This document shows positions 1 to 64,000 of a stretch of DNA of 64,000 nucleotides, piece by piece. How positions within the stretch are numbered: the stretch's first letter is position 1; the number at the start of each line of letters is the position of its first letter. The stretch lies in assembly GCA_041751215.1 (NCBI GenBank), contig JBGSXW010000002.1, positions 157,287 to 221,286 on the forward strand. The letters run 5' to 3'. The position numbers and the translations under genes were made by a program. Source of the stretch: Candidatus Saccharimonadales bacterium (GTDB lineage: Bacteria; Patescibacteriota; Saccharimonadia; Saccharimonadales; JBGSXW01). Under the pieces are notes generated by a model. The model did not search any database. It was not told where the DNA came from and saw only the letters and a program-made list of their open reading frames with translations.

Positions 1-1067
1 TTTGGCTCTTCGCGCTTGGTGTTGTCGCCGCTTAGGGATTCGATGTCAATTTCATAACCTGTTAGCTTGGATGCCAGGCGCACGTTTTGGCCGCTACGAC
101 CAATCGCAACAGATAGCTGATCTTCAGCCACTCTTACAGTGGCCTTCTTGTTCTTTTCGTCTAACACGACCTCTCCAACTTCGGTTGGTGACAGAGCGTT
201 GGTAATAAGAGTTTTTGAGTCTTCGCTAAACTGGATGATATCGATCTTTTCTTGGTCGCCAATTTCGCCCATGACTGCTTGAACTCTGGTGCCGTGACCA
301 CCAACAAAGGTGCCAACGGGGTCAACGCCAGGAACAGAAGATGCTACGGCCAGTTTTGTACGAACTCCGGCTTCGCGAGCAATCGTTTTGATCTCGACGG
401 CGCCGTTTTCCATCTCCGGAACTTCATTGCGGAACAAGTACTCAATGAACTCGGTGGTAGCGCGAGACAAAATCAGCTGAGGACCGCGCGTGCTTTTTTC
501 TACGTCCTTTAGAAAGACCTTGACGCGTGAGCCGGTTGAATAATGCTCACCAGGAATTTGTTCAGATGCCGGAATGATACCGGTGGCTTTGCCTAAGTCA
601 ACTCGAACAACTCGCGCCTCTACGCGTGAAACTATGCCGTTTAGAACTGTGCCGATCTTATCTTGATACTCACCTAACACAACTTCGCGTTCAGCCTCTC
701 TAAGCTTTTGTAAAATTACTTGCTTAGCTGTTTGAGCTGCCACGCGGCCAAATGATTCTGGCTTCTCGATTAGTTCGACTGTTTCGCCGACCTGCGCGTT
801 TTTTCGAACTAGCTGAGCGTCTTGAAGCGAAATTTCAACGTCGGGATCGGTAACCTCATCAACTACTTCTTTGCTAATAAACACCGTGACATCGCCAGTG
901 TTTAAGTTGAGGTCCGCTCGAACCTCTTGTTCTTTGTCTCCAAAATCTTTACGAAACGCTGCTGCGAGTGCTTGGGACACAATTTCTTCAACTGCATCTT
1001 CTGGTAAGTTTTTCTCTTCAGCAATCTGCTTGATTGCTAAAACCAATTGTTTGGTCTCTAAGTCCAT
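1..1067 (-). CDS. nusA: Transcription termination/antitermination factor NusA. It is partial: the start codon is at 1065-1067 and the C-terminus runs off the window edge.
   Basis: I translated the minus strand by hand: MDLETKQLVLAIKQIAEEKNLPEDAV... It has an S1-like region and a KH-domain signature (VAIGRSGQNVRLASKLTGYEIDIE). An AAGGAG RBS sits 6 nt upstream. It is absent from the ORF track because there is no in-window stop. Confidence 0.8.
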   Translation of the reverse strand, partial: MDLETKQLVLAIKQIAEEKNLPEDAVEEIVSQALAAAFRKDFGDKEQEVRADLNLNTGDVTVFISKEVVDEVTDPDVEISLQDAQLVRKNAQVGETVELIEKPESFGRVAAQTAKQVILQKLREAEREVVLGEYQDKIGTVLNGIVSRVEARVVRVDLGKATGIIPASEQIPGEHYSTGSRVKVFLKDVEKSTRGPQLILSRATTEFIEYLFRNEVPEMENGAVEIKTIAREAGVRTKLAVASSVPGVDPVGTFVGGHGTRVQAVMGEIGDQEKIDIIQFSEDSKTLITNALSPTEVGEVVLDEKNKKATVRVAEDQLSVAIGRSGQNVRLASKLTGYEIDIESLSGDNTKREEP

Positions 1068-1338
1068 TATTATCTCCTTGATTTTTCTTGGTTAGCTTGT
1101 TTAATTGGGTTCTTAAATTTGAGTTCTTAAATGAAAAATGTCGACCTTTTGGCCGACGAACTGAATGCAATTATAGCTTAGGTTCGCTGCCCACGCAAGG
1201 GGTGGTACAAATCATGAAACCGTCACACAGTTTCATTTCATACTAAAACCATCCTGGCTGGCTGCAAAAGACTCACTGCTCGAAAACGTATCATTTAGAT
1301 ATGTTTTCTCCCATTTCGTCATTTTCGCTCAACCTAGT

Positions 1339-3933
1339 ATGCTTTTATCAATGAAAGCAAACCATGAGACGGCTTCAACCCCAATGAAAAGTGTTCGCCG
1401 CTTGGCTAAAGAATATCGGCCAAAAAAGTACCAGCTCAATCTTTCGCTTTATCCTGACGAAATGAACTTTGCCGGAACCGTAAAAATCGAAGGCCATCTT
1501 GAAGACGCCAGGAGTGATATAACCCTCCACAGCAAGGACCTGAAAATTGTCTCAGTGAGCATTAACGGCAAAGACGCCAAGTTTAAACTAGATCCAGGCA
1601 ATGATCAGTTGATAGTTTTAAGCAACAAGCTGCTCAATGCTGGAAGTCAGCTGGTAGAGATAAAGTTTTCCGGAACAATCACCGATCCTATGAATGGGAT
1701 TTACCCGTGTCGTTTTAATTATCAGGGCCAGGCCCAGAAGCTGCTTGGCACTCAGTTTGAGTCACACCACGCCCGCGAAGCTTTTCCGTGTATTGATGAG
1801 CCGGCCGCTAAAGCAGTATTTGAGCTGACACTCAACACTCCTGCTGGCGAAACAGTCGTCGCCAACACTCCTATTAAGTCGCAGTCAACTAAGGACAAAC
1901 GACAAGTAACCGAGTTTGAACCCACACCAATTATGTCCAGCTACCTACTGGCATTTGTGGTTGGCAATGTTAAGTACCTAGAAGCAAAAACCAAGCGCGG
2001 AACCCTGGTTAGGACTTATGCGACCCCTGATAACTATAAGTTCACACAGTTCTCGCTAGACATGGCAGTTAAAACCCTAGAGTTCTTTGAAGATTACTTT
2101 AAGATTCCTTACCCACTAGCCAAGTGTGACTTTGTCGCACTGCCAGACTTTGCCGCCGGGGCAATGGAAAACTGGGGATGCATTACTTTCCGCGAAGCCG
2201 ATCTGTTAGTCGACCCAGAAAACACTAGCTTGCCACAAAAGGAACGAGTCGCGGTAGTAGTCGCCCACGAACTGGCTCATCAATGGTTTGGAAACTTGGT
2301 GACCATGGATTGGTGGAGTGACTTGTGGCTAAACGAAGGCTTTGCCAGCTGGATAGAATACCTCGCTGTTGACCATGAATTTCCGGAATGGAACATGTGG
2401 GCTCAGTTTGTAACAGAGGATCTTATTCGCGGCCAATCACTTGATGCCTTAGCTAATACCCACCCGGTTGAGGTTGAAATTCCCCACCCAGATGAAATCC
2501 GAAACATCTTTGATGCCATCAGCTACAGCAAGGGCGCAAGTGTTATTAGAATGCTTCATGCCTATTTAGGGCCAAAAGACTTTCAGCGCGGGCTACAAAC
2601 CTACCTTAATCGCTACAAGTACGCCAACGCCTCTACGGATGATTTATGGGCAACACTTGAAGAGGTCTCAAAGAAACCAGTTAGCGAGTTTATGTCGGCT
2701 TGGACAAAACAAGCTGGGTTTCCAGTTGTGCATGCTTCGCGCCGCAGCGATACCATAGACCTTAAACAAGAACGATTTTTCTTTAGCACTAGAGAACGCA
2801 AAAGCATGCAGGATAAAACGCTTTGGCCTGTCGCTATTAATGCAACAGACCGGGCCGATAACTTTACGCTCACCAAAGCCCACGATCGCTGGAAAATCGG
2901 TGATACTAACGCGGTTAAGTTAAACCGCGACCAAACTGGATTTTACATGGTTCGGTACGATGAATCTTGGCTTGATGAGCTGTCCGCAGGTATTAAAGCC
3001 GGTAGCCTTTCCGAAATAGATAGACTTGGTTTGTTAAGCGAAGCCTTTACGCTGGCAAAGGCCGGATATCTGCCGACGGTTTCGGCACTAAACCTGCTTG
3101 GATCTTTCACCCAAGAGTCATCCCTGCCAGTTTGGGAGATCATACTTGGTCAGCTCGGAAGCGTCCGACGTGTCATGGAAGACGATAAACTTAGAGAACT
3201 AATCAAACCTTATGTTGGTGAATTGGTTGCTAAGCAGCACGACCGTCTTGGCTGGAAAGAAAGCGACAGTGATAGTCACCAAGATAAAATTTTGCGACCA
3301 ATTATGTTAGGTCAGGCCAGTTTTGCTCAGAATCCTGATGTTGTAAAAGAATGTCTAGCGCGCTTTGACAAAATGAAGCAGCCCAGCGACGAGAACCCAG
3401 ACATTCGGCCTGTTGTTTATGGCACGGCTGCGCGCGAAGGTGACAGCAAAACCTACGACAAACTCTTTGAGTTTTATACTAAGAGCGACTCAGCACAGGA
3501 AAAGGGCATCTTAACCGGAGCACTTACTGGGTTTAAACAGCCTGAACTCGTCAAACGAGCCCTCGATACTATTAGGACTGATGAAGTTAGGCTGCAGGAT
3601 GTGCTGTATTGGACAGGCGGATTGTTTGCGAACCGACATGGCAAAAAGCAGGCCTGGGACTGGATGACAGACAATTGGGACTGGATAGAAGAAAAGTTTG
3701 GCAACGATATAATGATGATGACCGGATTCCCATTGCAAAGTGCGCGAGCGTTTACGAGTGAGGCCGACGCAAAACGATACGAAAAGTTCTTCTCAAAAGT
3801 TAACAAGGGCGGATTGGACCGACCAATCAAACAGGGTTTAGAGACAATACTCTGGCAAAGTGACTGGAAAAAGCGAGACGCGGCCGCAATTAATCAATTC
3901 TTTTCGAACTGGAAGCCTAAAGACTCTCAATAA
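1339..3933 (+). CDS. pepN: Aminopeptidase N (M1 family zinc metallopeptidase). The exact start is uncertain; alternative Met codons lie at 1351 and 1384.
   Basis: It has the GAMENWG exopeptidase motif and the HELAHQWFGNLVTMDWWSDLWLNEGFA HEXXH-(18)-E zinc site. At 864 aa it is typical of PepN. Confidence 0.9.
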   Translation: MLLSMKANHETASTPMKSVRRLAKEYRPKKYQLNLSLYPDEMNFAGTVKIEGHLEDARSDITLHSKDLKIVSVSINGKDAKFKLDPGNDQLIVLSNKLLNAGSQLVEIKFSGTITDPMNGIYPCRFNYQGQAQKLLGTQFESHHAREAFPCIDEPAAKAVFELTLNTPAGETVVANTPIKSQSTKDKRQVTEFEPTPIMSSYLLAFVVGNVKYLEAKTKRGTLVRTYATPDNYKFTQFSLDMAVKTLEFFEDYFKIPYPLAKCDFVALPDFAAGAMENWGCITFREADLLVDPENTSLPQKERVAVVVAHELAHQWFGNLVTMDWWSDLWLNEGFASWIEYLAVDHEFPEWNMWAQFVTEDLIRGQSLDALANTHPVEVEIPHPDEIRNIFDAISYSKGASVIRMLHAYLGPKDFQRGLQTYLNRYKYANASTDDLWATLEEVSKKPVSEFMSAWTKQAGFPVVHASRRSDTIDLKQERFFFSTRERKSMQDKTLWPVAINATDRADNFTLTKAHDRWKIGDTNAVKLNRDQTGFYMVRYDESWLDELSAGIKAGSLSEIDRLGLLSEAFTLAKAGYLPTVSALNLLGSFTQESSLPVWEIILGQLGSVRRVMEDDKLRELIKPYVGELVAKQHDRLGWKESDSDSHQDKILRPIMLGQASFAQNPDVVKECLARFDKMKQPSDENPDIRPVVYGTAAREGDSKTYDKLFEFYTKSDSAQEKGILTGALTGFKQPELVKRALDTIRTDEVRLQDVLYWTGGLFANRHGKKQAWDWMTDNWDWIEEKFGNDIMMMTGFPLQSARAFTSEADAKRYEKFFSKVNKGGLDRPIKQGLETILWQSDWKKRDAAAINQFFSNWKPKDSQ

Positions 3934-4255
3934 AATCAGTAACCTCTAGGTTTTTGCCAGAAACCTCTAGCGCACTGAGCACAAAATCACCGCCCCATTG
4001 GTTGGTTGCGACCCAGTGCTTGGCTGCAAACTCCATCTGGTTCAGCTTTTTGGGCGTAATGTAATCGAGCCCGCCGCCCTGCTCAGAGGTTCGACGATAC
4101 TTAACTTCTACAAAGTAGATGGTTTGCTTCTTCCTAACGATGACATCAATCTCGCAAAAACGAGTTTGCCAGTTTTTCTCAATCAGCTTAAAGCCTTGTT
4201 CCTTAAGCCAATCAGCCGCCTTAGCTTCTGCGGCATGTCCGAGTGCGGTACTCAC
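3917..4255 (-). CDS. YraN/UPF0102 family endonuclease-like protein
   Basis: It is 112 aa with the EIDVIVRK...YFVEVKYRR restriction-endonuclease-like core typical of UPF0102. Its 3' end overlaps the pepN 3' end convergently by 17 nt. Confidence 0.7.
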   Translation of the reverse strand: MSTALGHAAEAKAADWLKEQGFKLIEKNWQTRFCEIDVIVRKKQTIYFVEVKYRRTSEQGGGLDYITPKKLNQMEFAAKHWVATNQWGGDFVLSALEVSGKNLEVTDFIESL

Positions 4256-4809
4256 TAGCTCATCGAGGCCATCGGCTTAAAGCTCTGTCGGTGCAGTTTA
4301 CAAGTTCCTAGCTTTAACAAGGCCCGGCTATGTTCGGCGGTTCCGTAGCCAACGTGATTCTCAAAGCCGTAGTCCGGGTGATCTTTTGCAAGATCGATCA
4401 TGATCTGGTCGCGCCTAACCTTGGCATAAATACTAGCCGCACTAACGATTGGAAATTTTGCGTCAGCCTTAACCACGCACTCGATGTTTAAGTATTCTGC
4501 AGCGCAGTAGTTGACACTCCCGTCCATCACAATTGGCTCATTAAAGCTTGCTTGTATCTCACTCAGTGAGCGGGATACTCCTAGTTTCATGGCTTCACTT
4601 AATCCGAGTCGGTCAATCTCTTCGGGCTGCACCCAGCCTTCCCCGAACTGACAACTTGCAATCAGAGAGTCCATGAGCTCTAGCCTCTGCTTTCTTGATA
4701 GCACCTTAGAGTCCCTTAGACCCGGGGGTAGATCGGCCTTGTCGCGAGCAGCCACAACCAGCAGCGGACCGGCCCAGCACCCTCTTCCTACTTCATCTAT
4801 CCCTATCAT
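4255..4809 (-). CDS. rnhB: Ribonuclease HII
   Basis: The N-terminus MIGIDEVGRGCWAGPLLVVAA is the RNase HII catalytic DEDD start. It is 184 aa. Confidence 0.88.
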   Translation of the reverse strand: MIGIDEVGRGCWAGPLLVVAARDKADLPPGLRDSKVLSRKQRLELMDSLIASCQFGEGWVQPEEIDRLGLSEAMKLGVSRSLSEIQASFNEPIVMDGSVNYCAAEYLNIECVVKADAKFPIVSAASIYAKVRRDQIMIDLAKDHPDYGFENHVGYGTAEHSRALLKLGTCKLHRQSFKPMASMS

Positions 4810-4821
4810 CTTTTAATCATA

Positions 4822-4845
4822 GCAAAAGGCCCGGACACCCGGGCC
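4822..4845 (-). terminator. Rho-independent terminator downstream of rplS
   Basis: On the minus strand the sequence reads GGCCCGGgtgtCCGGGCC followed by TTTT, 26 nt after the rplS stop. Confidence 0.6.
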
Positions 4846-4870
4846 TCTAACAAAACTTTTTAATTTGGCT

Positions 4871-5377
4871 TTAAGCTTTTTCTTCGGATTCAGCTTTTAC
4901 TTCTTCTACGGGCTTTGATTCCTCGGGCTTAGCTTCTGGCTCCTGGGTCTCAGTTGTTTCTGGCGACTCTTCAACAACTGCTTCGGCTTTGGTTGGTTCT
5001 TCTTCTGAAACGTTTACGGCGTCTTTGTCAAAAGCTACGCTTTCTAGTCGAGCAGACTTACCGCTGCGCTGACGCATGTAGCTTAAGTACTTGCGACGAA
5101 CCTTGCTGCGCTTGATGACTTCGATCTTAACTACAAGCGGAGAGTGCATCATGAAAGTTCGCTCAACTCCAACCCCGCTCGCAATTCTGCGAACAGTGAT
5201 AGTAGCAGTGTGTGAATTTAGGCGCCGAGTTCGGATAACTAAGCCCTCGAACATCTGGATTCGCTCTTTGCTGCCTTCTTTAACTTTTTGGTGTACACGA
5301 ACGGTATCACCAGATCTAACATCGGCAACAGATTTCTTCATTTGGTCTTTGGCTACAGCCTCTAGAGGTGTCAACAT
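4871..5377 (-). CDS. rplS: 50S ribosomal protein L19 with an acidic/lysine-rich C-terminal extension of about 55 aa
   Basis: The L19 core (GDTVRVHQKVKEGSKERIQMFEGLVIRTR... KRSKVRRKYLSYMRQRSGK) is followed by KAEAVVEESPETTETQEPEAKPEESKPVEEVKAESEEKA. Confidence 0.88.
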   Translation of the reverse strand: MLTPLEAVAKDQMKKSVADVRSGDTVRVHQKVKEGSKERIQMFEGLVIRTRRLNSHTATITVRRIASGVGVERTFMMHSPLVVKIEVIKRSKVRRKYLSYMRQRSGKSARLESVAFDKDAVNVSEEEPTKAEAVVEESPETTETQEPEAKPEESKPVEEVKAESEEKA

Positions 5378-5444
5378 ATCTGGGCTAATCTATCACATCG
5401 TCACCCCTGATGCAAGTATCTAGACTATGCTATTGTAGATAGCG

Positions 5445-6581
5445 ATGAGTGACGTTAAAGAAAAGGCCATGGATCTGCACCGCAAGCTTAAGGGTAAATT
5501 GAGTGTTAATGCTCGCCAACCAATTACCTCAAAGGAAGACCTAAGCCTGTACTATACCCCAGGAGTAGGAGCGGTCTCAGACTACATCGCCAAGCATCCA
5601 GAAGAAGCTAGAAACTTAACTGGGCTAAACAACAGTGTAGCTATAGTTTCTGACGGCTCGGCGGTTCTGGGCCTAGGAAATATTGGCCCACAGGCTGGAC
5701 TGCCCGTAATGGAAGGGAAGGCCTTGTTGTTCAAGCAGTTTGCCGACATTGACGGCTACCCTATCGTGATTAATTCCCACACGGCTGATGACATTGTAAA
5801 AACGGTTGAAGCCATAGCGCCTAGCTTTGGCGGAATTAACCTCGAGGACATTGCCGCACCGATTTGCTTTGAAGTTGAAGACAGATTAAAGAAATCTCTC
5901 GATATCCCGGTAATGCACGATGATCAGCACGGCACCGCTGTAGTTGTGCTAGCGGGTTTAATCAATGCTTTTAAAATAACTGGGCGCAGTTTTGATGACA
6001 CCAAGTTTGTAATTGTGGGTTCTGGCGCTGCCGGAACAGCCATAGCGAAGCTTCTAAAAAAATATGGAGCCAATGAACTGCTGATAGTAGATAGTAAGGG
6101 TACTTTGGCTCAAGACCGCGCCGACCTAAACGAGCAAAAGCAGCAGCTATTATCACTAGTGGGCGGGCCCGATCAAAGTACAGATCTCTCAGGCGCTCTT
6201 AAAGATGCCGACGTTTTTGTTGGTGTGTCTAAAGCTAACTTACTTACTGAGGCTCACGTCAAGTCGATGAACAAAGATCCAATCATATTTGCCATGGCAA
6301 ACCCCGACCCAGAGATTTTGCCCAGCGTCGCTTTGTCGGCTGGAGCAGCAGTTGTTGCAACCGGACGAAGTGACTTTCCGAATCAGGTTAACAATGCCCT
6401 GGCCTTTCCGGGCATCTTCCGCGGCGCACTGGACAACCAAGTTAGCGCCATCACCGACGATCACAAGATAAAGGCAGCTGAGGCAATTGCCGGCCTCATT
6501 AGCAATCCCACACCGGAAGAAATCATACCTGACGTGTTTGACGACCGACTAGTTGCGGCTATCGCCAAAGAGATCGTTTAG
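5445..6581 (+). CDS. NAD(P)-dependent malic enzyme (short MaeB-type malate dehydrogenase, decarboxylating)
   Basis: It is 378 aa with [10 protein letters not shown], a [13 protein letters not shown] Rossmann motif and ANPDPEI, all typical of the malic enzyme family. Confidence 0.8.
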
Positions 6582-6582
6582 T

Positions 6583-8223
6583 TTAGCCAACGACCCTGTA
6601 AACTTCGGCTAAGCTGGTAGTGCCGTTAGCAGCTTTGATAATTCCGTCTTGGAGCATGGTGACCATTCCGTCTTTGCGGGCTTGCTCAGCAAACAAATCG
6701 GCTGTGACCTCGCGTGCGGGTCGGCGCAGCATGTCTCGCAGTCCATCGCTCATTGTAAGCAGCTCAGTAACGGCTGTTTGTCCAACATACCCAAACGGAG
6801 TATCAGGGGTAATCTTAGGCTTTTGCAAATTCGATTCGCGCAGGTTGGGGCGATTGTAGCCTTCGGGCAAAGAGTCCATCTCTTTTTGAGCTAGCGCCAG
6901 TACATGTTCATCTGGGCTGTCGGGCTCGCGCTGACTCTCGTTAAAAGTACGGACCAGTCTTTGAGCTATAACTAAACGAATAGCAGAGGCAAACAAAGGG
7001 TTTTCTCCGACCATGTCTAGTAGACGGCTTAAGGCCGAGGGTGCATCGTTAGCATGAAAGGTAGTTAAAACTAAGTGACCACTTAAGCTGGCTTGCAAGG
7101 CTGCCTTTGCAGTATCGATGTCGCGAATCTCGCCGACCATAACTACGTCTGGGTCTAAGCGTAAAATCGATCGGAGCTTATCGGCAAAGTGTTCGTCCTT
7201 GTTGGTGTTAACCGGTATCTGCACCACCCCAGGCAAGTGATACTCAACTGGATCCTCAAGCGTGATGATTTTTTTGTCTGGGGTATTAAGCGCACTCAAG
7301 ATCGAGTACAGCGTGGTAGTTTTACCTGATCCAGTTGGTCCAACGCTCATCACTAGTCCGGTCGGGTGAGCAACAACTTCATCAACTAGTTTCCGTTGCC
7401 GCTCGTCTAGGCCTAGGTTCTCTAGCTTAAGCAAGTCCTTATCTAACGTAAAGACACGAAGCACAACATCTTGGCCATGGATGGTAGGAATAGTTTCAAC
7501 TCGCATGTTTATCACCGGATCTGAGCCCTCTGGTGGATTCGGAAGCTTAAACTCAACATGACCAGTCTGAGAGGCCGTTGCCTCAACAGAAACGTTGGCG
7601 GCGATCGCAATTGAGGACATCAGCTGCCTAAACTTATCGCGGTTAAGACGGGCGATCTCGTGCATAACACCGTCAACCCTAAATCGAATCCGAACATCTT
7701 CGTCGGCATTTTCAAGGTGAATGTCGGATGCTCCAAGTTTTTGCGCCTGAGTAACCAAGTAGGAAAACATGTCATCTGCTCGCACTTGATCTAGCTGGGC
7801 ACTAACTTCGCTGACACTCGATTGCTGCTGGTCTGGTTTGATATCGATGTCTTGGTAGTGAACTTCTTTAGGCGGATCGTACATGCGCATGAAGTCCCGG
7901 AAGGCAACGTCAGATATTAGCCTGAATTCGACATTATAATCAGAGAAACGGTTTTTTAGCTCGTTCATACTTCTTTGACCGGTTCTGGTGGTAACCCCAA
8001 TAATCATGCTTCCGGCCTGAGCCTGCAAAATGACCGCATGCATTTGATACATGTCGGCATTGGAAAGTAGCTCGAACTTCGGTAGCTCAGGATAAGTCCG
8101 TACATCCATGTATGGCAGGTTTAGAAGGCCCGCTCTGGTTTGAGTGGCCTGCTCGTCTTTTTGGCGCTGATCTATTTCATCATTCATCTTTGACTGGCAT
8201 TGTACACCAAAGCATGAGCACAA
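6583..8223 (-). CDS. pilB: Type IV pilus assembly / type II secretion ATPase (PilB/GspE family). The likely true start is near 8187 (MNDEIDQ).
   Basis: It has the GPTGSGKTTTLYS Walker A motif, a GspE N-terminal region and the conserved Asp/His boxes (VGEIRD, LSGHLVLTTFHAN). Confidence 0.85.
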   Translation of the reverse strand: MCSCFGVQCQSKMNDEIDQRQKDEQATQTRAGLLNLPYMDVRTYPELPKFELLSNADMYQMHAVILQAQAGSMIIGVTTRTGQRSMNELKNRFSDYNVEFRLISDVAFRDFMRMYDPPKEVHYQDIDIKPDQQQSSVSEVSAQLDQVRADDMFSYLVTQAQKLGASDIHLENADEDVRIRFRVDGVMHEIARLNRDKFRQLMSSIAIAANVSVEATASQTGHVEFKLPNPPEGSDPVINMRVETIPTIHGQDVVLRVFTLDKDLLKLENLGLDERQRKLVDEVVAHPTGLVMSVGPTGSGKTTTLYSILSALNTPDKKIITLEDPVEYHLPGVVQIPVNTNKDEHFADKLRSILRLDPDVVMVGEIRDIDTAKAALQASLSGHLVLTTFHANDAPSALSRLLDMVGENPLFASAIRLVIAQRLVRTFNESQREPDSPDEHVLALAQKEMDSLPEGYNRPNLRESNLQKPKITPDTPFGYVGQTAVTELLTMSDGLRDMLRRPAREVTADLFAEQARKDGMVTMLQDGIIKAANGTTSLAEVYRVVG

Positions 8224-8255
8224 TACAGAGGTATCCTCGGGTTAAATAGTGTACG

Positions 8256-8762
8256 ATGGCAACTATGAAACTAATCATCGTGCTCGACAATGTTCGCAGC
8301 ACTCACAATGTCGGATCCATTATCAGAACCGCCGCCGGACTTGGAGCAGAAGAGGTCTGGTGTTGTGGAATCACTCCCTACCCACAACTGGCAGCCGACA
8401 CTCGCATGTTTCACATTGCGGCGCGCGCTGATAAACAAATTGCCAAAACAGCTCTAGGAGCTGAAAAAATTGTTCCAGTTAGGGTTTTTAGCACAACTGG
8501 CGAAGCCCTAGAGCAGGCTAAGGAAAATCACTACCAGGTTTGGGCACTAGAACAATCTAGCGAATCGCAAAACTTGCAAAAGGTAGAACCACCAAGCCAC
8601 TTAGCTCTGGTTGTTGGGCACGAGCGCGACGGAGTTGCTCTGAGTGAACTGGAATCCTTGATTGATCGAGTAATCGAGATCCCAATGACTGAAAACAAGG
8701 AATCACTAAACGTGAGTGTGGCTGCAGCAATTGCCATCTACCACTTTCTTGCAAAAAACTAG
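8256..8762 (+). CDS. SpoU/TrmH family RNA 2'-O-methyltransferase
   Basis: It is 168 aa with VLDNVRSTHNVGSIIRTAAG, ALVVGHERDGV and SLNVSVAAAIAIY, the SPOUT class motifs. Confidence 0.75.
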   Translation: MATMKLIIVLDNVRSTHNVGSIIRTAAGLGAEEVWCCGITPYPQLAADTRMFHIAARADKQIAKTALGAEKIVPVRVFSTTGEALEQAKENHYQVWALEQSSESQNLQKVEPPSHLALVVGHERDGVALSELESLIDRVIEIPMTENKESLNVSVAAAIAIYHFLAKN

Positions 8763-8801
8763 CATAAGTATTGTTGTTGTCTATAACGCTTCTTGCTATA
8801 A

Positions 8802-9947
8802 TTGTTAAGGTTAATTGCAAAACAAAATATGGTTAAGAAACACTTAAAAGCAACCCTGATTCCCCACGCAGGAAATAAATACAAACCCCACCTAATTAGG
8901 CACTGGGGCTTAATCGCGGTTATGGTGCTTGTACTGGGCGCCCAGGGTATCTATAACTATCAGACGACTGGGACTTTTAACGTCTTAGCTTACGCCACAA
9001 ATGTTAATGCTGGCGACCTTTTGAGTCTTACCAACCAACAGAGGGCGGCCGCTGGCGTGGGTTCTTTGTCTTATAACGGCAAACTTACTTCGGCAGCACA
9101 GTCCAAGGCCAACCACATGATTGCCAATAACTACTGGGCACACACCTCGCCGTCTGGCGTCACTCCTTGGCACTTTATTAATCAAGCTGGGTACAATTAC
9201 GTAAAAGCCGGTGAAAACCTGGCTTATGGATTCTCTAGCAGCAGCGGTGTTGTAAATGGCTGGATGAACAGCGCCAGCCACCGAGCGAACATGCTTGATT
9301 CTAAGTTTAAAGATGCTGGATTTGGCATGGCCAACGGGGCTAACTATCAGGGCGGACAAAACACGGTTGTGGTCGCAATGTACGGTCAACCGGTCGCTAG
9401 TTCTGGCGGCGGCGGAGGTGGAGGAGGCGGTGGGGGTGGTTCATCCGCCGGCCAAAACAACAACTCTGGTAATCCTGCGCCGACGCCTGTAGCCAACTCC
9501 GAAACTCCGAGTAACTCGGGCGCGCCAACTAACCCTACTCCTGTTGCAAACAATAAGAAAAAGACCAACAAGCCTGTAGAAAAAGCTGATAAGCCCGCTC
9601 CTGCCGAAAAAGAAGCTGTTCCAACCCAACAATTACAGTTTTCGAAGTTAAAGGATAGCTCGGTGGAAGTTGTAGCTGGCACGTCGGACACCAATGCTGT
9701 TGGTACTTCTTCTAACGTCAATTTATTTGGCGCACTGGTTGCCGGAGATGCTTCATGGTCCCACTACGTAACAATGATCGCTTTAATGTCGGTTGGCTTA
9801 GTGTTTGCGCTGCGCCACCTAGCCGCCATCCGAGCAGCAATTCTCCACGGTGAGCACTATGTCATTGGCCACCCGATGCTTGAAGCCGGGCTGGTTTACG
9901 GTGGAATTTGGTTAATCTTAGTGAGTACTTATGGAACGGTGCTTTAG
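8802..9947 (+). CDS. Membrane-anchored CAP (CRISP/Ag5/PR-1, YkwD-like) domain protein with a poly-Gly linker and C-terminal TM helices. The likely start is at 8829 (MVKKHL).
   Basis: The CAP motifs are NYWAHTSPSG, GENLAYGF and GWMNSASHRANML. It has an N-terminal signal anchor, a G12 run, a Pro/Thr-rich stalk and two predicted C-terminal TM helices. Confidence 0.7.
   Translation: MLRLIAKQNMVKKHLKATLIPHAGNKYKPHLIRHWGLIAVMVLVLGAQGIYNYQTTGTFNVLAYATNVNAGDLLSLTNQQRAAAGVGSLSYNGKLTSAAQSKANHMIANNYWAHTSPSGVTPWHFINQAGYNYVKAGENLAYGFSSSSGVVNGWMNSASHRANMLDSKFKDAGFGMANGANYQGGQNTVVVAMYGQPVASSGGGGGGGGGGGGSSAGQNNNSGNPAPTPVANSETPSNSGAPTNPTPVANNKKKTNKPVEKADKPAPAEKEAVPTQQLQFSKLKDSSVEVVAGTSDTNAVGTSSNVNLFGALVAGDASWSHYVTMIALMSVGLVFALRHLAAIRAAILHGEHYVIGHPMLEAGLVYGGIWLILVSTYGTVL
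9405..9440 (+). repeat. Run of 12 consecutive Gly codons (GGN, low-complexity linker) inside the CAP protein
   Basis: The sequence is ggcggcggcggaggtggaggaggcggtgggggtggt. The codons are heterogeneous rather than a pure homopolymer. Confidence 0.9.
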
Positions 9948-9949
9948 CT

Positions 9950-10210
9950 ATGACTAAAAGCGTAAAAAGAAACCAAGCAACCGACACCAAGGTTTTATTT
10001 GTGGTGTCTTTGCTGGTCGTCTCTTTGTTACTGATGTTGGCCGAGCTATCAATCGAAGTTACGCCGATGATGATAACACTGCTTTGTGTCACCTACGTTG
10101 CTCTTGGAATCATTTTTTCGATATGGCACGGCAAGATATCTGTCGTGACTATTCTTGAGTACGGCCTAACGGCAGCCTTGATTCAGCTGGTCGCTCTTTC
10201 GATTACTTAA
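9950..10210 (+). CDS. Small hypothetical membrane protein of about 86 aa (the track ORF is 9908..10210; the Met at 9950 is the more plausible start)
   Basis: It has two predicted TM helices (VLFVVSLLVVSLLLMLA; LLCVTYVALGIIFSIW). There is no recognisable domain. Confidence 0.35.
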   Translation: MTKSVKRNQATDTKVLFVVSLLVVSLLLMLAELSIEVTPMMITLLCVTYVALGIIFSIWHGKISVVTILEYGLTAALIQLVALSIT

Positions 10211-13200
10211 CTGCGACTGCTTCTTCACTAACGATATCTGAGAGCGCTTTCTTAAGTTCGTCCGAGCCGCTGACTTGAAACGGTAGCTTGATCGCTCGTT
10301 TGTTCTCGTCGCCGATAACTAAAACTGCGTCCATGTTGCCTGTGTGCTCGCTTAGAGCTTGTTTAAGACGACTAAGGATCTCGTCGTCTTCTACTTTCTT
10401 AAGGTGGATGTAAAGCCGCTGAGGGCTCGGAGCAGCTGGCGTGGTTGGCAGAGGTGAGATTTCGGCATGTGTGGTCAAAGAGCGCGGCGGTGCGGGCTTC
10501 TTGCCCGTTGGCTTGTAGGCCTTCATGGTTTCCTCAGAGATCAGTTTTGCATCTTCAGCCATTATCTTAATCTCTGTTGTTTTGCGACCATCTCTATCTT
10601 TGCAATTAATCGCACCTTTTACCCATATGATCGTGTCCGGCTGCCACATCTCCGGATTCTTGCTGTACAAATCTGGGAAAACTATAAGCTCAAGCTCGCC
10701 GCTAAAGTCCTCAAGCCTTACAAAAGCCATCTGAGAACCTTTTTTAGTAGTAATTTTCCTAACCGCGCCAATCATCCCGCCGACTCTGGTTGTTTTGCCG
10801 TCCATTCCGGGTAGCAGGCTTTTAATAGCGGCGCTGTTTTCCTCAAAATAAGTTTGATAGCCCTCAAGCGGATGCTTCGATAAGTAGATTCCGAGCAATT
10901 CACGCTCCCATAAAAGTTGATCTCGTTCGTTCGGCTCGGTTGGAGGGACCTCAAGTTTTAGCGAACTCATGGAAGAAGCCTCCGCGCTGCCGCCAAACAA
11001 ATCAGTTTGTCCACTCAGAGCTTCTTTGTGGATCTTTGAGCTATAGCTAAGGATCGTGTCCAGATTAAATAGCAAGACATGACGCTCTGCAAAAGCATTA
11101 AAGGCACCAGCCTTTAATAAGCTCTCCCAGGTTTTGCGGTTAGCGATTCTTGGATTGACGCGACGAGCAAAGTCGTCAATCGAAAGGAATGGACCGTCTT
11201 CTCGTGCCCGCAAAATTTCTTCTACCGCGCCGGCCCCCACGTTTTTAATCGCTGTCATACCAAAACGAATGCGCATCGGGTCAGAAGTCTTTGCTCGTGG
11301 CACCACACCAAACTCTACGAATGACTCATTGACGTCTGGCGGCAGCACTTCGATGCCCATGTGGCGACATTCATTGATCTCGATTGCTAAGCGGTCGGTA
11401 TCATCAAAGTCACTAGTCATTAGGGCCGCCATAAATGCGTCAGGATAATGCGCCTTGAGGTAGGCAGTCTGGTACGAAATCCGTCCGTAGCAAGCTGCGT
11501 GCGACTTGTTAAAGGCGTAGTCGGCAAAACCTTCAAGATCCTTCCAAAACTTTTCTGCTAGCTTGGTGCTAACACCAGAAGTTGTTGTTGCTCCGTCCAC
11601 AAATTCTTTCTTTAGTTTTGCCATCACGTCGCGTTTTTTCTTACCGATAGCCTTGCGCAAAGTATCGGCTTGCCCACCGGTGAAACCACACATGTCCTGA
11701 GCAATGCGCATGACCTGCTCTTGATAAACCAGCACGCCGTATGTTGATTCCAGGGCGCCTTTCATGCTGATGTGTTCATACTCAATTTTCTCTTTACCGT
11801 TTTTTCTATCGATAAAGCGCTGAGTTAGACCGGCAGTCAAAGGGCCAGGCCGGTAAAGTGCGCCCATGGCAATAATGTCTTCGAAGACCGTGGGCTTAAG
11901 CTCTCTTAGATAGCGCTTCATGCCAGAGGATTCAAACTGGAAAACCCCAGTGGTATCGCCGCGTCCTAGCAGCTCGAAAGTTGGCTGGTCATAAAGTGAC
12001 AAGTTAGATATATCTATTTCTTCGTCGTAAACTTTGCGAACAATTCGAATCGCGTTTTTAATAATCGTTAGGTTGCTAAGGCCCAAGAAGTCCATTTTAA
12101 GCAGGCCGAGATCCTCAATAGGCCCCATTGAATACTGAGTTGTTACAACGCCTTTTTGCGCCATTTCAAGCGGCGTAAACTTTACGATGTCATCCGGTGC
12201 AATAACCACACCGGCCGCGTGAACGCCGTGAGAACGAATAGTTCCTTCTAGTTTGATTGCCAGATCAATAACGCGCTTCGATTCCTCGCTAGACTTGTAC
12301 TCAGCAGCTAAATCAGCATTCTCTTTAACCGAGACTGCGAGTGGGATGTGCCGACCCTGCACTGGTGGCGGAACCATCTTGGCTAACCGATCAGCGTTTG
12401 CGTAAGATACCTCCAGCACACGAGCCACGTCCCTAATGGCGTTGCGTGCGGCCATTTTGCCAAAAGTCACGATGTGGGCAACTCGGTCCTGTCCGTACTT
12501 GTCGACGCAGTACTTAATAACCTCGTCACGGCGGTTGTCTTGAATATCAATATCAATATCCGGCATTGAGATTCGCTCAGGGTTCAGGAAACGCTCAAAT
12601 AGTAGATCGTATTCCAGCGGATCTAGATCGGTAATATTTAAAGCATACGAAACAATCGATCCGGCGGCGCTTCCGCGGCCCGGACCAAAAACGATACCAC
12701 GATCTTTTCCCCAGTTAATAAAGTCCTGGACGATTAAAAAGTATCCGGAGAATCCCATTTTCTCAATTGTCTCAAGTTCATAGGCTGTGCGCTGCAAAAT
12801 CTGGTCGCTCAACAGCTTTTTAACCGCTACTTCGCTAAGGTTTGATGCCTCAGCTCTGGTTTTGTCGGCGTATCGCCAAGCCAGACCCTGATACACCAGT
12901 TTGTGGAGATAAGAGGTTTCGCTTTCTTTGTTAGGCACTGGAAACTTTGGAATTAAAATATTGCCAAGCTCGATCTTCACCTGACAGCGATCAGCGATCG
13001 CCTTAGTGTTGGTAATTACCTCTGGGTGATCCTGCCAGCGCTTTATGATGTCCTGAGGATCAGCTAGGTGTAGTGGGGTGTCCTTTAGTGACATCCTTTG
13101 TTCATCTGCTAAGAACGATCCCGTCTGGATGCACAAGAGGGCCTCATGTGCTTCTTGATCTTCGTGCATTAAATAGTGGGCGTCCCCCGTCACTACCACT

Positions 13201-13820
13201 GGAATGTCGTACTTTTTCCCTAGTTTTAAGAGCTTCTCGTTAACAACACCTTGCTCGGCCCACTCAAAGCCGTGATCTTGAACTTCTAAATAATATCGAT
13301 CCTTAAAGATTTTTTTGTACCATTGAATCGTTTTCTCGGCAGCTTCGTCGTCATTTCTGCGCAAGGCTTCTCCTACTTCGCTTCCGATACAGCCAGAAAG
13401 CACTATAAGACCTTCTCCGTACTTTTCTAGGAGATCGTGATCGATTCTTGGCTTGTGATAGTAGCCCTCAAGCTGCGCGGTTGTGGCAAGCTGCATGAGG
13501 TTTTGGTAGCCCTGGTTGTTCATAGCCAATAGAATCAAGTGATGCCTGGCTTTGTCCAGGCTAGCGTCTTTATCCGTATGGGCTCGAGCCGCCACATACG
13601 TCTCAATGCCAATTATCGGATTTATGCCTTGGGCAGTTGCGGCTTCATAAAATTCAATCGCACCAGAGAGTGTTCCGTGATCTGTTACGGCAATGGCTTC
13701 CATGCCAAGCTTTTTAGTGCGCTCAACCATGGCTGGAATCTTTTGCAAGCCATCTAGCAGGCTGTGGTGAGTGTGGTTATGAAGATGTACAAATTGATCT
13801 GGTTGCAATTTCTGTTTCAT
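10203..13820 (-). CDS. dnaE: DNA polymerase III alpha subunit
   Basis: It is 1205 aa with an N-terminal PHP domain (HLHNHTHHSLLDG), the polymerase core (GPGRGSAAGS, ISMPDIDIDI) and a C-terminal OB/tau-binding region. Confidence 0.93.
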   Translation of the reverse strand: MKQKLQPDQFVHLHNHTHHSLLDGLQKIPAMVERTKKLGMEAIAVTDHGTLSGAIEFYEAATAQGINPIIGIETYVAARAHTDKDASLDKARHHLILLAMNNQGYQNLMQLATTAQLEGYYHKPRIDHDLLEKYGEGLIVLSGCIGSEVGEALRRNDDEAAEKTIQWYKKIFKDRYYLEVQDHGFEWAEQGVVNEKLLKLGKKYDIPVVVTGDAHYLMHEDQEAHEALLCIQTGSFLADEQRMSLKDTPLHLADPQDIIKRWQDHPEVITNTKAIADRCQVKIELGNILIPKFPVPNKESETSYLHKLVYQGLAWRYADKTRAEASNLSEVAVKKLLSDQILQRTAYELETIEKMGFSGYFLIVQDFINWGKDRGIVFGPGRGSAAGSIVSYALNITDLDPLEYDLLFERFLNPERISMPDIDIDIQDNRRDEVIKYCVDKYGQDRVAHIVTFGKMAARNAIRDVARVLEVSYANADRLAKMVPPPVQGRHIPLAVSVKENADLAAEYKSSEESKRVIDLAIKLEGTIRSHGVHAAGVVIAPDDIVKFTPLEMAQKGVVTTQYSMGPIEDLGLLKMDFLGLSNLTIIKNAIRIVRKVYDEEIDISNLSLYDQPTFELLGRGDTTGVFQFESSGMKRYLRELKPTVFEDIIAMGALYRPGPLTAGLTQRFIDRKNGKEKIEYEHISMKGALESTYGVLVYQEQVMRIAQDMCGFTGGQADTLRKAIGKKKRDVMAKLKKEFVDGATTTSGVSTKLAEKFWKDLEGFADYAFNKSHAACYGRISYQTAYLKAHYPDAFMAALMTSDFDDTDRLAIEINECRHMGIEVLPPDVNESFVEFGVVPRAKTSDPMRIRFGMTAIKNVGAGAVEEILRAREDGPFLSIDDFARRVNPRIANRKTWESLLKAGAFNAFAERHVLLFNLDTILSYSSKIHKEALSGQTDLFGGSAEASSMSSLKLEVPPTEPNERDQLLWERELLGIYLSKHPLEGYQTYFEENSAAIKSLLPGMDGKTTRVGGMIGAVRKITTKKGSQMAFVRLEDFSGELELIVFPDLYSKNPEMWQPDTIIWVKGAINCKDRDGRKTTEIKIMAEDAKLISEETMKAYKPTGKKPAPPRSLTTHAEISPLPTTPAAPSPQRLYIHLKKVEDDEILSRLKQALSEHTGNMDAVLVIGDENKRAIKLPFQVSGSDELKKALSDIVSEEAVAVK

Positions 13821-13932
13821 AATTCCATTTCATTCTTACGTCTACAAATAGGGTCGCTGGATGCGCCCCACATAAAACCCCACTGTCAGCACCCTCTCTA
13901 GTTTCTTCTGTCATTATAACACTGAAAACTAG

Positions 13933-14202
13933 CTATGGACTGGCCTCTATTCCTTGATTAATCTTGTCTGCTAAGTCTTGAACAAATGGAACTTCATTAA
14001 AGAAAGATAGGGTCCATACTAAAATTCCGATCAACACGGTTGCGCCGATCACGGAGCCAAAGCCGATAAAAACTCCGCGCACAAAACTTAGGCCTACTAG
14101 TCTTTTGTGGCTAATAAATCCACCCTCAACAATCGGAGCCATTAGTCGGCCGATGCGCTCGTAGTCTGAAACACTTCTCGTTTTTTGGTCGTCTGTTGCC
14201 AT
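13933..14202 (-). CDS. Small hypothetical membrane protein
   Basis: It is 89 aa with one clear TM helix (GVFIGFGSVIGATVLIGILVW) and no identifiable family. Confidence 0.4.
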   Translation of the reverse strand: MATDDQKTRSVSDYERIGRLMAPIVEGGFISHKRLVGLSFVRGVFIGFGSVIGATVLIGILVWTLSFFNEVPFVQDLADKINQGIEASP

Positions 14203-14209
14203 TGAATTC

Positions 14210-14611
14210 TTACTTTCGGTTCTTTTTGTCTTTTAAGGCTTTCTCGGCCTTTTTAGCTTCACTAATAATCTCGTCGAGTTCTTCTTTGGTAAAGTCCCCG
14301 TCGCGAACAGTTGCAATCAATTCTTTAACTTTGGCTTGGGCGACTTCTGCTCGTTTTCTTAAATCGGCATAGTCCTCTTTTGCCTTACCCTTTAGGGTTT
14401 CTAGCTGTTCTTTGCTTGCTTCAAGTGCTGATTCAAGTTCTGTAAAAACTTTCTTTAGCTCGCCTTCAGCTGCCTGAGCAGCCTTTTCAGCCTTGGTCTT
14501 AATAATCTGACGCGTTTCTTTACCTGATCGTGGAGCAAACAGCAGTCCGGCGACCACCCCTACCACAGCACCAATTATTCCACCCTTTAAAATTTTGTGA
14601 TTGTCTCCCAT
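14210..14611 (-). CDS. YtxH-like (DUF948-associated) general stress protein
   Basis: It has the GGIIGAVVGVVAGLLFAPRSGKETR YtxH motif followed by a long coiled-coil. Confidence 0.65.
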   Translation of the reverse strand: MGDNHKILKGGIIGAVVGVVAGLLFAPRSGKETRQIIKTKAEKAAQAAEGELKKVFTELESALEASKEQLETLKGKAKEDYADLRKRAEVAQAKVKELIATVRDGDFTKEELDEIISEAKKAEKALKDKKNRK

Positions 14612-14628
14612 AACTACTCCTTCTTATC

Positions 14629-14883
14629 TTATTTTGACTTTTGTCTGTCGACGATCGCCTCTACGATGTTTACCACCGACCTCGTAACACTGGCCTTATT
14701 GGCAGCGTCACGCATAACTTGGCCTGCGGCCTCGACATTATCGACAATTGAAGCGGCTTTATTGGTAACTCGGTTAATGCTGCGGGCTATCTTGATCAAA
14801 ATAATGACGAGTGCTATCGCGAGCGTCAAAAAAAGAAAAAGTGATACCGACAGTATTATTACTAAAATTTCAAAAGCATCCAT
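14629..14883 (-). CDS. DUF948-like small membrane protein
   Basis: It is 84 aa with an N-terminal TM helix then an amphipathic region (INRVTNKAASIVDNVEAAGQVMRDA). The pattern resembles YtxG-type proteins. Confidence 0.5.
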   Translation of the reverse strand: MDAFEILVIILSVSLFLFLTLAIALVIILIKIARSINRVTNKAASIVDNVEAAGQVMRDAANKASVTRSVVNIVEAIVDRQKSK

Positions 14884-14904
14884 GCCTCTATTATAACACC
14901 TTGC

Positions 14905-16365
14905 TTACTGCTCTAGCATCTTTCGCAAAATCTGGTTGACCATTTGCGGATTAGCCCGCCCCGAGGTTTTAGCCATAACTTGGCCAACCAAAAACCCAAT
15001 TGCCTTAGCTTCTCCGGCTTTAACGTCTGCTACTGGCTTAGGATTGTCGGCTAGAACTTGTTGGACAATAGATTCAAGCTCAGCAGAGTCGGACTGCTGG
15101 GCCAAGCCAGAGCGCTCAACTAAAGCTTTTGCGTCATGCCAATCTGTAAATGATTCAGCCAGTATGGTTTTTGCTGCAGAGGCGCTGATTGTTCCGGCTT
15201 CGACAATCCGTGATAGCTCCAGCAATTGGCCTCCAGCCTGTAGATATGAAGAAGCATCGTCAATATCAAGGTTCTTGCTTTCTTTAAAAGTTGCGATAAT
15301 GACGTTAACCAGCCAGTCGGCAATTCTTTTCAGGTGCGAGCCTTCTGCTCCGGCAATCTGTTCGGTTTGAATCTTCTGTATCAGGCCTGGGTAGTCAATG
15401 AGCACCTCGGTGGTATTTTTGCTGATTCCTGCGGCTTGAAGCTCGCTTCTTATTTCTTTAGGAAGTTTTGGCATGGTTTGTTTGGCAGCTTCAACCCTAT
15501 CGGCGTCTAAGACAACGGGTGGCAGGTCGGGCTCAGGAAAATAGCGGTAGTCGTGGGCCTCCTCTTTGCTACGCTGTGAAGTTGTCTTTTGCTTGACGTC
15601 ATCCCAGCCACGAGTTTCTTGGACAATGACCTGACCTTTGTCCAAGAGTTCGCTCTGTCGTTTAATTTCGTAGGCAACTGCTCGCTCTACGCTTTTAAAT
15701 GAGTTGAGGTTTTTGGTCTCGCTGCGCGTCCCTAGCTCTTTTTGATCTGGCTTCGCAAGAGAGACGTTTACATCGAATCTCATGTTGCCGTGGTATAAAT
15801 CTACGTCAGAAACACTGGCATACCTCATTAAGTGATAGAGTTCGCGGGCAAAGGCGCGGGCTTCCTCTGGGGTGTGCATGTCAGGCTCAGAAACAATTTC
15901 GAGTAGCGGAGTTCCCGCTCGGTTTAAGTCGACTAGTGAGTAGTCTTTTCCGTCCGGGTGAATTAGCTTACCCGCATCTTCTTCAAGGTGTGCTCGAGTA
16001 ATTCCGACATTAAAGGTTTTATCCCCCAGCGGCACTTCTACTGTTCCTTTGCCGACAATTGGCTGAGCAAACTGAGTTATCTGATAGCCTTTTGGCAAAT
16101 CTGGATAAAAATAGTTCTTTCTATCAAAACTACTTACGTGCGCGATCTCAGCATTTAAGGCAATCCCGGCTAGAATGGCTAGGTTAACTGCCTGTTCGTT
16201 TAAGACCGGCAACACCCCAGGCAGGCCAAAGCAGATTGGGCTGACGTTAGTATTGGGCTTGGCGCCACGGCTATCGGCGTTGACCGCAGCAAAGAGTTTG
16301 GTCTTGGTTTTAAGCTGAACGTGACACTCAATGCCAATGGTTGCAATGTAGTCGGCAGCCGGCAT
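14905..16365 (-). CDS. gatB: Asp-tRNA(Asn)/Glu-tRNA(Gln) amidotransferase subunit B
   Basis: It is 486 aa with the GatB/GatE catalytic region (NRAGTPLLEIVSEPD) and a C-terminal YqeY-like domain. Confidence 0.92.
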   Translation of the reverse strand: MPAADYIATIGIECHVQLKTKTKLFAAVNADSRGAKPNTNVSPICFGLPGVLPVLNEQAVNLAILAGIALNAEIAHVSSFDRKNYFYPDLPKGYQITQFAQPIVGKGTVEVPLGDKTFNVGITRAHLEEDAGKLIHPDGKDYSLVDLNRAGTPLLEIVSEPDMHTPEEARAFARELYHLMRYASVSDVDLYHGNMRFDVNVSLAKPDQKELGTRSETKNLNSFKSVERAVAYEIKRQSELLDKGQVIVQETRGWDDVKQKTTSQRSKEEAHDYRYFPEPDLPPVVLDADRVEAAKQTMPKLPKEIRSELQAAGISKNTTEVLIDYPGLIQKIQTEQIAGAEGSHLKRIADWLVNVIIATFKESKNLDIDDASSYLQAGGQLLELSRIVEAGTISASAAKTILAESFTDWHDAKALVERSGLAQQSDSAELESIVQQVLADNPKPVADVKAGEAKAIGFLVGQVMAKTSGRANPQMVNQILRKMLEQ

Positions 16366-16775
16366 TACAAGGCACCTAAATCTTTAAGTGCTTTACGAAA
16401 GCCCCGCATAGTCGCCGATGCATTGTTTCTGTTTACTTTCGCGTTTGGTTCATGCACTAGACGGTTCCGGGTTTTGTGGGCGCGCCATACACTGTCTGGG
16501 TCTCTAAAGATCCGATTGGCCTCAACCAGACGCTCTCCCATGTTTTTCCCGCGATACTTTTGCTTTTTTAGAGCCTCGTCAAGCAGGATGTCAGCCTTAA
16601 TAATTGCTTGGGGCCATAGCTCCTCGGATCTTTGGTACATGGATACAATCTCTTCCCACTGACGATTAAAGTAATCTTGGTCCAATCGACCAGTTCGTTT
16701 CGAAAAAACACTTAAAACTACAAGTAGAATCAGTGAGGCGGCAAATATTACTGCTAGGGCTATAGCTGGATTCAT
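16365..16775 (-). CDS. Hypothetical membrane-anchored protein with a HEPN-type RNxxxH motif, translationally coupled between gatA and gatB
   Basis: It is 136 aa. An N-terminal TM helix (AIALAVIFAASLILLVVLSVF) is followed by a helical domain of about 110 aa ending in AHKTRNRLVHEPN. The start overlaps the gatA stop, and the stop overlaps the gatB start by 1 nt. Confidence 0.45.
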   Translation of the reverse strand: MNPAIALAVIFAASLILLVVLSVFSKRTGRLDQDYFNRQWEEIVSMYQRSEELWPQAIIKADILLDEALKKQKYRGKNMGERLVEANRIFRDPDSVWRAHKTRNRLVHEPNAKVNRNNASATMRGFRKALKDLGAL

Positions 16776-18193
16776 GCTGATACCTTTTGGTTTATTTTAG
16801 CAGCCACTGAGAGTAATTTTTTATCAGCTTTTTGCGGCGCAATAATTTGTAAGCCAACTGGAAGTTCGCCGCTTTTGCCTGCTGGAATGCTGATCGCTGG
16901 AACACCGGCCAAGTTCACTCCCACTGTCATAATATCTATTAAGTACATCTGCAAAGGATCGCTTGTGTTAGCGCCGAGCTCAAAGGCGGGAGATGGTGCA
17001 GTCGGTCCGATTAAGAAGTCGACGCTAGAAAATACTCTCTCAAAATCTTGAACAATTTTTGTTCGGACAGACTGGGCTTTTTTGTAGTGAGCTTCATAGT
17101 AACCGCTGGACAAAACATATGTGCCGATAATAATTCGTCGCTTAACCTCAGAGTTAAATCCAGCCGAGCGAGACAGATCGTAGACTTCATCAATCGACTT
17201 TGCTTGTTCGCTAGAGAGGCCGTACCTTATGCCATCGTAGCGACTAAGGTTTGAACTCACTTCTGCGGGCATAATCACGTAGTAGGCCGCCAACGCAAGA
17301 TCGAGGGTTGGCAAGCTAACCTCTTTTATAATTCCGCCACTGGCTTTTATTTTCTCTACTGAACTCTCAATTACAGATCTAACTTCAGGACTTAAACCCT
17401 CGCCCATATGTTCTTTGATTAGTCCAAAAGTTTTTCCCTTAATATCATATTCGTCATCAAGAAACGACTTGTCGGCAACGTCTATTGTCGTCGCGTCTTT
17501 ATCGTCTTTGCCAGCTAGAATATCTAGAACAACCGCCGCGTCTTCAACAGATTTAGTCAAAGGCCCAATAACATCAGTTGAACTGGCCATTGCTACAACG
17601 CCGTAACGAGAAACCAACCCATACGTAGGCTTGTAGCCAACGACACCGCAAAAGCTGGCGGGCAAGCGAATCGATCCGCCGGTATCGGTACCGAGAGCAA
17701 AAGGTGCAATCTCTAAGGCTACTGCTGCAGCCGAGCCACCCGAAGAACCGCCTGGGACCCTTGATCGATCTACTGGGTTGAGTGTCGGGCCGAAGTCGCT
17801 GTTCTCGGTCGAAGATCCGTGGGCAAAGGCATCCAAGTTAGCCTTACCGACCATAATTGCACCAGCCGCTTCTAGCTTATCGATTGCTGTGGCATTTATC
17901 GGCGGACTGTACCCAGCCAAAATCTTGCTAGCAGCGGTAGTTTCCGTGTTCTTGGTTAAGAAGTTGTCTTTTGCAATAAAAGGGACGCCGGCGAGCTCAC
18001 CAGGATTCTTGCCTTCCTTTATCATTTCGTCAATTTGCTGTGCTCGCTCCTTGGCTTGTTCGTTAATCCTTAAGAGCGCGTTATATTCTTGATGATCGCC
18101 TGCAGCCTTAAGGGACTGTTCAACCAAAGACATTGCACTAACTTTTCCAGTTCTTACAGACTCAGCCAGTTCGGCTATTGCCGGCCACGGCAT
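16772..18193 (-). CDS. gatA: Glutamyl-tRNA(Gln) amidotransferase subunit A (amidase signature family)
   Basis: It is 473 aa with the amidase signature GGSSGGSAAAVA and the catalytic Ser-cisSer-Lys context. Confidence 0.92.
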   Translation of the reverse strand: MPWPAIAELAESVRTGKVSAMSLVEQSLKAAGDHQEYNALLRINEQAKERAQQIDEMIKEGKNPGELAGVPFIAKDNFLTKNTETTAASKILAGYSPPINATAIDKLEAAGAIMVGKANLDAFAHGSSTENSDFGPTLNPVDRSRVPGGSSGGSAAAVALEIAPFALGTDTGGSIRLPASFCGVVGYKPTYGLVSRYGVVAMASSTDVIGPLTKSVEDAAVVLDILAGKDDKDATTIDVADKSFLDDEYDIKGKTFGLIKEHMGEGLSPEVRSVIESSVEKIKASGGIIKEVSLPTLDLALAAYYVIMPAEVSSNLSRYDGIRYGLSSEQAKSIDEVYDLSRSAGFNSEVKRRIIIGTYVLSSGYYEAHYKKAQSVRTKIVQDFERVFSSVDFLIGPTAPSPAFELGANTSDPLQMYLIDIMTVGVNLAGVPAISIPAGKSGELPVGLQIIAPQKADKKLLSVAAKINQKVSA

Positions 18194-18484
18194 CTAGAGT
18201 ACTCTCCGCACTTTTATGTAGCCGTCAGCCTCGTCCGGCGCAGCACGCAACAAGTCTTCTGGAGACGCACCGTAATCACTTGCCGAATCTGGGCGGGTAA
18301 CGTTTGTTAGCCCAGTGACCTGAGCAGTAGGCTCGATGCCAGTTGTGTCGACTTTATCTAGCATTTTCACATAGTCTAAGATGCTCGCTAGCTCTGTCTG
18401 AAACTTTTCGATTTCATCGTCGCTGAGTTTAAGGTGAGCAAGTTTAGCCATCTGCCGAACTGTGTCAGCGGTTATTTTTGTCAT
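18194..18484 (-). CDS. gatC: Glutamyl-tRNA(Gln) amidotransferase subunit C
   Basis: It is 96 aa. The sequence MTKITADTVRQMAKLAHLKLSDDEIEKFQTEL is typical of GatC. It lies directly upstream of gatA. Confidence 0.85.
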   Translation of the reverse strand: MTKITADTVRQMAKLAHLKLSDDEIEKFQTELASILDYVKMLDKVDTTGIEPTAQVTGLTNVTRPDSASDYGASPEDLLRAAPDEADGYIKVRRVL

Positions 18485-18526
18485 ATTGCTAGATATTATA
18501 GAGGTAGCAAGCTATGCTTACAACTC

Positions 18527-20482
18527 CTAGGCTTGAGCTTTTAGCTCCTCGATCATATCTCTAAGCTGAGCGGCCTGCTCAAACTGCAAGTTTTTAGCCG
18601 CTAGATCCATCTGGTCAGATAGCTCTTTGAGCAAATGTGAGTATTCGTCTTTAGGAATCTTTTTGAAGTCTAGCTTCTTAACGTCCTGGACTTCGTCTTG
18701 TCTTAGCCGATCTTCAACAGCGCGCATAATGCCGGTCGGAGTAATGCCGTGCTCCTCGTTATACGCAGTTTGGATGGCGCGGCGACGCTTGGTTTCATTA
18801 ATTGCTCTCTCCATCGACCCAGTCATTTTGTCGGCATACATGACAACGTGGCCGTCAATGTGACGAGCTGCTCGCCCAACGGTTTGGATTAGTGCTTGTT
18901 CGCTGCGCAAAAAACCTTCCTTGTCGGCATCGAGTATTGCAACTAGGCTGACTTCTGGCAGGTCGAGTCCTTCGCGCAGCAAGTTGATTCCTACCACAAC
19001 GTCGTAAACCCCGAGGCGCAGATCGCGTAAAATATCGGTTCGCTCAAGCGCATCAACGTCGGAGTGCAGGTACTGAACTTTGATCTTGTTCTCTTCTAGA
19101 TATTCTGCCAGGTCCTCGGCCATTCGTTTGGTGAGAGTTGTCACCAAGGCTCGTTGCGACTTACCAACTGTCATTTTAATTTCAGCAATTAAATCATCGA
19201 TTTGATTTTTAGTTGGTCGCACTTCGATGTTTGGATCGATAAGGCCGGTTGGCCGAATGATCTGCTGCACTGGCTCACCGGCTCTGGATAACTCAAAGTC
19301 TGCCGGAGTAGCAGTGACGTAGACAGTCTGGTTCATGTGTCTCTCAAACTCACTAAAGGTTAAGGGCCTGTTATCGAGCGCGCTTGGCAATCTAAAACCA
19401 TGCTCAACCAACACTTCTTTGCGAGCCCGATCACCGTTGTACATACCGCGGAGCTGAGGAATCGTCATGTGTGACTCATCGATAAACATCAAAAAGTCAT
19501 CTGGGAAGTAATCAAGTAGCGTAGCTGGCTGCTCGCCTGCCTCTCGGTTGGTTAGATAGCGAGAATAGTTTTCGATTCCTTTTACGAAACCAGTTTCTTC
19601 TAGCATTTCTAGGTCAAACTTTGTGCGTTGTTCTAGGCGCTGAGCCTCAAGCAACTTGCCTTCGGCCTTAAACTTGGTCAGTCGCTGATCTAATTCTTGG
19701 CGAATCTTTGCCAAAGCCCCTTCAAGCTTTTCGCGCGGCGTGACAAAGTGAGAGCTAGGAAAAATCGTGAGTGTTTTAAGCTCTCGGCTTATTTCGCCAG
19801 TTAACGGATCGACCTCTATGATTCTCTCTATTTGATCCCCAAAAAACTCAATACGGTAGGCGCTGTCTTCACTGGCAGGGTAGACATCAACGACATCACC
19901 ACGGACCCTAAAGGTTGATCGGTGAAAATCGATATCGTTCCTGGTGTACTGAATGTCGGTTAGGTGGCGCAGTAGTTTATCTCGCTTTCTTACCTCGCCC
20001 ACTTTTACGGTAACGGCAAGACCGCCGTAGTCCTCAACCGAACCAATGCCATAGATACAACTAACCGAAGCTACGATAATAACGTCGCGTCGGCTAAGAA
20101 GTGCGTCGGTCGCGGCGTGTCGCAAACGATCAATTTCTTCATTAATCTTTGAGTCCTTCTCAATATAAGTGTCGGTGGTTGGCATATAAGCCTCTGGTTG
20201 ATAGTAGTCAAAGTAACTAACAAAGTAGTGCACGGCATTGTTAGGAAAAAAACGTTTAAACTCGCCGTACAACTGAGCGGCCAAGGTTTTGTTGTGAGAC
20301 AGCACCAATGTCGGCCGCTGATAGTCGGCTATTAGGTTAGCCATGGTAAAGGTCTTGCCTGAACCAGTCACGCCTAGCAGCAGCTGCTCTGATTCTCCGT
20401 TTTTGAGTCCACCAAGCAAGGCCTTAATGGCCGCCGGCTGATCACCGGTCGGTTTATAATCGCTCGTTAAAGATAGCTTCAC
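18527..20482 (-). CDS. uvrB: Excinuclease ABC subunit B
   Basis: It is 651 aa with [12 protein letters not shown] Walker A, helicase motifs, and a C-terminal UvrB/UvrC interaction motif ([23 protein letters not shown]). Confidence 0.93.
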
Positions 20483-20494
20483 CCTAATAGTTTA

Positions 20495-21100
20495 TCAGGT
20501 GCTCTTCTTTGACGCAGGTTCTTTTGGGCTATATTCATCAAAATAGACATCAAGGTTCTTAGCGTTTTGAGTGTTAAGAATTGCAATCAGCCGACTTACA
20601 AGCCGCCCGGCATCGTCATCAAAGATAACTTCTGAATCCGGAGGAAGTGGAGTTGCGACTTCAAGAATGCCCTGAATCTGAGAACCAATCCCGCCGGCCC
20701 CAGTTAAAAATCCCATCGGCTTGCCCATCTCAAGCGCCACCGTAAACTCGTGCAAAGTTCCTAGGCGCCCGCCGATGCTCAAAACCGCGTCAGACGATGC
20801 AACTAACAAAGAATCTCGCCCGACATAGTTTAGGCCGGTGTAAAGAATTACATCGTAGGCCTCGGTCGGCAGGCGATACTTTTTTACATGCTCAATTTTA
20901 GTGGAAGCCGGGGAGATCCCTACTGAAGTTCCGCCCGCCTCCTTGCATCCCATGGCAGCAAAATGCGGCAAACCAACAGTTGCTCCGGTTAAAAGCATGC
21001 TTCCTGATGTTGCGATTGCGCGTCCAGCCGCTAGAGCTAAATCTTTCCCCTCACTGACGCTTTTTCCCTTGGCCGCACCGGAAACACATATCTGATACAT
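20495..21100 (-). CDS. LOG/TIGR00725-family Rossmann-fold protein
   Basis: It is 201 aa with ICVSGAAKG... LLTGATVGLP... SIGGRLGTLHEF, a PGGxGTxxE-like LOG motif. Confidence 0.6.
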   Translation of the reverse strand: MYQICVSGAAKGKSVSEGKDLALAAGRAIATSGSMLLTGATVGLPHFAAMGCKEAGGTSVGISPASTKIEHVKKYRLPTEAYDVILYTGLNYVGRDSLLVASSDAVLSIGGRLGTLHEFTVALEMGKPMGFLTGAGGIGSQIQGILEVATPLPPDSEVIFDDDAGRLVSRLIAILNTQNAKNLDVYFDEYSPKEPASKKST

Positions 21101-22341
21101 TAGTCGACCGCCAATCGTGCTGGGTTGATCAAGTCGTTATCGAGTTGTCGCAGAATTTGATCCTCTAAGGTTTTTTCGCCCATGTAACGCATAAAGACCT
21201 CGTTCCAAAGGGCTTCTTTAAAGTGATAGACATAGCGATCGTCATACCCGACTTCGTTGCTATAGCTTAAAACCACGTCCATGAAGTTAAAGGTAATAGG
21301 GCGATCATCATACATAACCCCCACGTAGTCGAGGTCTTCCCAAAACTTTAGCTCTGGATCGATCTTGCACATTAGCTCCTCGGCTTTGCGCCAATGCAAA
21401 TCTTCTGGCTGGACGTGCGGTTCAAAAACCTCTGGATGTTTTTCGTCCTTGAGCTTGCCGAAGTAACGCTGAATTACCCGCCAGTGAACTTGCTGGCCGG
21501 CCATTACTGCCGCTTCGGACGGGTCGGCAATTAGTGTGTTAACAAAAATCTTTCCAAAATCTGGCTTTACTTGCTGAGCCTTAAAGAAGGCACTGTATAA
21601 CCGGACTTCATTGTAGTAGTGGAAAGTCAGAGTAATAACCTTAGTAGCGATTCCACTCATACGGGGCTGAATCGGTGGCAAAATCAAAACCACGCCCAAC
21701 TCCTTAAGATGAGTGTTTATGTGTCGTTTCTTTTCTATGTAGTGAGCAGCAATATCTCCCCAGCGCTCTTTTGGCATCACTACGAGCTTAATCTCTCGTG
21801 TCTCAAAATCGGTTGGCTTGAGTGATTCATACTGCTCGTTAAACTTATTTAGCCAATCCTCATCCTCGGCAAAGCGCAGCGCCCCATAAATCTCGTATAG
21901 ATTCTCTCGCTTTAGCATCGAATCAACCGAACGATAATTAAGTCGCTTCATTATGTTTTGTGGTGGAATATTTTTGAGCATTTTTCGGGCCACACTATCT
22001 TTTAGCACCCAACAATCGCGGGGCATTTTTGTGGCGTTGATCGCCTTAACGGCTAGCGGAATGATTTCGTAAACGTCGTGCTCGTCTTTAGCCCCAATTT
22101 GTTTGGCCAGATGCAGATCATGCTTCATGGCTTGGTTGATTAAGGCTTTGTAGAGCTCCGGTCCGGTTGTGTCATTAGGATCAAGGCCAAGTTCTTTGGT
22201 CTTTTTATGAAACTTCTCAATGATTTCAGCTGTGAGCTTAACATCCATCCCTTTTCGACCACTGGCTTGCTCTAGTTGGTCTAGGGCGCGGGTAAAGAGC
22301 GGCTGTTTGGCTTCTAATAAGTTTGTAAGTAGTTTTGTCAT
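21100..22341 (-). CDS. Hypothetical protein (413 aa) translationally coupled to the downstream LOG-family gene
   Basis: I recognised no motif. Its TAA stop overlaps the LOG ATG by 1 nt (TAATG on the minus strand). Confidence 0.45.
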   Translation of the reverse strand: MTKLLTNLLEAKQPLFTRALDQLEQASGRKGMDVKLTAEIIEKFHKKTKELGLDPNDTTGPELYKALINQAMKHDLHLAKQIGAKDEHDVYEIIPLAVKAINATKMPRDCWVLKDSVARKMLKNIPPQNIMKRLNYRSVDSMLKRENLYEIYGALRFAEDEDWLNKFNEQYESLKPTDFETREIKLVVMPKERWGDIAAHYIEKKRHINTHLKELGVVLILPPIQPRMSGIATKVITLTFHYYNEVRLYSAFFKAQQVKPDFGKIFVNTLIADPSEAAVMAGQQVHWRVIQRYFGKLKDEKHPEVFEPHVQPEDLHWRKAEELMCKIDPELKFWEDLDYVGVMYDDRPITFNFMDVVLSYSNEVGYDDRYVYHFKEALWNEVFMRYMGEKTLEDQILRQLDNDLINPARLAVD

Positions 22342-22415
22342 ATTTCTAATAGCCCCGCCGGGATTTTCTCTAGAATCATAACATATTGCTTATGGTAAAT
22401 TTTCATTCTCTGAGT

Positions 22416-23390
22416 TTAGTTAGCCTCTGAAATTTCCCGACTCTGAATGCTCATGCTGTGCAGCTGAGCACCGCTTCGCAAGATTCCCGCCTTGGCGCCA
22501 ATTTGGCCAACAACCGAAGTTGAGTTGGCACTCGCGTAGAGCAATGCCTCTTCCAGGCTATGCTCAAGTGCCAACATAGCAACAAAGCCCGAAGTAAATG
22601 CATCTCCAGCTCCAGTACGATCAATCACCGGCACGTCTTCGTACATTCCTCCAGAGCAAACCTTTTGGCCATCCGATGCGGCCTCACCTTTTGGTCCATC
22701 GGTTACAACACAGTAGTTGCTTACCTTAGCGCCAGCCTGCGCCAACTCTTCAATACTGCCCTCTCCAAATAACAGCGCTGCCTCATCCTTATTCGCCGAC
22801 AAAACACTAAGACTTGGCAGTAAGGCTTTAAGTCGCTCGGTCTCCGCCAGCTCCTTTTTGCCGGGATTAAAGGCTACCTTGATCGAGTGCTCTTTAGCGG
22901 CACTTAGTATCTTTTCTAGCAGCTCAAAATTGCCAGCCAGGGTTGAAACATAGATCCAGTCTGCCTTAATGTCGTCTAGGTTAAATAGACTGGGATTATA
23001 GTGGGTTGAAGCACCCCGGTAAGTAAGGATCGTCCTCTCGCCCGATGGAGCTAACAGCAGCGTCGAGTAGCCCGTCCCGTGCTCCTTGCTATAAACCACT
23101 CGAGCGGTGTTTACGCCCTCGTGAGATAATTCTGCGATGACCGCAGCTCCAGCCGGATCGTGGGCTATCTGACCCATAAACTCTACGTCCATGCCTAGAC
23201 GTGAGAATGTAACTGCCGCGTTTGTAGCTCCACCCCCGGTACTAAATGTGATTTTTTCTAGATCAAGTTTTGAACCTAAGGCAAACTCTGCAACTAGACT
23301 GCCGTCGTCCTCGCGCTTTGGAGTAAGCACCTCACCAGCTAAGAATACGTCCTGAACCGCAGCGCCAATTGTGACTATGCGTACACCCAC
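22416..23390 (-). CDS. PfkB/ribokinase-family carbohydrate kinase
   Basis: It has the GGGATNAAVTFSRLG N-terminal motif and the DRTGAGDAFTSGF anion-hole/ATP motif. Confidence 0.8.
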   Translation of the reverse strand: MGVRIVTIGAAVQDVFLAGEVLTPKREDDGSLVAEFALGSKLDLEKITFSTGGGATNAAVTFSRLGMDVEFMGQIAHDPAGAAVIAELSHEGVNTARVVYSKEHGTGYSTLLLAPSGERTILTYRGASTHYNPSLFNLDDIKADWIYVSTLAGNFELLEKILSAAKEHSIKVAFNPGKKELAETERLKALLPSLSVLSANKDEAALLFGEGSIEELAQAGAKVSNYCVVTDGPKGEAASDGQKVCSGGMYEDVPVIDRTGAGDAFTSGFVAMLALEHSLEEALLYASANSTSVVGQIGAKAGILRSGAQLHSMSIQSREISEAN

Positions 23391-23391
23391 C

Positions 23392-24435
23392 TTAATCCTG
23401 GCTCCCGCTTACAAAGTTATCGTTTTCAAGCTGAGAATCTTGAAGCTGACCATCACGCGCAATTGCAGCCAGCTGTAGTTGATGCGCAAATAGCTGCTGA
23501 GAGGCTGCGACATCGGTCTGATTTTCTGCCCAATGCTTTAAGACCGGATCCTGCAAGGCGCGAGAATACGAAAAGGTTAGTCCCCAAGGATATGGTCCAA
23601 GCTTTTCGATAGCGTTTAGGTTTTGAACTGCTAGGTCTGGGGTTTGTCCGCCCGATAGGAAAACAACTCCGCCTAGCTCACCCGGTACATGTTCTTTTAG
23701 CACCCTGGATGTGCGCTCAGAAACCTCATCAATGTTTACTGGATTGCCAGAGTTCTTTCCTGGCAGTACCATGCTAGTTTTTAAAATTGCACCACTTAAA
23801 TCTACTCGAAAAGCCCGCATGGTTTGAAACAGAATGTCATAGGTGTGCGCGATGACTTGTTCGCATCGCTCAGCACTGTGTTCGCCGTCGTAAAGCACCT
23901 CAGGCTCAACGATTGGCACGATGTTGTATTCCTGGCACATGCGAGCGTAGCGAGCTAAGGAAAATGTGTTGGCTCCAATACATTCATCGGTTGGAATATC
24001 ATTACCGATTGTTATCAGAGCCCGCCACTTGGCAAACTTGGCACCACTCTGAGCATACTTAGCTAAGCGTTCTGGTAGGCCATCGAGACCTTGAGTTACT
24101 TTTTCGCCGGGAAAGCCAGGCAGATCAATTAAACCCATGTCGACTTTAATGCCGGGCATAATGTCTTGCTCGCTTAGATACTCTCGCAGAGGCTGACCGC
24201 TATCAGTATTTTGCCAAAAGGTTTCATCGTAAAGAATTACTCCGCTGAGGTATTGGGCGGCATGTGGTGTGGTCATGAGCAGTTGTCGATAGCGTCGTCG
24301 ATTTTCCTCGCTTGTTTCAACGCCAACACCCTCAAAGCGCTTGTTTGCACTCTTATTGCTTTCGTCAGCCGCCAAAATTCCTTTACCCGGCGCTACTAGT
24401 TTTTTAGCTATATCGCTTAGTTGCTGATGGTCCAT
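23392..24435 (-). CDS. Fructose-bisphosphate aldolase, class I
   Basis: It has GKGILAADESNKSANKRF and the Schiff-base lysine context, in a 347-aa (beta/alpha)8 protein typical of class I FBA. Confidence 0.8.
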   Translation of the reverse strand: MDHQQLSDIAKKLVAPGKGILAADESNKSANKRFEGVGVETSEENRRRYRQLLMTTPHAAQYLSGVILYDETFWQNTDSGQPLREYLSEQDIMPGIKVDMGLIDLPGFPGEKVTQGLDGLPERLAKYAQSGAKFAKWRALITIGNDIPTDECIGANTFSLARYARMCQEYNIVPIVEPEVLYDGEHSAERCEQVIAHTYDILFQTMRAFRVDLSGAILKTSMVLPGKNSGNPVNIDEVSERTSRVLKEHVPGELGGVVFLSGGQTPDLAVQNLNAIEKLGPYPWGLTFSYSRALQDPVLKHWAENQTDVAASQQLFAHQLQLAAIARDGQLQDSQLENDNFVSGSQD

Positions 24436-24438
24436 AAC

Positions 24439-25449
24439 CTATTGCCTCCCTGCATCGATTAACAGCTGATGTGCCGCTCGAACAATGTGTTCGGCGCTTA
24501 AGCCAAATGCTTTCATTAGTTCCTCGGGTTTACCCGATTCGCCGAAATGATCCTTAATACCTATTCGTTTCATCGGCATTGGCAGATTCTCAACCAACAG
24601 TTCTGCAACCGCACTGCCTAGCCCGCCATTAATCTGAGCCTCCTCGGCCGTTATAACTGCTCCGGTCTTTTCGGCACTTTTGAGAATGGTTACAGAATCA
24701 AGCGGCTTAATGACTGGAACGTGGACTACTTCGGCGTCAATTCCGTCTGGATATAGCTTCTCAGCTGCTAACAAAGCCTGGTAGGTCATAATTCCTGTTG
24801 CAACGATAGTAATATCTTTGCCCGGCGAAACCACGTAAGCCCGGTCTAACGAAAACGGCGTGCGGCTAGTAGTAAAGATCGGCGTAGCTTCACGCGCTAA
24901 CCGCATGTAGGCTGGCCGCTTGTCCTCAGCAATGGCTTCGGTAGCTTTAGCGGCCTCAACAGCATCGCCAGGCGCAATTACCACCATGTTTGGTAGCGCC
25001 CTCATTAGCGCTAGGTCTTCAAGCATCTGATGGGTGGCGCCGTCTGGCCCTACCGAAACTCCAGCGTGTGAACCAATAATCTTAACTGGCTGATCATTTA
25101 AGCAGATGGTTGTCCTAATCTGTTCCCAGTTCCTGCCGGGACTAAAAGCAGCGTAACTAGATGTAAACGGAATCTTTCCCATCGCTGCCATTCCCGAGGC
25201 AAGTGTTACTAGGTTTTGCTCGGCAATTCCTACTTCTATAAAGCGTTCGGGAAACTCTTCGGCAAAAGAATTCATTTTTGTTGAATCTGTTAAATCGGCG
25301 CAGAGCGCCACAATATCCTCGTTTTTACGCCCGGCCTCAACTAAACCACGCCCAAAGCCAGAGCGAGTGGGCTCTGTAGAAATCTTCTCTGAGTCCAAAT
25401 CTTCAACTAAAAACATGCCGCTACTCATGCTCACCCCTGATCTTTCCAC
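24439..25449 (-). CDS. Transketolase, C-terminal (pyrimidine-binding) subunit of a split enzyme
   Basis: It is 336 aa with the Pyr and TK_C domains (FIEVGIAEQNLVTLASGMA). Confidence 0.85.
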   Translation of the reverse strand: MERSGVSMSSGMFLVEDLDSEKISTEPTRSGFGRGLVEAGRKNEDIVALCADLTDSTKMNSFAEEFPERFIEVGIAEQNLVTLASGMAAMGKIPFTSSYAAFSPGRNWEQIRTTICLNDQPVKIIGSHAGVSVGPDGATHQMLEDLALMRALPNMVVIAPGDAVEAAKATEAIAEDKRPAYMRLAREATPIFTTSRTPFSLDRAYVVSPGKDITIVATGIMTYQALLAAEKLYPDGIDAEVVHVPVIKPLDSVTILKSAEKTGAVITAEEAQINGGLGSAVAELLVENLPMPMKRIGIKDHFGESGKPEELMKAFGLSAEHIVRAAHQLLIDAGRQ

Positions 25450-26278
25450 CTAAAGTGCGCAGTTGATGCAGGGCTTCTTTGGCCTGCTTGTGATCGGGCG
25501 GCGAACCGTGCCAGTGATAATCGAACTCCATAAAATCTACGCCCTTGCCAGGAATGGTATGAGCGATAATAACAGTGGGCTTTTCAACAATTGCTCTGGC
25601 CATAGAGCAAGCATCAATAACGGCCTCGATATTATTGCCGTCAATGTCGATAACATGCCAACCAAATGCTTCCCATTTGTCCTTTAGGTCTTCTAGCGGC
25701 ATAACTTCTTCGGTTGGGCCATCAATTTGAATGTTGTTTCGATCAATAATCGTAATCAAGTTCGAGAGTCTGTTCTTGCCAGCAAACATAGCAGCTTCCC
25801 AAATATTGCCCTCATTCAGCTCCCCGTCGCCGCACAAGCAGTAAACCCACCGCTGCGTGGTGTTGTTCATTCTAAGAGCTAGAGCCATGCCGCAGGCCTG
25901 ACTGAGGCCGCTGCCCAACGGACCGCTGGTTGTTTCCATGCCGGGCAGTTTTAATCTCTCGGGATGACCCTGGAGCCGAGTGCCAAACTGTCGGAGTGTC
26001 ATTAGCTCTTTAACCGGAAAATACCCGGCATGCGCCATGGTAGCGTAACGAACCGGCGCAATATGGCCGTTAGAAAGCACTAGGAGGTCTCGGCCGTCCC
26101 AGTCTGGATCTTTAGGGTCGTGCTCGAGTATGTCGAAGTAAAGGGCCGTAAACACATCGGTCATACCAAGCGGACCGGCAGAATGACCGCTCCCGGCGTT
26201 TTCGAGCATCTTAATGATGTCTTGTCGAATATCGTTGGCAATCTTTTCCAGCTGCTCAACGGTGTACTTTTTTCCCAC
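25421..26278 (-). CDS. Transketolase, N-terminal (TPP-binding) subunit of a split enzyme
   Basis: It is 285 aa with GSGHSAGPLGMTD... GDGELNEGNIWEA, the TPP-binding motif. It overlaps the C-subunit gene by 29 nt. Confidence 0.85.
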   Translation of the reverse strand: MGKKYTVEQLEKIANDIRQDIIKMLENAGSGHSAGPLGMTDVFTALYFDILEHDPKDPDWDGRDLLVLSNGHIAPVRYATMAHAGYFPVKELMTLRQFGTRLQGHPERLKLPGMETTSGPLGSGLSQACGMALALRMNNTTQRWVYCLCGDGELNEGNIWEAAMFAGKNRLSNLITIIDRNNIQIDGPTEEVMPLEDLKDKWEAFGWHVIDIDGNNIEAVIDACSMARAIVEKPTVIIAHTIPGKGVDFMEFDYHWHGSPPDHKQAKEALHQLRTLGGKIRGEHE

Positions 26279-26290
26279 GCACCCCCCTGC

Positions 26291-26929
26291 TCAAGGTCTT
26301 CGTATTCTGGCCTTAAGTATAGCATAAGCATCTCGAGGACTGTCGGCGTTTTGAATGTACCCTCCGACATTAATTACATCGACGCCCGCATCCACGATTT
26401 CTGATATATTTTGATCGTTTACGCCGCCGTCCCAACCAATCTCAGCATTGGGGTTGATATCTTTTACTTGTTTAACTTTATCTAACAACTCTAAGTCTAC
26501 CTGACTTCCTCCTTGGTATCCGAGGTTGCCGGAGAAGATCAGCACGTGATCGACTTGCTCGATCAGGGCTTTGGCTGTAGAAGTACTCGTTTTGGCCAGT
26601 AAAGCAACGCCGCACTTTAGGCCTGCTTGCTTTAATTCTGCTAGAGCTTGGTTTAAATCACCCTTGGCCTCGGCGTGAATTATCACAAGGTCGGGGCGGA
26701 GATTCAGTAGCGGTTCAATCCTGGTCTCGGGGTGATCGTGCATTAGATGAACATCAGCTTTAATCCTTGCTGGCCACCAGATTTCTGCCGGTTTTACAGT
26801 TTGGGAAGGAGCAAATACTCCGTCTGTTAGGTCGATGTGGACTCTTGGGGCGAATTCTATAATTTGATCGATCTGCTTTTTGTAGTCTTTTTCGTTAAAA
26901 GCGGTGATTGTTGGGCAAATATCTGCCAT
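26291..26929 (-). CDS. rpe: Ribulose-phosphate 3-epimerase-like (beta/alpha)8 enzyme
   Basis: HIDLTDGVFAP matches the Rpe HxDxMDGxFVPN motif. It is 212 aa and sits in a pentose-phosphate context. Confidence 0.65.
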   Translation of the reverse strand: MADICPTITAFNEKDYKKQIDQIIEFAPRVHIDLTDGVFAPSQTVKPAEIWWPARIKADVHLMHDHPETRIEPLLNLRPDLVIIHAEAKGDLNQALAELKQAGLKCGVALLAKTSTSTAKALIEQVDHVLIFSGNLGYQGGSQVDLELLDKVKQVKDINPNAEIGWDGGVNDQNISEIVDAGVDVINVGGYIQNADSPRDAYAILKARIRRP

Positions 26930-26934
26930 GAAGC

Positions 26935-27378
26935 CTACAGTTCGTCGAGCTGGGCGATACGACGCTTGTGCCTGCCCGCGTTAGAAAAGTTTGTTTTAAG
27001 CCAGGTATCAACAATTTCGTTAGCATCTTGATCTCTGAGGACGCGCGAAGGCAGGCAAAGTACATTTGAGTCGTTGTCTTCTCTGGTTTCTCTAGCTTCT
27101 GCTTCGTCCCAAATTACGGAAGCCCGGATACCGCTAAATCGGTTAGCAGCAATCGCCATGCCCTGGCCACTGCCACAAACTAGAATCGCACGAGGGTCAT
27201 GATCGTCACTGCCAAGTACTTTTGTAACTGCTAAATAGGCAAACTGAGGATAGTCATCTTCTGGATCGAGCGATTTAGCGCCGATGTCTTCAATGTCGTA
27301 GCCAGACTTTGTTAGATAAGTCATCAGTTCACTCTTTAAAGCAAAGCCAGCATGATCAGATCCAATAAAGATTTTCAC
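26935..27378 (-). CDS. rpiB: Ribose-5-phosphate isomerase B
   Basis: It has MKIFIGSDHAGFALK... CGSGQGMAIAANR and is 147 aa. Confidence 0.88.
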   Translation of the reverse strand: MKIFIGSDHAGFALKSELMTYLTKSGYDIEDIGAKSLDPEDDYPQFAYLAVTKVLGSDDHDPRAILVCGSGQGMAIAANRFSGIRASVIWDEAEARETREDNDSNVLCLPSRVLRDQDANEIVDTWLKTNFSNAGRHKRRIAQLDEL

Positions 27379-27381
27379 TTT

Positions 27382-28404
27382 TTAAGCCTCCTTGGCGTGA
27401 ACTAATCGACCTAAATCGGCCGTCAGCTCAACTAAACGATTAGAGTAGCCCCATTCGTTGTCGTACCAGGCTATAACTTTAACCATGTTTCCACCCGTGA
27501 CCTGGGTAAGTTCTAGGTCAACAACTGCTGAGTGGCTGTTGCCAATGACGTCGCTAGAAACAATTGGTTCGTTTGTTACTTCTAGAATTCCTTGGTAGAA
27601 CGGTTCTTTGGCAGCCTCAGTAAATGCTTCGTTCACTTCATCTTTGGTAACGTCTTTCTTGGTTACGAAGGTAAAGTCACTCAGACTAACTACACCAGTT
27701 GGCACTCGAATGGCCATACCGTCAAATATGCCAGCCAGCTCGGGAACTGTTAGAGAAGCAGCAATTGTTGCACCACTAGTGGTAGGTACGATGTTTTGAG
27801 CAGCCGCTCGGGCTCGACGCAAATCTTTGTGAGGGGCATCCTGAAGGCGTTGATCTGCTGTGTAGCTATGCACTGTCGTCATCATGGCCTTTTCTACGCC
27901 AAATTTAGCGACCATGATTGCCGCAACCGGGGCAACGCAGTTAGTTGTGCACGAGGCATTAGAAATAATGTCTCCGCCCGATTCTACTTTGTCCTCATTT
28001 ACGCCGAGCACGACCGTTGTTGCTCCCTCACCCTTTGAAGGCGCAGAGATAACGACTTTCTTAGCGCCCGCCTCGATATGCGCTCTAGCTTTTGCTGGAT
28101 CTACAAACAACCCGGTGCTTTCGATAACGACATCCACACCAAGTTCTTTCCACGGCAAGCTTCTCGGATCTTTTTCTGATAGAACCTGAATCTTAGTACC
28201 GTCGACCACCATGTGGGTGTCGTCGAACTCAACAGCCTTGTCATAACGACCGTAATTGGAGTCGTGTGAGAGCAAAAAAGCCAGGGTCTTGGTGTCTGTA
28301 AGATCGTTGATTGCAACTATCTCTAGATCGTCGCGCGCAAATGCAACCTTAAAAGCTGTTCGCCCAATACGTCCGAATCCGTTGATTGCAACCTTAGTTT
28401 TCAT
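27382..28404 (-). CDS. gap: Glyceraldehyde-3-phosphate dehydrogenase
   Basis: It has INGFGRIGR and the SNASCTTNCVAP active-site Cys motif. Confidence 0.93.
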   Translation of the reverse strand: MKTKVAINGFGRIGRTAFKVAFARDDLEIVAINDLTDTKTLAFLLSHDSNYGRYDKAVEFDDTHMVVDGTKIQVLSEKDPRSLPWKELGVDVVIESTGLFVDPAKARAHIEAGAKKVVISAPSKGEGATTVVLGVNEDKVESGGDIISNASCTTNCVAPVAAIMVAKFGVEKAMMTTVHSYTADQRLQDAPHKDLRRARAAAQNIVPTTSGATIAASLTVPELAGIFDGMAIRVPTGVVSLSDFTFVTKKDVTKDEVNEAFTEAAKEPFYQGILEVTNEPIVSSDVIGNSHSAVVDLELTQVTGGNMVKVIAWYDNEWGYSNRLVELTADLGRLVHAKEA

Positions 28405-28462
28405 CCCACCCCTTCTAAATATTACTTATGCTTAGTGTAACAAGAGTAGCCGCTACTGTGAA

Positions 28463-28987
28463 CTAGCCTTTTTTAGCACTCGCGATTGAGTCTTCAATAA
28501 CCTTCTTGGCATCGTCTGGTCCACCCCAGCCTTTTAGTTCGGCGCTAACGCCCTTCCAGTCTTTCTTCCAGTCTTTGTAGTGACTGTAAAAATGCTCAAT
28601 GTTCTTCTTAAATGCTTCACCTAGATCGTCAAGGGTTTTTAGGTGATCGCTACTGATGTCATCGGCTGGAACGCATATTAGCTTTTCATCCATCTCGCCG
28701 TCATCTTCAAAATAAAGCACGCCAATTGGCCGCGCTGGCACAACCACGCCGTGTGGTAGTGATTCTTCAATTACAACTAGTGCATCTAACGGATCTCCGT
28801 CGTCGCAGAGCGTGTCAGGAACATAGCCATAGTCTGCTGGATAGCCAAGAAAGGTACCATTTACGCGGTCTAGGAATAGTCGTCCGGTGGCTTTGTCGAC
28901 TTCTATTTTGTTGCGACTGCCCTTTTGGATCTCGATTATTACATTCACTACTGCTGGTGCGTCGTCGCCGTAAGACACGTCTGACAT
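28463..28987 (-). CDS. ppa: Inorganic pyrophosphatase (family I)
   Basis: It is 174 aa with VVNVIIEIQKGS... DGDPLDALVV. Confidence 0.88.
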   Translation of the reverse strand: MSDVSYGDDAPAVVNVIIEIQKGSRNKIEVDKATGRLFLDRVNGTFLGYPADYGYVPDTLCDDGDPLDALVVIEESLPHGVVVPARPIGVLYFEDDGEMDEKLICVPADDISSDHLKTLDDLGEAFKKNIEHFYSHYKDWKKDWKGVSAELKGWGGPDDAKKVIEDSIASAKKG

Positions 28988-29074
28988 GATTCCTCCTGTT
29001 TTCTTTATCAGTTACTATTGTACAATAAAGCACTCGCTTAGCGTGTTAAGATTTAGCTATTAATTGGAGGCGGT

Positions 29075-29500
29075 ATGAGCGTAAAAACTGGAATAATTGT
29101 GGCTACGTTATTAATAGGATCGATTGTAGGTTTGGTAATTTATAACGAAACCTCAAAAGATGATCCAGCCGCCACCACAGCCGAAAGCATTAACGAGCAA
29201 CCGCAGGCACCAAGCGAGCCCGAAACTGAGCCTAAAACTATCACGTTAGCTGAAGTGGCAAACCACAACAGCGCCAGTGATTGCTGGATGATTGTTAGAG
29301 ACAAAGTATACGACGTGACTGATTTTATAGCTCGTCACCCCGGCGGCAGCGAAATTGTGCGCGGATGTGGAATTAATGCTACGAGCTTGTTTGAATCAAG
29401 AACGACCGAAAACGGCGAGACCGTTGGCACAGGTAGCCCTCACTCGAGTAGCGCCGCGTCTCAGCTTGAGCAGTATGAGATTGGAACAGTGTCACGCTAA
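29075..29500 (+). CDS. Membrane-anchored/exported cytochrome b5-like heme-binding domain protein
   Basis: It has an N-terminal TM helix and the DVTDFIARHPGGSEI HPGG heme-binding motif. Confidence 0.7.
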   Translation: MSVKTGIIVATLLIGSIVGLVIYNETSKDDPAATTAESINEQPQAPSEPETEPKTITLAEVANHNSASDCWMIVRDKVYDVTDFIARHPGGSEIVRGCGINATSLFESRTTENGETVGTGSPHSSSAASQLEQYEIGTVSR

Positions 29501-29600
29501 CGACATCTGCTTGAACTCACTCCCCACCCTCCCTGGGGGCAACCCAGCCAGTTCTCCTGAGGCAAACGCTATCACAGATTTGCTTAAAGCAGGATTAAAT

Positions 29601-30560
29601 CTAGTCTTTCTCTACAAACTCGCGAATTTTGAGCGCGGCAGTTGCACCTTCTCCAACCGCACTGGCGATCTGCATGGTTGCTCCGCTGCGCACATCGCCG
29701 GCACAAAAAACACCGGGAACTGCGGTTTCTAGGTCTTTGTTGGTTTTTACGAACCCTTGCTCGTCTAACTCAACTTTGCTGCTCTCAAGAAAACCGGTGT
29801 TTGGCATCAGACCAACAAACACAAATACTGCATCAAGATCGGTGGTTGTCACCTTGTCGGTTGTTTTATCTTTAGTCCTTATGGCGCTTACTTTGCCATC
29901 GGTGCCAATAATTTCTTCGGTTACGGTATTTAGCTTGGTGGTAATTTTACCGGCCTTTTCAAGCTCGTTGATCTTGGCAATCAGAACATCGCTGGCCTTC
30001 CACTTGTCGCCGCGTATCAAAACATCTATATGTGAAGCAAACCTCGTTAAAAAGATCGCCTCCTGAGCGGCCGAGTTACCGCTGCCGATAACAGCCAGTT
30101 TTTTATCGCGGTAAAATGCCCCGTCGCAAGTGGCGCAGTAGTGAACGCCGCGGCCGTAGTATTCTTTCTCGCCCGCAACCTCTGCTTTTTTGTAATCACT
30201 ACCGGTGGCAATCAGCACTGCATTGGCTAAAATGTCGCCACTTGTGGTTGTAATGCGCTTGTACTCGCCTTCGTCTGTAATCTTATCAACTTGAGCTAAC
30301 TCAAACTCGGCACCAAAGCGCTCAGCTTGCTTTCTAAGCTCTTCGGCTAGCTCTAGGCCGCCGACCCCTTTAGAAAAGCCTGGATAGTTGTCTACGAGGT
30401 CTGTTATCGCGGCCAGGCCACCGATTACACCCTTCTCGATTAAAAGCGTCGATAGGTCCTCGCGAGTTGTGTAAACAGCAGCAGCTAAAGCCGCCGGTCC
30501 GGCCCCGATCGTGACAACTTGATACTTTCGCTCACTTGTACTCTGAGTTTGATCCGACAT
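29601..30560 (-). CDS. trxB: Thioredoxin-disulfide reductase
   Basis: It has the GAGPAALAAAVY FAD motif, the CATCDG redox-active disulfide and the GSGNSAAQEA NADPH motif. Confidence 0.9.
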   Translation of the reverse strand: MSDQTQSTSERKYQVVTIGAGPAALAAAVYTTREDLSTLLIEKGVIGGLAAITDLVDNYPGFSKGVGGLELAEELRKQAERFGAEFELAQVDKITDEGEYKRITTTSGDILANAVLIATGSDYKKAEVAGEKEYYGRGVHYCATCDGAFYRDKKLAVIGSGNSAAQEAIFLTRFASHIDVLIRGDKWKASDVLIAKINELEKAGKITTKLNTVTEEIIGTDGKVSAIRTKDKTTDKVTTTDLDAVFVFVGLMPNTGFLESSKVELDEQGFVKTNKDLETAVPGVFCAGDVRSGATMQIASAVGEGATAALKIREFVEKD

Positions 30561-30568
30561 AGAACTCC

Positions 30569-31057
30569 CTACGATTTTTTGGTCTTTGCCTTGCTTGTCT
30601 TCCCTGTCATTTTACCAAAATAATCGCTAATTGCGACTAGCGACAGCAATCCGGCGATACCGCCAAAGGTTAGAACTGATCCAAGGGGAATAGATAACCA
30701 GCTAAACCAGAAGAATGGCTCGTCGGTGCAGGACTCAGTTCCTCCACAAGTTAAACTTGCACTTGGGTCGCCCTGAATCGATAAGTGATACAAAGCAATC
30801 ACTAAGCCTATTAAGGCCAGGCTAAGTGCGTAAATATAGCCCTTCTTGTCTTGTCTGTAGCCAGAAATTGCCAAGACTATGGGTATCGGGAACATAAAAA
30901 TGCGCTGAAACCAGCACAATTCACACGGGATTAAACCCTTAACCTGACTAAAATAGAGACTGCCAATAGTACCTGCAGCTGCCAGCAAAAAGGCCAGACC
31001 AATGACTGTCCAGCGATTTTGTTCAACCAACTTAAAAAGGCTGTTTAAGCTTTGCAT
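30569..31057 (-). CDS. DsbB/BdbC-family disulfide bond formation protein
   Basis: It has four TM helices, the CELCWFQR CxxC in the first periplasmic loop and a second Cys pair (LTCGGTESC). Confidence 0.75.
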   Translation of the reverse strand: MQSLNSLFKLVEQNRWTVIGLAFLLAAAGTIGSLYFSQVKGLIPCELCWFQRIFMFPIPIVLAISGYRQDKKGYIYALSLALIGLVIALYHLSIQGDPSASLTCGGTESCTDEPFFWFSWLSIPLGSVLTFGGIAGLLSLVAISDYFGKMTGKTSKAKTKKS

Positions 31058-31063
31058 TTAGAC

Positions 31064-31312
31064 TTATGCAAGAACTGAGGCCAGGCGGCCAACATTGTAG
31101 CCAACTGTTACGTCTTGAGAGCCGTCTTCTTTAGTGATAACAGTAACTGGAACTCGAGATTGCCCCGTCATGGCAATCATTTCTTGCTGACGAGCTGGCT
31201 CTTCCTCGATGTTTACTTCGTCGTAGGTGTGTCCTTTTAGGCTGAGATACTGCTTGACCATTCCGCAATAGGCGCAGTTATTAGACGTGTATATTGTCAC
31301 CCTTTTCGACAT
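31064..31312 (-). CDS. Glutaredoxin/NrdH-like thioredoxin-fold protein
   Basis: It is 82 aa with VTIYTSNNCAYCGMVKQYL, a CxxC thioredoxin fold. Confidence 0.8.
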   Translation of the reverse strand: MSKRVTIYTSNNCAYCGMVKQYLSLKGHTYDEVNIEEEPARQQEMIAMTGQSRVPVTVITKEDGSQDVTVGYNVGRLASVLA

Positions 31313-31462
31313 TTTTTCCCCTTTTTGTTGTTAATGCTTAGTTGTCCTAGAAGTATATGCATCTAGCGTGTGCTCGTCAATACACTGCGCTACATAATGT
31401 GTTGTACTATGAACATTAACTAACCTCTTATGAGCCGAGGTAGCCTCTGAGGGCGCCAAACT

Positions 31463-32005
31463 CTACTCTTGAATGTCTATGAGTTCAACCACAAAAGTTA
31501 GTGGCTGATTTGGGCCAATTCCTCCGGCTGGAGATCCTTGCTCTCCATACCCGAGTTCGCCCGGAACAACCAATCGTCTAATTCCGCCAACTTTCATCCC
31601 GGGAACACCTTGCTGCCAGCCCTCGATAACCTCGTCTAGCGCGATGGTAATCGGCTGTCCCCGCTCGTAAGAGCTGTCAAAGATAACTCCGTTATTCGTC
31701 AGGTGTCCTTGATAGTGAACTACTATGCAGTCCCCTTCTTTAGCAACCTCTCCGGTTCCGACTTTTATATCAATTATATCGAGCTCTGAAATACGTTCCT
31801 TTATAATTACGGGCTTCTCAGGTGCTTCAATTGGCTCACCAGCGGGAGAGAAAGGAGAAGAACAAGCTAAAAGCTCTTGAAGCTGCTCAGCTTCTTGTTC
31901 TTGGCTGTTGCTACTCAAAATTGCTGCAGCTGCAGTACCAACAACTCCAAGAAGCATGGTTCCTACCAAAACATAGATCACAACACTTTGTTTTTTACTT
32001 GTCAC
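31463..32005 (-). CDS. FKBP-type peptidyl-prolyl cis-trans isomerase, exported or anchored
   Basis: It has an N-terminal signal anchor and a C-terminal FKBP domain (VHYQGHLTNNGVIFDSSYERGQP... GWQQGVPGMKVGGIRRLVVP). Confidence 0.85.
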   Translation of the reverse strand: MTSKKQSVVIYVLVGTMLLGVVGTAAAAILSSNSQEQEAEQLQELLACSSPFSPAGEPIEAPEKPVIIKERISELDIIDIKVGTGEVAKEGDCIVVHYQGHLTNNGVIFDSSYERGQPITIALDEVIEGWQQGVPGMKVGGIRRLVVPGELGYGEQGSPAGGIGPNQPLTFVVELIDIQE

Positions 32006-32029
32006 TTACGCAGCCTCCTTAGATTTCTT

Positions 32030-32416
32030 CTAGTTTATGTTGTTTGCCGAATTAAGCAAGTCAGTGCTTGGGGGTGTAGTGGGCAGAAAGGATTCCTGTC
32101 CAGAAACGGGTTGCCAACCAGCTGGAGTCGGTGATTGCTGCAACACACTGGCAGTGGGCTCTGGTTGAGCGGTTCCGGCTGGATTGCGCGGAAGACCCAA
32201 CGAGTTGAGGCTATCTCCCTCGACAACCTCAATTTCAACAGAGGAAAACTCATCTTGGTAGGCCTTAACGTTGCTTGTTGCGGTATCGTTGGTGTCGTCT
32301 GAAAAGCTGATGGAGTACAGACCAATGACTGCGAATATCGCCAGTGAGGATGTGACTAAAACACCCCAGCCGCGGCGCGATAAATTTAGTTTTTCAGACA
32401 TACCCAAATCTTGCAT
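32030..32416 (-). CDS. Hypothetical Pro/Thr-rich membrane-anchored protein
   Basis: It is 128 aa with one TM helix (VLVTSSLAIFAVIGLYSISF) and a low-complexity extracytoplasmic tail. Confidence 0.4.
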   Translation of the reverse strand: MQDLGMSEKLNLSRRGWGVLVTSSLAIFAVIGLYSISFSDDTNDTATSNVKAYQDEFSSVEIEVVEGDSLNSLGLPRNPAGTAQPEPTASVLQQSPTPAGWQPVSGQESFLPTTPPSTDLLNSANNIN

Positions 32417-32464
32417 ATCAGCAATTATAGCAGGCCTAAAAGCTAGCTACAGTCAACTTTGCGC

Positions 32465-33133
32465 TTATGCCTTTTCTGGTTCTTCTTCTGATTCGCTGCC
32501 GTGTTCGCTTGGTACGTCAGCTGCTGATTCGCCTTCGGCTTCAGCCTCGTCTTCGGCATCTTCGTCTTCTACTTGGGCGCGCGGTATGTCAACCTTGGCA
32601 ATCGGCGCTTCAGTGTCCATCAAAATCTCGACGTCTGCAACTATTTTAATGTCACTTACGCTCACGGTGTCACCGACTTCTTCTAGTCCGCTAATATCTA
32701 CGTCAAAGTGGTCTGGAAGTTTTGTAGGATCAGCCTCAACCTCTACGGCATCGAGCAAAGTAATGATAATCTTGCCGGTTCTAAGCGCTGGCGCATCACC
32801 AACTTGGTGCAGGGGAACTTCGGCCTGAACCTTTTCGCCCCGTTTAACAGTGTGGAACGATACGTGATGTAGCTCCTGAGTAATGTTGTTACGGTCAACT
32901 TCGCTAACGAGTGCCAGAGTTTGCTTGCCGTCAATTTCAAGCTCAATCGGATGGTTTTTTCCAGCTGCTTCAATAACTCGCACTAGTTCTTTTCTAGGAG
33001 CCATAACAGAGATAGATTCTTGACCCTTACCAAAAACATTACCAAGTACCATGCCGTCGGCAATTAGTTTTTTGGCTTTTTTTCCGGTTAGTTCTCGCTT
33101 GTTTAAAGCTAATTTTAGTTCTTCGGTGCTCAC
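32465..33133 (-). CDS. rplY: 50S ribosomal protein L25 / general stress protein Ctc with an acidic C-terminal tail
   Basis: It has the L25/Ctc beta-barrel plus C-terminal domain, followed by EDEDAEDEAEAEGESAADVPSEHGSESEEEPEKA. Confidence 0.8.
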   Translation of the reverse strand: MSTEELKLALNKRELTGKKAKKLIADGMVLGNVFGKGQESISVMAPRKELVRVIEAAGKNHPIELEIDGKQTLALVSEVDRNNITQELHHVSFHTVKRGEKVQAEVPLHQVGDAPALRTGKIIITLLDAVEVEADPTKLPDHFDVDISGLEEVGDTVSVSDIKIVADVEILMDTEAPIAKVDIPRAQVEDEDAEDEAEAEGESAADVPSEHGSESEEEPEKA

Positions 33134-33188
33134 AGTAAACTCATTCCTTTTTCAATCTGGAGCAGTATAGCTGATTTTACTGAATAAT

Positions 33189-33216
33189 AAAAGGGGCCGC
33201 CGTTGTTGGCGACCCC
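33189..33216 (-). terminator. Rho-independent terminator downstream of the DUF2207 gene
   Basis: On the minus strand it reads GGGGTCGCCaacaacGGCGGCCCC followed by TTTT. The 9-bp stem has one mismatch. Confidence 0.5.
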
Positions 33217-33289
33217 GAGGAAGTGCAAGTGTAATTTTCCACCTCACAGCTTCCATGATTTTATTTTAGCACAAGCACAATGACAATTT

Positions 33290-35074
33290 CTACCAACTTC
33301 CGCCACCACCGCCGCCAAAGCCACCGCCAGATGATCCGCCAGAGAAGCCGCTGCCGGACGAGCTAGTCGGGCTTGAGGTCATAACAGTACTCATCTGGCC
33401 AACACCGTTAGACAGTCGGTCGGCCAAGTAGATGGCATTAAAGGTGCTCCAGTTACCGTTGTACCAAGTCGGCGGTTCCTTGTAGATATCTTTAAACTTC
33501 TCAGACCAAGCCTTTTCAACGCCCATAACAATCGCAAACGGTAGTAGTTTTTCGTAAAGATGGACTGTGAATTTAGGGGCTTTTTTGTCACCCAAATACT
33601 CACTATCCGGGCCTTGTAGTATCTTGATGCGCTCGGCTTCTGCTACTTCCATAAATAACTTGAGTCCCAAAGCTGCCTCGGTTGCAATCACGCCCTTGTG
33701 GGTGCGCTGGGGCATATACCAGCCAATGATTAGGAGGATGATTCCGGAGATTATTAGTCCGATAGACCAGCCAAACCAGTTAGCTTCTGTTGCAACTAGT
33801 GAAATAAATCCAACGACCGCCAGAAGTCCGCCCAGAGTCATCGTCTCACCCCTTGCATGGGCTGGTTTCTTGGAGAAATACCCCCCACTAGTTAGCGCTG
33901 CTGTCAGCTGTTTTTTCATCTCACCGGCTGTTGTGTAAAATTTGTTCTTAAGATCTTTTAGCGCTACTTTCTCGCCAACCACTTCTTTTTCAAACAGACC
34001 TTCTAGTAACGACTCCTCATGCGGTTTCAGTTTTGTAAAATCAGCATTTAGCAGTTCGAATTCATAATCGCGTTTTTTCTTTCGCTCCGATTCCGTAAGA
34101 TCGTTAATTCTGATCCAGCCTCGAATTGCGAGGTCAATTAATGTGCCAGTTAGCTCGGTATTGTCTGGGGAAAAGTCTATTAGGGTGCCTACTTCTCCGG
34201 GCGTCAAACCCGCCGGTGGATCGTACTCGGGCACAATCACACCGCGGCCAGCCGGATCCTTGCCAGAGCGGCGCCACTTACGATACGCCAGCACTCCGAT
34301 ACCTAGCGGCAACAGAATACCGATGTTTCTGAGCACAACGCCAGACCACTGACTGAACGCGCTGGGCTGAGCAAAACTACCAGAATCAAATTTGATTGCA
34401 AAACTAAGGTTAGAATAAGCCGCCAGCGGCGATGTTGTAGCCACCGAAACCGTCTTGCCGTCCTTGCTGACCTGGGTAGTACAGTCTCTATCCTGAGATC
34501 CAGACTCTCCGGTATAGCAAACTACTTCCTTGGCTTCTCTGCCCGTTGGTAGAAGAATTTTCGCGTTAACCGAACCAAAGGAAGTGTCCCAGCCGGTTCC
34601 ATTTACATCCATGAACATCTCGTCATGATTTTCATAAAAACGAACGAAGTTCGACATCGAGTACTTAACAACATAAGTATGAGCGCCAATCACGTAGGCG
34701 TTTGGGTCGCCAATCTTTAAGACGAGATTGTCATTTTCACCGTACATATCGAATGGATGGAGCCGTCCCTGCAGGTTTGTGACACTGACATCCTCGATAT
34801 TCAGATCTACTCCTGGCTTGAAGGGCCCCCGATCATAAACGTCGGGCAAAACTCGAAAAATACCGTGGCGTTGGACCGAAAACCTAACATCAATGCGTTC
34901 CGTAACGTCTGCTTGCGCTTGCGGAGTGTCTTCAACTTCGTAGACAACGTTAAACCGCTCTACGTTGTAAGGCTCAAAGCTGGTTGGGGTTTGTGCATGT
35001 GCTGAAGCCAGAGGTACGGCCAGCGCCCCTAAGGCAATGACCGAAGCTATTAGCCGCTTATATACGCGTCGCAC
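33290..35074 (-). CDS. DUF2207-like membrane protein with a Gly/Ser-rich C-terminal tail
   Basis: It has a signal peptide, an extracytoplasmic domain of about 230 aa, TM helices in the middle and end, and the tail SSSGSGFSGGSSGGGFGGGGGGSW. Its start overlaps the 3' end of pheT. Confidence 0.6.
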   Translation of the reverse strand: MRRVYKRLIASVIALGALAVPLASAHAQTPTSFEPYNVERFNVVYEVEDTPQAQADVTERIDVRFSVQRHGIFRVLPDVYDRGPFKPGVDLNIEDVSVTNLQGRLHPFDMYGENDNLVLKIGDPNAYVIGAHTYVVKYSMSNFVRFYENHDEMFMDVNGTGWDTSFGSVNAKILLPTGREAKEVVCYTGESGSQDRDCTTQVSKDGKTVSVATTSPLAAYSNLSFAIKFDSGSFAQPSAFSQWSGVVLRNIGILLPLGIGVLAYRKWRRSGKDPAGRGVIVPEYDPPAGLTPGEVGTLIDFSPDNTELTGTLIDLAIRGWIRINDLTESERKKKRDYEFELLNADFTKLKPHEESLLEGLFEKEVVGEKVALKDLKNKFYTTAGEMKKQLTAALTSGGYFSKKPAHARGETMTLGGLLAVVGFISLVATEANWFGWSIGLIISGIILLIIGWYMPQRTHKGVIATEAALGLKLFMEVAEAERIKILQGPDSEYLGDKKAPKFTVHLYEKLLPFAIVMGVEKAWSEKFKDIYKEPPTWYNGNWSTFNAIYLADRLSNGVGQMSTVMTSSPTSSSGSGFSGGSSGGGFGGGGGGSW

Positions 35075-37586
35075 CGAGGTGCTCCTTGGCGGCGTCGGCC
35101 AGTTGATCCATAAGTGCGTTTACTTCACCAGTCTTGAGCGTGCGGCCTGGATGGCTGACAGCAAGCCGCAGGGTGTAGTTCCGATGATTGTCGTCTGGTT
35201 GGTAGATTTTGAGGCACTCTAGCTTTGCTTCGTAACCAAGCTCTTGAATCGCCCCGCCGAGTTCTGATTTTACAACTTTGAGCACCTGCTGATAGTTGTG
35301 CGTGCTAGTTACTTTAAGGGTAATGTCCTGAGTTGATGCTGGGAAGCGAGCTAAGGGCTGATACCTCTCGCCTACATCGGCTGGTTTGAGTGCGCTCATG
35401 AACAGTTCGAAGCCCGCGCAGAACACCGGCAGTTTGAGAGAAGCCGTAGTTGAAGCTGAGTATTCGCCAATCACACCTGTAAAGCCATCAGGACCTTGGA
35501 CTAAGGCGCTGCGCTCAGGGTCAAATGGAGCAATCGCTTGATGTAGTAGTTTGTGATTACCAATCTTAGCGTCCTTTAGTGGCACTAGTTCTGGCAAGCC
35601 TCGTCCGAGCGATCTGTGTACCGATTCAAGGTAAGTCCGCGCCTGATAGAAGGCTGCGCCTTCGTGCTTTGCTTTGGCGGTTTTTTCATCGGCTGCAAAC
35701 ACTAAGGCCAAGCGGTCAAATTCGGTCGGCAAGCCCTTTGCAATCTCACTCTTGCTGTGCACTGGGTTCATCTCGAAGATCGCAAACTGATTTTGGTCGG
35801 TTCCTCGCCCGGCTTTGATATTGGCCTCAACTTTGCTGAGCAGACTTGGCGTCAGACTAAGACGGTAGTACTGGAGGTCTGGGCTAATAGCGTTGTTGAG
35901 CTCAAAGGCCAGCTTGCGATCTTGGCCAACCTTGTCCATCAATTCGCCGTGTATGAAAGTGTAGGTCAGTAGCTCATTAGCACCAGCAGCTACCAGACTT
36001 TCTCTGATCTGGCGTTTTTGGTCCAAGGCTTGGTTTCTTTGCGCTGGGGTTAAGTCTCGTTTGGGCAAGGCAGCTGGCAAACGATCGTAGCCGTAAAGTC
36101 GGCCGACTTCTTCGACTATGTCTTCGGGAATCTCAATGTCAGTTCGCCAAAACGGCGCGGCAACTTTAAGTGAATCACCGTTAAGCACGACTTTGAACTC
36201 GACGTTCTCGAGCAAGTTTTTCATATCATTTGCTTTTAGGTCGCTGCCGAGTCGATCGTTGATGAACTTTGCACTAACTTCTACTGCCTTGGCTTTGCTC
36301 AAGCGCTCATGACTATCTAGCATTGGGCTGGCCACGGAGCCACCGGCATAAACTAAGACGTCCTCGAGGGTTTTAGCTAGCACGCGGTCGCATTGCCACG
36401 GCGACTGACCTTTACTGAAGCGGGTCACGGCATCAGTAAACTGCCCGTGCCGCATGCTGGTTCGGCGAATCGAATACATATCAAAGTTGGCGCATTCAAG
36501 AATAATGTTGGTGGTGTCGGCCGTAATTTCCGTGTCGCTGCCACCACGAACACCGGCTAGTCCCAGGGCTTTACTATCGGTCGCAATCACAATCTCATCA
36601 CCAGTTAGCTTGGCCGGTTTGCTCTTAATCAGCTCGATCTGCTCGCCGGCCTTAGCCTTGCGCACCGTTAAGGTTGCTCCGTCAGACTTACTTAGCGCGG
36701 CCACTTTGTCGTAGTCAAAGGCGTGCAATGGTTGGCCGGTTAGCATCATGTAGTAATTAGTCAGGTCTACGAGATTATTGATCGGATTAATACCGACGCG
36801 CGACAAAAAGCTTTGCAGCCACAGCGTGCTCGGCTTAACCTCGACTCCGCAAACAGCTATTGCCATGAAGCGAGGAGCCAATTCTGGAATCTTATTCTCG
36901 ACTTTAAGTGCGAGCTTGTCGCCAGTTGATTTTATGGGGAGCGGTTCGTCGATGTACCAGTATGGAGAGTTAAAGCTCTTGCCGCTAATACCAGTCACCT
37001 CGCGGGCTACGCCGAGCTGGCCAAAGCAGTCCGGTCGGTGCGTGAACATCTTGTTTTCGATATCAATGACGTAATCATCGAGTTTGAGGGCTTCGATAAG
37101 TGTTGTGCCGAGCTTAACGTCATCTTCGACTTCTGCAATTCCCGAGTGATCCTCGCTGATGCCAAGTTCCTTGGCGCTAGCTAACATACCGTTACTGACT
37201 ACTCCGCGCAGCTCTCTGGCTTCAAGCGTAAAGCGCTCTTCGTCCCAAGTGCTGGGCACAACCGCTCCGGGAGGCAGCCAAACGACAGTCATGCCGGCTT
37301 TGACGTTAGGTGCGCCGCAAACAACTTCGACTAAGCCTTCTTTGTCGCGCTTGACGTCTTTAGTTGCCCGGTTGTCATCAATCAAGCAAACGTGCAGCTT
37401 GTCGGCGTTGGGGTGCTTCTCGCAGCTAACAACTTTGGCGACCACCGCACCACGGTAGCGCTCGGCTAAGCTCTCAACGCCTTCGACTTCGCCAAGCTGC
37501 TCGCCAATTCGATTTACAATCTTATCAATCGGAGCGTCTAGCCCTTGGCCTCCATAATATTTCATCCAGTTTAGGCTTACTTTCAT
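35058..37586 (-). CDS. pheT: Phenylalanine--tRNA ligase beta subunit
   Basis: It is 842 aa with a tRNA-binding OB domain, B3/4, B5 and a C-terminal anticodon-binding-like domain. Confidence 0.9.
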   Translation of the reverse strand: MKVSLNWMKYYGGQGLDAPIDKIVNRIGEQLGEVEGVESLAERYRGAVVAKVVSCEKHPNADKLHVCLIDDNRATKDVKRDKEGLVEVVCGAPNVKAGMTVVWLPPGAVVPSTWDEERFTLEARELRGVVSNGMLASAKELGISEDHSGIAEVEDDVKLGTTLIEALKLDDYVIDIENKMFTHRPDCFGQLGVAREVTGISGKSFNSPYWYIDEPLPIKSTGDKLALKVENKIPELAPRFMAIAVCGVEVKPSTLWLQSFLSRVGINPINNLVDLTNYYMMLTGQPLHAFDYDKVAALSKSDGATLTVRKAKAGEQIELIKSKPAKLTGDEIVIATDSKALGLAGVRGGSDTEITADTTNIILECANFDMYSIRRTSMRHGQFTDAVTRFSKGQSPWQCDRVLAKTLEDVLVYAGGSVASPMLDSHERLSKAKAVEVSAKFINDRLGSDLKANDMKNLLENVEFKVVLNGDSLKVAAPFWRTDIEIPEDIVEEVGRLYGYDRLPAALPKRDLTPAQRNQALDQKRQIRESLVAAGANELLTYTFIHGELMDKVGQDRKLAFELNNAISPDLQYYRLSLTPSLLSKVEANIKAGRGTDQNQFAIFEMNPVHSKSEIAKGLPTEFDRLALVFAADEKTAKAKHEGAAFYQARTYLESVHRSLGRGLPELVPLKDAKIGNHKLLHQAIAPFDPERSALVQGPDGFTGVIGEYSASTTASLKLPVFCAGFELFMSALKPADVGERYQPLARFPASTQDITLKVTSTHNYQQVLKVVKSELGGAIQELGYEAKLECLKIYQPDDNHRNYTLRLAVSHPGRTLKTGEVNALMDQLADAAKEHLGATRI

Positions 37587-38611
37587 ACAAACTGCCTCAG
37601 AAATTCTAGGTTGCCGCTCTCAAAGTTTCGAACGTCCTCGATACCATGCTTCATCATAACCATGCGCTCAACGCCGAAGCCCCAAGCAAAGCCAGTGAAT
37701 TCTTTGGGATCGATGCCCGCCATTTTAAGCACGTTAGGGTGAATCATCCCGCAGCCGCCTAGTTCTAGCCACTGGTCGCCTGCTCCATCGCCCTTGCGCA
37801 GCATCGCTGGTCGCTCAACCGCAAACTCAAAGCTTGGCTCGGTAAACGGAAAGTAAAAAGGCTGAATCTTAACATTTAGCTCCTGGCCAAAAAACTCACT
37901 CATGTAGGCGCGAATCGTAGCGACTAAGTTACCGACGTTCATACCGCGGTCTACATAAACACCTTCGATCTGATAAAACGTATGCTCGTGAGTTGCATCT
38001 AGGTCCTCGTTGCGGTAAACGCGGTCCGGTATCAAAACTGCGATCGGCCGGCCCTCGTCTAGATTCTTTTTGTACTTCTTAAGCATTCGGTTCTGCATGG
38101 TGCTGGTGTGGGCCGGCGCCACAAAACCCTCTTTTGTAGTAAAGGTGTCGTAATCATCACGTGCCGGATGACCCTCTGGAAAGTTCAGCGCCTCGAACAT
38201 GTTAAATTCATCATCGATTTGCCTGGAGCGTTCGATATCAAAGCCCATTCGGTAAAAAATATCCGATATTGTCTCTAGCTCGCTTGTAAGCGGGTGCTGG
38301 CTGCCGTGGTTACTAGGTAAGACACTCGGTAGGTTGTTTACATTTACGTCAAACGGCGCCGTGACATCAATTGGTGGGCGCGGAGCAACCGCAGCGGCTT
38401 CGCCTAGCCCTTGGAGCTCGGTTTTAAGCTGGTTTAGCTCTTTGCCAAAACTGGCGCGGTCGCTAGAGTTCAGCTTCGAGAGTTTGCTAAAAAGCTGTTT
38501 AAGATCGTCGGAGCGCAGAGCCGCCTTGGCATCGCCGGTTTTACTAACCTGCTTTTTTAGCGTCGCTGCGACTTTAGCAATTTCTGAGTTCTGATACGAC
38601 ATCGTTACCAA
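37583..38611 (-). CDS. pheS: Phenylalanine--tRNA ligase alpha subunit
   Basis: It has class II aaRS motifs (FRNEDLDATHEHTFYQIEG; GFAWGFGVERMVMM). Confidence 0.92.
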   Translation of the reverse strand: MVTMSYQNSEIAKVAATLKKQVSKTGDAKAALRSDDLKQLFSKLSKLNSSDRASFGKELNQLKTELQGLGEAAAVAPRPPIDVTAPFDVNVNNLPSVLPSNHGSQHPLTSELETISDIFYRMGFDIERSRQIDDEFNMFEALNFPEGHPARDDYDTFTTKEGFVAPAHTSTMQNRMLKKYKKNLDEGRPIAVLIPDRVYRNEDLDATHEHTFYQIEGVYVDRGMNVGNLVATIRAYMSEFFGQELNVKIQPFYFPFTEPSFEFAVERPAMLRKGDGAGDQWLELGGCGMIHPNVLKMAGIDPKEFTGFAWGFGVERMVMMKHGIEDVRNFESGNLEFLRQFV

Positions 38612-38633
38612 AAATTATATCATCAATACAGAT

Positions 38634-39995
38634 ATGGATGATAGGTGCGGTACAATAGTGCTAATGGATAAGGAAGACCTCAAAAATAAGGCTATCGAAG
38701 CTCTAAGGGCTAACGATCAAGGTGGCTGGACGCGCCCGGCGCCAGATCTGTATCCGCACCAATGGTTATGGGATTCCTGCTTTGTAGCTATGGGATTAGC
38801 ACACGTTGATGCTAAGCGAGCTAAAAAAGAGTTACTTTCATTGTTTCGCGGGCAATGGTCAAACGGCATGATCCCGCACATGATATTTGAGGGCAACGGT
38901 AGTCATCAACGACCGGAGTTCTGGGATTCTCGCGTTTCTCCGTACGCACCGCGCAAATTAGCAACTTCTGGCATAACCCAGCCGCCATTAATTGCCGAGG
39001 CTGTGCGCAAAGTCGGAGAGCAACTTAGTGCCCCCGAGCGCCGCTCGTTTTACAAGCAAGTTTACCCAAAACTATTAGCCCATCATCAATGGCTATACCG
39101 AGAACGAGACCCTCACGCCACAGGTTTAGTTTTGCTTATTCATCCCTGGGAAACCGGAATGGACAATACCCCGCCGTGGATGGAGGAAATGAAGCAAAAT
39201 CAAAAACCGCTATGGATCAAACTTACAGAAGCTCTGCGTTTAGACTCGGTAATAGAGCATTTGCGGCGCGATACAGCTCAAGTACCGGCCAACGAGCGCG
39301 TAACCACGCTTGAGTCGCTGCTTCTATACAGTATTGTGCGTCGTTTGCGACGAAAGCAGTACGACAGTCAACGAATTTTACTAAGATCGCACTTCTTAAT
39401 AGAGGACGTGTTTTTTAATTCGATCTTAGTGCGCGCAAACCACCACCTCAAAGCCATCGCCAAGGATATCAACCGCACAATTCCGGCCGCCACTCTTAGC
39501 CTAATGAACAAATCATCGCACGCGCTTAGTGAGCTCTGGGACGATGAAACCTCTCAATTTTACTCAAGAGAGTTTATCGGTCATCGACAGTTGCGGCAGC
39601 CGACAATTGCCACGTTTTTACCGCTTTACGCCGGAACCATCAGCCAAGAAAGGGCGGAAAAGCTAGTTCGTTTGCTAAAAGACGAGCACCAGTTTGGGCT
39701 AAAGTATCCCGTGCCAACAGTTCCACTTAGCTCACGCTTCTTTGACGAGCGCCGCTACTGGCAGGGGCCAACTTGGCTAAACACTAACTGGATGATCATC
39801 GATGGCCTGCGACGATACGGATTTCACGAAGAAGCCGAGCGCATAAAACAGGTGAGTCTTGAGTTGGTTGATAAATCTGGTTTTCATGAGTATTTTTCGC
39901 CCATTAGTGGTTTTGGGGCCGGTATAACGCCATTCTCTTGGACGGCTGCGCTGACGATTGAACTGTTATCTGAAAAGTCTCAAAAAAAGTCCTAG
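38634..39995 (+). CDS. (alpha/alpha)6-barrel glycoside hydrolase, GH63 / mannosylglycerate-glucosylglycerate hydrolase-like
   Basis: It has HQWLWDSCF, GPTWLNTNWMIIDGL and YFSPISGFGAGITPFSWTAAL, patterns typical of GH63/GH37-like barrels. The family assignment is approximate. Confidence 0.55.
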   Translation: MDDRCGTIVLMDKEDLKNKAIEALRANDQGGWTRPAPDLYPHQWLWDSCFVAMGLAHVDAKRAKKELLSLFRGQWSNGMIPHMIFEGNGSHQRPEFWDSRVSPYAPRKLATSGITQPPLIAEAVRKVGEQLSAPERRSFYKQVYPKLLAHHQWLYRERDPHATGLVLLIHPWETGMDNTPPWMEEMKQNQKPLWIKLTEALRLDSVIEHLRRDTAQVPANERVTTLESLLLYSIVRRLRRKQYDSQRILLRSHFLIEDVFFNSILVRANHHLKAIAKDINRTIPAATLSLMNKSSHALSELWDDETSQFYSREFIGHRQLRQPTIATFLPLYAGTISQERAEKLVRLLKDEHQFGLKYPVPTVPLSSRFFDERRYWQGPTWLNTNWMIIDGLRRYGFHEEAERIKQVSLELVDKSGFHEYFSPISGFGAGITPFSWTAALTIELLSEKSQKKS

Positions 39996-40098
39996 AAAAC
40001 ACTTGTCAGAACAGACATAAGCGTGTTATAAATTAAGTATTGCATGAGCTCGATAAATCGGGTGCAAAAATCAAAAACATATTAACAGGAGAAAAATA

Positions 40099-40362
40099 AT
40101 GAAAGCCTTGCGTTCATTTGGACAACGCTTGCGTGGCATTTCAGTGGCTGTACTCGCAGCTATGATGGGAGTCGGCAGTGTTGCTTCCGCTCAAGCCAGC
40201 AACTCTGAGTCATCTGGTCAACTCCAGGTAGACTTTTACGGCATGATGTCGCAACCCTTGTTGGGTTCGACAACTTTTGTAGCAATCGCATCTGTCGCTG
40301 CCCTAGCAGCAGTTGGTTTGCACCGCGCTGTCGTTAGCGAAGCCCGCCAAGAAGAAGCCTAA
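40099..40362 (+). CDS. Small exported protein (87 aa) with a Sec signal peptide and a C-terminal hydrophobic anchor
   Basis: It has an AGGAG RBS and a signal peptide ending in an ASA-QA site. A short mature region is followed by a C-terminal TM segment (TTFVAIASVAALAAVGL) and a charged tail. Confidence 0.45.
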   Translation: MKALRSFGQRLRGISVAVLAAMMGVGSVASAQASNSESSGQLQVDFYGMMSQPLLGSTTFVAIASVAALAAVGLHRAVVSEARQEEA

Positions 40363-40375
40363 GCTCTAGTAGCCT

Positions 40376-41533
40376 CTAGTACTTCTTGGCAGCTTGATTG
40401 CCTCTTTGCCATGTCACGATTGCGTCTTTAAATGGCTGGAAGTTATGAAACAACCGAAAGTCAGCCGCCCGCCTAAGCACCCAGGCGGGTTTTCCATGCA
40501 AGTCAAAAGAACCCCACTGCATCAAAGCTGTTGCCTTACCGGTTGGAATAACGTAAATAGGTCGTTTTGATTTATACAAAGTTCTCTTTTTGCCGTTGAT
40601 GCAGTTGATCACGTCGTTTACTACGTACTGGGCGTCGTGTAGAGCTGTTTGAGCCATTCCAGCATACTTCGTGTCTGCACAGTCGCCGATGGCATAAACG
40701 TCCTCTGCAGCTTGCAGGTGACGATCTACAACCACTCTTTGGGCTCGGCCTAGTTTAAAGTGTTTCTTGTTATCAATAAAAAACTGATTATTGCGCCAGC
40801 CAGCTGTCCAAACTGCTAAGTCTGAGTCGATGGTGCCCTTGTCTGTAATCGCAGCATCTGAGTTTAGACTAGTAAGTTTGGTGTTGAGATGGACTTTAAC
40901 TGAGAGTTCTTCAGCCCGCCTAAGTGCCCGCTTTGAGTTCCGGGCCGAAAGTAGTGGCAGAAGCCGATGCCCAGCCTCAATTAGATTCACCTCTGCAGCT
41001 GGCGGAGCAATGCCCTCGAGCTTAGCGATTTGCTCGATAAAGTGCTGCAGCTCGCAGGCTAGCTCGACTCCGCTCGCTCCCCCGCCAATTACTGTGAACT
41101 TCACGACTGGGTTCTTAGAATTGGCCACAACTTCTCGCAGTTTTTCTCTCAGTTTAATGGTGTTGCTGATCGTATCTAGCAAAAATGCATGGTCCCAAAT
41201 CCCGGGAATGTCGAAATCCGTCATGGCCTGGCCAAGTGCAAAAATCAAGGTGTCGTAGTGATAGCTGTGTTCATCGCTTGAGATTGTTTTTTTGACTGGG
41301 TTAATGCTGTTAATCTCGTCGTGAACCAACTCAACCCCGGTATTTTTAAACATATCGCGCAGCGGAATAACTACCTCAAGCGGTGATCGCCCAACTGCCG
41401 ATCTATAAAGTGCTGAGTGGTATTCAAAGCTTGTTCTGCTCGATATCAACACCACCTCAAAATCAGTGCGCTCATCGAGTTCTAGCGCGGCCTTGATCCC
41501 ACCAAATCCGCCGCCGACGATAACTACTTTCAT
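40376..41533 (-). CDS. ndh: Type II NADH:quinone oxidoreductase (NDH-2)
   Basis: It has two FAD/NAD Rossmann motifs (MKVVIVGGGFGG; KFTVIGGGASGVELA). Confidence 0.85.
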   Translation of the reverse strand: MKVVIVGGGFGGIKAALELDERTDFEVVLISSRTSFEYHSALYRSAVGRSPLEVVIPLRDMFKNTGVELVHDEINSINPVKKTISSDEHSYHYDTLIFALGQAMTDFDIPGIWDHAFLLDTISNTIKLREKLREVVANSKNPVVKFTVIGGGASGVELACELQHFIEQIAKLEGIAPPAAEVNLIEAGHRLLPLLSARNSKRALRRAEELSVKVHLNTKLTSLNSDAAITDKGTIDSDLAVWTAGWRNNQFFIDNKKHFKLGRAQRVVVDRHLQAAEDVYAIGDCADTKYAGMAQTALHDAQYVVNDVINCINGKKRTLYKSKRPIYVIPTGKATALMQWGSFDLHGKPAWVLRRAADFRLFHNFQPFKDAIVTWQRGNQAAKKY

Positions 41534-41535
41534 TA

Positions 41536-43230
41536 CTAAAAGCTATCCCGAATGTGATGGTGACTAAATGACCATTTGGCGTCAGTTTTCTTGTGAGGAT
41601 TAAAGATGTTCTCTGGATCAAAAATTTCTTTGGTTTGCTTAAAGTAGTTAAAGACTTTCTCGCCGTACATGTCCTTCAAAAACGGACCACGAATTAGGCC
41701 ATCGTTATGCTCGCCCGACATCGAGCCGTCATATTTTTTAAGCAAAGTTATTAGCTCTTTAAGACACGGTTCTATCTTGGCTCGTTCTTTAGGGTCTTCG
41801 AGCTCCATAAGTGGAATAATATGAAAGTTTCCGTCTCCAAGGTGGCCAGCGATGGTTTCCATTAGGTCATACTTCTTAATGATCTTCTGTAGTTTCGGCA
41901 AGAATTCCTCGAGGTGCTCGGGTGGAACAACCAAGTCATCTATAAACGGCGCGGTGTGGCGCTTTCCCACGTTCTTACGAAGCAAAGCAAAGCTCTTGCG
42001 GCGCATTAACCAAAAACGCTCCTGAGCCGCATCATCATGAGCTAATTCAATAGTTAAGTGAGGATGGTGCTTCTTTAGCTCTGCTTGCAGATCATGTAGC
42101 TGCTTCTCGGTTTCGGCGTGAGTTTTGGCTTCAAATACCGCTAAAAAAATCAACTTAGGTATGCCGTGGCGGACCAAGATCAAAGCATCAGGGATCAGCC
42201 GAAAGCAAAGCTTAATAAAGCCCCAAGTTCCGAGCATGGCTCTAAATTTTAAGAAGAACTTAAACACAAACTTGATGGTCTTGTCGTCAAACGCCTCAAT
42301 ACTTGTCGGGCTGTGTGCCAGCGTTCGATTCACGATGCTCGCCAGGCCGTTTAGGTCCGGCATGTAGGCAATAAGCATTCCAGATTGTGGCATCTTATCG
42401 ACTAGCTCAAACTCCACCTCGGTAACCAGTCCGAGCGTTCCCTGAGAGCCAACAAATAACTGTGTCATGTCAAAAATCTCGGTCTCTTTGTTCCAAACAT
42501 TCCACAAGTTGTAGCCAGTTGAGTTTTTGCTCACCGGAGGTTTGGCGCGCAAAATTGCCTCGTAGTTATCATTTATTAGTTTGTAAACGTGCCGATAAAG
42601 CTCGCCCTCAAAAGATTTAAGCTGAGTTTTTTTAGCTAACTCTTCTTTGCTAAGCGGCTTAAATTCGTATTCGTTGCCATCGCTTAAAACTGCTTTTACT
42701 CGTTTGACGTAGCGTTCGGTCTTGCCGTACTTAAGCGAAAGCTCGCCCCCGGCGTTATTTGCAACCATTCCACCAATTGCAGCTAAATCGCGCGAGGCGG
42801 GATAAGAGGGCATTAACTTACCCCACCTAAGCGTACGTTTTTCGAACTTACGGTATAGCATCCCAGGCTCCACGCTGACTCGGTTACTTCTAAGTGAGCC
42901 CATATCCGTAAAATGCTTAGTAAAATCAAGAATTATCGAGTCGTTAATTGCTCCGCCCGACATGCAACTCCCAGCGCTCCGGGCTGTGATCGAGAGTTCC
43001 GGCTGTTGTTTCTTATGTTCAGATACGTACTTAACCAACTTCTTGATTTCGTTGGTGTTTTTTGGATACACCACAGCCGTTGGCACCACCTCAAACAGAC
43101 TGGTGTCGTGACTATACTTTTTTAGCGTGCGCTTATCGCTTCGCACACCGCCAGAAATAATTTGCTTGAGGTCATCAATCATATTTGTATATCGGATTTG
43201 TTTCCGCTTATGCCTAGTGTACCGAGGCAA
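41536..43230 (-). CDS. FAD-linked oxidase (D-lactate dehydrogenase/GlcD-like). The likely start is near 43182.
   Basis: It has an FAD_binding_4 domain (ARSAGSCMSGGAINDSIILDF) and a C-terminal FAD-oxidase domain. Confidence 0.75.
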   Translation of the reverse strand: MPRYTRHKRKQIRYTNMIDDLKQIISGGVRSDKRTLKKYSHDTSLFEVVPTAVVYPKNTNEIKKLVKYVSEHKKQQPELSITARSAGSCMSGGAINDSIILDFTKHFTDMGSLRSNRVSVEPGMLYRKFEKRTLRWGKLMPSYPASRDLAAIGGMVANNAGGELSLKYGKTERYVKRVKAVLSDGNEYEFKPLSKEELAKKTQLKSFEGELYRHVYKLINDNYEAILRAKPPVSKNSTGYNLWNVWNKETEIFDMTQLFVGSQGTLGLVTEVEFELVDKMPQSGMLIAYMPDLNGLASIVNRTLAHSPTSIEAFDDKTIKFVFKFFLKFRAMLGTWGFIKLCFRLIPDALILVRHGIPKLIFLAVFEAKTHAETEKQLHDLQAELKKHHPHLTIELAHDDAAQERFWLMRRKSFALLRKNVGKRHTAPFIDDLVVPPEHLEEFLPKLQKIIKKYDLMETIAGHLGDGNFHIIPLMELEDPKERAKIEPCLKELITLLKKYDGSMSGEHNDGLIRGPFLKDMYGEKVFNYFKQTKEIFDPENIFNPHKKTDAKWSFSHHHIRDSF

Positions 43231-43265
43231 ACCCAGATCGACAAGCCAGTGGGCTCAATCTGAGG

Positions 43266-44333
43266 TTATTCGTCTGAGTTTGGTTTTTCAAACAGCGGTG
43301 GGTCAAGCACAGTTTCGCCGCCGCCAATTCTTACGATGTCTTTATCGATCTTACCTAGTTCCTTGCTGGCGCTGTTGTAATGACCAACGGTGGTACCAAG
43401 CGAATTCCCCACCTTTGTGAAGTAGGCCGAGTAAGCAATCAAGTGTTTTTGCAGTTGTTCGATGTTCTTGCGTATTACTTCGGTATCTTTTTGAATCTCC
43501 ATGCTTTTTAAGCCCTGAGAAATAATCTGCAACATGGCCGAGAGTGTACTTGGACCAACGATGGTTACTCGTTTATCAACGGCCGCGTATTGCATAAGGT
43601 CGCGTCCGTTTACGCCGCTATCCCCGACTTTGTTGGCCAGCAAGTCATAGTAGATAGCTTCGCTCGGAATAAACATTAGTGCTTGGTCGAGTGTGCCTTT
43701 CTTGGGCTGAATGTACTTAGAGGTTTCGTCGATGCGCCGTTTTAGGTCTTCTTTGAAGGTCTTCTCGAGCTGCGGTCGTTGATCGGACTTTGCTTCTACT
43801 AATCGGTTGTAGTTTTCTAGGCTAAACTTGGAGTCGATTGGCAGAATCTTGTCATCGAGCAAAATTGCCGCATCAACTACTAGCCCTTCGCCGAGTTTGT
43901 GTTGAAGTTTAAACGAGCCGGGTGGCAAAACGTTTTCTAGAATTTGCTTAAGATAAAACTCGCCTAGAACTCCACGCTGCTTGGGGTTTTGGAGCACGTT
44001 TTGGAGGCTTTTAAGCTCACCGGCAATATCACCAACTTGTTGGTTGGTTTTATCTAGCTCGGCCAGCTTAGTTGTAACCTCTCTAATAATCTTTGCGCTG
44101 GCTTGATACTGACGCGCCATCTGTTCGTTGCTCTTATCGAGCCTGTCGGTTAGATGGTCTTTCAGGTGGTCGCTCAGACGTGCAACGTCATCGCTAACCT
44201 TGGTAATGTCTTGCTTAATTAATCCGGCGGCGGACTCGTCTTTAAGCTCACGAAGTTTTTGGCTTAGGTAGTAAATAACTGCGCCAAACCCTAACACCAT
44301 AACTACGAGAATTCCCACGCTAAATGAATCCAT
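43266..44333 (-). CDS. rmuC: DNA recombination protein RmuC
   Basis: It has an N-terminal TM helix, a long coiled-coil and a C-terminal RmuC nuclease-like domain (MFIPSEAIYYDL). Confidence 0.8.
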   Translation of the reverse strand: MDSFSVGILVVMVLGFGAVIYYLSQKLRELKDESAAGLIKQDITKVSDDVARLSDHLKDHLTDRLDKSNEQMARQYQASAKIIREVTTKLAELDKTNQQVGDIAGELKSLQNVLQNPKQRGVLGEFYLKQILENVLPPGSFKLQHKLGEGLVVDAAILLDDKILPIDSKFSLENYNRLVEAKSDQRPQLEKTFKEDLKRRIDETSKYIQPKKGTLDQALMFIPSEAIYYDLLANKVGDSGVNGRDLMQYAAVDKRVTIVGPSTLSAMLQIISQGLKSMEIQKDTEVIRKNIEQLQKHLIAYSAYFTKVGNSLGTTVGHYNSASKELGKIDKDIVRIGGGETVLDPPLFEKPNSDE

Positions 44334-44338
44334 GAGGG

Positions 44339-44779
44339 TTACTTCTTCCTTTTCTCTAAGCGTTGAAGTGGAGTATCGTTTTGGATTTTGCTCTGAGCCT
44401 CGTACATTCTGGTCTCTACGTAACGAGCAAACTGCAGGGTTCGTTGCTTGCGAATACGCTTGAATTTAAAGTTCTTAGCCCTTGTAAAGATTGTGACTCT
44501 ACCCCAAATCATACTGACGTCAAACTCAACTGCTGCAATCATGCTGTAAGGAATGTCATCCACTAGCAAATCAAAAAACTTTTTATCGACAAACAGTAGG
44601 CGTCGATCGGTAGCAAGTAACATCCCAAAACCGCCGGCATAGGTACCGGCAATAAACTCTTTGATAACTTCATCGCGCATCAAGATATCGGGCAAGTGTC
44701 TGATCTCGGCCTTTTGCATGATGGCCGGAGAAGCGCCGAGGTTCCTAAGCTGTAGTCTCACTGATTCTTGGGTTGCCAT
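44339..44779 (-). CDS. Bacterial PH-domain (bPH_2/DUF304-like) protein
   Basis: It is 146 aa. The pattern RRLLFVDKKFFDLLVDDIPYSMIAAVEF is typical of YdbT-like bPH domains. Confidence 0.55.
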   Translation of the reverse strand: MATQESVRLQLRNLGASPAIMQKAEIRHLPDILMRDEVIKEFIAGTYAGGFGMLLATDRRLLFVDKKFFDLLVDDIPYSMIAAVEFDVSMIWGRVTIFTRAKNFKFKRIRKQRTLQFARYVETRMYEAQSKIQNDTPLQRLEKRKK

Positions 44780-44847
44780 GGCTTACTTTCACCTATACTT
44801 TGTTATGCTTTATATTAGCATAGCAACCGATCTTAAAGGGGGAGCCG

Positions 44848-45300
44848 ATGAACGACGACGCACAAACAAGAGCCTACGCATTCTTAAAAGAACACGACCT
44901 AGCGGTCATCGCCACCGTCTCGGAAAAGGGCGATCCTTTAGCCTCGGCCGTTTATTACTGGCTGGACGAGGACTACTCGTTTTACTTTTTAACCAAGTCT
45001 AAGACTCGTAAGTTCCAAAATATTGAAGACACCGGCAAACTCGCCGTTGTTGTATCCGATGAAGCCAAACTAACTACCGTTCAGGGTGAGGGCAAGGCAG
45101 AAGTCGTTAAAGACCCCTCCACTCAAGCTGAGATCATGAACCACCTAGCAACGATTAAAAGCACGCAAGATAAGGCTTGGTTCCCGCCGATTGCTCAGAT
45201 CGAAGCCGGTAGTTTTGTAGTGGTTAAATGCAAAGTCGACCACCTGCAGCTCAGCGAGTTTAATCATGGCAAGCCTAGCGTTAACGAGGTTGTTTCTTAG
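44848..45300 (+). CDS. Pyridoxamine 5'-phosphate oxidase-like FMN-binding split-barrel protein
   Basis: It is 150 aa with AFLKEHDLAVIATVSEKGDPLASAVYY, the PNPOx-like fold signature. Confidence 0.65.
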   Translation: MNDDAQTRAYAFLKEHDLAVIATVSEKGDPLASAVYYWLDEDYSFYFLTKSKTRKFQNIEDTGKLAVVVSDEAKLTTVQGEGKAEVVKDPSTQAEIMNHLATIKSTQDKAWFPPIAQIEAGSFVVVKCKVDHLQLSEFNHGKPSVNEVVS

Positions 45301-45913
45301 CTAGATCAAGTAGTTGGGTTGGCTTCTCTATTACTGTGTCTGGGTTGCTGCGCGACAGTAGTGCCACGTTGTTAAGTCCCCAGGTAACGGAGGCAACCTT
45401 TAGGCCAGCAGCATGGGCGGCTTCAATGTCGCGGACTTCGTCGCCTACATAAATTGTCTGCTCGCGGTCTAGTTTGTGCTTACGGACGCTCGACTTAAGA
45501 CGCCGACTTTTACCAAAGATCCCAGCACCAGTGTCGACAAACTCAAAAGCATCTTCTAGTTTATGTGCTTGCAAAAAGGTCATCACGCTCTCGCGCGAGC
45601 TAGAGGACACAATTCCCAGGGGAATGTCTTGTTTGTGCAGAGTTTTTATAACATCTACCATGCCTGGAATCGGTTTTACGTGTTTAGCACGCTTGGTTAA
45701 ACGACCGCGGCCTTTAATTGCTAGCTGCGGCAAAAGCCTCGTGGGGACATTTACGTACTTAACCATCTCCGGAATTGTCATGCCCTGAAGTTTTTTTACG
45801 TCTTTTTCGGTAAGGGTTGGCAGTCCTAGCTCGCTCAAGAGCTCGTTGCCAATCTCAACAACCAAATCCAACGTGTCGGCGATAGTTCCGTCAAAATCAA
45901 AAATATAAGTCAT
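45281..45913 (-). CDS. HAD-superfamily hydrolase (phosphoglycolate phosphatase-like)
   Basis: It has MTYIFDFDGTIADT (motif I DxDGT), motif II S/T and C-terminal GDxxxD. Confidence 0.8.
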   Translation of the reverse strand: MTYIFDFDGTIADTLDLVVEIGNELLSELGLPTLTEKDVKKLQGMTIPEMVKYVNVPTRLLPQLAIKGRGRLTKRAKHVKPIPGMVDVIKTLHKQDIPLGIVSSSSRESVMTFLQAHKLEDAFEFVDTGAGIFGKSRRLKSSVRKHKLDREQTIYVGDEVRDIEAAHAAGLKVASVTWGLNNVALLSRSNPDTVIEKPTQLLDLAKKQPR

Positions 45914-46027
45914 CTATACCTCTATAGTACACAATGCCCTACTAGATAACCAAGTATCGAAATGCCCAATTATTGGCAGCCTCTGCGCGCATTAGTTTAA
46001 GCATCTGCGTTATAATGGAGTTTAAGT

Positions 46028-46657
46028 ATGATTGAGCAAACACGTAACACGGTTCGGCGCGGCATGCATCAAATTGCAAAGCTGCTTAACTCATTGACTG
46101 GCGGGCGCCTGCATCCTAACACCGTGACCATCACTGGTTTGTTGCTGCATTTTGTGGTGGCCTGGGCAATCGTTAACGGCGACTACGTTTTAGCGGGCTT
46201 GATGCTGGCAGTTTTTGGGTTGCTGGATGCGCTAGACGGCGAGCTGGCGCGGCTGCAAAACCGAGCAAATCCTGGTGGAATGCTGCTCGATGCTACAACC
46301 GACCGCGCCAAAGAAATCATCATTTACGCCGCTCTGGCCTATGTCTTAGTCGACGCCGAGGGAGCAATCGGAGCAGTTTGGGCCATCATGGCGCTGGGTG
46401 GCTCTTTCCTGGTTAGCTACTCTAAGGCTAAAGGCGAGACTGCGCTCTCCGGAGAATCTGGAAGATCCAAGCTAAGCCCCAACGAGGCTAATCGCGTATT
46501 CCAAGATGGCCTAATGCGGTTCGAGGTTAGGATGCTGGTCTTAGTTGTTGGCCTGCTCAGCGGATTCTTGCTAGAGGCTACCATGGTTGTTGCAATCCTT
46601 AGCTGGCCGACTGCGGTTTGGCGAGTCGCCACCATAAGCGCTAAACTATCATCATGA
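46028..46657 (+). CDS. CDP-alcohol phosphatidyltransferase family membrane protein
   Basis: It has DALDGELARL... G... D... D, the CDP-OH_P_transferase signature. It is 209 aa with multiple TM helices. Confidence 0.75.
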   Translation: MIEQTRNTVRRGMHQIAKLLNSLTGGRLHPNTVTITGLLLHFVVAWAIVNGDYVLAGLMLAVFGLLDALDGELARLQNRANPGGMLLDATTDRAKEIIIYAALAYVLVDAEGAIGAVWAIMALGGSFLVSYSKAKGETALSGESGRSKLSPNEANRVFQDGLMRFEVRMLVLVVGLLSGFLLEATMVVAILSWPTAVWRVATISAKLSS

Positions 46658-47361
46658 TCAAGATCGATCTGCATGTGCACAGTATTGCGTCTAAAGACGG
46701 TTCGCTAACTGAGCCGCACTTTCGACGCTTTTTTGATCAACGCCTACTCGACGTTATTGCTATTACTGATCACAACCGAATCGATTATGCCCAGCGCATG
46801 GCCGCTATTTTTGGGCAACACATTATTGTTGGCGAGGAAATCCAGACCTCCGAGGGCGAGATTATCGGCCTTTACCTGCGCGAAGCTATAGCACCAGGGC
46901 AAGACTTAAAGTCCACAATTGCAGCCATCAAGCAGCAAGGTGGCATTGTCTATGTGCCACATCCGTTTGTGGGGCGACGTCACAGCTTAAACCGCGCCAG
47001 CATCGAAGCCAACTTGAGCGATATCGACATCATAGAGGTTCACAACGGCCGCAGCATCAATAAATTGCCGAGCGAGGCCGTTGAGCTGGCCGGTACTTAC
47101 GAAAAAGCCGAGTCAGCCAGTAGCGACGCTCACAATCTTAGCGGCCTGGGTTTAACCTATAACCGCGCTAGTGACTGGCCCAACCCGCAAACGTTAGTTA
47201 GCATTATCGACCAAGCTCACTTTGAGTACGCCAAGCCACCGCTTAAAGCAGTCTTAGGTCCAAAATATAACCGCGTTATGCATGCCTTAGGTTTGCAAAA
47301 AGTTTCTGCCGATCCTGCTAATCCTTCCGATCAGAATCCACCGGAGGCGCCGAGTGCATGA
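46654..47361 (+). CDS. PHP-domain metal-dependent phosphoesterase
   Basis: MIKIDLHVHSIASKDGS is PHP motif I. There are further His/Asp motifs (VPHPF; EVHNGR). Its start overlaps the upstream stop by 4 nt. Confidence 0.75.
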   Translation: MIKIDLHVHSIASKDGSLTEPHFRRFFDQRLLDVIAITDHNRIDYAQRMAAIFGQHIIVGEEIQTSEGEIIGLYLREAIAPGQDLKSTIAAIKQQGGIVYVPHPFVGRRHSLNRASIEANLSDIDIIEVHNGRSINKLPSEAVELAGTYEKAESASSDAHNLSGLGLTYNRASDWPNPQTLVSIIDQAHFEYAKPPLKAVLGPKYNRVMHALGLQKVSADPANPSDQNPPEAPSA

Positions 47362-47896
47362 TCTACTAGGAGCCGTGTGGTTTTTTTTGCCAGCCATTGT
47401 AGCTAACATGGTGCCGGTTTTAAGCAACGCAGTTCCGGGAATCAAAGACTGGGACGCACCGATGGATTTTGGCAAAAAGTGGCATGGGCAGCGCATTCTT
47501 GGCAACAACAAGCGTTGGCGAGGCTTGCTAACTGGAGTTTTTGCGGCCGCTCTTACCGGCGTCTTGCAACTGTGGCTGTATCAAGAATCGGGCTTTGTTA
47601 GGGATTTTGCATTCTTAGACTACAACACCATCAATGTTGTAGCGCTGGGGATCTTGCTCGGTTTTGGTGCCTTAATTGGTGATGCAGCCGAGAGCTTCTT
47701 TAAGCGCCAGCGCGGCATCAAATCCGGCGAAGCCTGGATGCCATTTGATCAAATCGATTGGATAATCGGCGGCCTGTTGTTTAGCTTGCTGATGGTTTCT
47801 TTAAGCCTCTGGCAATATCTACTGGTGTTCCTCCTCGCCTTTTTGATTCACCCAGTCGGTAGCTTTATTGGGCATTCGTTGAAGCTCAAGGATTAG
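47354..47896 (+). CDS. CarS-family (CDP-archaeol synthase-like, DUF46) CTP:lipid/alcohol cytidylyltransferase
   Basis: It has DFGKKWHGQRILGNNKRWRG and IGDAAESFFKRQRG. From memory these match the archaeal CarS/CdsA-type signatures. It is 180 aa with about 5 TM helices. Its start overlaps the PHP gene by 8 nt. Confidence 0.7.
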   Translation: MHDLLGAVWFFLPAIVANMVPVLSNAVPGIKDWDAPMDFGKKWHGQRILGNNKRWRGLLTGVFAAALTGVLQLWLYQESGFVRDFAFLDYNTINVVALGILLGFGALIGDAAESFFKRQRGIKSGEAWMPFDQIDWIIGGLLFSLLMVSLSLWQYLLVFLLAFLIHPVGSFIGHSLKLKD

Positions 47897-47925
47897 TGCC
47901 CTGAACAGGGCCGCAAAAGGCTCAA

Positions 47926-48450
47926 CTAGCCTGTGCGTGCCAGTATCTCATCCACGACTTGATCTAGTGATTGAGTGGCATCAATAACTGTTGCGCCAAA
48001 TGACGTAAACTCGTTTTCCTTACTACGATTCTCCGCAATGATCTTTGCTAGCTCATGGGGCTTGGTGCCGTAGCTATGATCCCGAGGATTTGTAACTCGT
48101 TCTTTTATCGTTTTTTCGTCTGTCTTGAGCCAGATAACTTTGTCGCACAGTTGAGCTATTTCTAGCTCGTTGCTACCGCCACCACATAAGTACATTTGCT
48201 GTTTTTGTGATTGGCTTTGTAGCTTTTTGATCCACTCTTTATCTATAAGCCACTCGTGAGCCTCGAGCCATTCTTTCGTACGCTCTGGAGCTTGTCCAAA
48301 CTCGGCAGCTTTCTCGCCAGTCTGCTTGTTGTAATAGGCTGCATGACCACTGTGTTCTATGTCGACAGCGTCATATCCACGCCTTAAAAGCTCCTTGGCA
48401 ACCGCCGATTTGCCAGAAGTTGATATTCCTGTAATTAAGATTAAGGGCAT
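47926..48450 (-). CDS. P-loop NTPase / small nucleotide-kinase-like protein
   Basis: It has MPLILITGISTSGKSAVAKEL (Walker A), is 174 aa and resembles AAA_33 or shikimate/adenylate-kinase-like proteins. Confidence 0.6.
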   Translation of the reverse strand: MPLILITGISTSGKSAVAKELLRRGYDAVDIEHSGHAAYYNKQTGEKAAEFGQAPERTKEWLEAHEWLIDKEWIKKLQSQSQKQQMYLCGGGSNELEIAQLCDKVIWLKTDEKTIKERVTNPRDHSYGTKPHELAKIIAENRSKENEFTSFGATVIDATQSLDQVVDEILARTG

Positions 48451-48521
48451 GTCGGCAATTATAGACTACCGAGGCTAGCTGCTAACATCAACGTGGAGTA
48501 AAAGGCCCTGTAGTTAACTAA

Positions 48522-49046
48522 ATGTGCGATAATAAGGCCATGATTAAACAACACATACACTTTATAAAAATGGGCGGAACAATTGAGTTTTTTGATCCAG
48601 CTTACGACGCAATCAATAAACGCCTTATGAAGCTCGACACTACCATCGATAGTTATCTACACAACTTGATACAGCCTCACTTTACTTTCAGTACTGAAAG
48701 CATTACGGAAAAGGACAGCCGAGATATCACTGAAGATGATAGGAACAAACTCCTCAAGGCAATCAGCTCAACAGAACACACCAACATCGTGGTTACGCAC
48801 GGAACATTCACCATGGTAGAGACCGCTAGATTTTTACAGGATCACTCTACTGAGGGTAAGAGGGTTGTCTTAACCGGATCAATGATTCCTATTTCTGGCT
48901 TTTCTACGTCTGACGCAGGCTTTAACCTGGGGTTTGTTATTGGCTCTTTTGCCAATATTCAACCCGGCGTATACCTGTCTATGAACGGCGGAGTATTCAC
49001 ACCAAGTGAAGTCGAGAAAAACACAGACCTTCTGCGATTTGAATAA
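48522..49046 (+). CDS. Asparaginase/glutaminase-family N-terminal domain protein (stand-alone or truncated)
   Basis: It has KMGGTIEF (TGGTIA-like) and VVTHGTFTMVETA (HGTDTM-like), the asparaginase N-domain motifs. It stops at 174 aa, with no C-domain. Confidence 0.55.
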   Translation: MCDNKAMIKQHIHFIKMGGTIEFFDPAYDAINKRLMKLDTTIDSYLHNLIQPHFTFSTESITEKDSRDITEDDRNKLLKAISSTEHTNIVVTHGTFTMVETARFLQDHSTEGKRVVLTGSMIPISGFSTSDAGFNLGFVIGSFANIQPGVYLSMNGGVFTPSEVEKNTDLLRFE

Positions 49047-49051
49047 CCAGA

Positions 49052-49795
49052 TCAAGCTACTTTATCGCGAACAAACTCTTTAACAGCCGACTCATCAGGC
49101 AAGCCAAGAATTCTATCGTCTTGTCTCTCCATGAGCAATGTGCTGATTCCTCGAACTCTGTGCCGGTATGCGGCGGGCGAGGTTTTTTGTAAAAACTTTT
49201 GTTGCAACGTAACTGAACCGGGAACAAGCACACTGTAAACTCCGGCAACGTAGTCTTCAAAACCTTCTAGGCCTTCATAGACTGAGGCAAGATTTCTTGC
49301 GTTGGCGATATTGCGTGCTTGTCGTTGGGGCGCACTACTCTCATCGAGGTCGCGCTTAAAGAATGCGGCCTGGCGAACTAAGCGGCAGCGATCTGCTAGT
49401 AGGCCAACTAGGCGTTGCTCGCGCTCTGGAGTGCAGCGGAAATCGTATCGAACAACTTCTTCAGTCGTAACCATCGCTCGGTGGAGGTCTTCGATCAGAT
49501 CTTCAAAACCATCGAGACCTGGGTTTAAGGGTTCGGCCAATTCTTGAAGTCGATCTATCTGCGCTAGTCGAATGTCGGCGATTCTTACCAACGGTAATTC
49601 GTTCTTTACGTTAACCATTTTAGGAATATCCATAGCGTACCTGTGTTCGGCAAGAACATCTACAAGTTGCGGTTCGATCAGGTCCATTTCGCCGCGAATT
49701 TCATCCAAAGATAAGTATTCTGGAAACTCCAAATGATACATTCGGCAAAAGGGTGCGATTGGGTCTGGCTCGTCAGCTGGATGATACTCGCTCAT
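49052..49795 (-). CDS. Hypothetical protein (247 aa, acidic, no TM helices)
   Basis: It is a long clean ORF with no recognisable motif. Confidence 0.45.
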   Translation of the reverse strand: MSEYHPADEPDPIAPFCRMYHLEFPEYLSLDEIRGEMDLIEPQLVDVLAEHRYAMDIPKMVNVKNELPLVRIADIRLAQIDRLQELAEPLNPGLDGFEDLIEDLHRAMVTTEEVVRYDFRCTPEREQRLVGLLADRCRLVRQAAFFKRDLDESSAPQRQARNIANARNLASVYEGLEGFEDYVAGVYSVLVPGSVTLQQKFLQKTSPAAYRHRVRGISTLLMERQDDRILGLPDESAVKEFVRDKVA

Positions 49796-49824
49796 AAAGC
49801 ATATTATATCATCAAATGCTGGAA

Positions 49825-51045
49825 CTAGGAAGATGTTGCCGGCTGCCTAAATCGCCTGACGCAACCGCATCGAACTAGTAGCCAGTAACTGATGCCTAAT
49901 CCGATCAGCATAAATGATCCCTGCACAAAGTACCCCGGCTGCAAGGATCCACCGGCAACCACAAAACCTAAGAATATCGTCATGATCATTCTGGTGAGCC
50001 TGCTAGCTAGCGACATGCCCGAGAGTACGGTTGCTCTGGTTTTATTGTCTAGCTCCTGATTGGCGTAATCGGAAATTAGTGGTCTTTCTAGGTTGAACAG
50101 CCCGATCGTGCTAATAACTAAAATCACAACCAAACTGTTCTGGGTTGCAAATGCTAGCCCTAAATATCCAGCTATCGAGCCGATTTTAATAATCGCAAAG
50201 GCTTTTTCAAACGTAAAGTAGCGTTCTAAAACGTACACGTGGCGCTGCAGCACAAAGTTAATGAACAACCCTGCGCTAAAGGCTGCTCCGACCCAAAAGT
50301 TATTTACATTCAGGTTTTCGAAGTGCGGACCATAAGTCCCGTACAAGAAGTACTCGTTGCAAATGGTTAGTAGCCCAATCATGGTTAGGGCAAAGATTGT
50401 GGTGTTGTTTTTCATCAGATGGAAGGTTTCTTTGAGCATGCTCCACATCTTTTGTTCTTGCTCTAGAACTGAATCGTTTTCGTATTTATCGCGCTTATCA
50501 AACAGGAACAACGAGTACGTGCTGATTCCAACCTGAAGCACCGCCGTAGCTAAAATAAGCGGCACAAAGCTTGCTGAGTTGTACTCGCCGTAAACTACCG
50601 CCGTTATTAGGCCAGCAACCAGGAGCCCGGCTACGCCGTTAGACAGCACAGCGCTGCTTTGTTTTTTATAGTTTAGTCCCTCGCGCTCAGAGGCTTCAAA
50701 CAACAAGGCTTCGTTTGCTCCGCTCACCAACGAATGGCCAAAACCGCGGATTACGTTCATGAGGTACAGTCCGGCCGTTGTCGGAGAGATTATTAGGGCC
50801 AACAAACCCAGCGCACTAGTAAGGTATCCTAGAGACAAAGAGAGCTTACGACTAAACTTGTCTGCAACCACACCAGTCGGCACCTCAGATAACAGCACGG
50901 TTGCAGAAAATACACTCTGCGCAATGACAACGTTGGTTAAAGACACGCCTTGGGATAAGGCGAAGAGGTTTGTGACAATCGTCGCAAAGTACATGCCATC
51001 GATAAACTCTATTATCTTGAGCTTTTTTACTGTTGAGGATTTCAT
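49825..51045 (-). CDS. MFS transporter
   Basis: It is 406 aa with about 12 TM helices and an MFS-type loop between TM2 and TM3. Confidence 0.75.
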   Translation of the reverse strand: MKSSTVKKLKIIEFIDGMYFATIVTNLFALSQGVSLTNVVIAQSVFSATVLLSEVPTGVVADKFSRKLSLSLGYLTSALGLLALIISPTTAGLYLMNVIRGFGHSLVSGANEALLFEASEREGLNYKKQSSAVLSNGVAGLLVAGLITAVVYGEYNSASFVPLILATAVLQVGISTYSLFLFDKRDKYENDSVLEQEQKMWSMLKETFHLMKNNTTIFALTMIGLLTICNEYFLYGTYGPHFENLNVNNFWVGAAFSAGLFINFVLQRHVYVLERYFTFEKAFAIIKIGSIAGYLGLAFATQNSLVVILVISTIGLFNLERPLISDYANQELDNKTRATVLSGMSLASRLTRMIMTIFLGFVVAGGSLQPGYFVQGSFMLIGLGISYWLLVRCGCVRRFRQPATSS

Positions 51046-51061
51046 TGATATTAGTTTAGCA

Positions 51062-51080
51062 GGTTGGGTTGGTTGGGTGG
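51062..51080. repeat. GGTTGG-type G-tract repeat (G-quadruplex-capable on the + strand; CCAACC repeats in the 5' leader of the MFS gene)
   Basis: The sequence is ggttgggttggttgggtgg, 17-35 nt upstream of the MFS start codon. Confidence 0.8.
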
Positions 51081-51200
51081 CAAGGACTGCGCGGGAAGTT
51101 TGGTATTCGTTGAAGTTGAAAGGTTAGCATAACATTAATACACGCCTACATAGTAGCAATCAGCTTAACTTAGAAATCCTCGCGAAAGTAAATATTGGGC

Positions 51201-52832
51201 TTACCTTTCTTTCATATTGAGTATGATAGCCTGGCCACGAGCCTCTGAACCGCTAGCATTTAACAAGTTTCTCTTACTTAAAACTCTCCTTAACGCCTCT
51301 AAGGCCAGCTCGATCGATCGATTACTGTCGTCGTACACTTTGTTCATAACTACATCCGGCGATCCGTGCACTAGTCGACTGCGTCTATTATAAAGATCTC
51401 GTATTTCTTTTGCTAATTCCTGTCGATTTCTTTCATTACTTGGCTCTATCAATAGGGACATTGCTGCCCGTATACGAAAAGAGGCTTCCTGTTTTGCGCC
51501 GAACATATTTTCCCATACAGTAATAGCATCGATGAATGCGTCGGAATGGTCCATCCTTTCAGTGGCGGCTAAAATTAGTCGCTTCATGCTAACACTTAGG
51601 TTATTTGGTGCTCGTTCAAGGCAGCCGAGCCACATAGCTATGTCTTTTGATTGATCTGGGCTTATGGTCTGCCTGGGATAACGAGTTGACGGCCACCTAT
51701 GTGGGCTCAGCGATGCGCTTCTACCCACGCAAAGAGGGTTTGGTGTGGTTGAAAACACATATCGCGGCGCAACGAACTGCTGCCCCTCGGACACAAGAAT
51801 CATTGCAAGAAGAGTTCTGTCTATACTGTTCTGGAGACTCTGTAGGTTCTTGTCTATCATGGCGTTGCGATCGTCGTCGCCGTATCGAACCGCAAACGGG
51901 TCTTTGCTGTCATTGCCTGTTGTGTTGTAGCTTTTAAGAACGCTGACCTTAGCTTGTAGCTCAATTACCACGCTGATCTCACCAACATCACCCACCAAAC
52001 CATGAAGGTCAACCTGACTGGGTCCCCTTATAGAAACACCGCCTGGTGCTGTTATAGACATAAGGCTAGGATCGAGGTCTACATTACCCAGCCCAACTAT
52101 GGTGCTCAGCTTAACCTCCTGGCCATTGGCTAAGCGTTTGACTTTCCGATAAGTAGCCTGGGCATTATTTGCATACTGCACAGCCTCGTCAATCCTACTA
52201 TTTGGTGCAATTGTAGACGAAAATATGATCGATTCTAACAGCATGCCCAGCGATACGGTGTTAAATAGTCCGTTGGATAGAATGATATTAGTGGAGACCG
52301 ACAGAAGCGAAGCTGGTTGGGATTTATAATACTTATAAGACTGCACGCCAGGAAACAGTTTACGTATAGGATTAGATGCCTTCGTTATTGCCAGACTGAA
52401 CTGTTTATTAAGGGGATGTCCATAGATTAACCCGAAAGATGATGCGTGCGTTCCGTCTCGGCCTTTCTTTACTAGACAGACCGGATACACGTCCCTAGCG
52501 ACAGCCATCAAGCTCTGTTCAGCGCTGTCTTTGACATCTTCAAAACCAGGAACGGAGGCGCCAAGACATCGGTAATGAAAGTAAGTAGCCCAAGAAGTGT
52601 TCAGTTCATCCCTGTAAGAGCACAATACGTGGCCTGTGTTCATCTGTAGGTCAATCCCTTCCTTTCCTCCTAGACTTTTCACCAAAGGCGCTAGCTTAGA
52701 TAGCGCGTCACTCTGTAGAGCGTTTGGGATAAGCCGATCCAATTCCTTTGTATTTACGGCGAGCATGAATGAGAGTAGCTCAACACCGAGGATCTCCTTG
52801 AGCTGCTTGATTAAATCTGTCGTGTTTTGCAC
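51201..52832 (-). CDS. Hypothetical 543-aa protein with a C-terminal HEPN-like helical domain (R-x4-H-G). It is a candidate abortive-infection or RNase effector.
   Basis: It has the C-terminal region ...RLILAATERMDHSDAFIDAITVWENMFGAKQEASFRIRAAMSLLIEPSNERNRQELAKEIRDLYNRRSRLVHGSPD... It sits immediately 3' of tRNA-Gln and has lower GC than its neighbours, about 41-48% in the stretches I sampled. It has no TM helices. Confidence 0.5.
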   Translation of the reverse strand: MQNTTDLIKQLKEILGVELLSFMLAVNTKELDRLIPNALQSDALSKLAPLVKSLGGKEGIDLQMNTGHVLCSYRDELNTSWATYFHYRCLGASVPGFEDVKDSAEQSLMAVARDVYPVCLVKKGRDGTHASSFGLIYGHPLNKQFSLAITKASNPIRKLFPGVQSYKYYKSQPASLLSVSTNIILSNGLFNTVSLGMLLESIIFSSTIAPNSRIDEAVQYANNAQATYRKVKRLANGQEVKLSTIVGLGNVDLDPSLMSITAPGGVSIRGPSQVDLHGLVGDVGEISVVIELQAKVSVLKSYNTTGNDSKDPFAVRYGDDDRNAMIDKNLQSLQNSIDRTLLAMILVSEGQQFVAPRYVFSTTPNPLCVGRSASLSPHRWPSTRYPRQTISPDQSKDIAMWLGCLERAPNNLSVSMKRLILAATERMDHSDAFIDAITVWENMFGAKQEASFRIRAAMSLLIEPSNERNRQELAKEIRDLYNRRSRLVHGSPDVVMNKVYDDSNRSIELALEALRRVLSKRNLLNASGSEARGQAIILNMKER

Positions 52833-52955
52833 TGTTTAGCTCTACATAGTTTCATTGGGTCTAATTATACATGGCAAAACATGTCAGCATACTTTTGAGG
52901 CTTTGCGTAAAGCTTATTTGTTACGGAAAAGAAAGGCTCTCATCCATCCACCAAC

Positions 52956-52997
52956 AAAACATGGGTCTGAAATCCACAATGTGGATGCCAGACCCAT
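52956..52997 (-). terminator. Long, near-perfect hairpin immediately 3' of tRNA-Gln, followed by a T-run on the minus strand
   Basis: It is catgggtctg aa atccaca a tgtggat gc cagacccatg. Uninterrupted 10-bp outer and 7-bp inner stems are separated by a 2-nt internal loop, with a 1-nt apical loop. On the minus strand it is followed by TTTTGTTGG. Confidence 0.55.
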
Positions 52998-53070
52998 GGC
53001 TGGGGCGGAGGGATTCGAACCCCCGATCCTGGGACCAGAACCCAGTGCCTTACCGCTTGGCCACGCCCCA
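52997..53070 (-). tRNA. tRNA-Gln (anticodon CUG) with encoded CCA
   Basis: I folded the cloverleaf by hand. The acceptor is UGGGGCG/CGCCCCA and the D-arm GCCAAGCGGUAAGGC is identical to E. coli tRNA-Gln. The anticodon stem CUGGG/CCCAG carries the loop UUCUGGU. The T-arm is GGGGG-UUCGAAU-CCCUC, the discriminator is G, then CCA. Confidence 0.85.
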
Positions 53071-53131
53071 TTAACGAAAGTTATTGTAACAGATTAGACC
53101 TAGTGATAGGTAGCTTGACCCAAAGCCTAGC

Positions 53132-53416
53132 TTGCTAAGCATAAGCCGGAGCCATACAATCAATGCCATGAAGCAAGAACAACTCATTAACTTTGCAGCC
53201 GGACTAGCCTTTGCCAGTTTTGCGATCTTTTTAGCAATGGTGCTCTTTATTAAGCCCGACTTTTTAGAGCCAGTAACTAACTGGATACATAACTTCGGCG
53301 TTATTACTATTGGCTCTATTAGACTCTCGATTGGTGGCACGATTGCCATCATCTTGTTCTTTGGCTTTATGGTTCCTAGCGCCTACGGCATCGGCAAAAA
53401 GAAGCATAAAAAATAG
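53132..53416 (+). CDS. Small hypothetical membrane protein (likely start at the Met near 53165)
   Basis: It has two TM helices (LAFASFAIFLAMVLFI; GGTIAIILFFGFMV) and a basic tail KKKHKK. Confidence 0.4.
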   Translation: MLSISRSHTINAMKQEQLINFAAGLAFASFAIFLAMVLFIKPDFLEPVTNWIHNFGVITIGSIRLSIGGTIAIILFFGFMVPSAYGIGKKKHKK

Positions 53417-53440
53417 CCCAGGCCCTGCCCTATCTAAAGA

Positions 53441-53998
53441 TTAGCTAGACTTTAAAAGCCGCGCAATAACCAATCTGGCCGTAGTGATTCCACCTATCAA
53501 AGCCAAGAAATAGCCGGCCATCCAGCCCCAGTAAGGCAAGCTGACTTCGCGCAGCAGCGCAATTACCACAATGCTGTACCAACTAGTGGCAGAAATTGCT
53601 CCGGTAATGGCAAAGAGCCAGATCTTTTTCTCTAATGCGCGGGATTTGCCGATCATGTTTTTGAGCTGCCTAAATACATAAAAGTGAAATACCAACCCAT
53701 TAAGCGTCACGATGCCAACTAGAGTGAGTTTGGCCTGAAAGCGCGGCGATTCAAGCAAGCCGGGTGCTTCGCCAGTTTCGGCGTAAGTTCGTACCAAAAA
53801 CCCAACGCCAGATAAGATTAAGACTAAGATTCCGGTCCAGACTATTCTAGATAACACCTTTAGGTTTTGGTAATCCTCTTTGGTGATCTTTTTGTTATTT
53901 AGCATGCGCATAAAGAACACATCGCTAACCGTTGCTCCGCCCAATCCAAAACCGACGCCAATGATGTGGCCAAGCAAAATAAGAGTGTGAAGTTCCAT
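53441..53998 (-). CDS. Hypothetical integral membrane protein (185 aa, about 4-5 TM helices)
   Basis: It has hydrophobic helices throughout and no recognisable family. Confidence 0.45.
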   Translation of the reverse strand: MELHTLILLGHIIGVGFGLGGATVSDVFFMRMLNNKKITKEDYQNLKVLSRIVWTGILVLILSGVGFLVRTYAETGEAPGLLESPRFQAKLTLVGIVTLNGLVFHFYVFRQLKNMIGKSRALEKKIWLFAITGAISATSWYSIVVIALLREVSLPYWGWMAGYFLALIGGITTARLVIARLLKSS

Positions 53999-54073
53999 GG
54001 CCTTAAATATACGTTAAAACGCCTATGTTAATCAAACTGGGCAGAAATTGAAGTTGATTGCTAAGTTTAAGCA

Positions 54074-55567
54074 GTGTTGTACAATATGCTTATATTTAAA
54101 CTCATATCAAAAAGGGGCATCTTTATGTCAGAAGATCAAAACAGCGCAGATGAGAGCTCAGTAAACGAAACCGCACCAGAAGAAACCGTACCCGAATCCG
54201 TACCAGACAAAACCGAACCAGAGCCAACAACCCCCAAAAACCCCAAGAATAAAAAACTCATACTAGTTGTTTTGGCCGTCTTAGCGCTGTTGCTGCTAGT
54301 TGCTGGCACAGTCATGATGATGTCCGGCAACGACGAGACTGAGCCCGAAGACAGCTCACAAACCGAGACCACGGCCGAGCTTAAAGCCGCCGTAACCCTA
54401 ATTGATGGCACCGCGCTTTATAGCGAGGACGGCGAAGCCTGGCGCGATCTAGCCGATGACGCCACGCTAGAGCAGGGAATGTACGTACGCACCGAGGCCG
54501 ACTCGCGCGTGATTCTTACTTTAGATGACGGAAGTGTCATCAGGCTCAACAACAGCTCCGAGGTGTTTTTAGACAGCCTGGCCGCCGAGGCGGTCTTAAT
54601 TGGTAATCAATCTGGCGAGGTCTACACACGAGTAGTTGAGTCTGATAGAACCTTTACGGTTAACGTCGACGAAGATGCTTACGAAGCTCTTGGCACCGCC
54701 TACCAAACCACTAACAAACCTCAAATTAAAGGCGTTAAGGTCTACCAAAGCGAAGTTGAGTTTAAGTCTAAAAGCCTTAAGGTGACCGAGGGTAAACAAT
54801 ACTTTGCTAAACACAGCGACAAAAAGCTAGCAGCCAAAGTAACCACCATCTCTTTGGTAAAGCTTCGTAAAGATGATTTTGCAAAGTGGAACCTCGAGCA
54901 AGACAAAGCCGATGCCGAGTTTAAGAACAAGCTTGGCTACCTAAGCAAGATCGAAGAAACTAAAAAAACCAACAATGAGCAAAAAGAAGACGAACCCTCT
55001 AGCGACGGAATCAGCCTAAGCGGAAGCAGCTCAGACAAAGGTGTGGCATTAAGCTGGAGTGTCAGCGGCGTTAGTGGCATGGAAGGATTCAAAGCCGTTT
55101 ACAGCAAAGACTCCTCGTTACCAACCTTTGGCAAACACTCATCTCACTATGCCAGCGGCGCCGACACCCGATCGACTGTGGTTGGCATAACCGATGGCAA
55201 GACTTACTACTTCCGCATCTGTGCCTACAAAAACGGAGCTTGCAGCAACTACAGCAACGCCGTGGTCGTTAAAGCCCCCTTTAAAGCTAAAGAAAAAGTT
55301 GTCAGCGGCGCAGTCAGCCTAAGTACTGTTGGCACAAAAGTTAAGTGGACCTTCGGTGGAACCGCCCCTTACGGATTTAAAGTTGTTTACTCTAAAACCA
55401 ACACCGCACCAAAATATGGCCAAGACAACGCGGCGTTTGTTGGCAAAGGAACAACTCAGTACGATATGTCGGGCTTAAGTCCAGGCACCTATCACGTCCG
55501 AGTCTGTAAATACACCGAGAGTGGCTGTGTCGACTACTCAAACAAAGTTGATGTTGTAGTTTCTTAG
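54074..55567 (+). CDS. Exported protein with a FecR-like domain and two C-terminal Fn3-like Cys-containing repeats (likely start 54126, MSEDQ)
   Basis: It has an N-terminal TM anchor and a FecR-like beta region (LIDGTALYSEDGEAWRDL... VILTLDDGSVIRLNNSSEVFL). Two repeats of about 85 aa each end in Y(Y/H)(F/V)R(I/V)C.Y...C..YSN.V.VV. Confidence 0.6.
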   Translation: MLYNMLIFKLISKRGIFMSEDQNSADESSVNETAPEETVPESVPDKTEPEPTTPKNPKNKKLILVVLAVLALLLLVAGTVMMMSGNDETEPEDSSQTETTAELKAAVTLIDGTALYSEDGEAWRDLADDATLEQGMYVRTEADSRVILTLDDGSVIRLNNSSEVFLDSLAAEAVLIGNQSGEVYTRVVESDRTFTVNVDEDAYEALGTAYQTTNKPQIKGVKVYQSEVEFKSKSLKVTEGKQYFAKHSDKKLAAKVTTISLVKLRKDDFAKWNLEQDKADAEFKNKLGYLSKIEETKKTNNEQKEDEPSSDGISLSGSSSDKGVALSWSVSGVSGMEGFKAVYSKDSSLPTFGKHSSHYASGADTRSTVVGITDGKTYYFRICAYKNGACSNYSNAVVVKAPFKAKEKVVSGAVSLSTVGTKVKWTFGGTAPYGFKVVYSKTNTAPKYGQDNAAFVGKGTTQYDMSGLSPGTYHVRVCKYTESGCVDYSNKVDVVVS

Positions 55568-55602
55568 CTCTCGCCGAAGCAATTTACCCATAGAAATGAA
55601 AA

Positions 55603-55646
55603 GGCCCACGATGCACGAGATAAACTCGTGAGCCTTTTCGTGGGCC
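55603..55646. terminator. Bidirectional compound hairpin terminator between convergent genes
   Basis: The outer stem is GGCCCACGA/TCGTGGGCC and the inner stem is CACGAG/CTCGTG. T-runs follow on both strands: CTTTT on the + strand after the inner stem and TTTTCATTT on the minus strand after the outer stem. Confidence 0.6.
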
Positions 55647-55665
55647 CGGTTGGCTGCAACACAGC

Positions 55666-56244
55666 CTATCCTCCCATACCGTGATGTTTGGCATGAAAGC
55701 TGCCAGCGTCGGAGCTCATGTACTGGATGAAGGCGATGAGCATGCCCATCGCAGCTTCGGCGATGAACACGATGATCAGCTGATCCTGCGGAAGCTGGTC
55801 GTAAACACCAAACATCGACACAGCCACGGACGTACCGGCACCGATCACAGCCGTGAACACAGCACCGATGACTGCAGCAAAGATCAGACTGAAGATGCCC
55901 AGAAAGAACTTCGCAGCCCCACTTCCGGCGTCTTTGTCGGCGAGGAAGGAGGTCGACACCAAGTAGACCAGACCAGCATTGATAGCTCCCGCCATGGTGA
56001 CACCGATGATGCAGGCGATGACCATTGCCTCGACGTTTTCGCTGTCAGCGACCCACACCAACGCCGGCGGTCCTGCGGCGACGAGGCCGATCAGAGCGAA
56101 CCCAGCCCACTCGCTGAGAATCTCGCCGCTGAATGAACGGGCGATGCCGACTGCCATGATGCCGCCACCGAACAAAATCACAAGCCAGAACACATCTGCC
56201 TCCCAGTACTCCAAAGGACAACACAGAATTTCTGCGTTAAGCAT
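55666..56244 (-). CDS. Hypothetical integral membrane protein (Gly/Ala-rich TM helices)
   Basis: It is 192 aa with 4-5 TM helices and small-residue zipper patterns (GxxxG/AxxxA). It ends in HAKHHGMGG. Confidence 0.45.
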   Translation of the reverse strand: MLNAEILCCPLEYWEADVFWLVILFGGGIMAVGIARSFSGEILSEWAGFALIGLVAAGPPALVWVADSENVEAMVIACIIGVTMAGAINAGLVYLVSTSFLADKDAGSGAAKFFLGIFSLIFAAVIGAVFTAVIGAGTSVAVSMFGVYDQLPQDQLIIVFIAEAAMGMLIAFIQYMSSDAGSFHAKHHGMGG

Positions 56245-56298
56245 ATTATACGATAATTTTCTGATTATGCTAGCAGTGAGGCTCGAAGAAAACTCTAC

Positions 56299-56739
56299 CT
56301 ACTCTTTTGCGGATGTATTAAACATCCACTGTACGCCGAACTTGTCTACACAAGAACCAAAATAATCACCCCAAAACATTTCTTGAGGTTTCATCTCTAC
56401 TTTGCCGCCTTCGGATAGTCCGGCGAACAATCGATCAACCTCGGCCCGAGTGTCTGGCTCAAGGTTGATGTACACGTTGTTGCCGGGTTTTAACTCAAAA
56501 CCCATCGACTCTGGAGCATCTGTCCCCATTATTGAGTGGCCGCCCAAAATCTTTAGCTCAACATGCATAACCAAATTCTTGTCTTTTTCACTAAGTTCTG
56601 GCTGTCCATCCTCTATTGGCGCCTCGCCCATTCGGCTAAACCCATCGCCCTCAAACTCGCCGCCAAAGAGTGATTTATAAAAGTTAAAAGCTTCCTCGGT
56701 TTTATCTACAAAGTTTAAATATGTACTGACTCGTGCCAT
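56299..56739 (-). CDS. VOC-superfamily protein (PhnB/YjdN-like, 3-demethylubiquinone-9 3-methyltransferase-domain type)
   Basis: It is 146 aa with YLNFVDKTEEAFNFYKSLFGG... MFWGDYFGSCVDKFGVQWMFN, typical of the PF06983-like glyoxalase fold. Confidence 0.6.
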   Translation of the reverse strand: MARVSTYLNFVDKTEEAFNFYKSLFGGEFEGDGFSRMGEAPIEDGQPELSEKDKNLVMHVELKILGGHSIMGTDAPESMGFELKPGNNVYINLEPDTRAEVDRLFAGLSEGGKVEMKPQEMFWGDYFGSCVDKFGVQWMFNTSAKE

Positions 56740-56775
56740 AACGCCCCCTCTTTTACTTAAACCTAATTATAACTC

Positions 56776-57591
56776 TTAGCGTCCAGTTCTGTTGCGGAAC
56801 ATCCACACAGCAAGCGGTGCAGAAACCGCAATGATACCAACACACCAAACTACCGAGAGCCAGCCAGCATCGCCCATTGGCGTACCGACCAGCAGTGATC
56901 GCATGGCATTAATAACGTGAGTTAGTGGCTGATTTTCGGCAAATGCCCGAAGCGCTGCGGGCATAGTTTCGGTTGGCACAAAGGCGCTAGAGATAAACGT
57001 CAGCGGAAAGATCACGATAAAGCCTACCCACTGGGCAGCCTCTAGGCTTTTTACCATCAAGCCCAAAATTGCCGATAGCCAAGAAATAGCTAGAGTAAAT
57101 AGTATCGATAGTCCAACTACTAGCAACCAATCGTTGGCATCAGCGCTTGGTCTAAAGCCGACCAAAAAGCCGGCTGCAATAATAATGATTCCGGATATGA
57201 CGTTTCTTACTAGGTCGGCGCTGACATGGCCAATTAACAGGGCGCTGCTGGCCATTGGTAGCGAGCGAAAACGATCAACAATCCCCTCTTTTAAATCGAC
57301 GGCCAAGTTAATAGTTGTATAGTTTGCACCAAAAGCTAGCGTCTGAACTAAAATTCCCGCAAACAGGTAGTTGGCATAGCTAACGTCACCGGTGTCGATT
57401 GCTCCGCCCAATACATAGCGGTTGAGCAACATGAACATAATCGGGAACAAGACCAAAGACATAACTTGATCTAGACTGCGCACAATGTGCATGATGCTGC
57501 GCTTGGTTAAAACCCAACAATCAGACAGTGCCCAGAAGAATCCAGACTTTGCCTGCATAGGTGGCTGATTTAGAGTCTCAGATTTGGCCAT
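56776..57591 (-). CDS. ABC-2 type transporter permease
   Basis: It is 271 aa with 6 TM helices and an ABC-2 family layout. It lies 2 nt downstream of its ATPase partner. Confidence 0.75.
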   Translation of the reverse strand: MAKSETLNQPPMQAKSGFFWALSDCWVLTKRSIMHIVRSLDQVMSLVLFPIMFMLLNRYVLGGAIDTGDVSYANYLFAGILVQTLAFGANYTTINLAVDLKEGIVDRFRSLPMASSALLIGHVSADLVRNVISGIIIIAAGFLVGFRPSADANDWLLVVGLSILFTLAISWLSAILGLMVKSLEAAQWVGFIVIFPLTFISSAFVPTETMPAALRAFAENQPLTHVINAMRSLLVGTPMGDAGWLSVVWCVGIIAVSAPLAVWMFRNRTGR

Positions 57592-57592
57592 T

Positions 57593-58591
57593 TTATTTTC
57601 CCTTCTTCTTTGTGGTTTTGGTAGCCTTGGTTTCAGTTGTGGCTTTATGGCCAGTTAGCGACAAGAACACGTCATCGAGAGTTGGCCGGCGCAGAGAAAC
57701 GTTTTCAACCTCGACACCAGCATCTTCGAGTTTTTGCAGCAACTGTTTGAGCTTGGTTACGCCGCCCTTGCTGGCAAAGCTTAAGACTCGTGACTCGGTG
57801 TTAATCTCTACCTTCTCGCCCTTAACTGCTTGCTTGGCTGCATCAAGAGTGCTCTTTTCGGCAATGGTTAGATCGACGTGATCCGCGCCAACCTTAGACT
57901 TAAGAGTGTTTGATGTGCCCTCGGCAATAACTTTGCCGTTATCGATTACTACGATGTTATCGGCCAAATGATCGGCCTCGTCCATATACTGAGTCGTTAA
58001 AAGAATAGTGGTGCCGCTATCCGCCAGCTTTTTAATAATCGACCACATGGTAAGACGGCTGCGGGGATCTAGGCCGGTGGTTGGCTCGTCTAAAAAGATA
58101 ATTGGCGGCGAGGCAATTAAGCTCATGGCCAGGTCGATTCGTCGTTTCATGCCGCCAGAATAGTTTTTTACTGGCCGATTAGCAGCTTCTTCTAGGTCGA
58201 ACTGTTTAAGCAGAGTTGCTGTGCGCTTAGCGATTTCATCTTTGCTTAGGCGGTACAGACGCCCAATCATATGTAGGTTTTCTTTACCGGTAAGGTACTC
58301 ATCAACTGCCGCAAACTGACCGGTTAGGCCGATGCTCTCTCTAACTTCTTGCGGCTGATTTATAATGTCGTAACCGTTAATCTGGGCACTGCCACTGTCA
58401 GAGTCGATCAGCGTGCTCAAAATTCTAACTGTGGTAGTTTTACCGGCGCCGTTGGGTCCAAGCACCGCTAGAATCGTGCCGCGCTTAACAGTAAAATTGA
58501 TTCCCTTAAGAACTTCTAGATCCTTGAACGACTTCTTTAGATCACTGACAACAATTGCGTTGTCTGGGTTTTGTGTTTCATCTTTACTCAC
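57593..58591 (-). CDS. ABC transporter ATP-binding protein (DrrA-like)
   Basis: It has GPNGAGKTTT Walker A, the LSGGMKRR signature, ILLTTQYMDEAD Walker B/D-loop and a C-terminal extension. Confidence 0.88.
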   Translation of the reverse strand: MSKDETQNPDNAIVVSDLKKSFKDLEVLKGINFTVKRGTILAVLGPNGAGKTTTVRILSTLIDSDSGSAQINGYDIINQPQEVRESIGLTGQFAAVDEYLTGKENLHMIGRLYRLSKDEIAKRTATLLKQFDLEEAANRPVKNYSGGMKRRIDLAMSLIASPPIIFLDEPTTGLDPRSRLTMWSIIKKLADSGTTILLTTQYMDEADHLADNIVVIDNGKVIAEGTSNTLKSKVGADHVDLTIAEKSTLDAAKQAVKGEKVEINTESRVLSFASKGGVTKLKQLLQKLEDAGVEVENVSLRRPTLDDVFLSLTGHKATTETKATKTTKKKGK

Positions 58592-58660
58592 TCAAGCAAC
58601 CTCTCGTCTTTACTGAGTTTTTAACTTATTTAGATTAGCACAGCTAACAATAGTCAGGAA

Positions 58661-60559
58661 CTACAATTCTTCGTGAATTTGCTTTTGCCAAAGCGAATAG
58701 TACCGCCCCTCTTGAGCCAGCAGCTGCTGGTGGGTACCTTCTTCGATAATTTTTCCCTCATGCATAACGATAATTCGATCTAGCCCAGCTACAGTGCTGA
58801 GGCGATGCGCAATTACAATAGCTGTTCGTTTGCCAATGATCTCTGGCAGCGCGTTTTGGATAATCTTTTCGCTTTCGCTATCGAGTGCGCTGGTCGCTTC
58901 ATCAAACAGCATAATCGGTGCGTTCTTTAAGATGGCTCTAGCAATTACAATGCGCTGCTTTTGGCCGCCGCTGACCTTGACTCCGCGCTCGCCAACAATC
59001 GTGTTGTAGCCATCGGGCAAGTCTTTAATAAACTCGTCGGCATGAGCCGCTTTAGCCGCCCGGGCAATATCGGCTTGCTTGGTGTTTTCTCTAAAGTAGG
59101 CGATGTTCTCTTTGACGCTGCGGTGAAATAACAGTGGCTCCTGAGGAATGTAGGCAATGTTTTGTCGCAAATCGCCTTGTTTGATCTCGCGTATGTCCGT
59201 GCCGTCGATGTTGATGGAGCCGCCAGTTACGTCGTCAAAGCGCATCAGCAAACTCGCAAGCGTACTTTTGCCGGCACCACTTAGTCCCACGACGCCCACT
59301 TGCTCGCCAGCTTTAATGTGAATGTTTAGGTTCTTAAATACTGAGGTGTTGCGGTATTTCCCCGATGAGCGATACTCAAAGTCGACGCTGTCGATGTTAA
59401 TTTCGCCGCGCGCTCGACCTAAGGTTTTAGGAGACTGCGGATCTTTAATGTCTTCGTTCTCATTTTTTAAGTACTCGAGTGTTGGATAAATCTTAGTTGT
59501 TAGATCATCGTGCTGATAGAGCAAGTTTGGGAGTTCGCCGATATTGCGCAGGATCTGGAACATGTAGGTTAGGGTCAAAACAATCAAGCCGATTTGCGCA
59601 GGGTCACTCTTTGAGCTACTGACCACAATATAAAAAGCCGCGGTTACCCCAAATGCGGTTATAAGCGAGCGTGGATAGTCCAAAATCACGCCCATCTTTT
59701 TTCTAACCATAAAGGTCGCCGTTTCTTCTTTGGCTAGCTTATGAATTCGGCTTTCGGCGCGGTCTTCCATACCCGAGGATTTGTAGGCCACGATGTTAGT
59801 AATCTCGTCCGCCACCTCACCGGTAATCTTTCTATAGATCTCGTGTGCCTGCGCTCGGTACTTGTTCATGCGCTTTGAGGCCCAAGTTATGTAGAACAGC
59901 TGAATGATAACAATCACTAAAGCAATTGAACCAAGGCGCCAATCGGCAACCCAGAGCACGCTTATCGGGGCAACCAGTGAAACTGCAGCCCTAGTAACTT
60001 CGCCCCGAATTAAGCGGACAAATTGCATCATGCTGTCCAAATGTTGGCGAAAAACACTGGCTAAGTAGCCAGTCTGATTGTCTCTGTAAAATGACATGTC
60101 CTTACTGGTTAGCTTTTTATGAAAACCAACTGAGAGCTTTTCGTACTCAAGATTCTCGGTGTGCACCGATACAATCTCGCCAATTGCACCAATAGTTGCA
60201 GCGGCAACAAAGACCGCCAAAAACCACAACACATTACTTTTAGCCGCCTCAAAATCCCCGGCTGCAAGATTAGTGACAGCACTAGCCATGATTACTATGG
60301 TCACGATTCTGCTCAAGATAGTGCGAGCGATCTCGGCCAAAAACCCAAACCACTGTCCGGGATTCCGGCCATAGGTACTCAATATGTATTTATAGACATC
60401 TCGGTTCATCTGCTTCTCGCTTAAGATCAGTATATCACCGGGGGTTGATGGCCTTGCTATAATTAGATAGTAAACTTTGGAGGTTCTATGCAAGTTGGAG
60501 ACGATGTAAGACGAGCAGCCCAGCAAGCTAAAGACCAAGCCCGGCAACACCGGGATCAA
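58661..60559 (-). CDS. ABC exporter, fused permease-ATPase (MsbA/multidrug type). The likely true start is near 60410 (MNRDVY).
   Basis: It has 6 N-terminal TM helices, then GLSGAGKST Walker A, the VSGGQKQR signature and MLFDEATSALD Walker B. Confidence 0.85.
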   Translation of the reverse strand: MIPVLPGLVFSLLGCSSYIVSNLHRTSKVYYLIIARPSTPGDILILSEKQMNRDVYKYILSTYGRNPGQWFGFLAEIARTILSRIVTIVIMASAVTNLAAGDFEAAKSNVLWFLAVFVAAATIGAIGEIVSVHTENLEYEKLSVGFHKKLTSKDMSFYRDNQTGYLASVFRQHLDSMMQFVRLIRGEVTRAAVSLVAPISVLWVADWRLGSIALVIVIIQLFYITWASKRMNKYRAQAHEIYRKITGEVADEITNIVAYKSSGMEDRAESRIHKLAKEETATFMVRKKMGVILDYPRSLITAFGVTAAFYIVVSSSKSDPAQIGLIVLTLTYMFQILRNIGELPNLLYQHDDLTTKIYPTLEYLKNENEDIKDPQSPKTLGRARGEINIDSVDFEYRSSGKYRNTSVFKNLNIHIKAGEQVGVVGLSGAGKSTLASLLMRFDDVTGGSINIDGTDIREIKQGDLRQNIAYIPQEPLLFHRSVKENIAYFRENTKQADIARAAKAAHADEFIKDLPDGYNTIVGERGVKVSGGQKQRIVIARAILKNAPIMLFDEATSALDSESEKIIQNALPEIIGKRTAIVIAHRLSTVAGLDRIIVMHEGKIIEEGTHQQLLAQEGRYYSLWQKQIHEEL

Positions 60560-60700
60560 GCAAGGAATATGCGCGATTCTGCAAATGAACTAGAGCGCGT
60601 AGCCGATCAGCTCGAAGCCGAGGCCCTAACGCTAGACAAGCAAGCTCAAACTATTGACCACGCAACCGATCAAGCCAATCGCACCGCCAACGGCATGTAA
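60488..60700 (+). CDS. Small hypothetical coiled-coil protein (70 aa)
   Basis: It has a strong GGAGG RBS 5 nt upstream of the ATG. The product is a Q/R/D-rich helix and the gene is divergent from the ABC exporter. Confidence 0.35.
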   Translation: MQVGDDVRRAAQQAKDQARQHRDQARNMRDSANELERVADQLEAEALTLDKQAQTIDHATDQANRTANGM

Positions 60701-60768
60701 GCTAACTCAGCTCTAGTTGTGCTGCTTCCTCCTACCGAGTACAATTGATTTAACTAATTGGACTTTAT

Positions 60769-61863
60769 ATGAGCTCGCAGGTTGTTAAGGACACAAAAGA
60801 AAACCGACATCTTTGGGGAGTTACCGTCATTATTGCTCTTGTTGGAGCCTTCTTTTTTGTCCGACCATTCTTTTCTCTCATAATTCTCAGCTTGTTAATG
60901 GCCTACCTCTTTAACCCAGCTTATAAGTGGACGCTTAAAAAAGTTGGCAACTCTAAAAGTGCGGCGGCAACCCTTACAACACTGTTTTCAATTTTTGTCG
61001 TAGGCCTGCCGGTTCTAGCGATTGTAGCCATAGCCGTAGCTCAAGGAATTAAACTTGTTGATACTCTAGGTCTTGGAGAGGTATTTGCTAACAACTCCGA
61101 CTACACCACCGCCCTGCAAAGTTTAGTTGATTACGTGAATAAACTTATTTCTAGCGGAACCGGCATAAAAGATGCTCTGAGCTACGACCAAGTTCTTTCA
61201 TTTTTCCAGAGTACCTTACCTCAAGTAATCCAGAGTCTCATTGACGCCCTCCTGGGCATTGTCAGCGGAATTCCCGGCTTCTTTATGAACTTAATTATTT
61301 ACTTGTTCTTGTTTACCGGCATCCTGGTTAACCAGACGCGCTTACTAGAAGTTGTGCGCTATCTTAGCCCATTTGAAGATCACGTTAACGATCTTTACCT
61401 AAAGCGAATTGGGGCCATGACATCAGCCATGGTTCGCGGTCAATTTATTATTGCGTTTGCTCAAGGTTTAGCTACAGCCGCTGCGCTGGCAATCGTCGGC
61501 CTGGAAAGTTACTTCTTGTTCTTTACCTTGATTTTCACCTTCCTATCGATCATCCCCCTAGGCGCCGGAGTTATTACCATACCGCTAGGAATCATCATGA
61601 TTTTGCTCGGCGATGTTTGGCAAGGCTCGTTGGTGCTAATAAACCACTTCGTCGTTGTTACAAATATTGATAACGTGTTGCGCCCGAAGCTGGTTCCCAA
61701 GAATGCCAGACTGGCTGCGTCTTTGATAATTCTTTCTGCACTCTCTGGCGTACTCTATTTTGGTGTACTAGGCGTAGTCTACGGACCGGTAATCATGATT
61801 GTTATCGTTACCACCATCGAAACTTACGTGAACATGCGCAAAGCGCAAATCAAGGCTGCTTAG
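60769..61863 (+). CDS. AI-2E family transporter (PerM/YdiK/TqsA-like, UPF0118)
   Basis: It is 364 aa with about 8 TM helices. The N-terminus (RHLWGVTVIIALVGAFFFVRPFFSLIILSLLMAYLFNP) is typical of AI-2E. Confidence 0.75.
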   Translation: MSSQVVKDTKENRHLWGVTVIIALVGAFFFVRPFFSLIILSLLMAYLFNPAYKWTLKKVGNSKSAAATLTTLFSIFVVGLPVLAIVAIAVAQGIKLVDTLGLGEVFANNSDYTTALQSLVDYVNKLISSGTGIKDALSYDQVLSFFQSTLPQVIQSLIDALLGIVSGIPGFFMNLIIYLFLFTGILVNQTRLLEVVRYLSPFEDHVNDLYLKRIGAMTSAMVRGQFIIAFAQGLATAAALAIVGLESYFLFFTLIFTFLSIIPLGAGVITIPLGIIMILLGDVWQGSLVLINHFVVVTNIDNVLRPKLVPKNARLAASLIILSALSGVLYFGVLGVVYGPVIMIVIVTTIETYVNMRKAQIKAA

Positions 61864-63686
61864 CGGCGTTTGCGCTGATTCGGATCGAGCTCGCGTTTGC
61901 GCAGGCGTAAAGACTGCGGTGTTACTTCTAGAAGTTCGTCGTTCTCAATAAAGTCGATGGCCTCTTCTAGACTGAAGATTGTTGGCGGTGTTAACTGAAC
62001 CACACCATCAGATGATTTACTGCGCATGTTGGTTAAGTGCTTAGCCTTACAGACATTGATTTCCATGTCCTCGCCACGGCTGTTGAGTCCGACGATCTGT
62101 CCGGCGTAAACCTTTACGGCTGGTTCAACAAAACTAGTTCCGCGCTCCTGGGCAGTTTGGAGTGCATAAGGAGTCGTGACGCCAGTTTCCCAGGCGATCA
62201 AAACGCCGTTTCTGAGCTGTTGCATTTCGGCACCCATTGGCTGGTAACCAATCATCAAGCTGTTCATAACAATCGTACCTTTAGTGTTGGTCATAAGAAT
62301 GTTGCGCAGACCAAGCAGTGCGCGGGTTGGTAGCTCGTAAACTAGTTTGGTAACACCCTTAGGGCTAGCAAACTGTTCTTTAAGAGTTGCTCGGCGCTGT
62401 CCAAGTTCCATCTGAACTGTTCCAACGTGCTCGGCTGGAACTTCAATAAGAAGTTCTTCGAGTGGTTCCATGACTTTGCCGTCGGTTTCCTTCGTGACAA
62501 CTTGTGGACGCCCTACTTCAAACTCATAGCCCTCACGGCGCATGGTTTCAATTAAGACGCTCAGGTGTAGTTCACCGCGGCCGCTCACTAAGAAACCGAT
62601 GGCGTCTTCTTCTACGCGCAAGCCGACATTAGTTTCTAGCTCTTTTTGTAATCGTTCGCCGATTTGGCGCGAAGTTGTAAATTCGCCTTCAAGTCCCTTA
62701 AAAGGAGAGGTGTTTGGGCCAAGATAGATCTTAAGCGTTGGGGCCTCAACTTCCATAACCGGCAAAGCTTCGGGGTGTTCAGGATCAGCAATAGTTTCAC
62801 CGATTTGAGCATCAGCAACACCGGTAAGTTGCACAATGTCGCCTGCTACACCCTGGGCGACTTCAAATTTACTCAAACCATGACTCATGTAGACAGCGTC
62901 TACTCGCGCCTTGGTTTGACTGCCATCTTTGCGACAAAGAGTGACTGGCTCGCCGCCTTTGATGCGCCCACGCGTAATGCGGCCAACTGCGTACTTACCT
63001 TTAAAGTTATCCCATGCCAGCGCAGTAACCATCAACTGAAATGGTTTGTCGAGCTCAACGGAAGGCGCTGGAATGGTTTTGATAATGGCATCAAAAATAA
63101 TTGCTAGATCTCCATCGGCTTCTGAGTCTGCTGGAGGAGACTCCCAGGCCTTGCCAGCTCGGCCAACCGCGTAGTAAACCGGGTAGTGCAGCTGGTCTTC
63201 GTGAACTGCTAGCTCTAAGAACAGATCAGCTAGCTCGTCCTCGACTTCCTTAATGCGGCTTCCGGCTTTATCAATTTTGTTAATCACGACAATTGGAGTC
63301 AGCTCATTAGCCAGCGCCTTGCCTAAAACAAACTTAGTTTGGGGCATCGGCCCCTCTTGAGCATCAACGATCAGCAAACAACCATCTGCCATGTTTAGCG
63401 TTCGCTCAACTTCACCGCTGAAGTCGGCGTGTCCTGGGGTATCAATAATGTTTAGGCGATAATCATCTTTTTGAACTGAAGTGACTTTTGCGGTAATTGT
63501 AATGCCGCGCTCGCGTTCTTGGTCGCCACTATCCATGATTAGCTCTTGGCTCATCTCGGCTTGGTTATCTCGAAAAGTTTGCGATTGCTTGAGCAAACCA
63601 TCAACCAACGTGGTCTTGCCGTGGTCAACGTGAGCAATGATTGCAATGTTGCGAATTTTAGATGGATCTTGGGTAGCTTGACTCAT
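61860..63686 (-). CDS. typA: Translational GTPase TypA/BipA
   Basis: It has the AHVDHGKTTL G1 motif, DTPGHADF G3 motif and NKIDK G4 motif, with EF-G-like domains. It is 608 aa. Confidence 0.92.
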   Translation of the reverse strand: MSQATQDPSKIRNIAIIAHVDHGKTTLVDGLLKQSQTFRDNQAEMSQELIMDSGDQERERGITITAKVTSVQKDDYRLNIIDTPGHADFSGEVERTLNMADGCLLIVDAQEGPMPQTKFVLGKALANELTPIVVINKIDKAGSRIKEVEDELADLFLELAVHEDQLHYPVYYAVGRAGKAWESPPADSEADGDLAIIFDAIIKTIPAPSVELDKPFQLMVTALAWDNFKGKYAVGRITRGRIKGGEPVTLCRKDGSQTKARVDAVYMSHGLSKFEVAQGVAGDIVQLTGVADAQIGETIADPEHPEALPVMEVEAPTLKIYLGPNTSPFKGLEGEFTTSRQIGERLQKELETNVGLRVEEDAIGFLVSGRGELHLSVLIETMRREGYEFEVGRPQVVTKETDGKVMEPLEELLIEVPAEHVGTVQMELGQRRATLKEQFASPKGVTKLVYELPTRALLGLRNILMTNTKGTIVMNSLMIGYQPMGAEMQQLRNGVLIAWETGVTTPYALQTAQERGTSFVEPAVKVYAGQIVGLNSRGEDMEINVCKAKHLTNMRSKSSDGVVQLTPPTIFSLEEAIDFIENDELLEVTPQSLRLRKRELDPNQRKRR

Positions 63687-63773
63687 AAAAAATAGCGCCT
63701 CTTTCTGCGCTACAAAACATAACGTATATCCCCTTAATTATGACATAAGCAGATTAATTAAGCAACAGTAGTA

Positions 63774-64000
63774 TCAATATTGGGCGGTTTTGCCCGCTCG
63801 GAGGTCATCGCACGAAATTTTGACCAGTTTACGAAGAACGTCAGAGTCGATATCCTCAAGTTTTTTAACATAGATGCAGGACTTGCTGTGAGTGAACTTG
63901 CCGAGCTTGTCCACTAAATTCTTGTAATCCTTGAACCCAAACATAATGTATATGGTGAGATTTTGTTTGCGCGGCGCAAAGCCAGTTAGGAACCATTCTC
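63774..64000 (-). CDS. Partial CDS (C-terminal 75 aa in the window) of a hypothetical protein, possibly DUF1801/YdhG-like
   Basis: My hand translation of the minus strand ends ...KDYKNLVDKLGKFTHSKSCIYVKKLEDIDSDVLRKLVKISCDDLRAGKTAQY*. The N-terminus lies outside the window. Confidence 0.3.
   Translation of the reverse strand, partial: EWFLTGFAPRKQNLTIYIMFGFKDYKNLVDKLGKFTHSKSCIYVKKLEDIDSDVLRKLVKISCDDLRAGKTAQY

Follow-up and report, generated by a model that had tools for sequence, protein, structure and literature searches.

The gene that separates gatA from gatB in a Candidatus Saccharimonadales bacterium, here termed X, encodes a 136-amino acid protein with a predicted membrane anchor and a predicted HEPN-fold domain. 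Its two neighbours encode subunits of the amidotransferase that amends mischarged tRNAs. X is a real protein, widely conserved in the ultrasmall CPR bacteria, and the evidence suggests that it is an undescribed partner of the translation machinery and not a toxin. In Saccharibacteria and related CPR/Patescibacteria lineages it belongs to the core genes, inherited vertically and present as a single copy. No description of the family was found in the literature on HEPN proteins in Patescibacteria or on gatB in Saccharibacteria.

Gene X and its junctions

The window, the whole stretch of 64,000 nucleotides that was analysed, has a single copy of gene X (16365–16775, minus strand). The open reading frame, its homologues and a structural model predict a single-pass membrane protein with a cytoplasmic HEPN-fold domain. 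The gene is part of a block whose first gene is gatC (18194–18484, minus strand; Pfam GatC, E = 7e-22). It is overlapped from the upstream side by gatA (16772–18193, minus strand; Pfam Amidase, E = 2.3e-139) and directly followed by gatB (14905–16365, minus strand; Pfam GatB_N, E = 9e-116, and GatB_Yqey). By these matches, the neighbours are the true GatC, GatA and GatB that a first-pass annotation, made from the sequence alone, had named.

Both junctions were read from the DNA. The X start codon ATG (16775–16773) overlaps the gatA stop codon TGA (16774–16772) to form the sequence ATGA (16772–16775, minus strand). At the other end the stop/start junction reads TAATG (16363–16385, minus strand), where the final A of the X stop codon TAA (16367–16365) is the first base of the gatB ATG (16365–16363). 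The DNA thus bears out the coordinates, the length of 136 amino acids, the overlap with the gatA stop and the 1-nt overlap with gatB, all as first annotated. An SD-like AGGTG of gatB lies inside the X codons for the conserved C-terminal K-D-L-G-A-L. The 4-nt ATGA overlap is also found in 65 of 107 related loci, and the gap is 11 nt or less in about 97 of the 107. Of 106 related loci, 70 have a spacing of −4, −1 or 0 to 2 nt between X and gatB.

A homologue search gave 345 close homologues of X, and its relatives form 2,893 clusters at 50% identity, all of about 130–150 amino acids. X is accordingly a real gene, and the possibility of a spurious open reading frame in a spacer, which the annotation had raised against itself, is ruled out by this conservation.

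Genomic context

For a survey of synteny, GTDB genomes were scanned with an alignment of X homologues and the loci with enough flanking sequence were counted. Among such loci in Saccharibacteria, gatA is upstream of X in 77 of 77 and gatB is downstream in 76 of 76. The order gatA–X–gatB, which the annotation had thought unusual and had proposed to look for in relatives, is therefore found in every Saccharibacteria locus with enough flank. In Peregrinibacteria the gene order is bPH-like protein–X–[CoaE]–gatB, and gatB is found within 1 kb in 52 of 58 loci. Taken together, 135 of the 142 loci with sufficient flanking sequence have gatB no more than 1 kb downstream of X, in some cases behind CoaE. 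In the exceptions, X has Pth, RlmH or an rRNA-type methyltransferase as its neighbour. Because the upstream gene differs in Peregrinibacteria while gatB still follows, the constant partner of X is gatB and not gatCAB as a whole. The bPH-like protein was also considered as a universal partner of X and was rejected, as it is absent from the window and the gene 5′ of X in another locus (L173) is unrelated to it.

The cultured Southlakia epibionticum has an apparent orthologue, SEML1_0535, whose match to X is limited to position, size and fold annotation. In the published dataset SEML1_0535 is flagged as a core, Patescibacteria-enriched family. Its Tn-seq call is GD/GD/ES, i.e. depleted, which may be a polar effect on gatB. 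The published pipeline assigned it to ECOD e1wtyA1 (DPAM, 0.99) and named it 'DUF4145' (ProtNLM). The main-text discussion of the Southlakia Tn-seq paper does not include the X family. Southlakia epibionticum is genetically tractable and is the source of the only Saccharibacteria Tn-seq dataset.

The Rx4H motif and its loss

The putative catalytic Rx4H motif, R103-N104-R-L-V-H108 (16452–16469, minus strand), is at the C-terminal end of core helix 3, and the residue that follows the motif arginine is polar (N104). The stretch reported at first reading, HKTRNRLVHEPN, is present in X, with R103-N104-x3-H108 at nucleotides 16452–16469. The chance of an RNxxxH had been put at roughly 1%, and this was right: RNxxxH appears in 1.3% of shuffles of X, and the generic Rx4-6H in 47%. 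With such frequencies the motif in one sequence means little, and the meaningful evidence for this putative site is its conservation across relatives. Of 378 full-length relatives, 338 keep R103, N104 and H108 without exception (100% each), and in these motif-intact members K63 and E109 are 95–96% conserved. All five residues are lost together in 33 members.

W97-x-x-H100 (16476–16487, minus strand) is the sole part of helix 3 that is invariant family-wide, motif-less members included; W97 and H100 are 100% conserved in the motif-intact and motif-less classes alike. The residues conserved throughout the family are W40, D62, L64, L69, G80, W97, H100, L130, D132 and G134, a set that excludes those of the Rx4H motif. 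A second conserved histidine N-terminal to the motif is also a property of AF0298-type and AbiV-type HEPN domains (Anantharaman et al., 2013; PMC3710099). Helical periodicity suggests that H100, R103, N104, H108, D62 and K63 cluster in space.

The annotation had further noted that the motif core is shared with a tRNA-adjacent 543-amino acid protein of the window (51201–52832, minus strand). This stands literally (RSRLVH versus RNRLVH) but not as homology. The BLASTP match has E = 0.5 over 15 residues, and the shared motif is ascribed to chance. The 543-amino acid protein has no Pfam match.

About 9% of the sampled full-length members lack R103 or H108, and in one clade, which numbers at least 1,176 proteins, AHNLAKK stands where others have AHKLRNxxxH. 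A large subclade lacks R103, N104 and H108, and about half of it also lacks the membrane helix. Its members, soluble forms included, are still found between gatA and gatB with the ATGA overlap. The conserved core function of X thus needs neither the Rx4H site nor the membrane. A rough NJ tree reconstructs the ancestor as motif-intact. In the motif-less clade H100 is retained and K104/K105 are gained, which resembles the 'alternative' His-plus-basic site of AF0298 and AbiV, and therefore this clade may not be inert (PMC3710099). Loss of the membrane helix was seen in 59 motif-less forms versus 7 motif-intact forms, the latter being probable fragments. Helix loss is nearly confined to motif-less forms, which would suit an anchor with a restraining or positioning effect on an activity. 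The 114-amino acid helix-less forms do not represent a gene-calling artefact; an in-frame stop codon is found directly 5′ of the ATG that overlaps the gatA stop.

The persistence of motif-less forms raises the question of whether X is a purely non-catalytic adaptor, i.e. a lineage-specific amidotransferase subunit or chaperone that contacts GatB and ancestrally tethered it to the membrane, with the HEPN fold serving solely as a protein- or nucleotide-binding scaffold. We regard this as unlikely, though it deserves serious consideration. The place in the operon and the ATGA overlap are kept after R103, N104, H108 and even the helix are lost, the residues common to all members are not those of the motif, and translational coupling favours stoichiometric co-production. 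In addition, HEPN domains without the motif are known substrate-binding modules (PMC3710099). Against an adaptor, the conservation of R103, N104 and H108 in 338 of the 378 members, and of K63 and E109 with them, is far beyond what a scaffold needs. The motif-intact ancestral state and the basic residues gained in the motif-less clade, with H100 retained, also count against this reading.

Membrane helix and topology

The full-length model has an N-terminal transmembrane helix at residues 3–25 (16701–16769, minus strand), predicted N-out/C-in. The one N-terminal helix described at first reading is thereby upheld. A 19-mer whose Kyte-Doolittle hydrophobicity exceeds 1.6 is present in 98.7% of the family. 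The mean number of K+R residues in the family is 0.11 before the helix versus 4.8 in the 15 residues after it, and a positive-inside signal is present in 99.5% of X members. The extracytoplasmic part of the protein is predicted to be about 2–4 residues long.

An N-terminal anchor followed by a cytoplasmic HEPN domain with an intact site is also what would be expected of a general membrane-bound housekeeping endoribonuclease with a layout like that of RNase Y or Ire1, which would process or degrade RNA and would hitch-hike in a compact operon with no specific link to GatCAB. In tiny genomes, genes may share an operon through compaction and not through a common function, and many genes in tiny CPR genomes are related to translation anyway; both points also tell against a functional tie to GatB. 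The block of gatCAB and X also holds other small membrane proteins (p84, YtxH and DUF5665), and some family members lie next to SecA, PurD, RlmH or Pth and not to gatB. For membrane-associated bacterial HEPN proteins, a role in RNA processing on the cytoplasmic side of the membrane has been predicted (PMC3710099). Nevertheless, X and gatB have remained neighbours in two CPR classes with a different upstream gene and different wider surroundings, the close start/stop overlaps of X with both gat genes are kept, and X stays in place after both motif and anchor are gone. A general ribonuclease is thus rather improbable.

The predicted HEPN fold

The cytoplasmic domain comprises residues 30–136 (16368–16688, minus strand), as defined by a domain model and a Foldseek search. 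Its predicted core helices are residues 33–49, 51–71, 93–108 and 116–133, with a short inserted helix at 79–85. The model of the soluble domain has a pLDDT of 97.5 and a pTM of 0.90; the full-length model has a pLDDT of 93.9. With the soluble domain as the Foldseek query against the PDB, ranks 1–21 are all HEPN proteins, among them 8xeh, 7ae6, 2hsb, 1wty, 1wwp, 7bxo, 5yep and HepS (9oij). These 21 matches have probabilities of 0.66–1.00 and moderate TMq values of 0.53–0.65, every E-value being 0.085 or higher, so that none has E < 1e-3. The full-length model gave the same HEPN picture. Among viral structures (BFVD) there is one good unnamed match, A0A482IIS2 (TMq 0.74), and nothing interpretable.

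In the published definition of HEPN domains, helix 2 carries a conserved acidic residue, which frequently takes the form Ex3[KR] (PMC3710099). X matches this definition in its four-helix topology, the position of the motif, the helix-2 acidic residue and an insert between helices 2 and 3 (PMC3710099). The acidic D62 of helix 2 is at least 97% conserved in all classes, and D66-x3-K70 is invariant in the Saccharibacteria alignment. The soluble domain of X is thus predicted to be a HEPN-type fold with the Rx4H motif in the canonical place, and the model, a confident four-helix bundle, agrees with the HEPN assignment first made from the motif.

Profile searches gave weaker signals. The curated threshold of a HEPN profile was reached by X in neither Pfam nor NCBIfam. 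The best Pfam profile is HepT-like (E = 0.064, 13.4 bits versus a cutoff of 23.5). When 58 members were searched, subthreshold matches were obtained to HepT-like, Hypoth_Ymh, HEPN_Swt1, HEPN_Cthe2314 and DUF4145 in Pfam, and to Csm6 and HepT_toxin in NCBIfam. NCBIfam gave only a spurious 23-residue c-di-GMP motif match for the window X, and a PDB sequence search with the single protein, the full-length profile or the domain profile gave no significant match.

Four-helix bundles can converge. X might then be a generic helical bundle, e.g. a LemA-like or assembly-factor protein, in which the R…H residues are a lineage-specific coincidence. The missing curated matches, the high Foldseek E-values and the frequency of Rx4-6H in shuffles point in this direction. 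However, the 21 top structural matches are without exception HEPN proteins, a LemA-like or assembly-factor family was found in neither Pfam nor Foldseek, and the weak profile matches recur on seven different HEPN families. The motif lies at the end of helix 3, with a polar residue after the arginine, an acidic residue in helix 2 and the insert between helices 2 and 3, and DPAM independently came to the same fold for SEML1_0535. A fold other than HEPN is very unlikely.

Relation to known systems

The best structural matches of X, and some of its weak profile matches, are to HepT/HEPN-MNT toxins (PF01934; 5yep, 7bxo, 7ae6, 8xeh). HepT toxins resemble X in a length of about 110–140 amino acids and in having Rx4H at the same place in the bundle. 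In contrast to these systems, X has no MNT gene and has an N-terminal membrane anchor, and it is a core, syntenic housekeeping gene, whereas HepT modules are sporadic and mobile. HepT has the motif Rx4HxY; X has no tyrosine two residues past the histidine (H108-E109-P110, with E109 96% conserved) and hence no AMPylation site. The first-pass annotation saw no MNT partner, and this holds widely: in about 170 loci X is flanked either by gatA and gatB or by a bPH-like protein on one side and CoaE and gatB on the other. The annotation's suggestion of a domesticated toxin-like gene, and the HepT matches themselves, might imply a toxin or defence module of the HepT-like TA, abortive-infection or anticodon-nuclease type, domesticated or still active, inside an essential operon. 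This is scarcely credible, since X is universal, vertically inherited and single-copy, lacks an MNT or other antitoxin neighbour in these loci and lacks the HxY tyrosine, matches no PADLOC family at E up to 10, and has an apparent Southlakia orthologue that is flagged as core and is depleted rather than tolerated in Tn-seq.

DUF4145 (PF13643) and the bacterial membrane-associated HEPN groups combine a single membrane helix with a cytoplasmic HEPN domain; their predicted target is RNA on the cytoplasmic side of the membrane (Anantharaman et al., 2013; PMC3710099). X has the same layout as the DUF4145 type, and the ProtNLM name of its apparent Southlakia orthologue agrees with this. Only one of 58 X members matches the DUF4145 profile (E = 7.5e-4), and the window X has no PF13643 match. 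The DUF4145-type helix has a conserved WP signature, of which the X helix shows no conserved counterpart. For the described membrane HEPN groups no association with gatCAB or gatB is reported, and the word 'amidotransferase' is absent from the account (PMC3710099).

The AF0298-type HEPN protein 2hsb is among the best fold matches (TMq 0.63), and X shares with AF0298 and AbiV the second strongly conserved histidine (H100) N-terminal to the motif. AF0298 and AbiV typically lack the motif histidine, whereas most X members have both; no sequence similarity of X to either is detectable. X may also resemble Ire1/RNase L KEN and C6orf70, as a HEPN ribonuclease that is tethered to the membrane by a single helix and acts on cytoplasmic RNA (PMC3710099). 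All of these are eukaryotic, Ire1 and RNase L are far larger and kinase-regulated, X has no sensor domain, and there is no homology of X to Ire1, RNase L or C6orf70 beyond the superfamily.

GatF, an extra subunit of the fungal mitochondrial amidotransferase GatFAB, replaces GatC and does not have a HEPN fold. GatF shows that a small protein confined to one lineage can become part of the GatA/GatB enzyme. X would differ from it in its HEPN fold and in occurring together with GatC, whose gene is present in the window. Genomic coupling with subunit genes is a criterion for an extra amidotransferase subunit, and X displays conserved adjacency and overlapping start and stop codons.

Proposed function

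We give an even chance to the reading that X represents a new HEPN family with a housekeeping role, namely that of an accessory translation factor which is directed at RNA and whose function is tied to GatB. The gene is translationally coupled to both gatA and gatB and shares their transcript; the short N-terminal helix of the protein is predicted to hold it in the cytoplasmic membrane, its C-terminus facing the cytoplasm. Two X HEPN domains may then pair up on the cytoplasmic side of the membrane, and the pair may bind a translation-related RNA, most plausibly tRNA. Other HEPN ribonucleases cleave RNA without a metal ion. In the motif-bearing majority, the window X included, the pair probably cleaves the bound RNA in the same manner. 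X may be a functional or physical partner of GatB. A second role that does not involve catalysis, e.g. binding or scaffolding beside GatB, would have to exist because a large subclade keeps the gene in place without the catalytic residues and the anchor. The natural variants, i.e. anchored with the motif, anchored without it and soluble without it, form a ready-made experimental design.

Perhaps X is a fourth, CPR-specific component of the amidotransferase system: a GatB-docking tRNA-binder of HEPN fold, ancestrally tRNA-cleaving, that couples quality control to the membrane. This is a doubtful proposal. Mischarged or surplus tRNA-Gln or tRNA-Asn would be the candidate substrates, and the soluble motif-less forms would be a binding-only derivative. 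If the proposal were true, quality control of aminoacyl-tRNA would be coupled to the membrane in bacteria that have neither GlnRS nor AsnRS.

To our knowledge, bacterial HEPN domains are known almost only from conflict systems, i.e. toxin–antitoxin, abortive infection and CRISPR accessory systems. The X family differs: it belongs to the vertically inherited core of a radiation that is huge and uncultivated, and its translation is coupled to that of an essential operon for tRNA amidation. Should X act with GatB, a textbook enzyme would have a new component, and one of the 'dark matter' families that define CPR bacteria would have a function.

The X gene and its junctions

The gene termed X is a 136-aa open reading frame on the minus strand (16365..16775, -), located between gatA (16772..18193, -; Amidase, E=2e-139) and gatB (14905..16365, -; GatB_N and GatB_Yqey matches). 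The identities of both neighbors are unambiguous, and gatC (18194..18484, -) is upstream of gatA. The first-pass annotation described overlaps of X with the gatA stop and the gatB start, and these are borne out by direct reading: the X ATG and the gatA TGA form ATGA, and the last A of the X TAA is the first A of the gatB ATG. X is present in single copy within the window.

An SD-like AGGTG for gatB is found 7 nt ahead of the gatB ATG, inside the codons of the X C-terminus (16363-16385, -), where the conserved peptide K-D-L-G-A-L is encoded by AAA GAT TTA GGT GCC TTG TAA. Peptide conservation and the gatB ribosome-binding site may therefore constrain each other. A 113-aa open reading frame on the opposite strand (16321-16662, +) lies almost wholly inside X and is probably a shadow of this conserved minus-strand gene.

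Motif and family conservation

X carries HKTRNRLVHEPN, which has the HEPN-like motif R103-N104-x3-H108 (nt 16452-16469, -). RNxxxH is found in 1.3% of shuffles of X, in agreement with the ∼1% chance originally estimated, and the generic Rx4-6H in 47%. The motif in a single sequence is weak evidence, and the argument can rest on conservation only.

A word-indexed search yields 345 relatives of 132-145 aa, of which the named ones are Saccharibacteria. An exhaustive profile search matches 2,893 clusters at 50% identity (1,644 with E<=1e-10), and nearly all of the 150 matches listed are 130-150 aa long; scan patterns are matched in 415 GTDB species genomes. Invariant positions in the Saccharibacteria alignment include W40, D62, D66, E67, K70, G76, R82, W97, H100, K101, R103 and N104, as well as the C-terminal L-x-D-L-G-A, and H108 is conserved at >=90%. 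X is a real gene, and its family is large.

Predicted fold and membrane topology

The AlphaFold2 model of full-length X, made with the family alignment, has a pLDDT of 93.9 and shows a helix at 3-25 followed by a helical domain. Residues 30-136 alone give pLDDT 97.5 and pTM 0.90, with helices at 33-49, 51-71, 79-85 (short), 93-108 and 116-133. In a Foldseek search of the PDB with this domain, ranks 1-21 are all HEPN proteins, which include HEPN-MNT toxins (8xeh, 7ae6, 8xdj, 8yuf, 7ae2), HepT (7bxo, 6m6w, 5yep), 1wty, 1wwp, AF0298 (2hsb), HepS (9oij) and 4nqf. Their probabilities range from 0.66 to 1.00 and their TMq values from 0.53 to 0.65, but E is never <0.085; the full-length model gives a similar outcome. 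No match of X reaches the threshold of a curated HEPN profile, the best for the window protein being HepT-like at E=0.064. Among 58 diverse members, the recurrent weak matches point to HEPN families, both in Pfam (Hypoth_Ymh 5, Swt1 3, Cthe2314 2, DUF4145 1, HepT 1) and in NCBIfam (Csm6 3, HepT_toxin 2).

In the published superfamily definition, the R is followed by a polar residue, helix 2 has a conserved acidic residue, and helices 2 and 3 are separated by an insert (PMC3710099). X has each of these: helix 93-108 ends with R103...H108, the polar residue is N104, the acidic residue is the invariant D62, and the insert is segment 72-92 with its short helix. The apparent orthologue in Southlakia epibionticum, SEML1_0535, was assigned by an independent pipeline to the same fold: residues 26-135 score DPAM 0.99 to ECOD e1wtyA1, named 'Nucleotidyltransferase substrate binding subunit/domain', and the ProtNLM label is 'DUF4145 domain-containing protein', with no Pfam match (Wang et al., 2023, supplement; PMC10633639). 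Since 1wty is one of the HEPN matches of X, this ECOD group is taken to correspond to the HEPN fold. Membership of X in the HEPN fold is regarded as highly probable.

The N-terminal transmembrane helix noted initially is a family property, as a strongly hydrophobic 19-mer is present near the N-terminus in 98.7% of members. The segment ahead of it has ∼4 residues and 0.11 K+R, the following 15 residues average 4.8 K+R, and 99.5% of members obey the positive-inside rule. From this pattern the HEPN domain is predicted to be cytoplasmic, with a negligible extracytoplasmic part.

Genomic context in the CPR

An intervening open reading frame in the gatCAB operons of relatives is confirmed: gatA is directly upstream of X in 77/77 Saccharibacteria-type loci with enough flank, and gatB directly downstream in 76/76. 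Coupling of X to both genes is conserved: of 107 loci, 65 have a gatA-X spacing of -4 nt and ∼97 one of <=11 nt, and in 70 of 106 loci X and gatB are spaced by -4, -1 or 0 to 2 nt. Two divergent subfamilies keep gatC-gatA-X-gatB, and in one (that of relative P0396) the outer neighbors clearly differ. The wider Saccharibacteria order is uvrB - gatC - gatA - X - gatB - (p84) - YtxH - (DUF5665) - dnaE.

Three small predicted membrane proteins are encoded between gatB and dnaE in the window (13933-14883, -): the 84-aa p84 (14629-14883, -; no Pfam match), a YtxH-like protein (14210-14611, -) and a DUF5665 protein (13933-14202, -). This run recurs in most Saccharibacteria loci; counting X, the conserved block thus holds four small membrane-anchored proteins in addition to uvrB, gatCAB and dnaE. 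Just upstream of uvrB are a SLOG cluster-4 (LDcluster4) gene (20495-21100, -), which also occupies this place in the related loci L001, L002 and L005, and a gene for a 413-aa protein with no Pfam match (21100-22341, -).

A scan seeded with distant members reveals a second arrangement, in which X follows a bPH-like membrane protein (its bPH_2 match is weak, E=0.005) and precedes gatB, sometimes with CoaE in between, and gatA is not adjacent; where named, these relatives are Peregrinibacteria or Gracilibacteria. The upstream gene is bPH-like in 46/66 loci of this set and gatA in 18/66, and gatB is <=1 kb downstream in 52/58. In Peregrinibacteria (L090, 5438-8449; many of L091-L135), the conserved protein preceding X has two membrane helices and a weak bacterial PH-domain match, dephospho-CoA kinase (CoaE) is often between X and gatB with overlapping stop and start codons, and neither gatA nor gatC adjoins X. 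Exceptions place X before RlmH, an rRNA methyltransferase (L086; L099, 1941-2405), before peptidyl-tRNA hydrolase (L152, 5447-5995; L164, 5393-5965), between a gene that looks methyltransferase-like on inspection of its sequence by eye and SecA (L173, 1114-3939), or after PurD (L122, L138, L144). These non-gatB downstream neighbors (peptidyl-tRNA hydrolase twice, RlmH, SecA) are mostly translation-related. As gatB is retained in both arrangements, it is gatB, rather than gatCAB as a whole, that constantly accompanies X in the two CPR classes.

In S. epibionticum, SEML1_0535 (139 aa, 510480-510899) is between GatA and GatB and is flagged as a core and Patescibacteria-enriched family (PMC10633639 and supplement). 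Orthology is apparent from position, size and fold annotation only; the overlaps with its neighbors are 4 nt and 1 nt, as for X. Its Tn-seq calls are GD/GD/ES and its normalised reads fall 126.6 -> 5.9 -> 2.8, from only 8 input insertions; genes downstream of gatB are non-essential (PMC10633639). The depletion may be a polar effect on gatB. The protein is absent from the main text of Wang et al. (2023).

Loss of motif and anchor

R103, N104 and H108 are intact in 338 of 378 full-length members, and R103 or H108 is lost in 33. W40, A57, A61, D62, L64, L69, G80, W97, H100, L130, D132 and G134 are conserved in both groups. Motif-less members lose K63, A99, R103, N104, H108 and E109 together, as residues that form a single functional site should. 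In a rough reconstruction by NJ and Fitch, the ancestor is motif-intact, and there are at least 9 changes and one large motif-less clade; this clade has at least 1,176 proteins at E<=1e-10 to relative P0130 and its own conserved replacement, AHNLAKK. Motif-less members are still between gatA and gatB.

The membrane helix is also absent in 57 of 103 sampled proteins of this clade, and anchor loss is almost confined to motif-less forms. A subclade with members at loci L174 (5001-5345) and L175 has a soluble X of 114-118 aa with AHNLAKK in place of the Rx4H residues. In L174, the ATG of the 114-aa form overlaps the gatA stop (ATGA) and gatB is next. An in-frame stop directly upstream of that ATG rejects a gene-calling artefact; helix loss is therefore real.

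This variant series suggests that most lineages, that of the window X among them, have a genuine activity under selection at the Rx4H site, that the anchor is functionally tied to this activity, by either positioning or restraining it, and that a second role, independent of motif and anchor, keeps X beside gatB. The motif-less forms may not be inactive, since their invariant H100 and gained K104/K105 recall the alternative His-plus-basic site proposed for the AF0298 and AbiV HEPN domains (PMC3710099).

Possible function of X

The favored reading, given about an even chance, is that X is a cytoplasmic HEPN module held at the membrane by its anchor and made together with GatA and GatB. It would bind a translation-related RNA, most plausibly tRNA, and when motif-bearing would probably cleave it; its function would be tied to GatB. 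That X serves GatB as an adaptor or tether with no catalytic role is a distinctly less favored explanation, and a general membrane RNase hitch-hiking in the operon is rather improbable. That X is not HEPN at all is very unlikely; a LemA-like identity is rejected, with such matches absent in Pfam and Foldseek. A toxin or defence gene is the least credible reading and is rejected, including the domesticated toxin-like gene raised in the first-pass annotation: ∼170 loci have no MNT or other antitoxin-type partner beside X, PADLOC gives no match, no Tyr follows the motif His, and X is core and syntenic. The same annotation noted a motif core shared with a 543-aa protein (51201-52832, -) beside tRNA-Gln(CTG) (52997-53070, -), the sole tRNA gene in the window. 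Direct comparison rejects kinship of the two, the RSRLVH hexamer of the 543-aa protein (RNRLVH in X) being no evidence for it; Pfam gives no match for that protein at E<=5.

HEPN proteins as a superfamily, and bacterial ones associated with the membrane, are known from earlier work. Undescribed so far is a core, operon-embedded, gatB-linked HEPN family with a graded loss series, of which X would be a motif-bearing, anchored member.

Follow-up and report, generated by a model that had tools for sequence, protein, structure and literature searches.

Gene and genomic surroundings

The window analysed here is a stretch of 64,000 nucleotides from a Candidatus Saccharimonadales bacterium. In it, a gene for a protein of 543 amino acids is adjoined by a tRNA-Gln gene and a gene for an MFS transporter (Table 1). 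An earlier reading of this DNA, made from the letters alone (the sequence-only reading), had described the reading frame, the tRNA-Gln(CUG) gene and gaps of 164 bp and 155 bp on the two sides of the frame; all of them are real according to the ORF list, ARAGORN and Rfam. Over its whole length the protein can be aligned with 9 close and 69 distant homologues, in support of the GTG codon as its start. An identical protein is already on record, on an NCBI contig of 419 kb.

Table 1. Positions in the window of the 543-aa protein gene, its parts and the adjoining features.
Feature	Position	Strand	Remarks
543-aa protein gene, complete	51201..52832	minus	GTG start 52832-52830; stop 51201-51203; ORF list
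N-terminal all-helical domain, residues 1-178	52299..52832	minus	presumed sensor/regulatory part
Middle alpha/beta domain, residues 179-391	51660..52298	minus	fold without recognisable relative
C-terminal domain, predicted HEPN, residues 392-543	51204..51659	minus	
Putative catalytic motif R484-S-R-L-V-H489-G490	51363..51383	minus	cgc agt cga cta gtg cac gga
tRNA-Gln(CUG)	52997..53070	minus	ARAGORN and Rfam RF00005, 61.8 bits; upstream of the 543-aa gene, same strand
Spacer between tRNA-Gln and the 543-aa gene, 164 bp	52833..52996	minus	
Terminator-like hairpin for tRNA-Gln, with U-rich tail	52960-52998	minus	inverted repeat
-10-like TATAAT in the spacer	52864-52869	minus	read from the sequence directly
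Gap between the 543-aa gene and the longest downstream MFS ORF, 155 bp	51046-51200		

The RNA of the terminator-like hairpin folds with -31.5 kcal/mol (z = -4.9 against shuffles). A consensus promoter scan called no full promoter in the spacer.

The gene had been taken for a horizontally acquired, GC-poor one on the integration side of a tRNA. Its GC content turned out to be ordinary: the value of 0.465 lies within the range of genes in the window (mean 0.480, sd 0.025), and gatB, with which it had been compared, has 0.486 and not about 0.52. The GC3 of 0.463 compares with a window gene mean of 0.491 (sd 0.054). Among the 10 genes on its flanks, a Pfam scan found neither an integrase nor a recombinase, nor is there an att-like direct repeat of the tRNA-Gln 3' end within 45-56 kb. 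The earlier statement that no integrase or direct repeat is visible nearby is confirmed over this distance. The neighbours in the window are ordinary metabolic and membrane genes, and no further defence gene was seen there. Adjacency to tRNA-Gln is weak evidence, as we estimate that in a genome of about 1 Mb some 5-9% of genes have a tRNA for a neighbour. With no shift in GC or GC3, no integrase and no att-like repeat, and with a strong terminator-like hairpin between the tRNA and the gene, a horizontally acquired tRNA-Gln island in the source genome is not supported, and the idea of a GC island in the window was rejected. Nothing marks the gene as a recent island there.

Comparison with other genomes points to a variable region. 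GatB and TypA of the window are singletons at 90% identity. Orthologues of the MFS transporter (60-84% identity) are located in unrelated contexts, and the contigs closest to the window carry no homologue of the 543-aa protein. The exact pattern of the window's tRNA-Gln gave no match. Of 120 metagenome loci sharing its anticodon and T arms, none carries the homologue, and none carries the window's immediate neighbours. Both the contexts of the MFS orthologues and these 120 loci indicate that the region around the gene is variable.

The C-terminal domain and its motif

The sequence-only reading had claimed a helical C-terminus with an R-x4-H-G arrangement and had assigned it to the HEPN domains. 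Both claims were borne out by the AF2 model (pLDDT 87.7, pTM 0.85) and by alignment. In the model the C-terminal ~150 residues are all-helical and form a HEPN-like bundle, with the peptide NRRSRLVHGSPD at residues 482-493. R484-x4-H489 lies where core helix 3 (467-488) ends and the loop to helix 496-519 begins. The HEPN Rx4-6H motif is defined by its position at a helix end and loop start (PMC3710099), and the position of R484-SRLV-H489 in the model matches this published definition. D435 and E441, two invariant acidic residues, are located in helix 429-444, the core helix preceding the motif helix.

The sequence-only reading had itself cautioned that an Rx4H string alone is a weak signal. About 1-2 Rx4-6H strings are expected by chance per 543 residues (our estimate), and a second one, R371-x6-H378, is indeed present in the protein. 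What raises R484-x4-H489 above chance is its invariance in all 79 diverse homologues, together with its place at the end of a core helix in a HEPN-like bundle. R484, S485, H489 and G490 are each invariant in 79/79 homologues, as are Y481, R418, D435, W440, E441, R470 and R532. As judged from the model and the alignment, the C-terminal ~150 residues adopt a HEPN fold, the conserved Rx4H motif is in canonical position, and RNA cutting is the predicted activity of the domain.

The closest structural matches are HEPN toxins of the HepT/MNT type (5YEP, 7AE2, 8XDJ, 1WWP, 1JOG). A Foldseek search of the PDB with the whole AF2 model gave no match at E < 0.6, and no clear structural relatives of the N-terminal and middle domains were found. 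The HEPN domain, with an identity of 0.34, is far more conserved than the N-terminal (0.21) and the middle domain (0.19). Such a difference would be expected if a diversifying sensor were attached to a conserved effector.

A family spread by horizontal transfer

Pfam, NCBIfam and PADLOC (2023) gave no meaningful match for the protein, so that neither the Pfam/HMMER check for HEPN families nor the PADLOC check for defence HMMs, both proposed in the sequence-only reading, returned a hit. Scans of the 79 diverse homologues against Pfam, NCBIfam and PADLOC were likewise without a meaningful match; one homologue matches PADLOC RTasHEPN (E 0.0096). HMMER searches of PDB sequences with whole-protein and HEPN-domain profiles found no match. 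A further search with the HEPN-domain profile brought up only six short proteins, all of them lacking both a Pfam annotation and a telling name. One family member is labelled 'HEPN domain-containing protein' by NCBI. In the literature, we found no paper naming the family.

The family is large nevertheless. An exhaustive profile search found 1,827 cluster representatives at E <= 1e-3 and 575 at E <= 1e-30, clusters being drawn at 50% identity, and the family thus comprises at least ~1,800 clusters. The best 150 representatives are mostly full-length (510-580 aa). Matches in genomes belong mainly to Actinomycetota, with some in Saccharibacteria, which are epibionts on Actinomycetota. A pattern-based scan of one genome per species (185,579 species) confirmed 96 relatives, and only three Saccharibacteria are among the loci listed from it.

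In 38 of 40 family loci, GC content of the gene is lower than that of the host flanks, the mean difference being 0.106. Horizontal acquisition is supported at the level of the family, but not as an island at tRNA-Gln of the source genome. Copies were found on two linear megaplasmids of Rhodococcus; the annotated one sits among IS elements, and the record of the other is bare of annotation at this place. Several homologues have a tRNA within about 1 kb, and these tRNAs differ. Neighbours at some loci include GajB (two ORFs, E 1.7e-190), an Mrr type IV REase (two ORFs), integrases, resolvases, the AICE protein RepSA and the PADLOC candidates PDC-S07 and mad8. One homologue (locus L004) adjoins a Gabija-like pair and a probable type I HsdR fragment; another (L006) adjoins a methyltransferase, a PIN_3 protein and a DUF4391 protein. 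In a raw tally, defence neighbours occur at only a minority of homologue loci.

No neighbouring gene is conserved across 53 family loci, and the gene is a stand-alone one, as had been supposed. An apparent operon partner of 377 aa at locus L001 was rejected as a conserved partner; it is absent from other loci and has no Pfam match. A phage origin is not supported either, as searches gave no match in 50,697 phage records and only 2 in 2.9 million IMG/VR contigs. The family of the 543-aa protein is thus large, without a name and horizontally spread, and the data support that it behaves as horizontally transferred DNA, sometimes among genes of defence and mobile elements.

Proposed function and comparison with known HEPN systems

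The protein, a member of an unnamed HEPN family, is probably cytoplasmic and unites sensor and effector in a single polypeptide, aborting phage infection by RNA cleavage. The RNase activity, dimerisation, trigger, RNA target and anti-phage role that we infer for it would fit together as follows. The C-terminal HEPN domain would act as a metal-independent RNase, and its dimerisation would create a composite active site to which each subunit contributes R484 and H489, as in other HEPN enzymes. Binding of an infection-associated cue would release the RNase from an inactive state, in which the helical N-terminal domain and the alpha/beta middle domain, both variable, would keep it. RNA cleavage would then stop translation, and phage replication would be aborted. 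By analogy with ApeA, DARNA and PrrC, the most likely target would be the anticodon loops of tRNAs; ApeA and DARNA each consist of one protein, a HEPN tRNase working through abortive infection (10.64898/2026.01.26.701840; 10.64898/2026.02.22.705581).

A broader proposal, which we put forward more tentatively, extends this to the whole family of at least ~1,800 clusters. Its members may be widespread single-protein immune sensors, distinct from ApeA, DARNA and the Abi HEPN proteins, in which a new sensor fold, made up of the N-terminal and middle domains, responds to a new kind of infection cue and controls a compact HEPN RNase. Single-protein HEPN abortive-infection systems have so far been characterised mainly in Proteobacteria (ApeA, DARNA, PrrC). 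Should the function predicted for the protein hold, a sizeable family without a match in Pfam, NCBIfam or PADLOC (2023) would be added to them. Actinomycetota (Streptomyces, Amycolatopsis, Nocardia, Rhodococcus, Mycobacterium) would gain a testable new defence gene, and so would the ultra-small Saccharibacteria. A candidate for a new infection sensor is offered by the N-terminal and middle domains, for which no match was found. Practical gain would be modest: an alignment profile of the family could join defence-finding tools, and R484 and H489 offer defined mutants.

The sequence-only reading had called the protein possibly ApeA-like, and this holds only loosely. Like ApeA (PDB 9HXI etc.), the protein is encoded by a single gene (about 540-600 aa) and combines a helical N-domain, an alpha/beta middle domain and a C-terminal HEPN domain; both share the catalytic-helix motif (I/L)Y-x-x-R-(N/S)-x-x-x-H, and both families are found on mobile DNA. 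The hhalign program pairs LYxxRSxLVHG of the family with IYRTRNLIVHTG of ApeA at a score of 25.9, compared with a mean of 12.6 (sd 2.3, maximum 19.7) in 150 column shuffles. This similarity to ApeA HEPN domains (P 0.003) covers only 39-94 columns around the motif at a probability of 7-10%, and nothing was aligned in the N-terminal and middle domains. The PADLOC ApeA HMM (PDLC02157) recognised both positive controls, Ec1ApeA at E = 0 and the ~20%-identical Ec2ApeA at E = 1.3e-12, but none of the 79 family members at E <= 1. Pfam misses both of these real ApeAs, for which reason its negatives have limited weight and were discarded as a test of ApeA membership. By the PADLOC HMM, then, the protein is not an ApeA, the catalytic-helix motif alone appearing common to both. 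The HEPN domain of the family is compact (~150 aa) and lacks the large insertions of ApeA, its N-terminal and middle domains have no detectable sequence similarity to those of ApeA, and its hosts are mainly Actinomycetota and Saccharibacteria, not mainly Proteobacteria as with ApeA.

HepT toxins measure ~120-140 aa and are accompanied by an MNT antitoxin gene, whereas here the HEPN domain forms the end of a 543-aa chain, and no MNT (nucleotidyltransferase) gene is conserved in the 53 loci or lies beside the gene of the window. AbiV, the C-terminal HEPN of AbiA, AbiD/F, AbiJ and AbiU2 have unrelated N-terminal parts, and no Pfam or PADLOC model of the Abi HEPN families matches the 79 members, with the reservation that Pfam also missed two real ApeAs. 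DARNA is likewise a single-protein HEPN defence effector and cleaves tRNA anticodon loops, yet its order is reversed, with HEPN at the N-terminus (1-159) and a helical sensor at the C-terminus; it is a tRNase activated by phage-SSB-bound ssDNA. PrrC and RloC resemble the proposed mechanism as HEPN-type anticodon nucleases that stay latent until activated by infection (PMC3710099), but they have an ABC-ATPase N-domain and usually reside in R-M operons, while the 543-aa protein is devoid of ATPase motifs and Pfam matches.

Three other explanations have to be weighed against an infection-aborting sensor-effector. The protein could be a very divergent true ApeA, which would have a ligand pocket between N-domain and HEPN, assemble into higher-order oligomers and cleave tRNA anticodons in response to small nucleotides produced by infection; ApeA itself has been found by experiment to form a doughnut decamer or dodecamer, to have a ligand pocket and to cleave tRNA anticodons. 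The overall plan is the same (domains 1-198, 199-309 and 335-583 in ApeA; 1-178, 179-391 and 392-543 here), the catalytic helices align including the Tyr three residues before Arg, and ApeA homologues do reach actinomycetes (Thr1ApeA). We nevertheless consider this unlikely in view of the failure of the ApeA HMM on all 79 members, the short alignment around the motif and the spacing between the conserved Trp helix and the catalytic Arg, which by our count is ~135 residues in Ec2ApeA and ~43 in our protein. Similarly improbable is a selfish addiction module with no role against phages, in which a HEPN toxin fused to an N-terminal cis-acting antitoxin would stabilise plasmids or integrative elements. 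HepT/MNT toxins as the closest structural matches would suit it, and so would the occurrence of the family on megaplasmids and near IS elements, integrases, resolvases and an AICE replication gene. A fused, non-degradable antitoxin, however, gives no post-segregational killing, neither MNT nor another conserved antitoxin gene adjoins the family gene in 53 loci, and the window holds no mobile element to be stabilised.

Least probable is a housekeeping or non-catalytic HEPN protein, that is, a native RNA-processing enzyme or an adaptor binding nucleotides or other ligands. Some HEPN domains are non-catalytic binders (PMC3710099), and the gene of the window has genome-typical GC and GC3 and ordinary neighbours. 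Against this, the distribution is patchy (96 relatives across 185,579 species, with only three Saccharibacteria among the listed loci), and GC content of the family gene is strongly atypical in most hosts. The contexts of the MFS orthologues (60-84% identity) are unrelated, the closest contigs are without a homologue, and so are all 120 tRNA-Gln loci. Invariance of the Arg, His and acidic residues, as far as alignment can tell, argues for catalysis.

Conservation and predicted fold of the HEPN domain

The 543-aa protein has no family assignment, yet it is not rare. The Pfam and PADLOC searches suggested by the sequence-only reading returned nothing (no Pfam, NCBIfam or PADLOC match at E <= 10), and a word-indexed search found only 9 relatives. 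In an exhaustive profile search covering 1.84 billion representatives, 1,827 proteins passed E <= 1e-3 and 575 passed E <= 1e-30; among the 150 highest-ranking of the 1,827 matches, the majority are full-length, with 510-580 aa.

In the family alignment A2 (79 sequences), 11 positions are invariant (R418, D435, W440, E441, R470, Y481, R484, S485, H489, G490 and R532), all of them within the last 130 residues, and 20 of the 30 columns conserved at 90% or more fall in the C-terminal domain. Mean identity between distant members and the query is 0.34 in the HEPN domain, 0.21 in the N-terminal and 0.19 in the middle domain.

The AlphaFold2 model, built from a 10-sequence alignment, is confident (pLDDT 87.7, pTM 0.85) and comprises helices (1-178), an alpha/beta part (180-390) and a C-terminal helical bundle (392-541). 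R484..H489, contained in residues 482-493 (NRRSRLVHGSPD), closes helix 467-488, shortly before helix 496-519, and helix 429-444 carries D435 and E441. With this predicted bundle, which the sequence-only reading had proposed to look for, and with both R484 and H489 invariant, its assignment holds: the C-terminal domain is, as modelled, a HEPN domain. One family member, WP_134573724.1 of Cryobacterium lyxosi, is named 'HEPN domain-containing protein' by NCBI. A Foldseek search of the whole model against PDB gave nothing below E = 0.6, and for the N-terminal and middle domains the most apt description is an unassigned, putative sensor/regulatory module.

Some short proteins of 135-180 aa (P0164-P0168), one of them on a 78.5-kb contig, resemble the family in the HEPN domain alone (E 1e-35 to 1e-52) and may represent fragments, halves of split genes or HEPN domains that stand by themselves.

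The gene and its surroundings

The ORF list, ARAGORN and Rfam bear out the gene, the adjoining tRNA-Gln(CUG), the motif and the gaps described from sequence, 164 bp upstream of the gene and 155 bp to the longest MFS ORF. Directly 3' of the tRNA lies a strong hairpin with 19-bp arms (-31.5 kcal/mol, z = -4.9 against shuffles), followed by U-rich UUUUGUUGG. It looks like an intrinsic terminator parting the tRNA from the HEPN gene, which is therefore probably a separate transcription unit.

Coordinates of the features discussed (window positions unless a locus is named)
Feature	Position	Strand	Remarks
543-aa HEPN gene	51201..52832	-	GTG start; ORF list
tRNA-Gln(CUG)	52997..53070	-	ARAGORN and Rfam
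Hairpin 3' of tRNA-Gln	52960-52998	-	within 52945-53003
94-aa ORF	53132-53416	+
192-aa predicted membrane protein	55666-56244	-
Gene with orthologues at tRNA-Gln loci	43266-44333
Stretch 3' of tRNA-Gln	44334-52996		about 8.7 kb
Neighbours of a homologue	L004:3470-9453
377-aa ORF beside closest long homologue	L001:2797-3930
Ec2ApeA	L218:2605-4356		E. coli chromosome
Ec1ApeA	L219:2651-4456

The low GC content claimed for the gene was not confirmed: its GC is 0.465 and GC3 0.463, against means of 0.480 (sd 0.025) and 0.491 (sd 0.054) over 57 non-overlapping ORFs of the window, and gatB has 0.486. What does stand out in composition near the locus is a 192-aa predicted membrane protein (GC 0.568, GC3 0.694) without a Pfam match. 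A candidate ORF of 94 aa, whose hydrophobic segments resemble those of membrane proteins, lies between tRNA-Gln and the gene for a 185-aa membrane protein, and on the opposite strand an alternative candidate of 93 aa overlaps it.

Nor is the argument for a tRNA-associated island supported. The flanking genes encode an MFS transporter, chorismate-mutase-like, asparaginase-like and P-loop kinase-like proteins, CarS-like and CDP-alcohol phosphatidyltransferases, a FecR/fn3 protein and small membrane proteins; there is no integrase among them, and no repeat of the tRNA-Gln 3' end in the 45-56 kb part of the window.

The organism is probably a Saccharibacteria, the name that NCBI gives to an MFS orthologue at 65% identity, and it has no close sequenced relative: clustered at 90% identity, GatB and TypA each form a singleton. 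Orthologues of the MFS gene with 60-84% identity lie in neighbourhoods unrelated to that of the window, one of them with a serine recombinase gene and a relaxase-like gene beside it. By tblastn, the closest MFS-orthologue contigs, L089-L093, yielded neither the HEPN gene nor a tRNA; L094 and L095 were assessed by gene tables only.

Among 120 metagenome loci with the same tRNA-Gln anticodon and T arms, none carries a HEPN homologue or the window's immediate neighbours. Seven carry an orthologue of the 43266-44333 gene, and in the four of these with a listed tRNA position (L101, L119, L126, L139) its distance from the tRNA is 0.2-6 kb, on the 5' side, against 8.7 kb on the 3' side in the window. 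The intervening stretch, with HAD, lipid-synthesis, kinase-like, asparaginase-like, CM_2, MFS and HEPN genes, therefore looks variable or rearranged. The proposed presence/absence comparison at tRNA-Gln points to a variable region; a discrete insertion of the HEPN gene cannot be shown.

Distribution and mobility of the family

Scanning 185,579 species, each represented by a single genome, confirmed 96 family loci. The 80 listed belong mostly to Actinomycetota (Streptomyces, Amycolatopsis, Nocardia, Kutzneria, Micromonospora, Arthrobacter, Mycobacterium) and Solirubrobacterales, with a few Acidobacteriota, three Saccharibacteria MAGs and one Pseudoalteromonas.

In 38 of 40 loci the family gene has lower GC than DNA more than 3 kb away (mean difference -0.106; in Streptomyces, for example, 0.54 vs 0.73). 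In high-GC Actinomycetota (L009-L088), family genes of about 0.50-0.60 GC sit in host flanks of 0.65-0.74 and fail a GC3 filter passed by host genes, which would fit recent transfer on repeated occasions or selection that opposes GC amelioration. All-against-all ORF comparison revealed no conserved partner gene in 53 loci, the next-largest neighbour cluster occurring in 7. Across 39 loci, raw counts among the two ORFs closest to the gene on either side were NUDIX 4, HTH_38 4, UvrD/GajB 2 (E 1.7e-190), Mrr 2, phage integrase 2, resolvase 2, NA-iREase1 2 and RepSA of pSAM2-type elements 1, with PADLOC candidates PDC-S07 (4), mad8 (3) and PDC-S02 (2).

One homologue (L004) adjoins a Gabija-like pair (an OLD-like TOPRIM/AAA_21 protein and a UvrD helicase), an unannotated 411-aa ORF and, as a further neighbour, a probable C-terminal fragment of type I HsdR, in what looks like a compact defence island; another (L006) neighbours a methyltransferase, a PIN_3 protein and a DUF4391 protein. 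Two Rhodococcus linear megaplasmids carry copies, the annotated one near IS110, IS630 and HNH genes; the other record has no annotation there. No match occurs in 50,697 phage records and only two in IMG/VR. Five homologue loci have tRNAs of differing identity within about 1.2 kb. Taken together, the GC deficit, lack of a partner, mobile or defence neighbours and plasmid copies fit a horizontally mobile, stand-alone gene, at times in defence islands.

On the closest long homologue contig, only 1 nt separates the end of a 377-aa ORF from the start of the homologue. This ORF, without a Pfam match and lacking counterparts both in the window and at the other loci, may be a partner specific to that lineage or simply an unrelated neighbour.

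Proposed mode of action and relation to ApeA

We consider it probable that the 543-aa protein is a one-gene abortive-infection system, in which the N-terminal and middle domains would hold the C-terminal HEPN RNase latent and its release would lead to abortive infection. The analysis shows the fold, the motif, the organisation as a single gene and the horizontal mobility; catalysis, dimerisation, a trigger, an RNA target and phage protection are inferred from HEPN biology and the examples of ApeA, DARNA and PrrC. DARNA has the opposite domain order. Alternatively, the gene might encode a selfish toxin with the N-domain as a cis-acting antitoxin-like part, which seems improbable to us; that it encodes a housekeeping or non-catalytic HEPN protein, we regard as very unlikely.

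A very divergent true ApeA is an unlikely reading as well. A HEPN tRNase consisting of one protein, ApeA is built from N, Mid and split-HEPN domains, assembles into doughnut oligomers and has 5'-phosphorylated deoxydinucleotides as its activators (10.64898/2026.01.26.701840). With the DNA of the preprint supplement, complete E. coli genomes yielded Ec1ApeA, Ec2ApeA and a C-terminal portion of Ec3ApeA. Neither Ec1ApeA nor Ec2ApeA, both experimentally characterised, matched Pfam-A at E <= 0.01, so Pfam negatives are uninformative on ApeA membership and Pfam-based screens miss real ApeAs; RefSeq labels the Ec2 type 'hypothetical protein'. The PADLOC ApeA HMM recovered both (E = 0 and 1.3e-12), yet at E <= 1 it left all 79 family members unmatched. 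By hhalign, the family profile aligns with ApeA in the catalytic helix only, LYxxRSxLVHG pairing with IYRTRNLIVHTG or IYKVRNKITH (score 25.9, P 0.003; 150 column shuffles, mean 12.6, sd 2.3, max 19.7; reversed alignment 12.2). Counted from sequence, the conserved Trp helix and catalytic Arg are about 43 residues apart here and about 135 in Ec2ApeA, compared with which the HEPN domain is compact. Of the suggested ApeA likeness, the catalytic helix stands and membership by the PADLOC model does not; we conclude that the 543-aa protein probably resembles ApeA-type proteins in mode of action and is not ApeA by the available family definition.

The Ec2- and Ec3-type ApeA genes (L218, L220) reside on E. 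coli chromosomes inside apparent P2-like prophages, flanked by a baseplate assembly protein V gene and a virion morphogenesis gene. Strain EC416 has its Ec3 copy broken up into two ORFs, 195 and 372 aa long.
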